DNA of 32,000 nucleotides from an uncultured Methanobacteriaceae archaeon (GTDB taxonomy: Archaea; Methanobacteriota; Methanobacteria; Methanobacteriales; Methanobacteriaceae). Of this stretch, positions 1 to 32,000 are shown piece after piece (positions within the stretch are counted from its first letter, which is position 1; every line of letters starts with the position of its first letter). The translations under genes and the position numbers were made by a program. The notes below the pieces were generated by a model that saw only the letters and a list, made by a program, of their open reading frames with translations, had not been told where the DNA came from and did no database searches. Location: assembly GCA_963739415.1 (NCBI GenBank), contig CAVUAJ010000001.1, positions 247,420 to 279,419 on the forward strand. The letters run 5' to 3'.

Positions 1-951
1 TTCCGGAGTTATTGGTTCATAAGTCTCAGCTTTCTGGAGAACACCATGTACATGTATCCCTGCTTCATGAGCAAAGGCATTTTCTCCAACGATAGCCTTA
101 TTAGGGGGCATTTTAACTCCGGTAATGCGCGATACCAATTCTGAAGTATCAACCAGAAGCTCTGTTTTTATATTCATTTTTATGCCATATATGCTTATAA
201 GAGCCATTATCACTTCTTCCAGAGAAGCATTACCTGCTCTTTCCCCTAATCCATTTATGGCTACATGTACCTGGCTTGCGCCGGCTTCAACAGCACTTAA
301 AGAATTAGCAACTGCCAGACCAAAGTCATTGTGACAGTGCACACTAATTGGAATCTTTAAATTACTTCTAAGTTTAGAAATCAAATATTTCATTGATGCA
401 GGAATCATAACCCCTACAGTATCAGGCACATTTACATAATCAACTCCTGCATCTTCAACTGCTAGGTAAACTTCTTTAAGATAATCAAATTCAGTTCTAG
501 TAGCATCTTCTGCTGAGAATTCTGCCAGTATACCATGATCTTTTACGTATTCAACAGCCTCTACAGACTTTTTTAAAATATCTGCTTTACTCATTTTAAG
601 CTTGAATTCTCTATGCAAAGGAGATGTCCCTATGAAAATATGAATGTAATCAACTCCACAACCAATGGCAGCATCTAAATCTTTTTTAAGAGGTCTTGCC
701 AAACCACATATTTTAGCATTCAATCCTAGTTTAAGGATTTCTCGAGCTGCTTCCTTTTCACCTTCAGAAGAAACCGGGAATCCTGCCTCTATTGTATCGA
801 CACCAATTTTATCCAATTTTTTTGCGATTCTTATCTTCTCATCCACAGTCATGGCAACTCCCGGTGTCTGTTCACCGTCTCTAAGGGTGGTATCAAATAT
901 TTTAATTGTTTCAGGTAGTTCCATGGTTTTTCTAACGTCTTCTACATACAT
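1..951 (-). CDS. 2-isopropylmalate / citramalate / homocitrate synthase family enzyme (LeuA/CimA/AksA type), first 317 codons; the 3' end runs off the window
   Basis: Absent from the ORF track because the window edge truncates it. My own minus-strand translation from ATG 951-949 gives [102 protein letters not shown] lies 9 nt upstream (961-965). The plus-strand ORFs 125..334 and 665..973 are antisense artefacts of this gene. Confidence 0.85.
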
Positions 952-1144
952 TAGGGAAGACCTCCCTCAATAATTATATTTTAAATAAATTTATAAAGTT
1001 AAGATTTTTATTAATTAAACTGGTCATGAATTCCATTTACATATTAATATTATTATTTAATCAGTTAAAAAGTTCATCAAGTTTCAATTTTTTTGTAAAA
1101 TTTTCATTTCTCCTCATTAAATAAGTTATTACAATGAATTTTTT

Positions 1145-1957
1145 TTAAGTACCTATAATTAGAGTTAAGAAGTCTCTAAGTCCTGGTGCTAAACCTAAAA
1201 TGAATATAGCTAATTTCAACATGTTTTTTATAGTTTTATCTTCCACGTAGGTGTCTATAACGTAAAGAGCGAATAATATTACAGTTATTTTAAGTGGATA
1301 CATTACCAGTGCAGTGCCTGTAAGATTATAAAGTGCATTAGGAAGCACATGCTGTTCACTGTATCCATAAAAACTAACTGCTACAAATGTAGAGCTTGCA
1401 TCAAATAGATGAGCCATTAAAACACTTAAATTAAATTTATCTCTGATCAAACTCCACTTATTTCTTAATATTATGAAAACTGATGATGTAAGCAGCCAAG
1501 CACCAATAACTTCGAAAAATGCAGTAACATTAACATGGTTTATGTTCAATATGTTGGGTATACATAGAGCTATTCCAATAATTAACATTATACGTCTGTA
1601 GTCAAAATTAGTTTTTCTCTCAATGTAAACTGATGTTAAGAGTGCTATAATGGTTATAATTCCTGTTAAAACATAGATACCCGGAGTTACCAGTATATAA
1701 GTTAGAGGGTAGATTCCATTATCCACTAAGGCTCTAGCGCTGGAGCCGAAGAATATAAATGGTATCAAAGGAATTAACAAGTCTTTAGGATCCTTTTTCA
1801 AGAATTTAAATAGTTTGATGATGAATATTACGACTATGCCCAGCATAATCCCGAAAACTACGGTGTTTAAGATAGTATATCCCGGATGGAGGTAGATAAA
1901 GTTTTCTCCAATGAATTGCGATAATTGAGACAATATATCAAAATAGTAAAATAACAT
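1145..1957 (-). CDS. polytopic integral membrane protein of unknown function (resembles archaeal DUF63-type proteins)
   Basis: 270-aa ORF made almost entirely of hydrophobic segments (roughly 7-8 putative TM helices) with short K/D-rich loops. The family assignment is from memory only. Confidence 0.5.
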   Translation of the reverse strand: MLFYYFDILSQLSQFIGENFIYLHPGYTILNTVVFGIMLGIVVIFIIKLFKFLKKDPKDLLIPLIPFIFFGSSARALVDNGIYPLTYILVTPGIYVLTGIITIIALLTSVYIERKTNFDYRRIMLIIGIALCIPNILNINHVNVTAFFEVIGAWLLTSSVFIILRNKWSLIRDKFNLSVLMAHLFDASSTFVAVSFYGYSEQHVLPNALYNLTGTALVMYPLKITVILFALYVIDTYVEDKTIKNMLKLAIFILGLAPGLRDFLTLIIGT

Positions 1958-2120
1958 ACAAGTCTAATCTGAAATTCCTAATACTAAATAATATATTAAA
2001 AAGTTTAAGTTGTAATTAAAATTTAATAAATAAATTAAAAAAGATATCACAATATTTCAAAAAATTTAATATTTCTTAGAATTTTTATACTTAAAAAATT
2101 TTAATTTAGACAAAATTTTT

Positions 2121-2777
2121 TTAAATTCGTTTAATCTTCTTTTTAATAACCTCTTTCAAAATAAGTGGTAAAGGTGTCCTATTACCAAAAACAACTGTTT
2201 TACCCGATAATATTCCCTTAATGACACTTTCTACTGAGAATTCGGCCTCTAATTCTGTTACACAGCTGCCGATAGCACCAAGAAAATGAGCATCACTAGC
2301 ACCGATTTCAGGAATCTTTCTTTTCGCTGCAAGTCTTTTAGCTCGCCAATTAGAGTATCCAAAAATGTATCTAGAGTTTAGGGTTTCAATGGCGTCAACA
2401 TCTAAATCTTTAACATAACCACAGAGTCCTTCTCTGTATCTTACAAATGGATGAGGAGCTATAGCAATTCCTCCATAACTCCTGATTTTATCAATAGTCT
2501 CTTCAGGAGATAAACCCATTTCTATTTCTTCGGTTATTCCCAGAGCCACAATATGTCCTTTATTGCTAGTAACCTCCATGGCAGGTATCACAATGAAATC
2601 ATCTAAATCTTTTGACTCCTTCATGGCTAATATTGAACCTTTTAAAGTATTATGATCGGCTATTGCAATCGCATCTAAACCAATTTCCCTAGATTTCCTA
2701 ATTATATCCTTTGGTGATGCTGTAGCATCTCCAGAGTATCTACTGTGTATATGGGGATCTACTATCATTTTAATCAT
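2121..2777 (-). CDS. PHP-domain metal-dependent phosphoesterase
   Basis: N-terminal DPHIHSRYSGD motif, then AIADHN, APHP and GASDAH histidine/aspartate clusters in the order typical of the PHP family. An alternative ATG lies at 2768. Confidence 0.75.
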   Translation of the reverse strand: MIKMIVDPHIHSRYSGDATASPKDIIRKSREIGLDAIAIADHNTLKGSILAMKESKDLDDFIVIPAMEVTSNKGHIVALGITEEIEMGLSPEETIDKIRSYGGIAIAPHPFVRYREGLCGYVKDLDVDAIETLNSRYIFGYSNWRAKRLAAKRKIPEIGASDAHFLGAIGSCVTELEAEFSVESVIKGILSGKTVVFGNRTPLPLILKEVIKKKIKRI

Positions 2778-2829
2778 ATCATATTAAACTAATTATTTTT
2801 TATTTAAATTTCAAAAAAAATTAAAAACT

Positions 2830-3870
2830 TTAAATATTATTATTAATTAACTTCTTATAATTAATAGCATTTATAAGACCTGCAGGTCCGGCCATCATCA
2901 CATCTCCTGCCGGAGCAGCGTAATGTACCTTAAAATCTGTTTTTTGAAGGATTTTACGCTTCGGTCCCGAAGCCACAACACATTCAAAGCCATTAATTGC
3001 CTCTTTTATCCAAGCTCCATGGCCTCCATCCCCATGTATCTGCTCATGAGTTAAAACACCCATTGCCAGTTCTTCAACATAATTTATCAGCTTATTAGGT
3101 GTTAGCATACCCGTATGATGCTCGAATACTCCACAAATTTTACCCTCAAATACGGATGCTGCCAAAGTGTGACCATTCCCAATATCTAAAGCCACGTAAC
3201 TATCCAAGTTTTTCACATAGTCATCACAAGTTGTTCCACATATGGCCGCGAATTTTGAATCCATTAAAACCGTATTATAACCCTTAAGGGTCCTTAAAAC
3301 TGCATTCATCCGAGTAAAATAGTCGGGAACAGGATTAAAATATGCAAATTCTTCAGGTCTGCGTGGAATGTCTAATTTTTCCCTTATTTTCATGAAACGA
3401 AAGTTTCTATTACCCACACCAGGCATAAAACCATGATCCTGTACTGCAACCCCTATATAATCGAATTCCAGCTCCACATCAAATTGATTGAATGCACCCT
3501 TTATGGCATTCATATCAACATCCTTAAATTCCATTTCATATAGATCAGGATTTTTTTCTCCATTCTCTATTATTTCAACACCTAATGATTCAACGAGATT
3601 CAAATTATCGTTGATAGTTCTAGCAGAGTTTTCAGTCATAATAACTCTGTATCCTTTTTTTAAATGATTTTTTATAGCATTACTTACTGAGCCTCCGCCC
3701 ATGGTTTCACCGCTTAAAAAAAGATCATTTTTATGTTTACGTATTCTCTCAGCAATTATTCGAGTTGGCGAGGGCAATACCATTTTAGGCGAGTTTTCTA
3801 TAGATTCTTCTGAATCATAGAGCATTATATCTTGGGTTCCTGAACCCACATCAATAGACAATATCTTCAT
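2830..3870 (-). CDS. ASKHA (actin/sugar-kinase-like ATPase) fold protein, DUF1786-like
   Basis: N-terminal MKILSIDVGSGTQDI phosphate-1 motif and a later LDIGNGHT phosphate-2-like motif. 346 aa. Same strand as the PHP and membrane genes downstream of it. Confidence 0.55.
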   Translation of the reverse strand: MKILSIDVGSGTQDIMLYDSEESIENSPKMVLPSPTRIIAERIRKHKNDLFLSGETMGGGSVSNAIKNHLKKGYRVIMTENSARTINDNLNLVESLGVEIIENGEKNPDLYEMEFKDVDMNAIKGAFNQFDVELEFDYIGVAVQDHGFMPGVGNRNFRFMKIREKLDIPRRPEEFAYFNPVPDYFTRMNAVLRTLKGYNTVLMDSKFAAICGTTCDDYVKNLDSYVALDIGNGHTLAASVFEGKICGVFEHHTGMLTPNKLINYVEELAMGVLTHEQIHGDGGHGAWIKEAINGFECVVASGPKRKILQKTDFKVHYAAPAGDVMMAGPAGLINAINYKKLINNNI

Positions 3871-3954
3871 GTTAATATAATTGTTCTTAATTTAATATTA
3901 AATCAATTAATTAAAATAAAAATTTATTTTTTTTTAATCCAAAAAATTATTAAT

Positions 3955-3970
3955 TGTACAAATATGTACA
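3955..3970. promoter_or_regulatory. two TGTACA hexamers (TRP-box-like) spaced 10 bp centre to centre, in the divergent region upstream of trpB2
   Basis: TGTACA at 3955-3960 and 3965-3970 (TGTACAAATATGTACA). A (TA)7 tract follows at 4002-4015, and the trpB2 ATG is at 4104. Confidence 0.5.
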
Positions 3971-4103
3971 ATAAAGATTATAAATTAGTATAAAAATTAA
4001 TTATATATATATATAATCGTACTACATTTTCGATTCGAGACCCTAAATAAAGCCCTAAAAATAAAGTAAAAAAATCAAAAAACTTAGAAAACAAAGTGAT
4101 TTT

Positions 4104-5399
4104 ATGTATAAAGTAACATTATCCGAGAAAGATGTTCCAAAAAAATGGTATAACATAGTGGCTGATTTACCTGTAGAACCACCTATGCCCTCGCAAACAG
4201 AAGAAGGGAAACAACTAGAAAATCTACCAAAAATATTCTCTAAAGGTGTTTTAGAACAAGAAATGTCCGCTGAAAGATGGATCAAAATACCTAAAGAAAT
4301 AAGAAATGTTTATAAAAAAGTAGGTCGACCCAACCCCTTATTCCGTGCTAAAGGTTTAGAAGAACATTTAGATACTCCTGCCAAAATCTATTACAAACGA
4401 GAAGATTTATCACCTACCGGTAGTCACAAACTTAACACTGCAATCGCCCAAGCTTATTATGCTAAACAAGATGGTATAGAAAGGTTAACAACCGAAACAG
4501 GAGCTGGACAATGGGGATCAGCCTTATCCCTAGCTTGTTGTCTGTTAAACATGGAGTGTACTGTTTACATGGTGAATGTTTCCTTCAAGCAAAAACCCTA
4601 CCGAAAAACAATCATGCAAATATACAATGGGAAAGTGATACCTTCACCCAGTAACCACACAGAATTTGGGAAGAAAATGCTCAAAGAAAATCCCAAACAT
4701 CCTGGTTCTCTAGGTATAGCAATATCCGAAGCCATAGAAGATGCATTAAAAGATGAAAAAGTTTACTACTCGCTGGGAAGTGTATTAAACCATGTGATGC
4801 TGCACCAAACCGTCATAGGATTAGAAACTCAGAAACAATTGGATAAAATAGGGGAATCACCGGACATAATGATTGGCTGTGTAGGTGGTGGAAGTAATTT
4901 CGCAGGCTCTACTTTCCCATTCATTAAAGATAAAATAGCTGGTAATCTAGATTGTCAATTTATTGCATCTGAACCATCATCCTGTCCCACCCTTACCCAA
5001 GGAGAATACAAATACGACTTTGGAGATACTGCTGGTTTAACACCCCTTATCAAAATGTACACTTTAGGACATGACTTTATTCCGCCATCAGTCCACGCAG
5101 GAGGCCTGCGTTACCATGGAATGTCACCATTAGTTGCTCTTCTTGCCCACGAAAAAATTATAGAAGCACGCAGCGTAAGCCAAACCAATGTCTTCGAAAG
5201 TAACCAAATGTTCGCACAAACTGAAGGAGTAATACCCGCCCCAGAAACAGGACACGCAATTAAAATAGGGATAGACGAAGCAATCAAATGCAGGAAAACT
5301 GGAGAAGAAAAAAATATTATCATTAACTTCTCAGGACATGGTTTATTGGATCTACAGGGATATGATGATTTTCTAGAAGGTAAATTAGAAAAGGACTAA
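4104..5399 (+). CDS. trpB2: tryptophan synthase beta-like protein, TrpB2 family (PLP-dependent)
   Basis: 431 aa. The N-terminal extension with [13 protein letters not shown] is typical of TrpB2. PLP-lysine motif TGSHKLNTA, and later [11 protein letters not shown]. It stands alone, with no trpA next to it. Confidence 0.9.
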
Positions 5400-5922
5400 A
5401 AAATTTTAATACTTCAATACTTTACTTTTAGAAGAACCTTATTCTCCCATTATCTCCTCTTTTTATCCTTTTTTAAGTTTAATAAATGTATAAAAAGATT
5501 TATCAATGCTCTTTTTTTAATATTATATTAATAATTATTATTAAAAAATAAATCTTCAAATGTTTTATAGAACTACCACAATAATACATTAAAAAAAGTT
5601 TCATTTTGAAATTTTAACAAATTTTACTTATTAATTTTCTAAAACTCAAGATTTTATCAACTATTCTTTAAATTATAATTTATAATAATTAAAATATGGA
5701 TTTTAATTGAATTGATTAAAGTATTTGAAGATTTTTAATTCAGCTTTTAATAGGCCGATATCTATAAATAAGATTGTATTTAAACTCTATTTTAACTAAT
5801 ATTAGGAAATTTTTAAGCTCTAATATTGGTGAAAAAAGCGAGTTTTAATCGTTAGAAATAGAAAATTAAACAAAAAAAAATAATTAGAAAAAGAATTTTA
5901 TAAAGGAAGGAAGGTGATTAAA

Positions 5923-6282
5923 ATGAAGCAAAACGCAGGTTTGTTATTAATAATAATAATAGTTGCAGTTGGAGCAGCAGGCGTTTGGGCTATTAGTAGT
6001 ATTACAAACCATAACCCCACCCTAAATTTAACTGCAACTAATAATAACACAACTAATGCATCTACTAATTCAGCAACTACAAATCCAAGCTCAAACAACG
6101 GCAATAATGCCAGTAGTGGAAGCAGTAGTAGTGGAAGCGGAAGCAGTAGTAGTGGAAGCGGAAGCAGTAGTAGTGGAAGCGGAAGCAACGGGAATACTGG
6201 AAGTAGTAGTGGAAACAATGATGGTCTAACAGGATCAATATACGTACCAGGCGGTCCACATTCAACGGTTCCTGGTAATTAA
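5923..6282 (+). CDS. small secreted or membrane-anchored N/S/G/T-rich low-complexity protein
   Basis: The GGTGA RBS (5913-5917) favours ATG 5923 over the track start at GTG 5914. N-terminal hydrophobic helix LLLIIIIVAVGAAGVWAI, then an Asn/Thr/Ser tract with many N-x-S/T sequons and an SSSGSGS repeat. Confidence 0.6.
   Translation: MKQNAGLLLIIIIVAVGAAGVWAISSITNHNPTLNLTATNNNTTNASTNSATTNPSSNNGNNASSGSSSSGSGSSSSGSGSSSSGSGSNGNTGSSSGNNDGLTGSIYVPGGPHSTVPGN
6121..6183. repeat. perfect 3 x 21-bp tandem repeat (AGCAGTAGTAGTGGAAGCGGA) inside the CDS
   Basis: Identical units at 6121-6141, 6142-6162 and 6163-6183. A partial unit lies at 6112-6120. Each unit encodes SSSSGSG. Confidence 0.95.
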
Positions 6283-6307
6283 ATAAATTATTTAGAGGCG
6301 ATATTAA

Positions 6308-7501
6308 ATGATTATTAAAAAGGTTTTGCCCCTCATGGTGGCTATGCTTATGTTTTTAAGCATAGGAGCATCAGCGGCAGCTAATTCAACTACAGCTAGT
6401 TCAACTAGTTTTAATACAAGTCAAATCATTCAATCAACGGGAGTTGTTAAATCCTATGTAGAGACTAATTTAACTCTACCTAACAAAATTACTGTAGCTA
6501 ATTCACAAGTTACTCCATCACAATACCTATATTTAGTAAGCACAGCTACCCAAAACGTATATAATAATAACAAAAGTTCGATAACTCTTAGAAATGTTTC
6601 AGCAGCCCCAAATCCTCAAAATGAAACTTTAACCAGTGGAAACATCAATGAAACACAGTATATCGCCATTGCAAAAACTATAACCACTTTTATCACTGCA
6701 AATGGCAGATTACCTAATTATATCTCAACTCCTCTAGGAAAAATGGATCTTCAATCAGCGATTTACATGTTTAGTAATGTCCTGAGTTTCTTCAAGGAGA
6801 ATAATAGACTGCCCAATTTTGTTTCTGTAGGCTATGGTCCCTCAGGTCAATTAAACGGTACAGCAAAATTTAATGAAACATTACTGAGTCCTACTACAAT
6901 TACATATGGGAAGGTTCTAAAACTTGGGTCTTTTGGTACAGGTAAAACTAAAGTAGCAATTATAGTAGGTATCGATCCTCAAGAAGTACAAGCTCACATA
7001 GCAATGCTAAATGCTATAGAGGCTCTATCTAAATCTTTAAACAACATACAGATTATAGTTTTCGATATAGTGGTTTATAACGGGACAGATTATACTACAG
7101 GAAGAACAGAAGGACAATATTTAGCACAACATTATGTAGTACCCTACATTAACACTTCTTACAAGTTAGTTATAGACGACCACGGAAATCGAGGACTTAC
7201 CGGGTATCTTAATGCAGCGGGACAACCCATAAGTGAATTCCTTATGGCACCAGATCTTGATGCAGCATCGTTAAAAATAGCTAACGAAATAATTAGCTCT
7301 AAATATACTGAAGGAAAATTAGTGTACCACAACATTCCTCCTGCAGACTCCACAAGTCCACCTGTTGTAACCATACCTATAGCAGAGAAAGGAATACCAA
7401 CATTAATTTTCGAGAATTACTTGAATCAAAATAACTACGCTCAAGTATTATACGTACATGCCCTACAGTTGCTTGAAGCCGTAAATTCGGTATTCGCATA
7501 A
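6308..7501 (+). CDS. secreted protein with pseudomurein-binding repeats and an uncharacterised C-terminal domain
   Basis: Signal peptide MIIKKVLPLMVAMLMFLSIGASAAA. Segments such as VVKSYVETNLTLPNKITVANSQVTPSQYLYLV, AKTITTFITANGRLPNYIS and VLSFFKENNRLPNFVSV match the PMBR pattern (helix, then xLPNyv). The C-terminal ~200 aa contain no Cys. Confidence 0.7.
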   Translation: MIIKKVLPLMVAMLMFLSIGASAAANSTTASSTSFNTSQIIQSTGVVKSYVETNLTLPNKITVANSQVTPSQYLYLVSTATQNVYNNNKSSITLRNVSAAPNPQNETLTSGNINETQYIAIAKTITTFITANGRLPNYISTPLGKMDLQSAIYMFSNVLSFFKENNRLPNFVSVGYGPSGQLNGTAKFNETLLSPTTITYGKVLKLGSFGTGKTKVAIIVGIDPQEVQAHIAMLNAIEALSKSLNNIQIIVFDIVVYNGTDYTTGRTEGQYLAQHYVVPYINTSYKLVIDDHGNRGLTGYLNAAGQPISEFLMAPDLDAASLKIANEIISSKYTEGKLVYHNIPPADSTSPPVVTIPIAEKGIPTLIFENYLNQNNYAQVLYVHALQLLEAVNSVFA

Positions 7502-7704
7502 AGAAATAGATTTTAAAGATGAGTCCATTTATTTTTTTTATTCTGACTCAATATTTTTTTTTTAATTTTTAAAAATAAATTATATTTAAATAAACAAAAC
7601 TTTTTTTTATTATTTAAAGTTTGGAGTAATTTATTTATATTGCTTGATTTTATAAAGATTAATATTTGTGATTCTAATTAGCTATATTTTGGAGGATATA
7701 AAGA

Positions 7705-8934
7705 ATGTATAAGATTGGGGAAGCTTTAATTGGTGATGGTGATGAAATTGCTCATATTGATTTGGTTATAGGTGATAAGGATGGTCCTGTAGGTGCGGCT
7801 TTTGTGGAGAATATGACTGGTCTCTCTATTGGGCATACTCCACTTTTAACTGTTATTAGACCTAACTTAATGACTAAACCAGCAACTTTAATTATACCCA
7901 AGGTTACTGTTGGCGGTTTAGTGGATGCTGATAAAATATTCGGACCTGCACAGACTGCTGTAGGTCGTGCAGTGGCTGATGCTGTGGCAGAAGGCCTTAT
8001 TGATGAGAATGATGCTGAGGATATGATAATTCTGGTCAGTGTATTTATACATCCTGAGGCTAAGGATTATCGTAAAATTTACCAGTACAATTATGGAGCT
8101 ACTAAATTGGCTATAAAAAGAGCATTGAATGGTTATCCATCTATGAAAAAGATCCTAGCTGAAAAAGATAGGGGCACTCACCCCATAATGGGCTTTAAGG
8201 TAGTTAAACTATGGAATCCACCATATTTGCAGGTGGCATTGGATCTGGATAATATAGATCAAATGGAACGTATAATTGAAGACTTACCTAACCGTGAGAG
8301 AATACTCATAGAGGCAGGTACACCATTAGTTAAGAAGTTCGGTGTGAGTATTATAGGCAAGATACGTGAATTGCGTAGAGATGCGTTCATCATCGCTGAT
8401 CTTAAAACATTGGATGTAGGAAGAATTGAGGTTAAGATAGCTGCAGATGAAACAGCAGATGCAGTTGCTATATCTGGGTTAGGTACTTTGGAATCCATCC
8501 AGAAAGCTATTCACGAAGCTTCTAAGCAGGGAATTTACTCTATCTTGGATATGATGAATGTTGATAACTTTGTTGAAAAGTTGAAAAGTCTTAATTACAA
8601 ACCTGATATTGTTTTACTGCACCGAAATGTAGATTTAGAAACTTTCAAAACCGAGAAAGGTGAAAAACTTGGCGAAGTTACAGAATGGGGTAATATTAAG
8701 GAAATTAAAGAGATAATGAGTAAAAGCAAATTAGTAGCTGTTGCTGGTGGTATAACTCCTGATAAAATGGATCAAGCATTAGGAAGTGGAGCGGATATTA
8801 TAGTTGTGGGACGTTATATTATTGGTTCAAGAGATGTAAGACGTGCTGCAGATGATTTCCTGAAATATATGCCACAAGATCCAGATACTATGAGATTAGC
8901 CTTGGAAGAGGATGAACCCTTAGAACTTAAATAA
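7705..8934 (+). CDS. fae-hps: bifunctional formaldehyde-activating enzyme / 3-hexulose-6-phosphate synthase (Fae-Hps)
   Basis: The N-terminal half, [30 protein letters not shown], is typical Fae. The C-terminal half, [25 protein letters not shown], is an OMP-decarboxylase-fold Hps. GGAGG-type RBS upstream. Confidence 0.9.
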
Positions 8935-9048
8935 TTTAATTTGAATTTAGGTTATCATTTAACACCACTCTTCATCTAATTTTTTTTTAGGAAAATTTTA
9001 TTATTTCTTAAAAGAAATTATTAAAATAAATAGTTGAGGGGGAATTAT

Positions 9049-9447
9049 GTGAAGAAGTTTCAAATAGGTCTATTAGTTTTAGTTATTTGTTTTGTAGTGG
9101 CTGTATCGGGATGTACTTCAAATAATAGTTCAACTAATAACACGTCGAGTTCTAATACCTCCAGTTCAAACGCTTCAGCTTCTAATGATGTTAATATTGT
9201 TGTAAATTATTCAGGTAGTTGGGCGGTTGATGTAAGTGGTCCTTTCGGATATCGTTCATTCTCAGGTACTGGAGATCAAACAAATAATATAGGTAGTGTA
9301 ACAGTATCTGTAACTGCTGCGGCCCGTAAAACAGATGGTGGTAATGGTGTTCTAACAGTTTTAATAACTAAAGGTGGAAAAACACTCGCTTCACAAAGTA
9401 CTTCTGCTCCTTACGGAGGAGCTACTGCAATCGCCACTGGGATCTAA
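9049..9447 (+). CDS. small exported protein with a lipobox-like signal (VSGC) and an S/N-rich linker
   Basis: GAGGGGG (9036-9042) precedes GTG 9049, whereas the track starts at TTG 9034. N-terminus VKKFQIGLLVLVICFVVAVSGCTSNNSSTNNTSSSNTSSSN, followed by a C-terminal domain that looks beta-rich. Confidence 0.6.
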   Translation: MKKFQIGLLVLVICFVVAVSGCTSNNSSTNNTSSSNTSSSNASASNDVNIVVNYSGSWAVDVSGPFGYRSFSGTGDQTNNIGSVTVSVTAAARKTDGGNGVLTVLITKGGKTLASQSTSAPYGGATAIATGI

Positions 9448-9498
9448 ATATTAGCTTCACTTTTTAATTGTTAGAACTTTTATCTGACGATTAAAATT

Positions 9499-9947
9499 TT
9501 ATTTCTTTTCCCACAATATCTTGGGTGGTTGTGCTCTCTTTTTAGCATGGCCTTATATTTTTATTCGGGGTGTATCTATGTCAAATTCGTGGAAAAACTC
9601 TTTTATAGTTGCCATGTAGTTTTTATGGCATTATATGGCTTACGGTTCTCTTGGAGGTATTGTTTGAACTTGTTAAATGTTTGTTAATTTATTAATTCTT
9701 TTATCAAATTGATTTGGATTTGATCTTCCTTTGCATCTTCTATTAATTGAGTTGGTGTCTGACCTATAAATTGAACAGTATTTTCCAAGCCTAATTCAAT
9801 AGGTTTTTTGGGTAGAAGTACCTTATCTCGATATATGAAAAAATCTTTTAAGTATTGTTCATCAAAGATATGTTTATGAAAATTTTGCTGATTGGTGGAG
9901 TTCCTAATAATAAGTTCAATTTTAGATGATGTAAAAAGAATGTGGAG
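9499..9947 (-). pseudogene. decayed N-terminal remnant of a tyrosine recombinase (phage-type integrase)
   Basis: My own minus-strand translation gives ..YLKDFFIYRDK..TVQFIGQTPTQLIEDAKEDQIQINLIKELIN*QTFNKFKQYLQENRKPYNAIKTTWQL*. After a frameshift it continues ..MATIKEFFHEFDIDTPRIKI*GHAKKRAQPPKILWEKK*. There is no start codon, there are two in-frame TAA stops (9684-9686, 9553-9555) and one frameshift near 9603-9630, and the catalytic domain is absent. The pattern matches the SAM-like N-domain of integrases. Confidence 0.4.
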
Positions 9948-9958
9948 TTATTAATATC

Positions 9959-10564
9959 ATGATACTGGGTATATGTGGGAGTCCAAGGAAACAGGCCACA
10001 GATTATGTGTTAAAAGAAGCTTTAACTATGTTAGAAGAGCGGAACTTTGAAACTGAATTTTACAGTGTACGTGGTAAAGACATTAGTCCATGTAAAAATT
10101 GTGATTACTGCATTCGTGAAGGGGAGTGTATAATGAAAGACGATATGTATGATATTTACCCTTTAATGCGAGATGCGAAGGGATTAATAATGGCCACTCC
10201 CGTTTATAATGGTGGTTTAAGCGCTCAAATTAAGGCAGTTATGGATCGTTGCAGAGCACTAGGGGCTGTAGATTTCGATTTTCTGCGTTATAAAGTAGGT
10301 ATGGCGATAGCAGTAGGCGGAGATAGAATCGGTGGGCAGGAACTGGCAATTCAGCAGATAACGACGTTTTACATTCTAACCGGAGCTATTCCGGTGAGTG
10401 GTGGGGCCTTTGGAGCGAATTTAGGAGCTAACTTCTGGTCTAAGGACACTTTAGAAGGAGTTAAAGAGGACGAAGAAGGATTTAGAAGTTTAAGAAAGAC
10501 TGTGAAAAGATTTGCCGCATTTTTAGAGAATTTTGAATTGAAAAAGGAAGAGAATATTGGGTAA
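9959..10564 (+). CDS. iron-sulfur flavoprotein (Isf) / NADPH-dependent FMN reductase family
   Basis: MILGICGSPRK flavodoxin-like N-terminus. Compact Cys cluster CKNCDYCIREGEC (C-x2-C-x2-C-x5-C), characteristic of methanogen Isf proteins. Confidence 0.8.
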   Translation: MILGICGSPRKQATDYVLKEALTMLEERNFETEFYSVRGKDISPCKNCDYCIREGECIMKDDMYDIYPLMRDAKGLIMATPVYNGGLSAQIKAVMDRCRALGAVDFDFLRYKVGMAIAVGGDRIGGQELAIQQITTFYILTGAIPVSGGAFGANLGANFWSKDTLEGVKEDEEGFRSLRKTVKRFAAFLENFELKKEENIG

Positions 10565-10656
10565 AATATACATTGTAAATATCTAAAAAATGTTAATATC
10601 CTGCAATTTTGAATTTTAAAGTTTTGAATCAAGTTTATATTTTGGAGTGTCTATTT

Positions 10657-11352
10657 ATGAGTGGTTCAATTGAAAACCCCGAGTATCAGCTAGAAATTGG
10701 GAAGAAGTCAATAATGTTGGACTACAAAAAGTTCCTGCTTTTGAGAGGTATAAAAGATTATGGATCCATCGCTAAAGCAACTAAAAAAACCGGTCTTCCT
10801 TATAGAACTGCTCTTAAATATATTGAGATACTTGAAAATCAGCTTGATACTAAGGTTGTGGTCACTCAACGGGGTGGTGCTGGTGGTGGAGGTGGAAGTC
10901 AACTAACTAGCATTGGTAAAATGGTTATAAAAGAATATTCGAAGTTTAAAAGTATTATGGAAAAGCATTTGGATGTGAATGAATTAGAAGGTTATGTAGA
11001 GGATATTGATAAGCAGAATCGGGTTATGAATATCCGAATAAATAATATTAGGGTAATGCTTCCTATAATTGAAGATTTAAAGGTTGGTGATGATGTTTTA
11101 CTATTAATTAGTCCTGATGAAATATTTATAATGTTAGAACTCCAGGAGTCGAGTGTTAGGAATATATTTGAAGGTAAAATTGTAGAGATGAAATTTAAAA
11201 ATGAGATGGTTAGACTTACTGTGACTTTAGATGATGGAATTAATATGCTGGCAGATATTACTGAATATTCCAGGGATAAACTTAATTTAAATCTTGGTAA
11301 AAATGTTTTTATAGGATTTAAAGCAGTTTCCATACCTCTAATAAAGCTTTGA
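10657..11352 (+). CDS. ModE-like transcriptional regulator (N-terminal ModE-type wHTH plus C-terminal TOBE/Mop domain)
   Basis: GSIAKATKKTGLPYRTALKYIEILE..QRGGAGGGGGSQLT is the ModE N-domain signature. The C-terminus NIFEGKIVEM..VRLTV..ADIT looks like a TOBE domain. ATG 10657 with GGAG at 10644-10647 is preferred over the track start at 10609. Confidence 0.75.
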   Translation: MSGSIENPEYQLEIGKKSIMLDYKKFLLLRGIKDYGSIAKATKKTGLPYRTALKYIEILENQLDTKVVVTQRGGAGGGGGSQLTSIGKMVIKEYSKFKSIMEKHLDVNELEGYVEDIDKQNRVMNIRINNIRVMLPIIEDLKVGDDVLLLISPDEIFIMLELQESSVRNIFEGKIVEMKFKNEMVRLTVTLDDGINMLADITEYSRDKLNLNLGKNVFIGFKAVSIPLIKL

Positions 11353-11354
11353 TC

Positions 11355-11445
11355 TTATAACTTTTAATTTATAAGTTAGAAGTTATAAGTTATAATTATT
11401 ATGTTATAAGTTAAATGTTAAAAGTTATGAATTATAAGTTATAAG
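11355..11445. repeat. array A1: 13 contiguous in-phase heptads, consensus TTATAAG
   Basis: The heptads start at 11355 and recur every 7 bp. In order: TTATAAC, TTTTAAT, TTATAAG, TTAGAAG, TTATAAG, TTATAAT, TATTATG, TTATAAG, TTAAATG, TTAAAAG, TTATGAA, TTATAAG, TTATAAG. The array begins 3 bp after the stop codon of the ModE-like gene. Confidence 0.9.
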
Positions 11446-11504
11446 CAATTAAGTTTATTCAGAGCTTTAATTTCAAAAATTTAAAAATTATAAAAAATCA
11501 TTTA

Positions 11505-11532
11505 TTATAACTTAAAAGTTATAAGTTATAAG
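11505..11532. repeat. array A2: 4 contiguous heptads (TTATAAC TTAAAAG TTATAAG TTATAAG) abutting the ferredoxin RBS
   Basis: Read directly from the sequence. The last heptad overlaps the AAGGAG RBS, 16 nt before ATG 11548. The 15-mer TTATAAGTTATAAGG (11519-11533) recurs exactly at 18824-18838. Confidence 0.9.
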
Positions 11533-11547
11533 GAGTAATTTTTTTAC

Positions 11548-11775
11548 ATGAGAATTGAAGTTGATAAAGAAAAATGTACTGGCTGTGGAATATGTAAAGA
11601 AGCCTGCCCTAAAGGACCTAAAATATGGAAAATCAAGGACAAGGCTGAAGCCACCGACTTAAGATACTGCCATGTATGTACTATATGTGCCTCAAAATGT
11701 CCCCAAGGTGCCATAAAAGTTATAAGAGATGATAAAAATGAATCGGAAGAAACAGTTGCAACGGAAAACGAATGA
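11548..11775 (+). CDS. 2x[4Fe-4S] ferredoxin
   Basis: Two motifs, [12 protein letters not shown] and [12 protein letters not shown]. 75 aa with an acidic tail. AAGGAG RBS. Confidence 0.85.
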
Positions 11776-12316
11776 AACAGATATCAAAATCTCCTTAAAC
11801 ATTGATGGAAAAGGTCAATCCCAAATAGATACTGGAATTGAATTTTTTGATCATATGCTAGAATCATTCGCCAAACATGGATTTTTTGATTTAGAAATTA
11901 CGGCTCAAGGAGACACTAGTGTAGATGATCATCACACTGTAGAAGATGTGGGGATACTGTTAGGAGAAACATTTAAAGAAGCTTTAGGAGATAAACGAGG
12001 GATAAAAAGAATGGCACACTCCATAGTCCCTATGGATGATGCTTTAGCAACTGTAGCTATAGATATAGGTGGTAGGAGTTACACGGTATTGAATTTAATA
12101 TTTAAAAAAGCGAAGGTTGGAGATCTTAGTACTGAAAATGTGGAACACTTCTTTGAATCATTTTCCTCATCGGCAAATATAAATGTAAATGCCAAAGTAG
12201 AAGGTGATAACGACCATCACAAAATAGAATCCTTATTTAAAGCCTTTGCCACGGCCTTAAAAGAAGCATCTCGAATAGAACATGATGCAATACCCAGCAC
12301 CAAGGGCATAATATGA
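11738..12316 (+). CDS. hisB: imidazoleglycerol-phosphate dehydratase
   Basis: [56 protein letters not shown] are the canonical IGPD motifs. The start is ATG 11738 or 11729, and either one overlaps the ferredoxin 3' end. Confidence 0.9.
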
Positions 12317-12369
12317 AGATTTCTAAATTTATTAAATAATTTTTTTAAGATTTAACCGTACAAATCAAT

Positions 12370-13569
12370 TTAAAAAGAAATTTCAAAAATTTTTCCAAAA
12401 TCTAATCCATTAATTTTTTTATGTTTATAATCATTATGTATATTCATTTTACCTTCAACTAATTCTGCAGATTTTATTCCATGTTTTATTGATAATGAAG
12501 CTTCTATGAAAGCTGAAAACTTATCACAAGCCTTTATTATATTTCCATCTAGTGGTGAAAATTCGTCTTTATTATACTTTTCTTCAATGATTGGGACTAT
12601 TCTAACTTCATTATCCCCTGTAATTTTGTTTTCAAATTCATTCTCCGTGAAATACCTCATTTCATCATGCCATTGCTTTGGGAGTAGTGGTAATAATTTT
12701 TCTTTCATCTTCTGATGTTCATATTCCTTTATTACCTCATCTAAGTTAGGGACTCGTTTTACTGGGGAAATGATATCCTTAGTCAACACCTCAGGAAGAT
12801 CATGGAATAATCCACAATAATAATTATTGTAAAATCTTTTTTCGCAAACTTTACCATTCATCTCCATGGTGCATAAGTAAGAGGCAATGGCTACGATTAA
12901 CATATGCCCTAAAACAGAAGTTTCAGGTATTCTTGGTGAATGAGCCCATCTTTTCTGAAATCTAAGTTGTCCACACAGATCTACAAATCCAAAAGATTTC
13001 TTACCCAATGAAATCTTCTGTACACCTATGAGATCATAATGATCTTCGATCTGGTTTTCAATATTCTCCTTCGTCTCCTCAATGCCATAGATAAATGGGG
13101 CAGTATGGTAGATTATTTTAAATTCCCAATTAGTAGCCAAATAATGAGCAGCCCTTAGGATTCTTCTTTCAATATTGGTTGGTGACTTTGAAAAATATTT
13201 CTTAAAATTATCTTTAAACTGTGGATTTAAACCACTAATATCATCTTTTAACTCATTAAAAACATGCTGATCTAATTTATTTCTTACGACGTTATCTTCT
13301 CTCATTTTATGAAAAACAGGCGCCTTAATATCAGTTAAAATAACTCTTTGTAGAAATTCGAAGATTCCACCTTCAATAATAGTTTTCCATTCAATGATTT
13401 CGCCACGATCTTCTTCTAGTTTAGCAAGCACATATGCTATCAACATTTTGTGAGCCTGTTTATCCAGTTCAGTTAATTCAACGGGGCGAATGTGATCATT
13501 CCATCTTTGCATACTTGCAGCTTTTGTAAATCTTTCCACCAATCTGGCTATACTAGTTTCTTTCCCCAT
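12370..13569 (-). CDS. HD-superfamily phosphohydrolase with a duplicated YfbR-like HD domain (N-terminal copy degenerate)
   Basis: The C-terminal half has RWAHSPRIPETSVLGHMLIVA..FHDLPEVLTKDIISPVK (H..HD..D). The N-terminal half has the parallel RWNDHIRPVELTELDKQAHKMLIA..FLQRVILTDIKAPV, without the HD dyad. ATG 13569 (MGKETS) is preferred over the track start at 13656. Confidence 0.65.
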   Translation of the reverse strand: MGKETSIARLVERFTKAASMQRWNDHIRPVELTELDKQAHKMLIAYVLAKLEEDRGEIIEWKTIIEGGIFEFLQRVILTDIKAPVFHKMREDNVVRNKLDQHVFNELKDDISGLNPQFKDNFKKYFSKSPTNIERRILRAAHYLATNWEFKIIYHTAPFIYGIEETKENIENQIEDHYDLIGVQKISLGKKSFGFVDLCGQLRFQKRWAHSPRIPETSVLGHMLIVAIASYLCTMEMNGKVCEKRFYNNYYCGLFHDLPEVLTKDIISPVKRVPNLDEVIKEYEHQKMKEKLLPLLPKQWHDEMRYFTENEFENKITGDNEVRIVPIIEEKYNKDEFSPLDGNIIKACDKFSAFIEASLSIKHGIKSAELVEGKMNIHNDYKHKKINGLDFGKIFEISF

Positions 13570-13729
13570 ATTATTAACCCCAAAATTTGAAAGGAATAAT
13601 TCAAAATTAGAATACATTAGTTCAAAAGGTAATAAGTTCCAAAATAATTTATTCAACGATGAAAAAATTGGTAGTATCTTGATATTAATTTATGCATTTA
13701 AAAATCGTTAATTCAATTATATGCTAATT

Positions 13730-13768
13730 AAAAAAAAAATAAAAAATTAGCAGTCCCAAAGGGACCGC
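13730..13768 (-). terminator. hairpin plus oligo-T terminator downstream of mtd
   Basis: On the minus strand, GCGGTCCC-TTT-GGGACTGC (7 of 8 bp stem, 13750-13768) is followed by TAATTTTTTATTTTTTTTTT. Confidence 0.6.
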
Positions 13769-13779
13769 ATTAACTATAT

Positions 13780-14607
13780 TTATTCAGGTTTTTTCATTAA
13801 TTCAGTTTTCCACAGTGTTTGACCTTTTCCACCGTGTGGTTTTCTCATTACTGAATCGTTGGCTTTTTCTATTTCACGAGCTTCTACTGCGAGTTTTGCA
13901 GCGGCGGAGATCATTTCGTGGGCGGATGCCACGATTGGTATGTATTTTTCCATTTCTCTGGTCATGAAACAGCCTTTTATATCGATGTCAGCTACTTTCT
14001 GTGCGATTTCATATGCTGCCATTGCTTTGGCTTTAGCGTATGGGTTTTTGAATGCAGCAGCAGTTACAGCTTTTTCGGTACTTATTACCACTTTAGGTAA
14101 TTCAATAGATCCTGATTCCGCAGCGGCTATTACACCATCTAAAGTTTCTTGAACGACTCGGTAAGCGCCGGTTGCTGCTAGTACTTTTATAACATCGGAG
14201 TTGAAAGACGCCATTTCAGTGGGGTCTAAGAATTCTCTTCGGGCTCCGATCATTGGGTCTCCTTGAACAATAATGTAACCCAAGCCTTGTTCATCCATTT
14301 CATCTTTTTTACCCATTCCAGGAGCGTCTCCGACTATTATAGCTGGAACATCCATTTCTGAGAGGAGTTCCCTTGCTCTGGCTGGTCCGGGTGCACCAGG
14401 GTTTGGACTGATGAATACAACAAAGTCAGGGTCGAAGTCCATTATTTTTGGAACTGCATCTTCGATCTGTTCTGGGTTCATTTTTGCACCGGAACCCACG
14501 CCTCTAACGTCTATGTTAGGTCTGTCTGCCCTCTCGTCAAGTACTAAGTCAACGACAGGAGAGGTACCTAAATTTCCGCATTTAATAACTCCTATTTTTA
14601 CTACCAT
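13780..14607 (-). CDS. mtd: F420-dependent methylenetetrahydromethanopterin dehydrogenase
   Basis: MVVKIGVIKCGNLGTSPVVDLVLDERADRPNIDVR and full-length collinearity (275 aa) with Mtd as I recall it. Confidence 0.9.
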   Translation of the reverse strand: MVVKIGVIKCGNLGTSPVVDLVLDERADRPNIDVRGVGSGAKMNPEQIEDAVPKIMDFDPDFVVFISPNPGAPGPARARELLSEMDVPAIIVGDAPGMGKKDEMDEQGLGYIIVQGDPMIGARREFLDPTEMASFNSDVIKVLAATGAYRVVQETLDGVIAAAESGSIELPKVVISTEKAVTAAAFKNPYAKAKAMAAYEIAQKVADIDIKGCFMTREMEKYIPIVASAHEMISAAAKLAVEAREIEKANDSVMRKPHGGKGQTLWKTELMKKPE

Positions 14608-14917
14608 TGTATCACCAGAATTGCTATTTTTATAATCTAATAAGTATTTTTTGATTTAATTTTTAAAACAAGTTTTATATAGGAGATTTAATTTTAGGAA
14701 AACCCTATAGTTCTATGAAGCTGGATATAAGAATCTTATCTTAACTTTTATTTAATTTTAAAACAAGGTTATATGGATCGTTTTCATATAACCAAATGTT
14801 ACGAAATAAATACTAATTTTTAATACAGACGTCAATTTCAAGTGTAAAAAAAATAGATTTTATTGTATGAAACCCTATTTCTTAGTAAATTTAGACCTTG
14901 GACAAAAAATTTGTATT

Positions 14918-16033
14918 TCAAGATAATTTTATTGTTCCAGATTCAGAACTTCTATGGAAGATGTTATTGGCAAATATAAGAAGGGCTATTACAGCTAAAC
15001 CGTAAAAAATCCATACTATACTATCAGTAGGTCCTGTCTCAATCCAAATAGCAGTATGAGCTAATATAATAGCATATAGTGCAGTGTATGCTCCGTTGGC
15101 CATTTTTTGCGCACTATGCATCAGTCTAAGTATTAGTCCAAGTAAAAACATTTGTACAGCTAGGCCTAATGCTCCAAAATCCAGAATAGCCGGTCCAAAA
15201 ATGGTGGAAGTAATACTAACAGTGGGAGAGCTTGCATTAGGATGATAACCAAGAACTACCTGTCCGACGGTTACTCGTGGATGTCCTCCAGTAAGAGCCT
15301 GATGGAAGAGTTCTCCACCAGTAAATCCAGGCATGTGAACAATTTTATCAAGAACCATCATAGTGAATCCAGCCCGGTAAAAAAGTAATTGTAATGGATT
15401 TAAAACCCAAGTCTGCCATTCAATAGATTTTACTGCAATATAACCTAGTATAACACCAATTGCAGCAGCTAAAATAATGAAAAGAATTATGTATCTGGTT
15501 TGAATTCGTTGGATATAATATGTTGTTATGATTACACCGAATATTATGGCAAGAGCGGTTGTTCTATAACCATTAATTGCAAACAATGCTAAACCAATTA
15601 CGAAAAGGACATAATACCATTTACTAGGATATTTGGCTATTAATAAGTTTAAAGCCGGGAGAAATAGAATATATGAAACCATCCACAAATCTGTGGTGGC
15701 TCTAAATTTAAGATAACCGTTTAGCAATGGAATACCACCTAGCAAATAGAGGTTTATGCACTGCAGAATTAACGCTATTATTAAAATTGAAAGTAAAAAC
15801 CTTTCATCTAGAAGAATTTTTAATTTAGAATACCAGATTGACTGATTCATCTGATATATATTCTCTCGATTTAAAGCCGATTTAATACTAGAAAAGTAAA
15901 AGGTGACTATTTTAGGAATAGTAGCTCCAATGATAAATATTATTGTACCAAAAGTAACATATAAGAATGTGTAAGTGGAAGCCCATTGTAAATTACGGAT
16001 GTGATAAGTGTACCCCAGCATGGCCAATGCCAC
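14918..16033 (-). CDS. polytopic membrane protein, oligosaccharide repeat-unit polymerase (Wzy-like) family; N-terminus uncertain
   Basis: About 10 hydrophobic segments, plus a GYRTTALAIIFG-type motif and a large extracytoplasmic loop typical of Wzy/O-antigen-polymerase-like proteins. The frame stays open for 42 codons upstream of GTG 16033 with no canonical start (see the finding at 16034-16159). Confidence 0.45.
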   Translation of the reverse strand: MALAMLGYTYHIRNLQWASTYTFLYVTFGTIIFIIGATIPKIVTFYFSSIKSALNRENIYQMNQSIWYSKLKILLDERFLLSILIIALILQCINLYLLGGIPLLNGYLKFRATTDLWMVSYILFLPALNLLIAKYPSKWYYVLFVIGLALFAINGYRTTALAIIFGVIITTYYIQRIQTRYIILFIILAAAIGVILGYIAVKSIEWQTWVLNPLQLLFYRAGFTMMVLDKIVHMPGFTGGELFHQALTGGHPRVTVGQVVLGYHPNASSPTVSITSTIFGPAILDFGALGLAVQMFLLGLILRLMHSAQKMANGAYTALYAIILAHTAIWIETGPTDSIVWIFYGLAVIALLIFANNIFHRSSESGTIKLS

Positions 16034-16178
16034 ATAGATTGCTATAGCTACTACTATAATGTAAGGGGAGAATAAATCTACCTTATCCAGATTGAAGTTT
16101 AATTTAATATCTAAATCTCCATTTTTGTTGTATAAAAAAGTCAGTTTAAAACGATTGATTTACATAGTAAAAGAACAT

Positions 16179-17528
16179 TTAGATTTCAGCCGCACTACGG
16201 GTAAAATTAGATGCGAATAAGGGATAAGCTGCCACATGGGTGTGTATATAGCTGGCCACAGTATTTTTTTCTATTAATCCATCATAATCATTTTGGATTC
16301 CAGTGCCCCTCAACATTTTAAAGGCAAATTGCGGTTTGGCTCCGTTTAAGTTAACTTTAGAGTAATGAAATTCATGTCCTCTAAATATATCCCCTTTATT
16401 TACCATTATATTATCTTTAATTGCTTTGGATATTATATAACTTAACGCTTGTGGTTTATTAGTCATAATAGATGGATAATCAAACACATTGCACATTTTA
16501 TAATTGTTTATGGATCTTGATAAATACATTAAGCCTCCGCATTCGGCATAAATGGGTTTATCTTCTAAATGAAACTTTCTAACTGAATTTCGCATTTCAC
16601 TGTTTGTTTCGAGTTCATTGGCAAATATCTCTGGATAACCTCCACCTATATATAAACCATCGACATCTGGAACTTCTTCATCATGGATAGGACTGAAATA
16701 AACCAGTTCCGCATGATTAGCCTCTAATGCATCAAGATTATCCTTATAGTAAAATGTGAACACTTCATCCATAGCAACTCCTATTTTAACTCGTTTATGA
16801 TTTTCTACCTTCCAAAGATCGTTTCTACCTCCCGGAAGTTTTTTTGAATCCTTCATTATGGATATTAGGGTATCTAAGTCTATATGTTCCTTTACCATTT
16901 CTTTCCATTTATTTATGGAATTTATAATAGTATCATGCTCAACTGCAGGTACCAAACCTAAATGTCGGTCTTCCACTCTTAAGGCATCGTCTCTTGGCAT
17001 TCCACCTATTACATCAGTTCTTGTTAGAGTTTCTATAGCTTGTTTCGTTTTAAGGTAGTGTTTTCTGTTTTTAACTTGATTCAATATCACTCCTCTGATA
17101 TTGATGGTGGGATCTAATTTTTTAAATCCTAATACAACTGCCGCAGCGCTTTTGACAAGACTTCTAGAGTTTAAAATTAATATAACAGGGGCATTAAGAG
17201 CTTTTGCTATTGAAGCTGTGCTTCCCACATCTCCTATTGGACTTATACCCTCATAAAGCCCTCTTACACCTTCAATAATACCTAAATGAGATTTTGAAAC
17301 ATTTAAACTTCTTTCGAAAGCCATTCTAATCTGTGGATCATTCATGAAAAATGAGTCTAAATTTCTGGAATTGATTCCTGTGGCTAATGTGTGATAAGTA
17401 GGGTCTATGTAATCAGGGCCAACCTTAAAAGGTTGTACTCGATAATCTTCTGATAACGCCCCCATTATGCCAGTAGAAATTGTTGTTTTTCCCACGGCGC
17501 TGCCCGTTCCTGCAAGGACTATTCTCAT
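16179..17528 (-). CDS. cobyrinate / Ni-sirohydrochlorin a,c-diamide synthase family (CbiA or CfbB paralog; cannot be distinguished here)
   Basis: [21 protein letters not shown]-loop, [11 protein letters not shown], and a C-terminal glutamine amidotransferase with [11 protein letters not shown] 17528 is preferred over the track start at 17576. Confidence 0.85.
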
Positions 17529-17651
17529 ATTAATTAAATATTGAATAGTTTTATTTAAATTGTACCCAACGACCAAAGAATTTACTTTATTAAAAATATA
17601 GAAGATAAATATTATATAATTATTATATAAAAAAAAATAAATATTGATAAA

Positions 17652-18776
17652 ATGAATAAAACGAAGAAGCTGGAAATTCTAGCTGAAAGTGCTAGATATG
17701 ACCGCTGCAATCACATAAATTCAAATGTAGAAAGTTTTTTGAGAGGAAAACTACCCGGAGTATATAATGCTAGCACCGCCAATGGTTGTAAAGTACCTTT
17801 ATTAAAGGTTTTGATGACTAATAAATGCTCAAATGATTGTCGATATTGTATTAATCATAATAAGCATCAGTTTAATAGGGTGGAATTTTCACCAGAAGAG
17901 CTTACTTCCCTTTTTTTAGATTATTATCAAAATAGGTATGTAGAAGGATTATTTTTAAGTTCAGGAATCCCTAATGATGCTGAAAATTCCATGGAAAACA
18001 TGGTGGAAGTTCTCCAAAAACTCCGTTTGGAATATGGGTATAAGGGTTATATACATCTCAAAATTCTTCCAGGTACTTCTTATGATCTAATTAAAAGAGC
18101 TATGAGTCTAGCTGATAGAGTGAGTGTAAATATAGAAGCAGCTACTCCAGAAGGTCTAAGTGATCTTAGTAGTACAAAAAAATATGATACAGATATTATA
18201 AGACGTATTAATTGGATTAAAAAACTGAGGAAGAGGGATGAAAATCTGGCACCCTCTGGTCAAACCACCCAATTCATTGTAGGTGCCACCGATGAAACAG
18301 ACTTACAGATTCTAGATCGAGTTAATTGGTTATATAAGAAAATGGATATCAAAAGAAGTTATTTTAGTACTTTTGAGCCCATGAAACATACATCTTTAGA
18401 ATTTCGTGAAGGGCCTTCTCCTAAAAGAAGTCCTAGACTATATCAAGCTGATTTTTTACTTAACTCTTATGGCTTTAGTTTGGATGAATTGGTTTTTAAT
18501 GAAGAAGATAATCTAAAATTAGATGTTGATCCTAAATATTACTCAGCATTATCTCATAAAGAGCTTTTTCCTGTTGAAATTAATGAAGCTCATTATCAAG
18601 AACTTCTACGGGTACCAGGAATAGGTAAAGTATCTGCTGCAAGAATTGTACGTGATAGAAAGTTGGGTACTTGTTTTGAAAAATTAGAAGATCTTAAAAA
18701 TATTGGCGTTGTAACTAGTAGAGCTGAACCCTTTATTAAATTGAATAAAAAGTACCAAAGCACTCTTGAATTTTAG
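17652..18776 (+). CDS. radical SAM protein of the putative DNA modification/repair type, with a C-terminal helix-hairpin-helix
   Basis: CSNDCRYC (C-x3-C-x2-C). N-terminal [51 protein letters not shown] and [16 protein letters not shown] (HhH) follow the layout I recall for the bacterial family that is normally linked to a UDG-like partner. Confidence 0.7.
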
Positions 18777-18810
18777 AATCAACCTCTATTTTCTATAATT
18801 ATAAAATAAT

Positions 18811-18922
18811 TAATAAGTATAACTTATAAGTTATAAGGTATGCAGTTATAAGTTTTAAGTTAAAACTTAAATATTATAAGTGATAAGTTAAAACTCATAA
18901 ATGATAAGTTATAAGTTATTAT
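18811..18922. repeat. array B: TTATAAG-type heptad array immediately downstream of the par operon
   Basis: TAATAAG, TATAAC, TTATAAG, TTATAAG (18811-18837). After an 8-bp break there are 11 in-phase heptads at 18846-18922: TTATAAG, TTTTAAG, TTAAAAC, TTAAATA, TTATAAG, TGATAAG, TTAAAAC, TCATAAA, TGATAAG, TTATAAG, TTATTAT. The last heptad overlaps the stop codon of the 141-aa ORF. Confidence 0.9.
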
Positions 18923-19344
18923 AATCCTTTTTCCTCAAAGATCATCCAAATATCAGGGTATCTATTTTTTACTGCTTCTTCAATGAGCGTTGAAGCTTCA
19001 TTACTAATACTAAATTCAGGCTTTGTTTTCTTTAGAAATCTCAAAACTGCTGCGGACTTTGCTGACCATAATGAGATGCGAGGATTTTTATGAACGTCTA
19101 GAAGGACATCATTTATAACTCCCTCATCAAAATTTTCATTTTGAACAGAATTAACTTTATTTTCAACATCCTCTGCTATTTTATTATTCATTTCAGGTTT
19201 TGAAGTTGATTCATCTGTTTCAAGTTTTGTTTTATCCGTTTCTTCTTTAACTTCTTCTTCATCCAAGTAATTACTTCGTATAAGGGCATCTAATCCTTTT
19301 CCTAAAGCACTATCCGGTTTCTTCTTAACGTTTTTAGAGGTCAT
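18919..19344 (-). CDS. 141-aa ParA partner candidate: ParB-like N-terminal peptide, acidic linker, possible RHH DNA-binding C-terminus
   Basis: The N-terminus MTSKNVKKKPDSALGKGLDALIRS matches the conserved ParB/Spo0J N-terminal LG(K/R)GLxAL peptide. Residues ~27-75 are D/E/K/N-rich. The C-terminus PRISLWSAKSAAVLRFLKKTKPEFSISNEASTLIEEAVKNRYP has a strand-helix-helix pattern. Its ATG lies 3 nt after the parA stop, and its GGAGG RBS sits inside the parA 3' end. Confidence 0.6.
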   Translation of the reverse strand: MTSKNVKKKPDSALGKGLDALIRSNYLDEEEVKEETDKTKLETDESTSKPEMNNKIAEDVENKVNSVQNENFDEGVINDVLLDVHKNPRISLWSAKSAAVLRFLKKTKPEFSISNEASTLIEEAVKNRYPDIWMIFEEKGL

Positions 19345-19347
19345 TTA

Positions 19348-20127
19348 TTAACCTCCCAATCTTTCTAGTTTCAAAAGTTCTTCAGCAAGCTTTTGATAAG
19401 CAATTGTACCATTACATTCTTCATCATAAATTATGCAAGGTTTACCATGACTAGGGGCTTCAGCAAGCTTTACGTTACGTGGAATAGTGGTCTTAAATAT
19501 GTTCTCGGTCTCTCCAAAGTATTCCTTTACATTATTGTATACATCCCTTCCCAAACGGGTTCTAGAATCATATAAAGTTAGAAGAATTCCTTTAATTGGT
19601 GAAGGACTGTGTAAACGAGTTTCAACTAGACCCATGGCTCTAATAAGATCAGCCATTCCCTCCAATGCATAGAATTCGGCTTGTATGGGTATTATAACAC
19701 TGTCCGATGCCACTATTGAATTTAAAGTTAATAAGCCTAAAGAAGGAGGCACGTCGATGAAAACATAATCATATTGATCACCAATTCCCTCCATAGACTC
19801 TTTTAATATGGAATGAGGGCCTATAGTTTTGCTTAATTCGATTTCAGCACCGCTTAAGGATATATTACTAGGAACTAATTCTAAATCAGGGATATCTGTA
19901 TTAACGATAGATTCTTGTAGGGTATTTTGTCCCGTTAAAACGGAATATATTGAAATGTTTTGCTCATTTTTTTCTATTCCTAGTCCAGTGGTTGCGTTTC
20001 CCTGAGGATCCATATCTATCAACAAAATTTTTCTGCCTAGAAGGGCTAAAGCAGCTGATAAATTCACTGCAGTGGTGGTTTTACCACACCCGCCCTTTTG
20101 ATTTAGTATTGCAATTATTTCAGCCAT
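19348..20127 (-). CDS. parA: ParA/Soj-type partition ATPase (deviant Walker A)
   Basis: AILNQKGGCGKTTTAVNL (KGGxGKT), LLIDMDPQGNAT, SGAEIEL, YVFIDVPPSLGLLTLN, PIQAEFYALEG, TIPRNVKLAEAPSHGKP. 259 aa with no N-terminal HTH extension. GGAGG at 20139-20143. Confidence 0.9.
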   Translation of the reverse strand: MAEIIAILNQKGGCGKTTTAVNLSAALALLGRKILLIDMDPQGNATTGLGIEKNEQNISIYSVLTGQNTLQESIVNTDIPDLELVPSNISLSGAEIELSKTIGPHSILKESMEGIGDQYDYVFIDVPPSLGLLTLNSIVASDSVIIPIQAEFYALEGMADLIRAMGLVETRLHSPSPIKGILLTLYDSRTRLGRDVYNNVKEYFGETENIFKTTIPRNVKLAEAPSHGKPCIIYDEECNGTIAYQKLAEELLKLERLGG

Positions 20128-20152
20128 AAAAAAACAATCCTCCGTACTTTTA

Positions 20153-20187
20153 TGATAAGTTCTAAATTATAAGTTATAAGTTATAAT
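20153..20187. repeat. array C: 5 in-phase heptads (TGATAAG TTCTAAA TTATAAG TTATAAG TTATAAT) in the parA promoter/5' leader region
   Basis: Read directly from the sequence. The array starts 10 bp upstream of the parA RBS. A TATA-like TTTATATTA on the minus strand lies just beyond it (about 20186-20196). Confidence 0.9.
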
Positions 20188-20264
20188 ATAAATATTTGAT
20201 CATGAAAAAAAGAATATTACTCATTTTTTAAATTAATTAATAGCAAAAAATAAGTAAGGAGTTT

Positions 20265-20274
20265 AAAAAAAAAA
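20265..20274 (-). terminator. T10 run downstream of thrS (archaeal oligo-T terminator)
   Basis: A10 on the plus strand, i.e. T10 on the minus strand, 20-30 nt after the thrS stop codon. Confidence 0.5.
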
Positions 20275-20293
20275 TAAATTATATATAAACAAA

Positions 20294-22129
20294 TTAGAAG
20301 TTAACTCGTTCCGAGAGTTTTAATGATAACGGAAGCTTTCTGAATGGCATATTAGCTGTATCCCCATGTACTCTGTCAATTAACTCATCACCACTCATTA
20401 AAGTTTTTTCATTGCTTTCCCGAATATTAACCATTAATTGACCATTTTCAAGTTCTTTATCTCCAACTACAATCACATATGGGATCCATTCATTTCCAGC
20501 GTTCCGTATTTTTTTTCCAACTGTTTCTGGCCGGTCATCTACATCGATTCTGATATTTTGTTTCATTAAATCATCAGCCAATAGTAGAGCAAAATCTAAA
20601 TGTCTCTCAGAAATTGGTAATACTCTAACTTGTGTAGGTGAAAGCCATACTGGAAACATGGGTAGTTTTTCAGCCATTTTAATGGCGGTTTTTTCAAGTA
20701 AACTACCTATAACTCTTTCAATACTACCTGTGGGGCTGCAGTGGATGATTATGGGATGTGATTCCTCTTCGTCTGGATTAATGTAAGTTACACCAAATCT
20801 TTCTGCACTTTCCACATCAATTTGGATAGTGGGGTTTTCCATAGGTCTACCCAAATAGTCGATAGCTGCAAAATCCATTTTACAAATCCAGTAATGTTTT
20901 CTTTTAGGTAATATCTCTAATATAATTGGTTTTCCTATTAAATCCGCTGCTTCGTAAACCCATTTTCGATTCTCCTTTAGGAAATCTGCAGTTACTCTCA
21001 TTATAACTTCATAATTGAGTTGCAGATCTTGCCCTGTTTGACTGCACATAGAAATTTGATTGTTGAATTCTTGCATAGATTGTTCCATATCCGCACATAC
21101 CGTGTGTAGATCTGGCATAGTGAAGCCTCTTAGTCTTTTAAGTCCTACAACCTCTCCACTTTTTTCTAATCGGAAGCTGTAAGTTGATAATTCGTAAATT
21201 GCGAGGGGAAGATTCTTCCAAGTTATGAAGGTGTCAGCTAATATTCTGAATGCACCAAAACAACATGCGTATCTGAGCATGAGCTCTTTATTTTTAGTTT
21301 GCATACGGTATTGTCGTTCCCCAAATTTCTCAGCGTGGACTCTGATAGCTTCATCTTTTAAATCATACATTATAGGGGTTTCCACGGGCATGGCCCCTCT
21401 TTCGGTTACTAAATTATAAACATAATCTGCTAAAAGATCTCTGATTAGCCTTCCTTTCGGATACCATCTAAGATGACCTATATCTGCTGATGGCTCATAA
21501 CCTGCTAAATTCTTCTCTCTCATAAGTTTAACGTGTGGAGGTTCTTCACCTGAAGATTTAGTTCTATCTAATTCATAATCAACCAGTTTTTGAAAATCAC
21601 TATTTTGAGAGGCAAAATCATCCACATTGTATAGTTTTCCTTTATTTAAGATGTGAAATTCAGATTTTTGGATATTCTGTTCTTCATTTGGTTTGGTTTC
21701 AGTTTTTTCGGGGAGAATGGTTCTAGAAAGTTCTGATAGTGGATGGCCTTTGCAGGAGATTTCGAAGGATTTATACCAGCCGAACGGAACTCTAGCAACA
21801 TTAAGATTCTGTGCCTTTAATTTAGCCTCCATATTATGTAATATCTTTTTTGCAACTTCAGGAGAACTTAATGATGAGCTTAAGTGAGCATAAGGATAAA
21901 TAACAACAGTTTCTGCACCTATCTTGGAGAAGATGTCAGCTATCTCTATTGCAGCATTTTCCACTACTGCATCGGGATTTTTTTCATCTTCTTTTTCAAC
22001 TGCGGTGAAAACTACTAATGAATTTTTAAATTCACCTTCTTTATTTTCATCCGCTATTTCTTCAGCTATTTTGGTTTTAGACTTGGCTTTATATTTTATG
22101 TAATTAGAATGAATTAGGAGTATTCTCAT
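20294..22129 (-). CDS. thrS: threonyl-tRNA synthetase, archaeal type with the N-terminal archaea-specific editing domain
   Basis: 611 aa. [19 protein letters not shown].. is the archaeal ThrRS editing-domain N-terminus. Class II core motifs ([33 protein letters not shown]) and a C-terminal anticodon-binding domain. Confidence 0.9.
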
Positions 22130-22412
22130 TTCATACCACCAGCAATTATAATATAATTGGTAAAAATTCTAATAAAAAAATATTCAATTTATAAGATATT
22201 TATATCCTATCATGTTCCATATAATTTATATAGATGTTAAAATAGTTCAATTTACTAATTTAAAATATTCATTTTAAAGAACTAATTCTAAAACAGGATA
22301 AAAAAAATCAATCTATTTAGATACAATTATTATCTAACTATATAGCAAAATAATCTATTTTGTATATGTATTATAATTTAAAGTAAGATAAATTTTCATG
22401 GTGAATTTTGAA

Positions 22413-24068
22413 ATGAAAAGTGATAATATTAAAAAGGGACTACATAGAGCTCCCCACAGATCCTTACTCCGAGCCTGTGGTGTTACAGATGAAGAGATGA
22501 AACGACCATTCATTGGGGTGGCTAACAGTTTCACAGATATAGTTCCAGGGCATATCCATCTTAATCAAGTTTCTGAAGCTGTAAAATTAGGTATAAGTGA
22601 AGTTGGTGGACTACCTTTTGAATTTAATACCATGGCTATCTGTGATGGAATTGCCATGAATCACGAGGGTATGCGCTATTCCTTAGCATCCCGCGAAATT
22701 ATAGCAGATACCGTTGAAAGTATGGCCCAAGCTCATCAATTTGATGCTTTAGTTCTTATACCTACATGTGATAAAATAGTGCCAGGAATGCTAATGGCGG
22801 CAGCTAGAGTTGATATTCCCGCCATTGTAGTTACTGGAGGTCCTATGTTACCCGGGGATTATAATGGAAAACCTGTAAATTTAATAACAATTTATGAAGC
22901 TGTAGGGGCAGTTTCATCGGGAAAAATGGCGGAGGAAGAATTAAATGAACTAGAACGCTGCGCATGTCCAGGTGCAGGTTCTTGTGCTGGTCTTTTTACA
23001 GCTAACACCATGGCATGTCTCACTGAAGCCATGGGTATGAGTTTACCTTATTGCGCCACGGCTCATGCTGTTTCTGCAAAAAAAATTCAAATTGCAAGGG
23101 AATCCGGAAAGCAAATTATGAAGTTATTGTATAAAAATATAACTCCCTCTAAAATAATGTCTCAAAAAGCCTTTGAAAATGCTGTGGTAGTTGATTTAGC
23201 ACTGGGTGGTTCTTCAAATAGCACTCTACATTTACCTGCAATAGCTTATGAGTTAATTGATGAGGGAGTTAAAGTAGATCTGGATTTATTCGAAGATTTC
23301 AGCAGGAAAATTCCCCATATTGCAAGCATAAGTCCTGCAGGAGAACATAGCATGCTTGATTTAGATAAAGCTGGTGGTATTCCTGCCGTATTAACAGAAC
23401 TAAACAGTAATATTCATCAAAATGTGGTCACGTGCACTGGAAAAAGTCTGAAAGAAAATATTGAAAATGTAAAAGTTAAGGACCATACCGTTATAAGAAG
23501 TTTGGATAATCCTGTTCATCAAGAAGGAGGATTAGCTATTTTGAAGGGTAATTTAGCTCCTAAGGGCAGTGTAGTTAAGCAAAGTGCGGTTGAGCCGAAT
23601 ATGATGATCCATAAAGGTCCTGCTCGAGTTTTTGATAGTGAAGAAGAATGTGTAAAAGCTATTTTCCAAGGTGAAATTCAAGAAGGCGATGTAATTATTA
23701 TACGATATGAAGGTCCTAAGGGGGGACCGGGAATGAGGGAAATGCTAAATCCCACCTCCGCCATATCTGGAATAGGAATTAAATCTGTAGTCCTAATAAC
23801 GGATGGGAGATTCTCAGGGGGTACTAGAGGTCCCTGTATCGGCCATGTGTCACCAGAAGCTGCAGCAAACGGACCCATATCAGTTGTTCGTGATGGGGAT
23901 ATAATCAGGATAGATATCCCAAAGAGAAAACTGGAATTTGAAGTATCAGATAAAGAAATTAAAAGAAGACTTAAAGACGTCGTTAAACCTCAAAGAAATG
24001 TTAAAGGCTGGTTATCAAGGTATATGAGAATGGCTAGTTCTGCAGATGAAGGAGCAGTCCTAAAATAG
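22413..24068 (+). CDS. ilvD: dihydroxy-acid dehydratase
   Basis: [73 protein letters not shown] 22413 (GGTGA 8 nt upstream) is preferred over 22398. Confidence 0.92.
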
Positions 24069-24078
24069 GTGGTTTAAA

Positions 24079-24528
24079 ATGACTAATACTAAAGAAATAA
24101 TAGGTTATGTTGCTATCATAATTATTGGAATAATTCTAGCTCAACATTTAAACGTGGTGGTTTCTGGCAGTATGGAACCTGTTTTTTATAGGGGCGACGT
24201 AGTAGTTATAGAAAAAGCCAATTTTTTAGGCATACAAGAATTTAACACCAGCAACGTAAATGTGGGAGATATAGTAGTATATGATGCTACATGGTTCCCT
24301 CAGCCAGTCATTCACCGCGTTATCTTTAAAGGTACAAGTCCTGACGGACAGTTATACTATGTTACAAAGGGGGATAATAACCCAGGACCCGATCCAGTCG
24401 TGGTTTATCCAAACCAAATAGAGGCTAAAGTAGTTGCGCTAGGCAGTACTCCAGGTATGAATCCTATAAAAATACCATATGTAGGATATATTACCATTTG
24501 GATCAGAGGAATACCTGCATCGAGTTAA
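24079..24528 (+). CDS. signal peptidase I, archaeal/Sec11 type (S26B)
   Basis: N-terminal TM helix, SGSMEP catalytic-serine box, HRV box and TKGDNN box. Starts 10 nt after ilvD, with a GGTGG RBS. Confidence 0.85.
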
Positions 24529-24549
24529 AATAAAAGTTTGATTCGAATT

Positions 24550-24599
24550 AAAGTAATTTTTTTTTTGAGCAAAAAAAAATATGCTCTTTTAATTACTTT
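24550..24599 (+). terminator. inverted repeat plus T10 run after the signal peptidase gene
   Basis: AAAGTAATT (24550-24558) pairs with AATTACTTT (24591-24599). Nested inside are T10 (24557-24566), GAGC, A9 and GCTC. Confidence 0.45.
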
Positions 24600-24683
24600 T
24601 TTATTTACCATAAATGATAAAAATAATCTGTAGAATAGGTATCATCAAAAATACAGATATATTCAGCTTTCTAAGGAGATTTT

Positions 24684-26381
24684 ATGTATAGAAAATTAGA
24701 ATTAGAGATTATAAAATCAATTAAAGAGGCTATAAAAACTCTAAACTGGGAAATTCCGGATAACATTCCAATAGAGCAACCTCCTCGCGATAATATGGGA
24801 GATATCGCTACATCAATATCATTTGAATTAGCAAGACAACTTAAAAGATCTCCAATGGAAATAAATCAAGAGATTCTACAAGTTATAAAGAAACCAAACA
24901 TCTTCAAACAGGTGGAATCGATAGGTCCTTACTTGAACTTCAGAATTGATTATCAAAAATTTTCGATACTGGTTTTAAAATCAATAAATGAAAATTATGG
25001 AGAATTAGAGAATAAAAATCTTAAGATAATATTAGAACATACTTCAGCGAACCCGAACGGTCCATTACACATCGGTCATATTAGAAATTCTATAATTGGC
25101 GATTCATTAGCACGTATATTAATATCCGCCGGATATACAGTGGAAACTCAGTATTACGTTAATGATATGGGACGCCAAATAGCCATGATAGTGTGGGGAC
25201 TTATAAAACGAGGATATAAAATAGATGAATCTGAAAAATCTGATCACGCCATTGGAAAAACCTATTTACAAGTTAATAAGGACCTAAAAGATAATCCTCA
25301 ATTTAAAAATGAAATTGATAAATTGATGTATATATACGAAGAAGGTAATGATCCTGAAGTTGAAAAAATGTTCAAAATGGTAGTTAATAACTGTTTAGAT
25401 GGGATCGAAACCACTTCAAAGCGTCTGAAAATAAGTCATGATGCTTTCATCTGGGAAAGCGCCTTGGTAAAAGATGGATCTGTATTTGAAATATTAAAAT
25501 CCCTAGAAAGATACCTGCAAAAAAATGAAGTATTGTATCTCAATTTAGAGGACTATGGAATAGAAAAAGAGCTCATATTAACCAGATCTAATGGTACATC
25601 TCTTTATTCCACACGTGACATTGCTTATCATCTTAAAAAATCAAATAACGCTGACATAATAATAGATGTTCTTGGTTCAGATCATAAGCTAGCTATTGAA
25701 CAGTTAAAGATTGCATTAGAGATGATAGGTGGGAAAGAACCTGAAGTAATATTTTATGAATTTATCACTTTACCTGAAGGTTCTATGTCCACTAGACGGG
25801 GTATATTCATCAGCGTTGATGAATTAATGGAAGAATCTGTAGAGAGAGCTCATGATGAAATAAAGAAAAGACGAGAAGACATAGATTTTTTAATTGCTGC
25901 AGATATAGCCGAAAAAATTGGTATTGGAGCTATAAGATATTATATCGCACGTCTTTCACCTGAAAAACATATAGTTTTTAAATGGGATGAAGCTTTGAGC
26001 TTTGAAAGAGGCTGCGCATCTATACAGTATGCTCATGCTCGTGCTTGCAAATTACTCGAGAAAGCTGGTGAATCCGAATTATCTGGAGTTGATTTAGAAA
26101 ATATTCTATTGAATTATGATTTAGAGAGCTTTGAAATGGATTTGATCAAAATTTTATCTCGTTTTACTTTAATAATCGAGGAATCCGCTGAAAGCAGGAA
26201 AGTGCATAGAGTGGCCCAGTATAGCCTAGATTTAGCTAGTGCTTTTAACAAATTTTATAAATCAATGCCAGTAATAGGATCCGATCAGGAAGCTTTCAGA
26301 CTCCTTTTGGTTGATAAATCAAGGATAACTATCAGAAACTCATTGAATCTTCTAGGTATTGATGCACCTGAATCGATGTAA
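24684..26381 (+). CDS. argS: arginyl-tRNA synthetase
   Basis: [15 protein letters not shown] (HIGH motif), the class I catalytic core, and a C-terminal DALR-type anticodon-binding domain ending in ..M. AAGGAG RBS. Confidence 0.92.
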
Positions 26382-26430
26382 AAAAAAGTTCATAAATAAA
26401 GGAATTAAAAGAAATATTAATAAAAATCCT

Positions 26431-27747
26431 TTAGATGCTCTTTATTTCATGCATATGCTGAATTCTTTTTTCTAACAGCTTTAAAGTGCCAACATCTCTG
26501 CGATGGTATACATCTCCCTTCACATATTGCGTTGATGCTTCACAAATCTTTTCCGCATCTGTTATATTATCATCCATAGCTACTAATGCTAAAGCCCTAG
26601 AAGAAGAAGTATATATATTACTATTATTCTGATTTACGGCAGCGTAATAGATTAAAGCCCCTAATTCATTTATTTTATTCTCATTAATATTTAAAACTTG
26701 ATCAGAGCCTTCATTAGTTAAAGGATATCCTTTAGGGACGATATATTTACATACAGTTGCTAAAGGTTTAAAATTAGTTGTCCGTAGATTACCATCAACT
26801 ATATCTTCACATAACTCTACAAAGCTGGATTTAATAAGAGGTAAGACATTCATGGCTTCAGGATCTCCAAATCTAGCATTGTATTCCACTAAACGTGGCC
26901 CATCATCACATAACATGAATTGACCGTAGAGTATACCTTTATACGGCCCTACTTCAGTTTTAATAGCTTTAATAGTCTTTTCCATTATTTTAACCGATTC
27001 TAAATAACTTTTTTTATCTAAAAATGGTAATAATCCATTTTTATCAGAATATGATCCCATTCCCCCAGTTATAGGTCCTATGTCCCCTTCATATGCATGA
27101 GGATGATCTTGAACTGCAGGCATAGGAATAAGATGATCACCATCAACCAAAGCTTGGACAGTAAATTCTTCACCAATTAATCTCTCCTCGATTACTACTC
27201 GAGCGTGTCCTCCAATTTTATTATCGATGATTTCTTTAGCATAGTTTTTAGCATCTTCAGCATCTTTTAAATGTTCTCCAACAATTTTTACACCTTTCCC
27301 ACCAGTTAATCCAATTGGTTTGACTACAACATCCTTGTCTAAATCTTTTATAAAGTCTCCTGCATCTTGAGCGCTGTCAAATACCTTATAAACTAATGAC
27401 CCGTTGATATTATAGTCTTGGAAAAGGTTTCGCATGAATTCTTTATCAGTTTCAATACGAGCTGCTTCCTGAGTTGGCCCCACACATTCTATGCCTATTT
27501 CCTCTAATGAATTGACTATACCTTTTTCTAATGGTGCTTCTGGTCCTATGATGGCCATCTCCACCTTATTTTCTAATGCATATTTTTCGACTCTGGGTAT
27601 ATCATTTTCATTTGAAATTTGGAATTTTGATATCCTAGATATTCCCGGATTATGTTTACTCATAATAGAATATAATTCTGCATCTTCAGCTATAGACTGG
27701 CAAATTGCATGTTCTCTAGCTCCAGTTCCCACTACAAGAATTCTCAT
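26431..27747 (-). CDS. purD: phosphoribosylamine-glycine ligase
   Basis: [14 protein letters not shown], an ATP-grasp core ([33 protein letters not shown]) and a C-terminal SSRALA motif. GGAGG RBS. Confidence 0.92.
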
Positions 27748-28299
27748 AAATAAATCCTCCTAATATCTTCTTTTTGATCGGGAATTTCTCTTTGAAATAT
27801 TTATTCTAACATGTTCCATTAAAGAAGAATTTTAAGTGAATAAATATATCATTCAGTAGCATAAGTTGAGGAATGATAAATATTATTTACTTTATTTAGT
27901 TAATTTAATTTAACTTTAATAATTTATATTAATTAGATCACTAATGAAGAAATAAAAATAATTTTTAAAAATCTTTGAAATTGATCTAAAAAAAAATCAG
28001 TTTAGTTAATTTTTTTAATTATTTCTTCTATGATGGAACGTAGGTCTTTTGATAAAAAATTAATCCAAATAAAATAAGGTAATTTTTGGCAAAATTCCTG
28101 TATCTCCAAAAAAAATTGATGTAGATAAAAAATTTAACATTATTCTAAGATTATAGTAAATTCTATAAAAAAAAGATGAAAGAAATATATAAGTTCCAAT
28201 AGTAATAATCATGAATTGTAGTGCTAAAGTATTGATGAAAAATGTTATATATTGATTTATTTCACCGATTAAAAAATAAGTATATAAAGGTGTTTTTTT

Positions 28300-30051
28300 A
28301 TGAAAGGCGGCGAAGCTATAATCAAATCATTGCAAGATCACGGAGTAGACGTAGTTTTCGGATATCCAGGAGGAGTCCTTCTTCCTTTATATGATGTTAT
28401 CTATGATTCTGACTTGAAACATATATTAGTAAGACATGAACAATGTGCTGCTCATGCAGCAGATGGTTATGCTCGAGCATCAGGAAAAGTTGGTGTATGC
28501 ATCGGTACGTCAGGTCCAGGAGCCACAAATCTTGTTACTGGAATTGCAACTGCTTATATGGATTCTTCACCAATAATAGCCATTGCTGGGCAGGTTGGAA
28601 CTAGTTTAATTGGTAATGATGCATTTCAAGAAGTAGACACTCTAGGAATAACTATGCCCATTACCAAACATAACTTCCAAGCCATGAAAGCAGAAGAAAT
28701 ACCAGGAATGATAAAAGCAGGCTTCTACATAGCCAAAACTGGCCGACCCGGCCCAATAGTTTTGGATCTTCCTAAAGATGTACAGGAGGAGGAATTAGAT
28801 TATAAAAAGGATCTAAAGATAGATCTACCAGGATACAAACCAACTAAAAAAGGTCATCCCTTACAAATAAAAAAAGCCGCAAATTTAATACTAGAATCAA
28901 AAAAACCAGTAATATTGGCAGGAGGCGGTGTAATCCACTCCAAATCTTCTGCAGAACTTTTAAAACTTTCAGAACTTATAGATGCACCTGTAACCACTAC
29001 CTTAATGGGTAAAGGATCCTTCCCTGAAGATCATAAATTATCTTTAGGTATGTTAGGAATGCACGGCAGAAAAGTTGCTAATGTTGTGGTAGATGAATGT
29101 GACTGCTTAATTGCCATAGGATGTCGTTTTTCGGATAGAACCACAGGTAATGTTGAAGAATTCGCGAGTAAAGCTAAAATAATCCATATTGATGTTGATC
29201 CTGCAGAAATTGGGAAGAATATTGATGTTAACGTACCTATAGTGGGTGACGCTAAAAACACGTTGCACAGTCTCATCAGAAACATTACTAATATAAAAAT
29301 GAATGCTGTAAATGTAACTAAAGATAAAAAATGGACAGATTATATCTTTGATTTTAAAAATAATTGTATGCCACGTCTTTCATTTGAAGATGTTCCCCTA
29401 AAACCACAGCAGGTAATAAAAGAAATAATGGAATCCATTGATAACGACACTATAGTTACCACCGATGTAGGTCAAAATCAGATGTGGATGGCCCATTACT
29501 TTACATCAAAAATTCCCAGAACTTTTTTATCATCTGGAGGGCTGGGAACTATGGGTTTTGGATTTCCAGCAGCCATGGGAGCTAAAGTTGCATTACCGGA
29601 AAGTGACGTGGTTTCAGTATGTGGAGATGGGGGATTCCTGATGGTCTGCCAAGAACTAGCTACAATAAAAGAATACGATATACCAATAGTGGTCTGTGTT
29701 TTAGATAACCGCTACTTGGGAATGGTAGCCCAATGGCAAAAACTCTTTTATGATGGTAGAATATCTCACACTCGCCTAGGAGATGCACCTGACTTTGTTA
29801 AATTAGCAGAAGCCTTTGGAGTTAAAGGTGAGACTGTGGAAAGACCTGGTGAGATGAAGGAAACTCTAAAAAATGCTTTAAATTCTGGAGAACCCACTAT
29901 TATTGATGTTATCATTGATCCAGATGAAATTTTGCCGATGGTACCTCCAGGATGTGGACTTACCGAGATAGTAGGAGAATATAAAGTTGAAAGGGAATCT
30001 CCAGGTGAGATACCCTATGTTAAACCTGCCCATGGAGCCGGGGGTGATTGA
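28300..30051 (+). CDS. ilvB: acetolactate synthase large subunit (ThDP-dependent)
   Basis: GYPGGVLLPLYD, HEQCAAHAADGYARASGK, GPGATNLVTG, and the ThDP motif GDGGFLM..N. 583 aa, followed directly by ilvN. Confidence 0.92.
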   Translation: MKGGEAIIKSLQDHGVDVVFGYPGGVLLPLYDVIYDSDLKHILVRHEQCAAHAADGYARASGKVGVCIGTSGPGATNLVTGIATAYMDSSPIIAIAGQVGTSLIGNDAFQEVDTLGITMPITKHNFQAMKAEEIPGMIKAGFYIAKTGRPGPIVLDLPKDVQEEELDYKKDLKIDLPGYKPTKKGHPLQIKKAANLILESKKPVILAGGGVIHSKSSAELLKLSELIDAPVTTTLMGKGSFPEDHKLSLGMLGMHGRKVANVVVDECDCLIAIGCRFSDRTTGNVEEFASKAKIIHIDVDPAEIGKNIDVNVPIVGDAKNTLHSLIRNITNIKMNAVNVTKDKKWTDYIFDFKNNCMPRLSFEDVPLKPQQVIKEIMESIDNDTIVTTDVGQNQMWMAHYFTSKIPRTFLSSGGLGTMGFGFPAAMGAKVALPESDVVSVCGDGGFLMVCQELATIKEYDIPIVVCVLDNRYLGMVAQWQKLFYDGRISHTRLGDAPDFVKLAEAFGVKGETVERPGEMKETLKNALNSGEPTIIDVIIDPDEILPMVPPGCGLTEIVGEYKVERESPGEIPYVKPAHGAGGD

Positions 30052-30052
30052 T

Positions 30053-30553
30053 ATGGATGAACAGCGTAGCCATATAATAATGCTTTTGGTATTGCATAGG
30101 CCGGGGGTTTTACAACGAGTAGCGGGTCTTTTTACTAGAAGGGGTTTTAACATAGAAACTATTACAGTAGGAACTTCGGAACAGGATGATATGGCTCGGA
30201 TGACCATAATTTCACGGGGAGATGAAAGAGTCTTAGAGCAGATAACTAAACAACTGAATAAACTAATTGATGTCGTCAAAGTACGAGATTTAGAGCCAGA
30301 TAATACAGTAGAACGAGAATTATGCTTAATCAAAGTGCATGCTCCTGCAGAGCATGTAAGATCTGAAGTTATACAATACGCCAATATTTTCAGGGGTAGA
30401 ATAATAGATGTTGGTATAGAGACGCTTACAGTAGAGATAACGGGAACACCGGATAAAATAGAAGCTCTTATAGATTTGTTGAGAGTATTTGGAATCAAAG
30501 AAATTGCAAGAACAGGCCCCACAGCTATTTCTAGAGGAACTAAAATTATTTGA
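30053..30553 (+). CDS. ilvN: acetolactate synthase small (regulatory) subunit
   Basis: The ACT domain HIIMLLVLHRPGVLQRVAGLFTRRGFNIETITVG begins at ATG 30053, 1 nt after the ilvB TGA. The track start at 29987 overlaps ilvB and is unlikely. Confidence 0.9.
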   Translation: MDEQRSHIIMLLVLHRPGVLQRVAGLFTRRGFNIETITVGTSEQDDMARMTIISRGDERVLEQITKQLNKLIDVVKVRDLEPDNTVERELCLIKVHAPAEHVRSEVIQYANIFRGRIIDVGIETLTVEITGTPDKIEALIDLLRVFGIKEIARTGPTAISRGTKII

Positions 30554-30627
30554 CATTCTTTTAGATGATATTAAAAAACATTAAAAAAAATTGATTACTA
30601 AAGAAAAATTTAATGGAGTAAAATAAT

Positions 30628-31608
30628 ATGTATTATGAAAATGATGTGAATATGAAAATATTGAAGAATAAAATCATTGGTGTAATAGGATATGGAAGCC
30701 AAGGAATGGCTCAAGCTAGGAACATGGCGGATAGTGGATTGAACGTAGTAGTTGGATTAAGAAAAGATGGTGCCTCATGGAATGCTGCTAAAAATGATGA
30801 GATGAATGTTTTATCTGTTGAAGATGCTGCCAAAGAAGCAGACATAATACATATACTTATACCTGATGAAATTCAGTCCAAAGTCTATCATGATTCAATC
30901 AAAGATGGATTAGAGGAAAGTAACACTTTATCATTTTCACATGGTTATAACATTCACTATGGATACATTAAACCACCGGAAAACATTAACATCACCATGA
31001 TAGCTCCTAAAGGGCCAGGAGCAATGGTTAGACAAACTTATGTTGAGGGTTTCGGTATACCCGGATTAGTTGCAGTAGAACAGGATTTCACCAAAAATGC
31101 CCTTGATATAGCCCTTGCTATGGGGCAAGGATGTGGACTTACCCGTGCCGGAGTACTGGAGACAACTTTTAAAGAAGAAACCGAAACCGATCTTTTCGGA
31201 GAGCAAGCTGTACTATGTGGAGGAGTAACAGAGCTCATAAAAGCAGGATTTGAAACGCTAGTTGATGCAGGATATCAGCCCGAGTTAGCATATTTTGAGA
31301 CTTGTCATGAATTAAAACTCATAATAGACTTGATCTATAATAATGGATTCGCAGGTATGTGGGATAATGTAAGTAACACCGCTGAATTTGGTGGATTGAG
31401 TAGACGGGAGAGAGTAATAAATCCGGAAGCTAAAAATGAGATGAAAAAGATTCTGATCGAGATCCAACAGGGAAAATTCGCTACGGAATGGGCTTTAGAA
31501 AATCAGGCTGGTAAACCTATGTTTAATCGTTTAAGAGATATTGAAGGAGATCTATTAATTGAAAAAGTTGGCGCAAAGTTAAGAAAACTGTGTGGACTCC
31601 AAAAATAA
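30628..31608 (+). CDS. ilvC: ketol-acid reductoisomerase (class I)
   Basis: [16 protein letters not shown] Rossmann motif, then [28 protein letters not shown]. 326 aa. Confidence 0.92.
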
Positions 31609-31659
31609 TTCTTTAATGTCAAAAAAAAACCTGTTTTCATATGATATGAGAGAGGAATT

Positions 31660-32000
31660 ATGGTTTTCGTAGGTATGGATCATGGAACTACTGGAATTTC
31701 ATTTACTATATTGAGCAAAGAAATGATCCATTTTAAAATTGGTCGGGAAGAACTTTCAACTAAAAAAGTATCAGCAATTAAAGAACTTTCAAAGAGAGTT
31801 AATATTGATGATATAAAGCTTATGGCTATAACTTATGCTATGGGTGATGGAATAAGTGCCATTACTCCGCTGGAAATGGTGAAGAATCGAGGAGTAATAT
31901 CTTTAAGCGGTGCTGGTAAAGTTACTGGCGGCGGGACCGCTGTTTACGATGAAATAAATGATTCCTGCATTCCCACAGTTTTAATTCCCGGAATCCATAA
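31660..32000 (+). CDS. methanogenesis marker protein 12-like (UPF0285, ASKHA fold), N-terminal part; runs off the window
   Basis: Not in the track because it is truncated. My own translation from ATG 31660 (GAGAGAGG RBS) gives MVFVGMDHGTTGISFTIL..ITYAMGDGISAITPL..LSGAGKVTGGGTAVYDE..IPGIH. The family call is from memory. Confidence 0.55.
   Translation, partial: MVFVGMDHGTTGISFTILSKEMIHFKIGREELSTKKVSAIKELSKRVNIDDIKLMAITYAMGDGISAITPLEMVKNRGVISLSGAGKVTGGGTAVYDEINDSCIPTVLIPGIH

Follow-up and report, generated by a model that had tools for sequence, protein, structure and literature searches.

TTATAAG heptad arrays around a segAB operon of Methanobacterium as probable cis-acting sites of a euryarchaeal chromosome-partition system

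The stretch of DNA analyzed here (32 kb, referred to below as the window) probably carries the segAB chromosome-partition operon of a Methanobacterium together with its cis-acting sites, the equivalent of segS. These candidate SegB sites are in-phase arrays of TTATAAG heptads, which would serve as both the centromere and the autoregulatory operator of a euryarchaeal SegAB system. To our knowledge, archaeal chromosome segregation has been worked out in Sulfolobales only. Orthologues of segAB in Methanobacteriales have already been published (PMC12139799, PMC12284271). A ChIP-seq study of 2025 looked for the Sulfolobus motif in a euryarchaeal genome, saw no match near segAB and considered quite different sites probable there (PMC12284271). 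In the SegAB literature that we found, no TTATAAG-type array site near segAB is described for Euryarchaeota, and a literature search for the TTATAAG repeat or for heptamer repeats in Methanobacterium returned nothing. The arrays are a concrete candidate for the SegB sites (centromere, operator) of Methanobacteriaceae, and among the organisms that bear them are established models for biochemistry and, of late, for genetics (Methanothermobacter).

The arrays are genuine and not a product of chance. The upstream array (20153–20187) consists of five units (TGATAAG TTCTAAA TTATAAG TTATAAG TTATAAT on the plus strand), with a TATA-like box on one side and the GGAGG ribosome-binding site of segA on the other. 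The main block of the downstream array (18846–18922) holds 11 units strictly in phase, and its last unit overlaps the segB stop codon at 18919–18921; a distal block of about four units (18811–18837) lies 8 bp from it. The initial annotation had counted 15 downstream units; the 11-unit block stands, but, as a minor correction, one of the four units of the distal block is only partial, with 6 nt, because that block is 27 nt long. A third array site, about 7 kb from segAB, comprises a distal array of 13 units (11355–11445), which begins at the stop codon of a gene for a ModE-like TOBE regulator, and a proximal array of four units (11505–11532; TTATAAC TTAAAAG TTATAAG TTATAAG), which abuts the ribosome-binding site of a ferredoxin-hisB operon. 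No array was found in the 32-kb window beyond the segAB flanks and this third site. Our recount agrees with the 14 exact TTATAAG copies reported earlier within the arrays (plus strand). The whole window has 26 on both strands, and the 12 outside the arrays are close to the shuffle expectation for the window (mean 14.5). Runs of at least four in-phase units with at most two mismatches number five per strand, all of them at the three array loci. Shuffling the window 100 times with its dinucleotides preserved gave a mean of 0.01 such runs and at most one per shuffle, the longest run having 5 units. Tandem Repeats Finder, which is independent of the heptad reading, called period-7 arrays at matching places.

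The two-gene operon on the minus strand was found at the coordinates first assigned to it, with the ATPase gene segA (19348–20127) preceding the 141-aa ORF, here segB (18919–19344), by a gap of 3 nt. The two genes overlap by 4 nt in seven related loci and are separated by 3–4 nt in L122/L123 and L251, the exception to this tight spacing being a 300-bp gap on a Methanobrevibacter contig (L287). The locus sits between thrS and housekeeping genes on contigs of 0.4–2.5 Mb, and its synteny is kept across the chromosomes of several genera, i.e., it is not plasmid-borne. Sequence and alignment place the GGAGG ribosome-binding site of segA at 20139–20143 (minus strand). The TATA-box-like element AAATATTTATATTA (gene strand; 20184–20197, minus strand) overlaps the first heptad and is invariant in the alignment, and the archaeal TATA consensus points to a promoter role for it.

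The segA product is a Walker ATPase of 259 aa with the deviant Walker A motif KGGCGKT, and it matches Pfam AAA_31 (3.5e-64) as well as CbiA. Its best match among solved structures is a “ParA family protein” (8RAY, 2.1e-67); Soj of H. pylori (6IUB) follows with 2.4e-62 and Soj of T. thermophilus (1WCV) with 7.4e-58, in comparison to only 7.7e-19 for Sulfolobus SegA (7DUT). Judged by these matches, the methanogen ATPase is much nearer to bacterial Soj than to Sulfolobus SegA, and its initial label as a Soj-type ParA was right. Euryarchaeal SegA proteins are on average about 40 aa longer than their Thermoproteota counterparts (PMC12284271). Sulfolobus SegA dimerizes in an atypical, non-sandwich manner.

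For the 141-aa partner, SegB had been invoked earlier as an analogy only; the protein is actually a SegB homologue. [quoted passage not shown] The protein begins with a region that bears the peptide ALGKGLDALIR, continues with a charged linker of variable sequence and ends in the predicted RHH domain (KNPRISLWS...); against Pfam and NCBIfam it gave no significant family match, ParBc included. The published C-terminal signature of SegB is K/R-D/N-P-K/R-I-G/T-V/L-W-S (PMC12139799). With K-N-P-R-I-S-L-W-S, the window protein fits eight of these nine positions and has Ser in place of G/T, where other genera have Thr. All 34 family sequences compared share N87, P88, R89, I90, L92, W93 and S94, and also the residues equivalent to Sulfolobus K52 (here Arg), W56 and P72; Arg at the K52 position has been reported for euryarchaea (PMC8682754). 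Three DNA-contact residues of the Sulfolobus protein are changed here (K75 to Ser, R78 to Asn and K81 to Ser), which counts against the proposed role.

The RHH fold of SegB is suggested by its homology to 7DUV. An AlphaFold2 monomer model has a mean pLDDT of 64.6, with block means of 68–86, mostly 75–86, in the C-terminal domain. This low-confidence model has helices at 74–85, 92–107, 115–128 and 130–138 and lacks a strand at 86–91; a missing strand can occur in the monomer model of an obligate dimer. A Foldseek search of the model, which is poor outside the C-terminal helices, found nothing significant in the PDB. The N-terminal peptide LG(K/R)GLDALI aligns with the N-termini of ParB; a phmmer search of the PDB with the 31-aa SegB N-terminus gave no match, and a 21-column N-terminal profile ranked residues 1–16 of T. 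thermophilus Spo0J first, with an E-value of only 0.23.

Orthologous parA loci carry the repeats as well. Each of the segAB loci examined has an array upstream of segA, and these loci represent four lineages: Methanobacterium, Methanothermobacter, the Methanobacteriaceae lineage nzgw21 and Methanobrevibacter. It is present in 10 Methanobacterium loci (GC 32–42%), where an upstream block of about 45 nt is nearly invariant and the DNA further upstream is unalignable. In Methanothermobacter marburgensis, the seven upstream units form the sole TTATAAG-type period-7 array in a 20-kb locus with 49.6% GC. The upstream array is also present in M. tenebrarum and in nzgw21, whose SegB is 39% identical, and a Methanobrevibacter contig has 64 period-7 copies over about 450 bp. 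The SegB proteins of the genera that share the arrays are only about 40–55% identical. In L124 an IS element and in L126 integrase genes have inserted between thrS and segA, and in both cases the promoter-array block stays with segA. The downstream array occurs in all Methanobacterium loci, with unit number and sequence varying by species, and so does the third array, again with variable units and including two loci that have no TOBE gene. The constant position of these two arrays, combined with their changing units, suggests selection on the array as such. The earlier statement that arrays cover both flanks of the operon holds for Methanobacterium, to which this arrangement is specific, but not for Methanothermobacter, which has the upstream array only.

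The promoter of the ferredoxin-hisB operon (11548–12316, plus strand), in which the gene for a 75-aa 2x[4Fe-4S] ferredoxin (11548–11775) overlaps hisB (11729–12316), carries the third conserved array. The hisB product has an IGPD Pfam match, and the orthologous ferredoxin genes match Fer4 families. All seven Methanobacterium loci examined have the same sequence, TTAAAAGTTATAAGTTATAAGG, directly 5' of the ferredoxin ribosome-binding site; six of them continue with GAG and L129 with GTA. One may speculate that this operon is co-regulated with segAB. An array at this promoter is not required by a pure centromere model and counts against it. The ModE-like TOBE regulator was considered as the array-binding protein and rejected, since arrays persist in L128 and L129 without its gene.

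The heptads might instead be the operator of another transcription factor that co-regulates segAB and ferredoxin-hisB, with SegB binding elsewhere or non-specifically. The segments 20153–20187 and 11505–11532 would suit such a factor, both being located between a TATA-like box and a ribosome-binding site and being the most invariant parts, as would the Methanobrevibacter arrays at further promoters (gatA, bioY). We nevertheless consider this explanation improbable, because the longest arrays occupy a convergent 3' intergenic region without a promoter (18811–18922), segAB is the one gene pair that accompanies the arrays across four lineages, and the layout of the units is that of the experimentally defined SegB motif; the arrays, moreover, outlast the loss of the adjacent ModE-like regulator from the two loci named above. 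Both these promoterless arrays and the roughly 64 units of one 450-bp block are untypical of an operator and typical of centromeres of the RHH type, such as those of omega and ParG (PMC8682754).

Another explanation would see in the arrays neutral AT-rich 7-bp microsatellites that arose by replication slippage, are shared by descent and have no function. The variation of the downstream and third-site units in number and sequence between species is compatible with it. A scan of a species-genome collection with TTAWAAGTTATAAGTTATAAK gave at least 120 matches, and most of those listed are heptad microsatellites of Poribacteria and Bacteroidota; the matches listed include at least eight Methanobacteriaceae loci, and the runs listed from unrelated bacteria are up to 20 units long. 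Because of these similar microsatellites in Poribacteria and Bacteroidota, the heptad sequence alone is not diagnostic. It counts against the segS reading that TTATAAG arrays were also found with no segAB in view: three Methanobrevibacter genomes have one next to a HAD-hydrolase/gatA locus, a genome with 23% GC has one upstream of bioY, and others lie in a provirus-like region; the heptads of the latter may reflect the borrowing of the host system by a mobile element. The control DNA came from Methanobacteriaceae regions around PMBR-paralogue genes, was non-redundant and non-syntenic, and amounted to about 137 kb. It contained no array and no exact copy of the 14-mer TTATAAGTTATAAG, against about 12 expected by extrapolation of the window density, and the arrays are thus not a generic AT-rich satellite; their restriction to the segAB neighborhood holds for this sample of Methanobacteriaceae DNA. 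Neutral microsatellites are very unlikely in view of this empty control DNA, of a position kept between genera whose SegB proteins have diverged so far, also in a thermophile with 50% GC, of the invariant 45-nt upstream block next to unalignable intergenic DNA, and of the shuffles, none of which (0/100) had more than one such run.

In M. marburgensis, segA is found about 39.5 kb into a record that begins at cdc6 and is origin-proximal in this one genome (PMC3087415). The experimentally verified Methanothermobacter origin is the region immediately upstream of cdc6-1 (PMC2812497). In the window, GC skew follows gene orientation and is silent on any origin, and no Rfam RNA family was found. A further reading takes the arrays for promoter or structural DNA (multiple TBP/TFB sites, a curved or easily unwound segment, or part of an origin) rather than a protein-specific centromere, which would agree with the TATA-like TTATAA core, the almost pure A/T composition and the origin-proximal locus of M. 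marburgensis. We give it hardly any weight: the window has no cdc6/orc1 gene; the origin in Methanobacteriales lies just upstream of cdc6-1 (PMC2812497), which in M. marburgensis is about 40 kb from the locus; neither TBP sites nor unwinding elements would be expected to show strict 7-bp phasing with a G/C spacer; and no gene is placed so that the downstream array could serve as its promoter.

Returning to the reading of the arrays as segS, SegB homology, the conservation of the arrays and the empty control DNA support the initial proposal that they are the binding sites of the 141-aa protein. We infer DNA binding, cooperativity, ATPase stimulation, repression and centromere function, and the mechanism may be as follows. 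In Methanothermobacter, the spacer base alternates between G and C, giving CTTATAAGTTATAA with a period of 14, and the unit is therefore taken to be the palindromic hexamer rather than an oriented heptad. Each unit, TTATAA plus one spacer base, would be bound by one SegB RHH dimer through its antiparallel beta-ribbon (R89, S91, W93). Since the units are spaced 7 bp apart, neighboring dimers would be about 240 degrees apart round the helix; adjacent dimers may touch through the loop with the invariant Pro109 (Pro72 of Sulfolobus SegB). Through such contacts, the 5 to 15 units of an array (in one Methanobrevibacter about 64) would seed a SegB-DNA filament that forms cooperatively and is wrapped. 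The flexible charged linkers would display the LG(K/R)GLDALI peptides, which may recruit the nucleoid-bound dimer of Soj-like SegA-ATP and stimulate its ATPase, and this stimulation would move the part of the chromosome near the origin. The array upstream of segA extends from the TATA box over the expected transcription start, and SegB occupancy should therefore repress segAB; the autoregulation suggested by the initial annotation fits this position between the TATA box and the ribosome-binding site.

The system shares features with three known types of partition systems. Like SegAB/segS of Sulfolobales (Saccharolobus solfataricus, Sulfolobus acidocaldarius), it has an ATPase-first operon and a true SegB homologue, in which a disordered N-terminal tail and a variable linker precede the predicted RHH domain; the homology extends to the signature strand and to the proline of the dimer-dimer contact. 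The strongest Sulfolobales SegB sites cluster by segAB, including its upstream region, and the candidate arrays are placed likewise. The Sulfolobus SegB motif, defined by ChIP-seq and footprinting, is TCTAGA-S-TCTAGA (PMC12284271), and another experimentally defined SegB site is (AGNGTNN)x3 (PMC12139799); the heptad arrays match both in layout. The former is also a palindromic hexamer repeated at a 7-bp period, with TCTAGA(S) instead of TTATAA(G); it is not enriched in the window (4 matches vs. 7.8 expected). In contrast to the 13-bp dyads or the triple repeat of Sulfolobus, the arrays here are long and contiguous (5–15 units, up to about 64), and they are intergenic on both flanks, whereas more than 80% of the Sulfolobus sites are intragenic (PMC12284271). 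The methanogen system also differs from Sulfolobus SegAB in its Soj-nearer ATPase and its ParB-like N-terminal peptide.

With the type Ib systems delta/omega (pSM19035) and ParF/ParG (TP228), the operon shares a small ParA without an N-terminal DNA-binding domain and a small partner with a predicted RHH fold, as well as, at the level of sequence, the contiguous short repeats (7-bp heptads for omega) that act as centromere and operator in type Ib systems. The heptad differs from WATCACW of omega, and the sole solved relative found by sequence is SegB. The flexible N-terminal ATPase-activating tail of type Ib RHH partners may be compared with that of SegB here (PMC8682754). Unlike plasmid type Ib loci, this locus is chromosomal and conserved across an archaeal family. 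The ATPase matches bacterial Soj of the ParABS (Soj/Spo0J/parS) system (1e-58 to 1e-62), the partner has the LG(R/K)GL-x-AL N-terminal motif of ParB, and the locus is origin-proximal in M. marburgensis; unlike in ParABS, the 141-aa partner lacks the HTH and ParB/Srx CTPase domains of ParB, and the 16-bp palindrome parS is absent from the window, where the closest match to its consensus has three mismatches, which is at chance level.

The methanogen system resembles a hybrid in which a bacterial Soj/ParB-peptide module is joined to an archaeal RHH DNA-binding module. The arrays also suggest that the two phyla, whose site sequences are unrelated, have one binding geometry in common, namely palindromic hexamers with a 7-bp period. 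A broader model, which we put forward tentatively, is that of a repeat-array centromere of Methanobacteriaceae, in which several arrays, each with between 5 and about 64 contiguous TTATAA-N heptads, would cluster within about 9 kb round segAB, about 40 kb from oriC. There, a chimeric adaptor (bacterial ParB-type N-terminal peptide plus archaeal SegB RHH) might polymerize, drive a bacterial-type Soj ATPase and repress its own and the ferredoxin-hisB operons, while array size would evolve fast and mobile elements may borrow the host system. If true, this would be the first defined euryarchaeal centromere. Finally, contig L288 encodes a SegB-like protein whose beta-strand, RISLWS, is the same, but the palindromes around it (GAGTCATGACTC) are different; if these are the sites of the L288 protein, the strand RISLWS alone does not set specificity.

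The minus-strand operon encodes a ParA-type ATPase of 259 aa (segA, 19348–20127) and, beginning 3 bases past the ATPase stop, a 141-aa ORF (segB, 18919–19344). Around these genes lie arrays of a 7-bp unit whose consensus, as read on the plus strand, is TTATAAG: five heptads upstream of segA (20153–20187) and, downstream of segB, a main block of 11 in-phase heptads (18846–18922), the last of which overlaps the segB stop codon. The four units that the initial annotation had placed at 18811–18837 do form a block, but it is 27 nt long, hence one unit has six bases only. A third site, in the ferredoxin-hisB promoter about 7 kb from the operon, comprises a distal array of 13 units (11355–11445) and a proximal array of four (11505–11532). 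The heptad arrays described around the operon proved to be real and non-random: 14 of the 26 exact TTATAAG copies in the window (GC 33.9%), all on the plus strand, are inside arrays, in agreement with the earlier count, and four or more consecutive in-phase units with no more than two mismatches are found in the window only at the three array loci (five runs per strand; 100 dinucleotide-preserving shuffles gave a mean of 0.01). Convergent with segB, and conserved as its neighbor in Methanobacterium and Methanothermobacter, is a radical SAM gene (17652–18776) whose product also contains a helix-hairpin-helix domain and matches TIGR03916 (“putative DNA modification/repair radical SAM protein,” 6.7e-106). 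In an ORF-rich stretch just 5′ of a pseudomurein-binding-repeat protein gene (6308–7501), the 21-bp unit GGAAGCAGTAGTAGTGGAAGC is perfectly repeated in tandem (3.3 copies, 6118–6187).

Searches of the 141-aa protein against Pfam and NCBIfam matched no family. Its close relatives carry the name Methanobacterium, and its family is compact (615 clusters at 90% identity in the first query; 286 clusters at 50% identity among 1.84 billion representatives). At the N-terminus, members have the invariant peptide ALG(K/R)GLDALI; a charged linker, highly variable in length, connects it to a nearly invariant C-terminal domain of ~65 residues, across which the family profile matched the SegB structures of Saccharolobus solfataricus (7DUV, E = 7.6e-12; 7DV2, 6.3e-09). 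The published SegB signature motif (PMC12139799) reads K-N-P-R-I-S-L-W-S in the 141-aa protein. Among the functional residues of the Sulfolobus crystal structure (PMC8682754), the base-contacting Lys52 and Trp56 correspond to Arg89 and Trp93, the former substitution having been noted for euryarchaea in the same study; Pro72, the dimer-dimer contact, corresponds to Pro109, and the DNA-contacting Lys75, Arg78, and Lys81 are here Ser, Asn, and Ser. Taken together, the profile match, the signature, and the residue mapping identify the ORF, at the sequence level, as segB. The occurrence of SegB homologues beside ParA-like genes in Methanobacteriales is already part of published comparative work (e.g., PMC12139799). 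One family member of 322 aa (P0262/P0388, named Methanosaeta sp. PtaU1.Bin060) contains two RHH domains in tandem (RRNPRIGIYS... and IKNPKLTVWS...) and could be a single-chain pseudo-dimer. A putative viral or plasmid contig (L288, IMG/VR 3300030493_000264, GC 50%) carries a SegA/SegB-like gene pair, in which SegB shares the RISLWS strand with the 141-aa protein of the window. The coding region of its segB linker (1738–2230) contains some ten copies of the palindrome GAGTCATGACTC, which encode (D/E)SGVM(T/S) peptide repeats, and one further copy lies just 5′ of segA (937–956); this suggests binding sites embedded in segB’s own variable linker.

In the ATPase, the Pfam domains AAA_31 and CbiA were detected. 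Its matches to Soj/ParA structures from bacteria ranged from 1e-58 to 1e-67, whereas the match to Sulfolobus SegA (7DUT) reached only 7.7e-19; the name Soj-type ParA given to it previously is therefore accurate. The N-terminal peptide of the SegB family, in turn, is similar to the N-terminus with which bacterial ParB activates ParA. When its 21-column profile was compared with the PDB, residues 1–16 of T. thermophilus Spo0J came first, aligned N-terminus to N-terminus with an E-value (0.23) that is not significant alone, and the peptide agreed at 10 of 15 aligned positions with the N-terminal end of a ParB whose gene lies beside soj at a Bacteroidetes locus. Such a ParB peptide reportedly stimulates Soj in Thermus, an effect attributed to Leonard et al. 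in 2005.

The S. solfataricus SegB site, established by ChIP-seq and footprinting, is TCTAGA-S-TCTAGA, a palindromic hexamer repeated past one G/C spacer with a 7-bp period (PMC12284271), while an independent study described the segS of S. acidocaldarius as three AGNGTNN heptads just 5′ of segA (PMC12139799). The methanogen unit shares the layout of the former, with a palindromic TTATAA hexamer and one spacer. In Methanothermobacter arrays the spacer base alternates between C and G, so the recognisable unit is the hexamer and not an oriented heptad. SegB crystals contain one dimer per half site, on opposite DNA faces, and the dimers touch via the Pro72 loop to form a left-handed superhelix (PMC8682754), a geometry that the 7-bp spacing would yield. 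The Sulfolobus motif itself was not enriched in the window. A published search with it found no site near segAB in Thermococcus, and a different sequence is expected there (PMC12284271). None of the papers searched contains TTATAAGTTATAAG. On the best-supported explanation, the arrays are quite probably the sites that SegB binds in a euryarchaeal SegAB system. The upstream array would then be a combined operator and centromere site, with the downstream and third arrays as extra SegB loading sites in Methanobacterium.

Methanobacterium and Methanothermobacter share the gene order around segAB (thrS-segA-segB-radical SAM/HhH gene). Arrays recur at all three positions in ten Methanobacterium loci (GC 32–42%, SegB 57–88% identical), the ferredoxin region being in view in seven, and no further arrays were found elsewhere in these 20-kb loci. 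The upstream block TTTATATTATAACTTATAACTTATAATTTAGAACTTATCA (gene strand) is nearly invariant, with unalignable DNA farther upstream, and it remains joined to segA despite insertion of an IS or integrase genes between thrS and segA. Both the IS (DDE_Tnp_1; L124, 8006–8950) and the integrase-like genes with two unknown genes (L126, 5735–8729) lie just outside the promoter-array block, and this interval may be an insertion hot spot. The downstream and distal third-site arrays keep their position and vary in unit number and sequence. Next to the ferredoxin ribosome-binding site, TTAAAAG TTATAAG TTATAAG is identical in 7/7 loci (the window and six Methanobacterium loci), two of which are without the upstream TOBE-regulator gene. 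The expectation that orthologous parA loci would carry repeats was borne out beyond this genus as well. Seven heptads precede segA in Methanothermobacter marburgensis (locus GC 49.6%), the sole TTATAAG-type period-7 array in 20 kb (TRF adds a weak TAATAAT run), and there is no intergenic room downstream of segB; the M. tenebrarum locus is similar. In the Methanobacteriaceae MAG nzgw21, whose SegB is 39% identical, heptads lie on either side of the operon, upstream of segA as well as downstream of segB. Methanobrevibacter SegB proteins have a long linker, and in a Methanobrevibacter sp. contig (L287, GC 19%) ~450 bp 5′ of segA (4700–5147) consist of 64 period-7 TTATAAG-type copies, in which CTTATAATTTATAACTTATAT forms a super-period of 21 bp. 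Next on this contig come 7.8 copies of a 19-bp repeat as a second array (5304–5460); here segA and segB are ~300 bp apart rather than abutting. Binding of the heptads by a separate transcription factor is less consistent with this comparative pattern than binding by SegB.

The arrays might instead be a neutral microsatellite. The pseudomurein-binding-repeat family is, to our knowledge, found only in Methanobacteriales and scattered through their genomes, and metagenomic loci around its paralogues served as control DNA (11 non-redundant loci, 136,773 bases, GC 30–39%; ten are non-syntenic with the window, and L273 overlaps its left end). Neither arrays of at least four units nor exact TTATAAGTTATAAG were found in these 136,773 bases, in which ~12 arrays would be expected at the window density (three loci per 32 kb); only four weak three-unit runs occurred. 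All arrays that turned up in the control search were in window-syntenic loci, at the ferredoxin or segAB positions. Among the matches listed in a species-genome pattern scan, all three from the Methanobacterium-type lineages were segA promoters, and 3/4 from Methanobrevibacter flanked one same HAD-hydrolase gene beside gatA. From the array-free control and the position of the listed matches, the arrays appear locus-specific, although not strictly confined to segAB flanks; this disposes of the generic AT-rich satellite considered initially, and a neutral microsatellite agrees less well with the comparative data than SegB sites do. The HAD-hydrolase/gatA arrays (L183, 7100–7170; L204, 6142–6183; L233, 6075–6116) belong to three Methanobrevibacter genomes; the 8-kb blocks around them contain no segAB genes, and part of L233 is syntenic with window positions 1–5400. 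Poribacteria, where one MAG has at least eight heptad loci, and Bacteroidota commonly carry TTATAAG-type microsatellites of 3–20 units; the listed matches (L131–L250) all lie outside long open reading frames. In an uncultured Bacteroidetes bacterium (L144, CAITNS010000053.1), five CTTATAA heptads (7720–7762) occupy the 90-bp spacer between soj (6838–7671) and the parB start (7763); their position is striking, but may be coincidental, as Bacteroidota have many such arrays. Methanobacteriaceae archaeon C19 (L232, JAUYBK010000137.1) carries the array TTCTAAG TTATAAG x3 TTATGAG x2 (1268–1309) in a provirus-like region, which also includes a terminase-like gene (3197–4690); a mobile element that bears its host’s candidate centromere repeat might exploit the SegAB system of that host.

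A structural or origin element is also less consistent with the comparative data than SegB sites are, and no cdc6 gene is present in the window. The M. congolense segAB genes lie ~5 kb short of the end of their record. In record CP001710 of M. marburgensis, segA is found at ~39.5 kb. For comparison with this record, the M. thermautotrophicus chromosome was rearranged to start at the Cdc6 gene, and mtd is listed as MTBMA_c00500/MTH1464 (PMC3087415); the M. ruminantium origin was assigned to the region directly preceding cdc6-1, on the basis of homology to the Methanothermobacter origin, which has been verified experimentally (PMC2812497). In M. marburgensis, oriC thus lies ~40 kb from segAB, a distance of roughly 2.4% of the chromosome.

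Follow-up and report, generated by a model that had tools for sequence, protein, structure and literature searches.

What does an archaeal protein do that carries a peptide resembling the ParA-binding element of bacterial ParB on a body lacking the ParB core? This question is raised by an ORF at 18919..19344 (minus strand) in the 32,000-nt stretch of Methanobacteriaceae DNA analysed here, hereafter the window. The ORF listing with translation gave an ATG start and a 141-aa product identical to the sequence quoted in the first-pass annotation, and translation of 19276-19308 (minus strand) verified that residues 13-23 read ALGKGLDALIR and are preceded by KNVKKKP. Given 615 homologs and strict synteny, a spurious ORF was rejected; as judged from sequence comparison, the gene is real and under selection. 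A search of species-representative genomes with the pattern [KR]NPRI[ST]LWS gave 219 matching stretches, 210 of which encode a relative. In the window, a parA gene lies upstream in the same frame, with a gap of 3 nt between the two genes. The linkage to parA on which the first-pass annotation had relied holds in related genomes: parA was directly 5´ of the gene, on the same strand and usually with a 4-nt overlap, in 81 of 81 loci having upstream DNA. Among Methanobacteriaceae the cassette occupies a chromosomal position (ilvD-thrS-parA-segB-rSAM-cobB) kept across species. Distant family members were observed in surroundings resembling mobile genetic elements (MGEs), with integrases and defence genes.

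The earlier claim that the protein has no ParB CTPase or HTH core was borne out, as no significant match to the ParB/Srx CTPase or HTH domains was found in Pfam or NCBIfam, and ParBc, HTH or other ParB models in these libraries gave no match even at E<=1. These scans returned sub-threshold noise only (Swm2, COMMD1_N, ribosomal S15), and no RHH, ParG or omega model in Pfam matched at E<=1. In the PDB, phmmer found the crystallised SegB entries 7DUV_A (E=5.9e-10 over query residues 49-137) and 7DV2 (E=1.3e-8), and hhalign of the family alignment against an alignment of Sulfolobales SegB gave 97.7%, E=2.3e-12, over 55 columns at 35% identity. This direct homology to the crystallised SegB ribbon-helix-helix (RHH) domain supports the C-terminal RHH that had been proposed from the letters. 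A truncated ParB was rejected, since the C-terminal half is unrelated to ParB. On these alignments, the window protein is a SegB orthologue, not merely SegB-like, and a member of the euryarchaeal SegB clade; 18919..19344 (minus strand) is thus annotated as a segB-type gene for a putative centromere-binding adaptor. The first-pass annotation was wrong in not recognising a described family, as segAB cassettes of Euryarchaeota, including Methanobacteriales, have already been catalogued (PMC5120986, PMC12284271, PMC12139799). It had also proposed a chimeric architecture; the layout of peptide, RHH and Soj-like ATPase was right, the RHH being predicted, but it belongs to a whole widespread clade and is not a one-off fusion.

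The predicted RHH DNA-binding core spans residues 84-138 (18931..19095, minus strand), aligns to residues 47-101 of Saccharolobus solfataricus (Sso) SegB and contains the SegB signature as KNPRISLWS. The stretch K86-N-P-R-I-S-L-W-S-A-K96 fits 8 of the 11 positions of the published signature, K/R-D/N-P-K/R-I-G/T-V/L-W-S-Y/P-P/E (Charles-Orszag et al., PMC12139799), with S for G/T, A for Y/P and K for P/E as the misfits. Base-contacting K52 and W56 of Sso SegB correspond to R89 and W93, and an Arg at the K52 position in euryarchaea was noted in the SegB structure paper; the backbone- or base-contact residues K75/R78/K81, of which K75 contacts a base, are S/N/S in the window protein. An AF2 monomer built from a 21-sequence alignment (mean pLDDT 64) had helices at 95-103, 115-128 and 130-138. 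The RHH beta-strand was not formed in it, as expected for an obligate dimer, and Foldseek of this monomer against the PDB gave no match below E=2.9. Single-sequence AF2 of the natural tandem-RHH relative P0132, taken as an intramolecular pseudo-dimer, gave an unusable model (pLDDT 43.6). We infer the RHH fold of the window protein from homology.

In the alignment of 21 homologs, residues 84-125 are mostly invariant and A13-R23 are invariant except for K/R at position 16, while the linker between them is hypervariable in length and sequence. The variable, charged linker (residues 24-73; 19126..19275, minus strand) is probably disordered, as had been suggested; AF2 pLDDT is below 50 for residues 30-66. 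The motif itself, ALGKGLDALIR after a basic KNVKKK (19276..19308, minus strand), is essentially unchanged across 120 homologs among the matches listed. Of 150 diverse representatives of the family, 71 have the full motif, at residues 3-13, so it is not a chance match; K and R occur there at 37:34, and Lys is reported at ~50% in the ParB motif. L14 G15 K16 G17 L18 D19 A20 L21 I22 fits the ParB motif L-G-(R/K)-G-L-x-x-L-(I/L), and L14/K16/L18/L21/I22 stand in exact register with the functionally mapped L11/R13/L15/L18/I19 of Myxococcus xanthus ParB. An unbiased profile, built only from SegB-like N-termini and run against 177,635 PDB sequences, returned Thermus thermophilus Spo0J residues 1-18 first (E=0.0064), Helicobacter pylori ParB residues 1-17 second and Caulobacter crescentus ParB residues 1-18 sixth; the E-values of the matches are modest (0.006-0.36), and three unrelated lumazine-synthase matches score similarly. 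Together with the register, this search supports the first-pass reading of a ParB-type ParA-binding peptide. A phmmer search of the PDB with residues 1-31, a query too short for single-sequence searching, gave no match, and tblastn of the peptide against PLSDB plasmids gave one meaningless match (E=10). A literature search on 'LGRGL/LGKGL' returned generic ParAB papers only. In Sulfolobus SegB, residues 1-21 are required to stimulate the SegA ATPase. A ParB-type peptide on a SegB tail seems to have gone unremarked so far, and three features of the system, the N-terminal motif, the Soj-type partner ATPase and the heptad arrays described below, appear to be new.

The partner encoded at 19348..20127 (minus strand) is a Soj-type ParA ATPase of 259 aa (AAA_31, E=3.5e-64) and, by position, the SegA orthologue. 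The pairing with a Soj-like ATPase noted in the first pass is confirmed by this AAA_31 gene directly upstream and by its best PDB matches, which are bacterial ParA/Soj proteins (199-230 bits), with Sso SegA at 71 bits. The window ParA shares 46-47% identity with ParA/Soj of M. xanthus, H. pylori and T. thermophilus and 32% with Sulfolobus SegA. The deviant Walker A motif KGGCGKT occupies residues 11-17, the catalytic Asp (D40) is present, and so are the basic residues for non-specific DNA binding, R194/R217/K220. The pocket for the ParB peptide is kept, with 6/6 hydrophobic residues (I96/L130/L132/L135/L167/L172) and Y61/E97, which are both of the invariant residues of the Arg-site. The M. xanthus Arg-site acidic residues E82 and D110, described as 'functionally conserved', are Ser in the window ParA, which also does not keep several of the residues making contacts in H. 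pylori (R53, K56). In Sso SegA this pocket is eroded.

Candidate sites for SegB were found on both sides of the operon. On the operon strand, four heptads in direct succession (AACTTAT AACTTAT AATTTAG AACTTAT; 20155..20182, minus strand) lie 28-55 nt 5´ of the parA ATG and form a candidate operator/centromere. A sharp phylogenetic footprint marks them: across 54 loci their columns are 80-99% identical, against 20-50% for the flanking intergenic DNA, and the hexamer density there is 15.8/kb versus 1.1/kb elsewhere in the loci, a ~15-fold difference. A generic promoter or AT-rich feature was rejected for the heptads, since away from the arrays the hexamers are no denser than chance (1.1/kb). Directly upstream of them is an A/T-rich, TATA-box-like element, AAATATTTATATTAT (20183..20197, minus strand), which is conserved in the footprint and may be the promoter; a scan for sigma-70 promoters and intrinsic terminators was uninformative, as expected for an archaeon. 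Downstream, approximately eight direct and inverted AACTTAT/ATAAGTT cores (18816..18922, no strand assigned; 19.1/kb across 80 loci) form a candidate centromere-like site between the convergent stops of segB and a radical SAM gene, where no promoter is expected. In 80 loci, where arrays flank both ends of the operon, 240 heptad cores were observed against 36 +/- 5 in shuffles, a 7-fold excess. A third array (11354..11532, no strand assigned), 7.4 kb from segB, lies upstream of a small ferredoxin-hisB operon and holds the same position in two relatives (L085 and L086). One array adjoins a gene for a ModE-like regulator in the window and in L086; beside the array in L085 this gene is absent. In a MAG of the Archaeoglobaceae, with a SegB of 43% identity, the same heptad core precedes parA. 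By position and conservation, the AACTTAT arrays are candidate centromere/operator sites of SegB, and as such the first concrete centromere candidate for SegAB of Euryarchaeota, where a published search for motifs had found no sites near segAB.

Collectively, these observations make it likely, on sequence grounds, that the window protein serves chromosome partition of a euryarchaeal SegAB type as an RHH adaptor, binding the heptad arrays on one side and, by way of its ParB-type peptide, activating a Soj-like ParA on the other. SegB dimers would insert paired beta-strands, with R89 and W93, into the major groove of 7-bp heptads and would cover all three arrays, the one 5´ of parA, the one after segB and the one ~7 kb away, to form a partition complex. 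The flexible linker would let the two N-terminal peptides of a dimer reach a nucleoid-bound ParA-ATP dimer and its hydrophobic interface pockets, where L14/L18/L21/I22 would contact I96/L130/L132/L135/L167/L172 and K16 the Y61/E97 site. Docking of the peptide would trigger ATP hydrolysis and ParA release, and the complex would follow the ParA gradient as in bacterial ParABS. SegB probably also autorepresses its operon, because the upstream heptads lie between the TATA-like box and the start codon. Sulfolobales SegAB looks like a derived version of such a system: its SegA is without the region holding the Arg/Lys-binding Tyr, and of the motif its SegB has just the LDxLL half, with a run of lysines after it.

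Several other readings of the locus were weighed. Many RHH proteins are repressors, and the window protein could be mainly a transcriptional repressor of the parA operon and a few other promoters, with the heptads serving as operators only and no adaptor role. The placement of the upstream heptads between the TATA-like box and the RBS and of the third array upstream of the ferredoxin-hisB operon fits this, but such a repressor would need neither an invariant ParB-type ParA-binding peptide nor strict linkage to parA. Moreover, there is no promoter to repress at the densest array, which is placed where two genes converge, SegB acts in segregation where it has been characterised, and type Ib systems combine autoregulation with centromere function; we consider a role as repressor alone very unlikely. 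The arrays might instead be bound by another factor, or be structural or promoter DNA, with SegB sites elsewhere, for example at a degenerate TCTAGA-type palindrome. Sulfolobus SegB does bind a different motif, and one array stands beside the ModE-like regulator gene in the window and L086; yet changed DNA specificity is expected, because the base-contact residue K75 is replaced in the window SegB, and in L085 no ModE-like gene stands beside the array. The presence of arrays at both operon ends in 80 loci, and upstream of parA in Archaeoglobaceae as well, also speaks for SegB, as does segS of Sulfolobus acidocaldarius, where a 7-bp repeat likewise occurs three times directly ahead of segA. Tandem heptads are a classic type of RHH site, as for the omega protein, and we regard a different heptad binder as unlikely.

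Doubt may also attach to the peptide, whose likeness to ParB could be convergent or coincidental, the tail meeting ParA in another way, such as a ParG-like arginine finger at a different site, or having another function. The motif is short (~9 residues), the modest E-values of the PDB profile are shared by unrelated matches, ParF and ParG bind in a different mode, and in Sulfolobales SegA is activated by a SegB that has no LG[KR]G half. Against this, the five positions mapped by function are all in register, the motif occupies the N-terminus (residues 3-13) as in ParB and has the same K/R ratio, and the window ParA retains the complete set of pocket hydrophobics and both invariant Arg-site residues, while SegA, whose partner lacks the half-motif, has lost pocket and Arg-site residues. 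Convergence therefore strikes us as quite improbable. Least probable, and in our estimation highly so, is a partition module domesticated from a plasmid or MGE that no longer serves chromosome segregation: the MGE-like contexts of distant family members, with their integrases and defence genes, would suit it, but chromosomal synteny is conserved across Methanobacteriaceae species, and both the protein motifs and the cis-sites are strongly conserved and therefore indicate purifying selection on a working system. An adaptor that links heptad arrays to a Soj-type ParA is the reading we retain.

SegB has been described as archaea-specific and without sequence identity to bacterial proteins, and the N-terminal residue or residues that activate SegA were stated to be unknown (PMC8682754). 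The window protein names a candidate activating element that can be mutated directly, K16 with L14/L18/L21/I22, and makes the Sulfolobus N-terminus MSELDFLL readable as a half-motif. That one peptide accompanies two DNA-binding folds with no relation to each other, one bacterial and one archaeal, bears on the evolution of ParA-activating peptides. Tentatively, and as a possibility to which we give somewhat less than even weight, it could be a portable ParA-binding peptide, carried by ParB with its HTH and CTPase domains and by RHH SegB, with euryarchaeal SegAB as the ancestral or majority state and the Sulfolobales system as a derived one in which peptide and pocket eroded together. The ancestral or majority form so proposed comprises a Soj-type ATPase, the full LG(K/R)GLDALI motif on SegB and centromeres of 7-bp heptads. 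The finding also has a bearing on which way SegB passed between archaeal phyla. A published proposal has Methanobacteriales acquiring SegB from Sulfolobaceae; if the portable peptide and the ancestral euryarchaeal state are true, that transfer would be reversed, and a portable peptide would further predict that the Methanobacterium SegB peptide should activate bacterial Soj, and vice versa.

Among known systems, ParG (TP228) and omega (pSM19035) of type Ib plasmids offer an architectural and functional likeness only, with no detectable sequence similarity to the window protein: each is a small RHH dimer whose flexible N-terminal tail activates a Walker-type ParA, and their short-repeat arrays double as operators, giving autoregulation as well as centromere function. 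The omega sites are 7-bp heptads. In ParG both the peptide (R19) and its site on ParF are different, and these are plasmid systems with small ParA/ParF-type ATPases, whereas the cassette in the window is chromosomal and its ATPase is of Soj type. Haloferax volcanii, also an archaeon, has a two-gene operon, HpaAB (bioRxiv 10.1101/2025.11.19.689047), with a ParA said to be of bacterial origin. By description, HpaB is a small (~150 aa) disordered RHH protein whose N-terminal ~12 residues are needed for ParA-dependent positioning; it differs in that it was reported to be without sequence similarity to known CBPs, a ParB-type motif was not reported, and its predicted contact is on each HpaA monomer, not in the cleft at the dimer interface.

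The closest counterpart of the body is SegB of S. solfataricus (SSO0035; PDB 7DUV, 7DV2) and S. acidocaldarius, with an RHH core to which the C-terminal half of the window protein is homologous and the signature KDPKIGVWS in Sulfolobales for KNPRISLWS in the window. Shared, too, are the gene position directly after a ParA-type gene, an unstructured N-terminal tail, which in Sulfolobus is required to stimulate the ATPase, a variable charged linker and sites (candidate ones in the window) beside the operon, the S. acidocaldarius site being a triple 7-bp repeat. Sulfolobales SegB differs in starting MSELDFLLKKKRK, with the LDxLL half only and without LG[K/R]G, Sulfolobales SegA is ~40 aa shorter, with neither the Tyr/Glu Arg-site nor the whole of the pocket, and the Sulfolobus DNA site is TCTAGA-S-TCTAGA, in contrast to the candidate AACTTAT heptads of the window. 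The closest counterpart of the peptide is ParB/Spo0J (T. thermophilus Spo0J, 1VZ0; H. pylori ParB, 4UMK/8JMK; M. xanthus ParB), whose extreme N-terminus bears this motif, (K/R-rich)-LG(K/R)GLxxL(I/L)P; the two share the five critical positions, ~50:50 K/R usage and a Soj-type partner with the same pocket. The rest is unrelated, as the window protein is without the ParB/Srx CTPase, the HTH, the CTP-gated clamp and the C-terminal dimerisation domain. Unlike ParB/Spo0J, the window SegB would probably read DNA with an RHH beta-sheet, and the pairing of peptides that ParB achieves by CTP-dependent clamp closure would be provided in SegB by a constitutive RHH dimer.

The 141-aa product is encoded, as the first-pass annotation had it, by an ATG-initiated ORF at 18919..19344 on the minus strand in our ORF listing, and its translation carries ALGKGLDALIR at residues 13-23 with KNVKKKP just before. 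Since neither Pfam nor NCBIfam gave a significant match to this protein, it lacks a ParB CTPase or HTH domain, in agreement with the absence of a ParB core claimed earlier. The segB-type ORF begins 3 nt 3´ of a ParA gene (19348..20127, minus strand, 259 aa; AAA_31, E=3.5e-64) and is in the same frame. The two are parted only by the parA stop codon and one more codon (19345-19350), such that readthrough of one stop codon would yield a ParA-SegB fusion; in most relatives (homologous loci L001-L084), parA and segB overlap by 4 nt (ATGA). The window comes from a Methanobacteriaceae chromosome and carries mtd, fae-hps, thrS, argS, ilvBCD and a gene for a pseudomurein-binding repeat protein, and its nearest relatives, when one genome per species was scanned, are Methanobacterium MAGs.

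By homology, the window protein is a SegB of the euryarchaeal clade. A plain phmmer search of all PDB sequences matched the SegB of Saccharolobus solfataricus (Sso; 7DUV, E=5.9e-10; 7DV2, E=1.3e-8) over query residues 49-137. Profile-profile comparison of 21 Methanobacterium homologs with 14 Sulfolobales SegBs gave 97.7% probability (E=2.3e-12), aligning Sso SegB residues 47-101 with window residues 84-138. SegB is a crystallised ribbon-helix-helix (RHH) centromere-binding protein, whose unstructured N-terminus (residues 1-21) is needed for stimulation of the ParA-type ATPase SegA (PMC8682754). The earlier guess of an RHH domain is thus supported by homology to a solved structure, though AF2 models, of the monomer only, were weak or unusable. 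The base-contacting K52 and W56 of SegB correspond to R89 and W93 in the window protein, an Arg at the K52 position in Euryarchaeota having been remarked on by the SegB structure authors themselves. Sso SegB S77 and P72 are retained as S114 and P109, and the protein fits 8 of the 11 positions of a published SegB signature motif (PMC12139799). K75, R78 and K81 are replaced by S112, N115 and S118, so a DNA specificity differing from that of Sso SegB is expected. Since segAB cassettes of Euryarchaeota, Methanobacteriales included, have already been catalogued (PMC5120986; PMC12284271; PMC12139799), the family is known, and the suggestion that it was undescribed was wrong.

At the N-terminus we find a peptide of ParB type. 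Across an alignment of 21 homologs, A13-R23 is unchanging save for K/R at position 16 and the linker is free in length and sequence; the motif is essentially identical among the 120 homologs listed. Searched exhaustively with a profile, 1.84 billion representatives yielded 255 clusters at E<=1e-3, with members from Methanobrevibacter, Methanothrix and Archaeoglobaceae, among others. The pattern [LIVM]G[KR]G[LIVMF]xx[LIVMF][LIVMF] was present in 71 of the best 150 clusters, starting at residues 3-13 and preceded by K/R-rich residues, with a K:R ratio of 37:34 at the central position. In four homologs (P0126, P0128, P0129, P0131), Leu or Met replaces the central K/R (GLGLGLDALIK, GLGMGLDALIK) after a long basic/serine stretch; this subgroup bears on whether some systems can do without a basic residue there. 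Residues L14, K16, L18, L21 and I22 are in register with M. xanthus ParB L11/R13/L15/L18/I19. As an unbiased test, a 20-position profile built only from 43 SegB-like N-termini was compared with all 177,635 distinct PDB sequences. The first match was T. thermophilus Spo0J residues 1-18 (MSRKPSGLGRGLEALLPK, E=0.0064), the second H. pylori ParB residues 1-17 (E=0.18), and the sixth C. crescentus ParB residues 1-18 (E=0.36); the remaining three were internal segments of one lumazine-synthase family. Together with the SegB homology, this recovery of Spo0J/ParB N-termini argues that the architecture proposed at first pass (ParB-type peptide, linker, RHH) is correct.

The partner ATPase is of Soj type. 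Structures of bacterial ParA/Soj (8RAY, 6IUB/8JMJ, 1WCV) match the window ParA at 199-230 bits, whereas Sso SegA (7DUT) reaches just 71 bits. A joint alignment gives the window ParA 46-47% identity with the ParA/Soj proteins of M. xanthus, H. pylori and T. thermophilus, 48% with the ParA beside an Archaeoglobaceae SegB, and 32% with SegA. The hydrophobic pocket with which M. xanthus ParA binds the ParB peptide (V116, L150, L152, L155, L187, L192) is kept at six of six positions (I96, L130, L132, L135, L167, L172), as are the invariant Arg13-site residues Y81 and E117 (Y61, E97); two "functionally conserved" acidic residues of that site are Ser. Of the four lysines with which H. pylori ParA binds DNA non-specifically, three correspond to basic residues in the window ParA (R194, R217, K220). 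In Sso SegA, the Y81 region and L187 fall in gaps, and E117 and L152 are replaced by Asn and Thr, respectively. Since the pocket is kept in the window ParA but not in Sso SegA, peptide state co-varies with pocket state, though this rests on few sequences.

In a scan of one genome per species, the pattern [KR]NPRI[ST]LWS occurs in 219 stretches; a relative is encoded in 210, and the 80 best all come from Methanobacteriaceae. Linkage to parA was complete: parA lies directly upstream of segB on the same strand in 81/81 loci having upstream DNA, within the conserved order ilvD-thrS-parA-segB-rSAM-cobB. The rSAM gene (17652-18776, plus strand) encodes a radical SAM plus helix-hairpin-helix protein that matches TIGR03916 ("putative DNA modification/repair radical SAM protein", E=7e-106); it is transcribed towards segB, and its synteny with the cassette holds across Methanobacterium species. 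A 149-aa ORF without a Pfam match (24079-24528, plus strand) separates ilvD from argS, as do its counterparts in relatives (145 aa in L085, 141 aa in L086).

The window contains the heptad ATAAGTT/AACTTAT more often than expected (26 times against 12.2 +/- 3.7), and likewise the 13-mer TATAAGTTATAAG at <=2 mismatches (39 times against 3.8 expected). Occurrences cluster at three places only: upstream of parA (array 1, 20155-20182), between the convergent segB and radical SAM gene ends (array 2, 18816-18922), and upstream of a ferredoxin-hisB operon (array 3, 11354-11532, also 11714-11726). Across 80 loci, the 200 bp preceding parA carry the hexamer core at 15.8/kb (244 copies, against 33.5 +/- 5.6 in dinucleotide shuffles) and the 160 bp following segB at 19.1/kb (240 copies, against 36.2 +/- 5.1), compared with 1.1/kb elsewhere. 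Alignment of 54 upstream regions revealed a sharp footprint, AAAATATATATATTATAACTTATAACTTATAATTTAGAACTTATAA, at 80-99% column identity, with flanks at 20-50%; it corresponds to four to five adjoining 7-bp units, placed after a TATA-like box and before the RBS. The same core (ATAACTTATAACTG...TTTTAAGTTAACAGTTAT) immediately precedes parA in an Archaeoglobaceae MAG. We infer that these candidate heptads are bound by SegB; published work that searched a euryarchaeon with the Sulfolobus motif detected no sites close to segAB. Array 3, at a distance of 7.4 kb from segB, separates a ModE-like TOBE regulator gene from the operon encoding HisB and a small 2x[4Fe-4S] ferredoxin. Two relatives, of which one lacks the TOBE gene, have the array at this position as well; it may serve as a secondary SegB site or as a co-regulated promoter.

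We also noted features of other family members. P0317/P0318 (WP_209583637.1, WP_346735635.1), P0009, P0049 and P0127 are labelled "AAA family ATPase" in RefSeq/GenBank; as these small SegB homologs have no ATPase domain, the label looks like a misannotation propagated from the adjacent parA. A 322-aa protein of a Methanothrix MAG (L089, 3001-3969; P0319/P0132) carries two tandem RHH domains (RRNPRIGIYSP... and KNPKLTVWSP...) behind a degenerate N-terminal motif (KKALGDKAEDLFS), and may be a single-chain pseudo-dimer variant; another repeat family, with TTAAG/AGTTAA cores, lies upstream of its parA. In an Archaeoglobaceae MAG (L088, 962-7225), orc1/cdc6 genes flank the cassette on both sides and a PIN/RHH toxin-antitoxin pair adjoins it, suggesting a location near a replication origin or in an integrated element. 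Two distant SegB-like proteins downstream of parA (P0223 and P0189, at L090 and L091) have LGKG(I/L) N-termini and odd serine-rich linker repeats (e.g. SKSEV/SNLEV), in contexts resembling mobile elements (phage integrase, GmrSD, UvrD/Cas4-like, HicB).

The sequence evidence shows the homology, the motif, the type of partner, the linkage and the conservation of the arrays. In the mechanism we propose, RHH dimers of SegB would coat the heptad arrays, two tail peptides would engage the pockets of the DNA-bound ParA-ATP dimer, K16 would trigger ATP hydrolysis, and partition would run by a ParA gradient, with SegB autorepressing the operon via the promoter-proximal array. The ParB-type peptide, the Soj-type partner whose pocket matches it and the candidate heptad centromere appear to be new, none having been found in the literature searched; no paper there mentions a ParB-type motif in SegB, and a preprint says of the N-terminus only that its conservation is lower in Euryarchaeota (PMC12139799). 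Unlike the window protein, all Sulfolobales SegBs open with MSELD(F/L)(L/I)(L/F) and then a stretch of Lys/Arg; MAFFT aligns this with the LDALI half of the motif, the LG[K/R]G half being absent. In S. acidocaldarius, segS too comprises three 7-bp repeats and lies immediately 5´ of segA.
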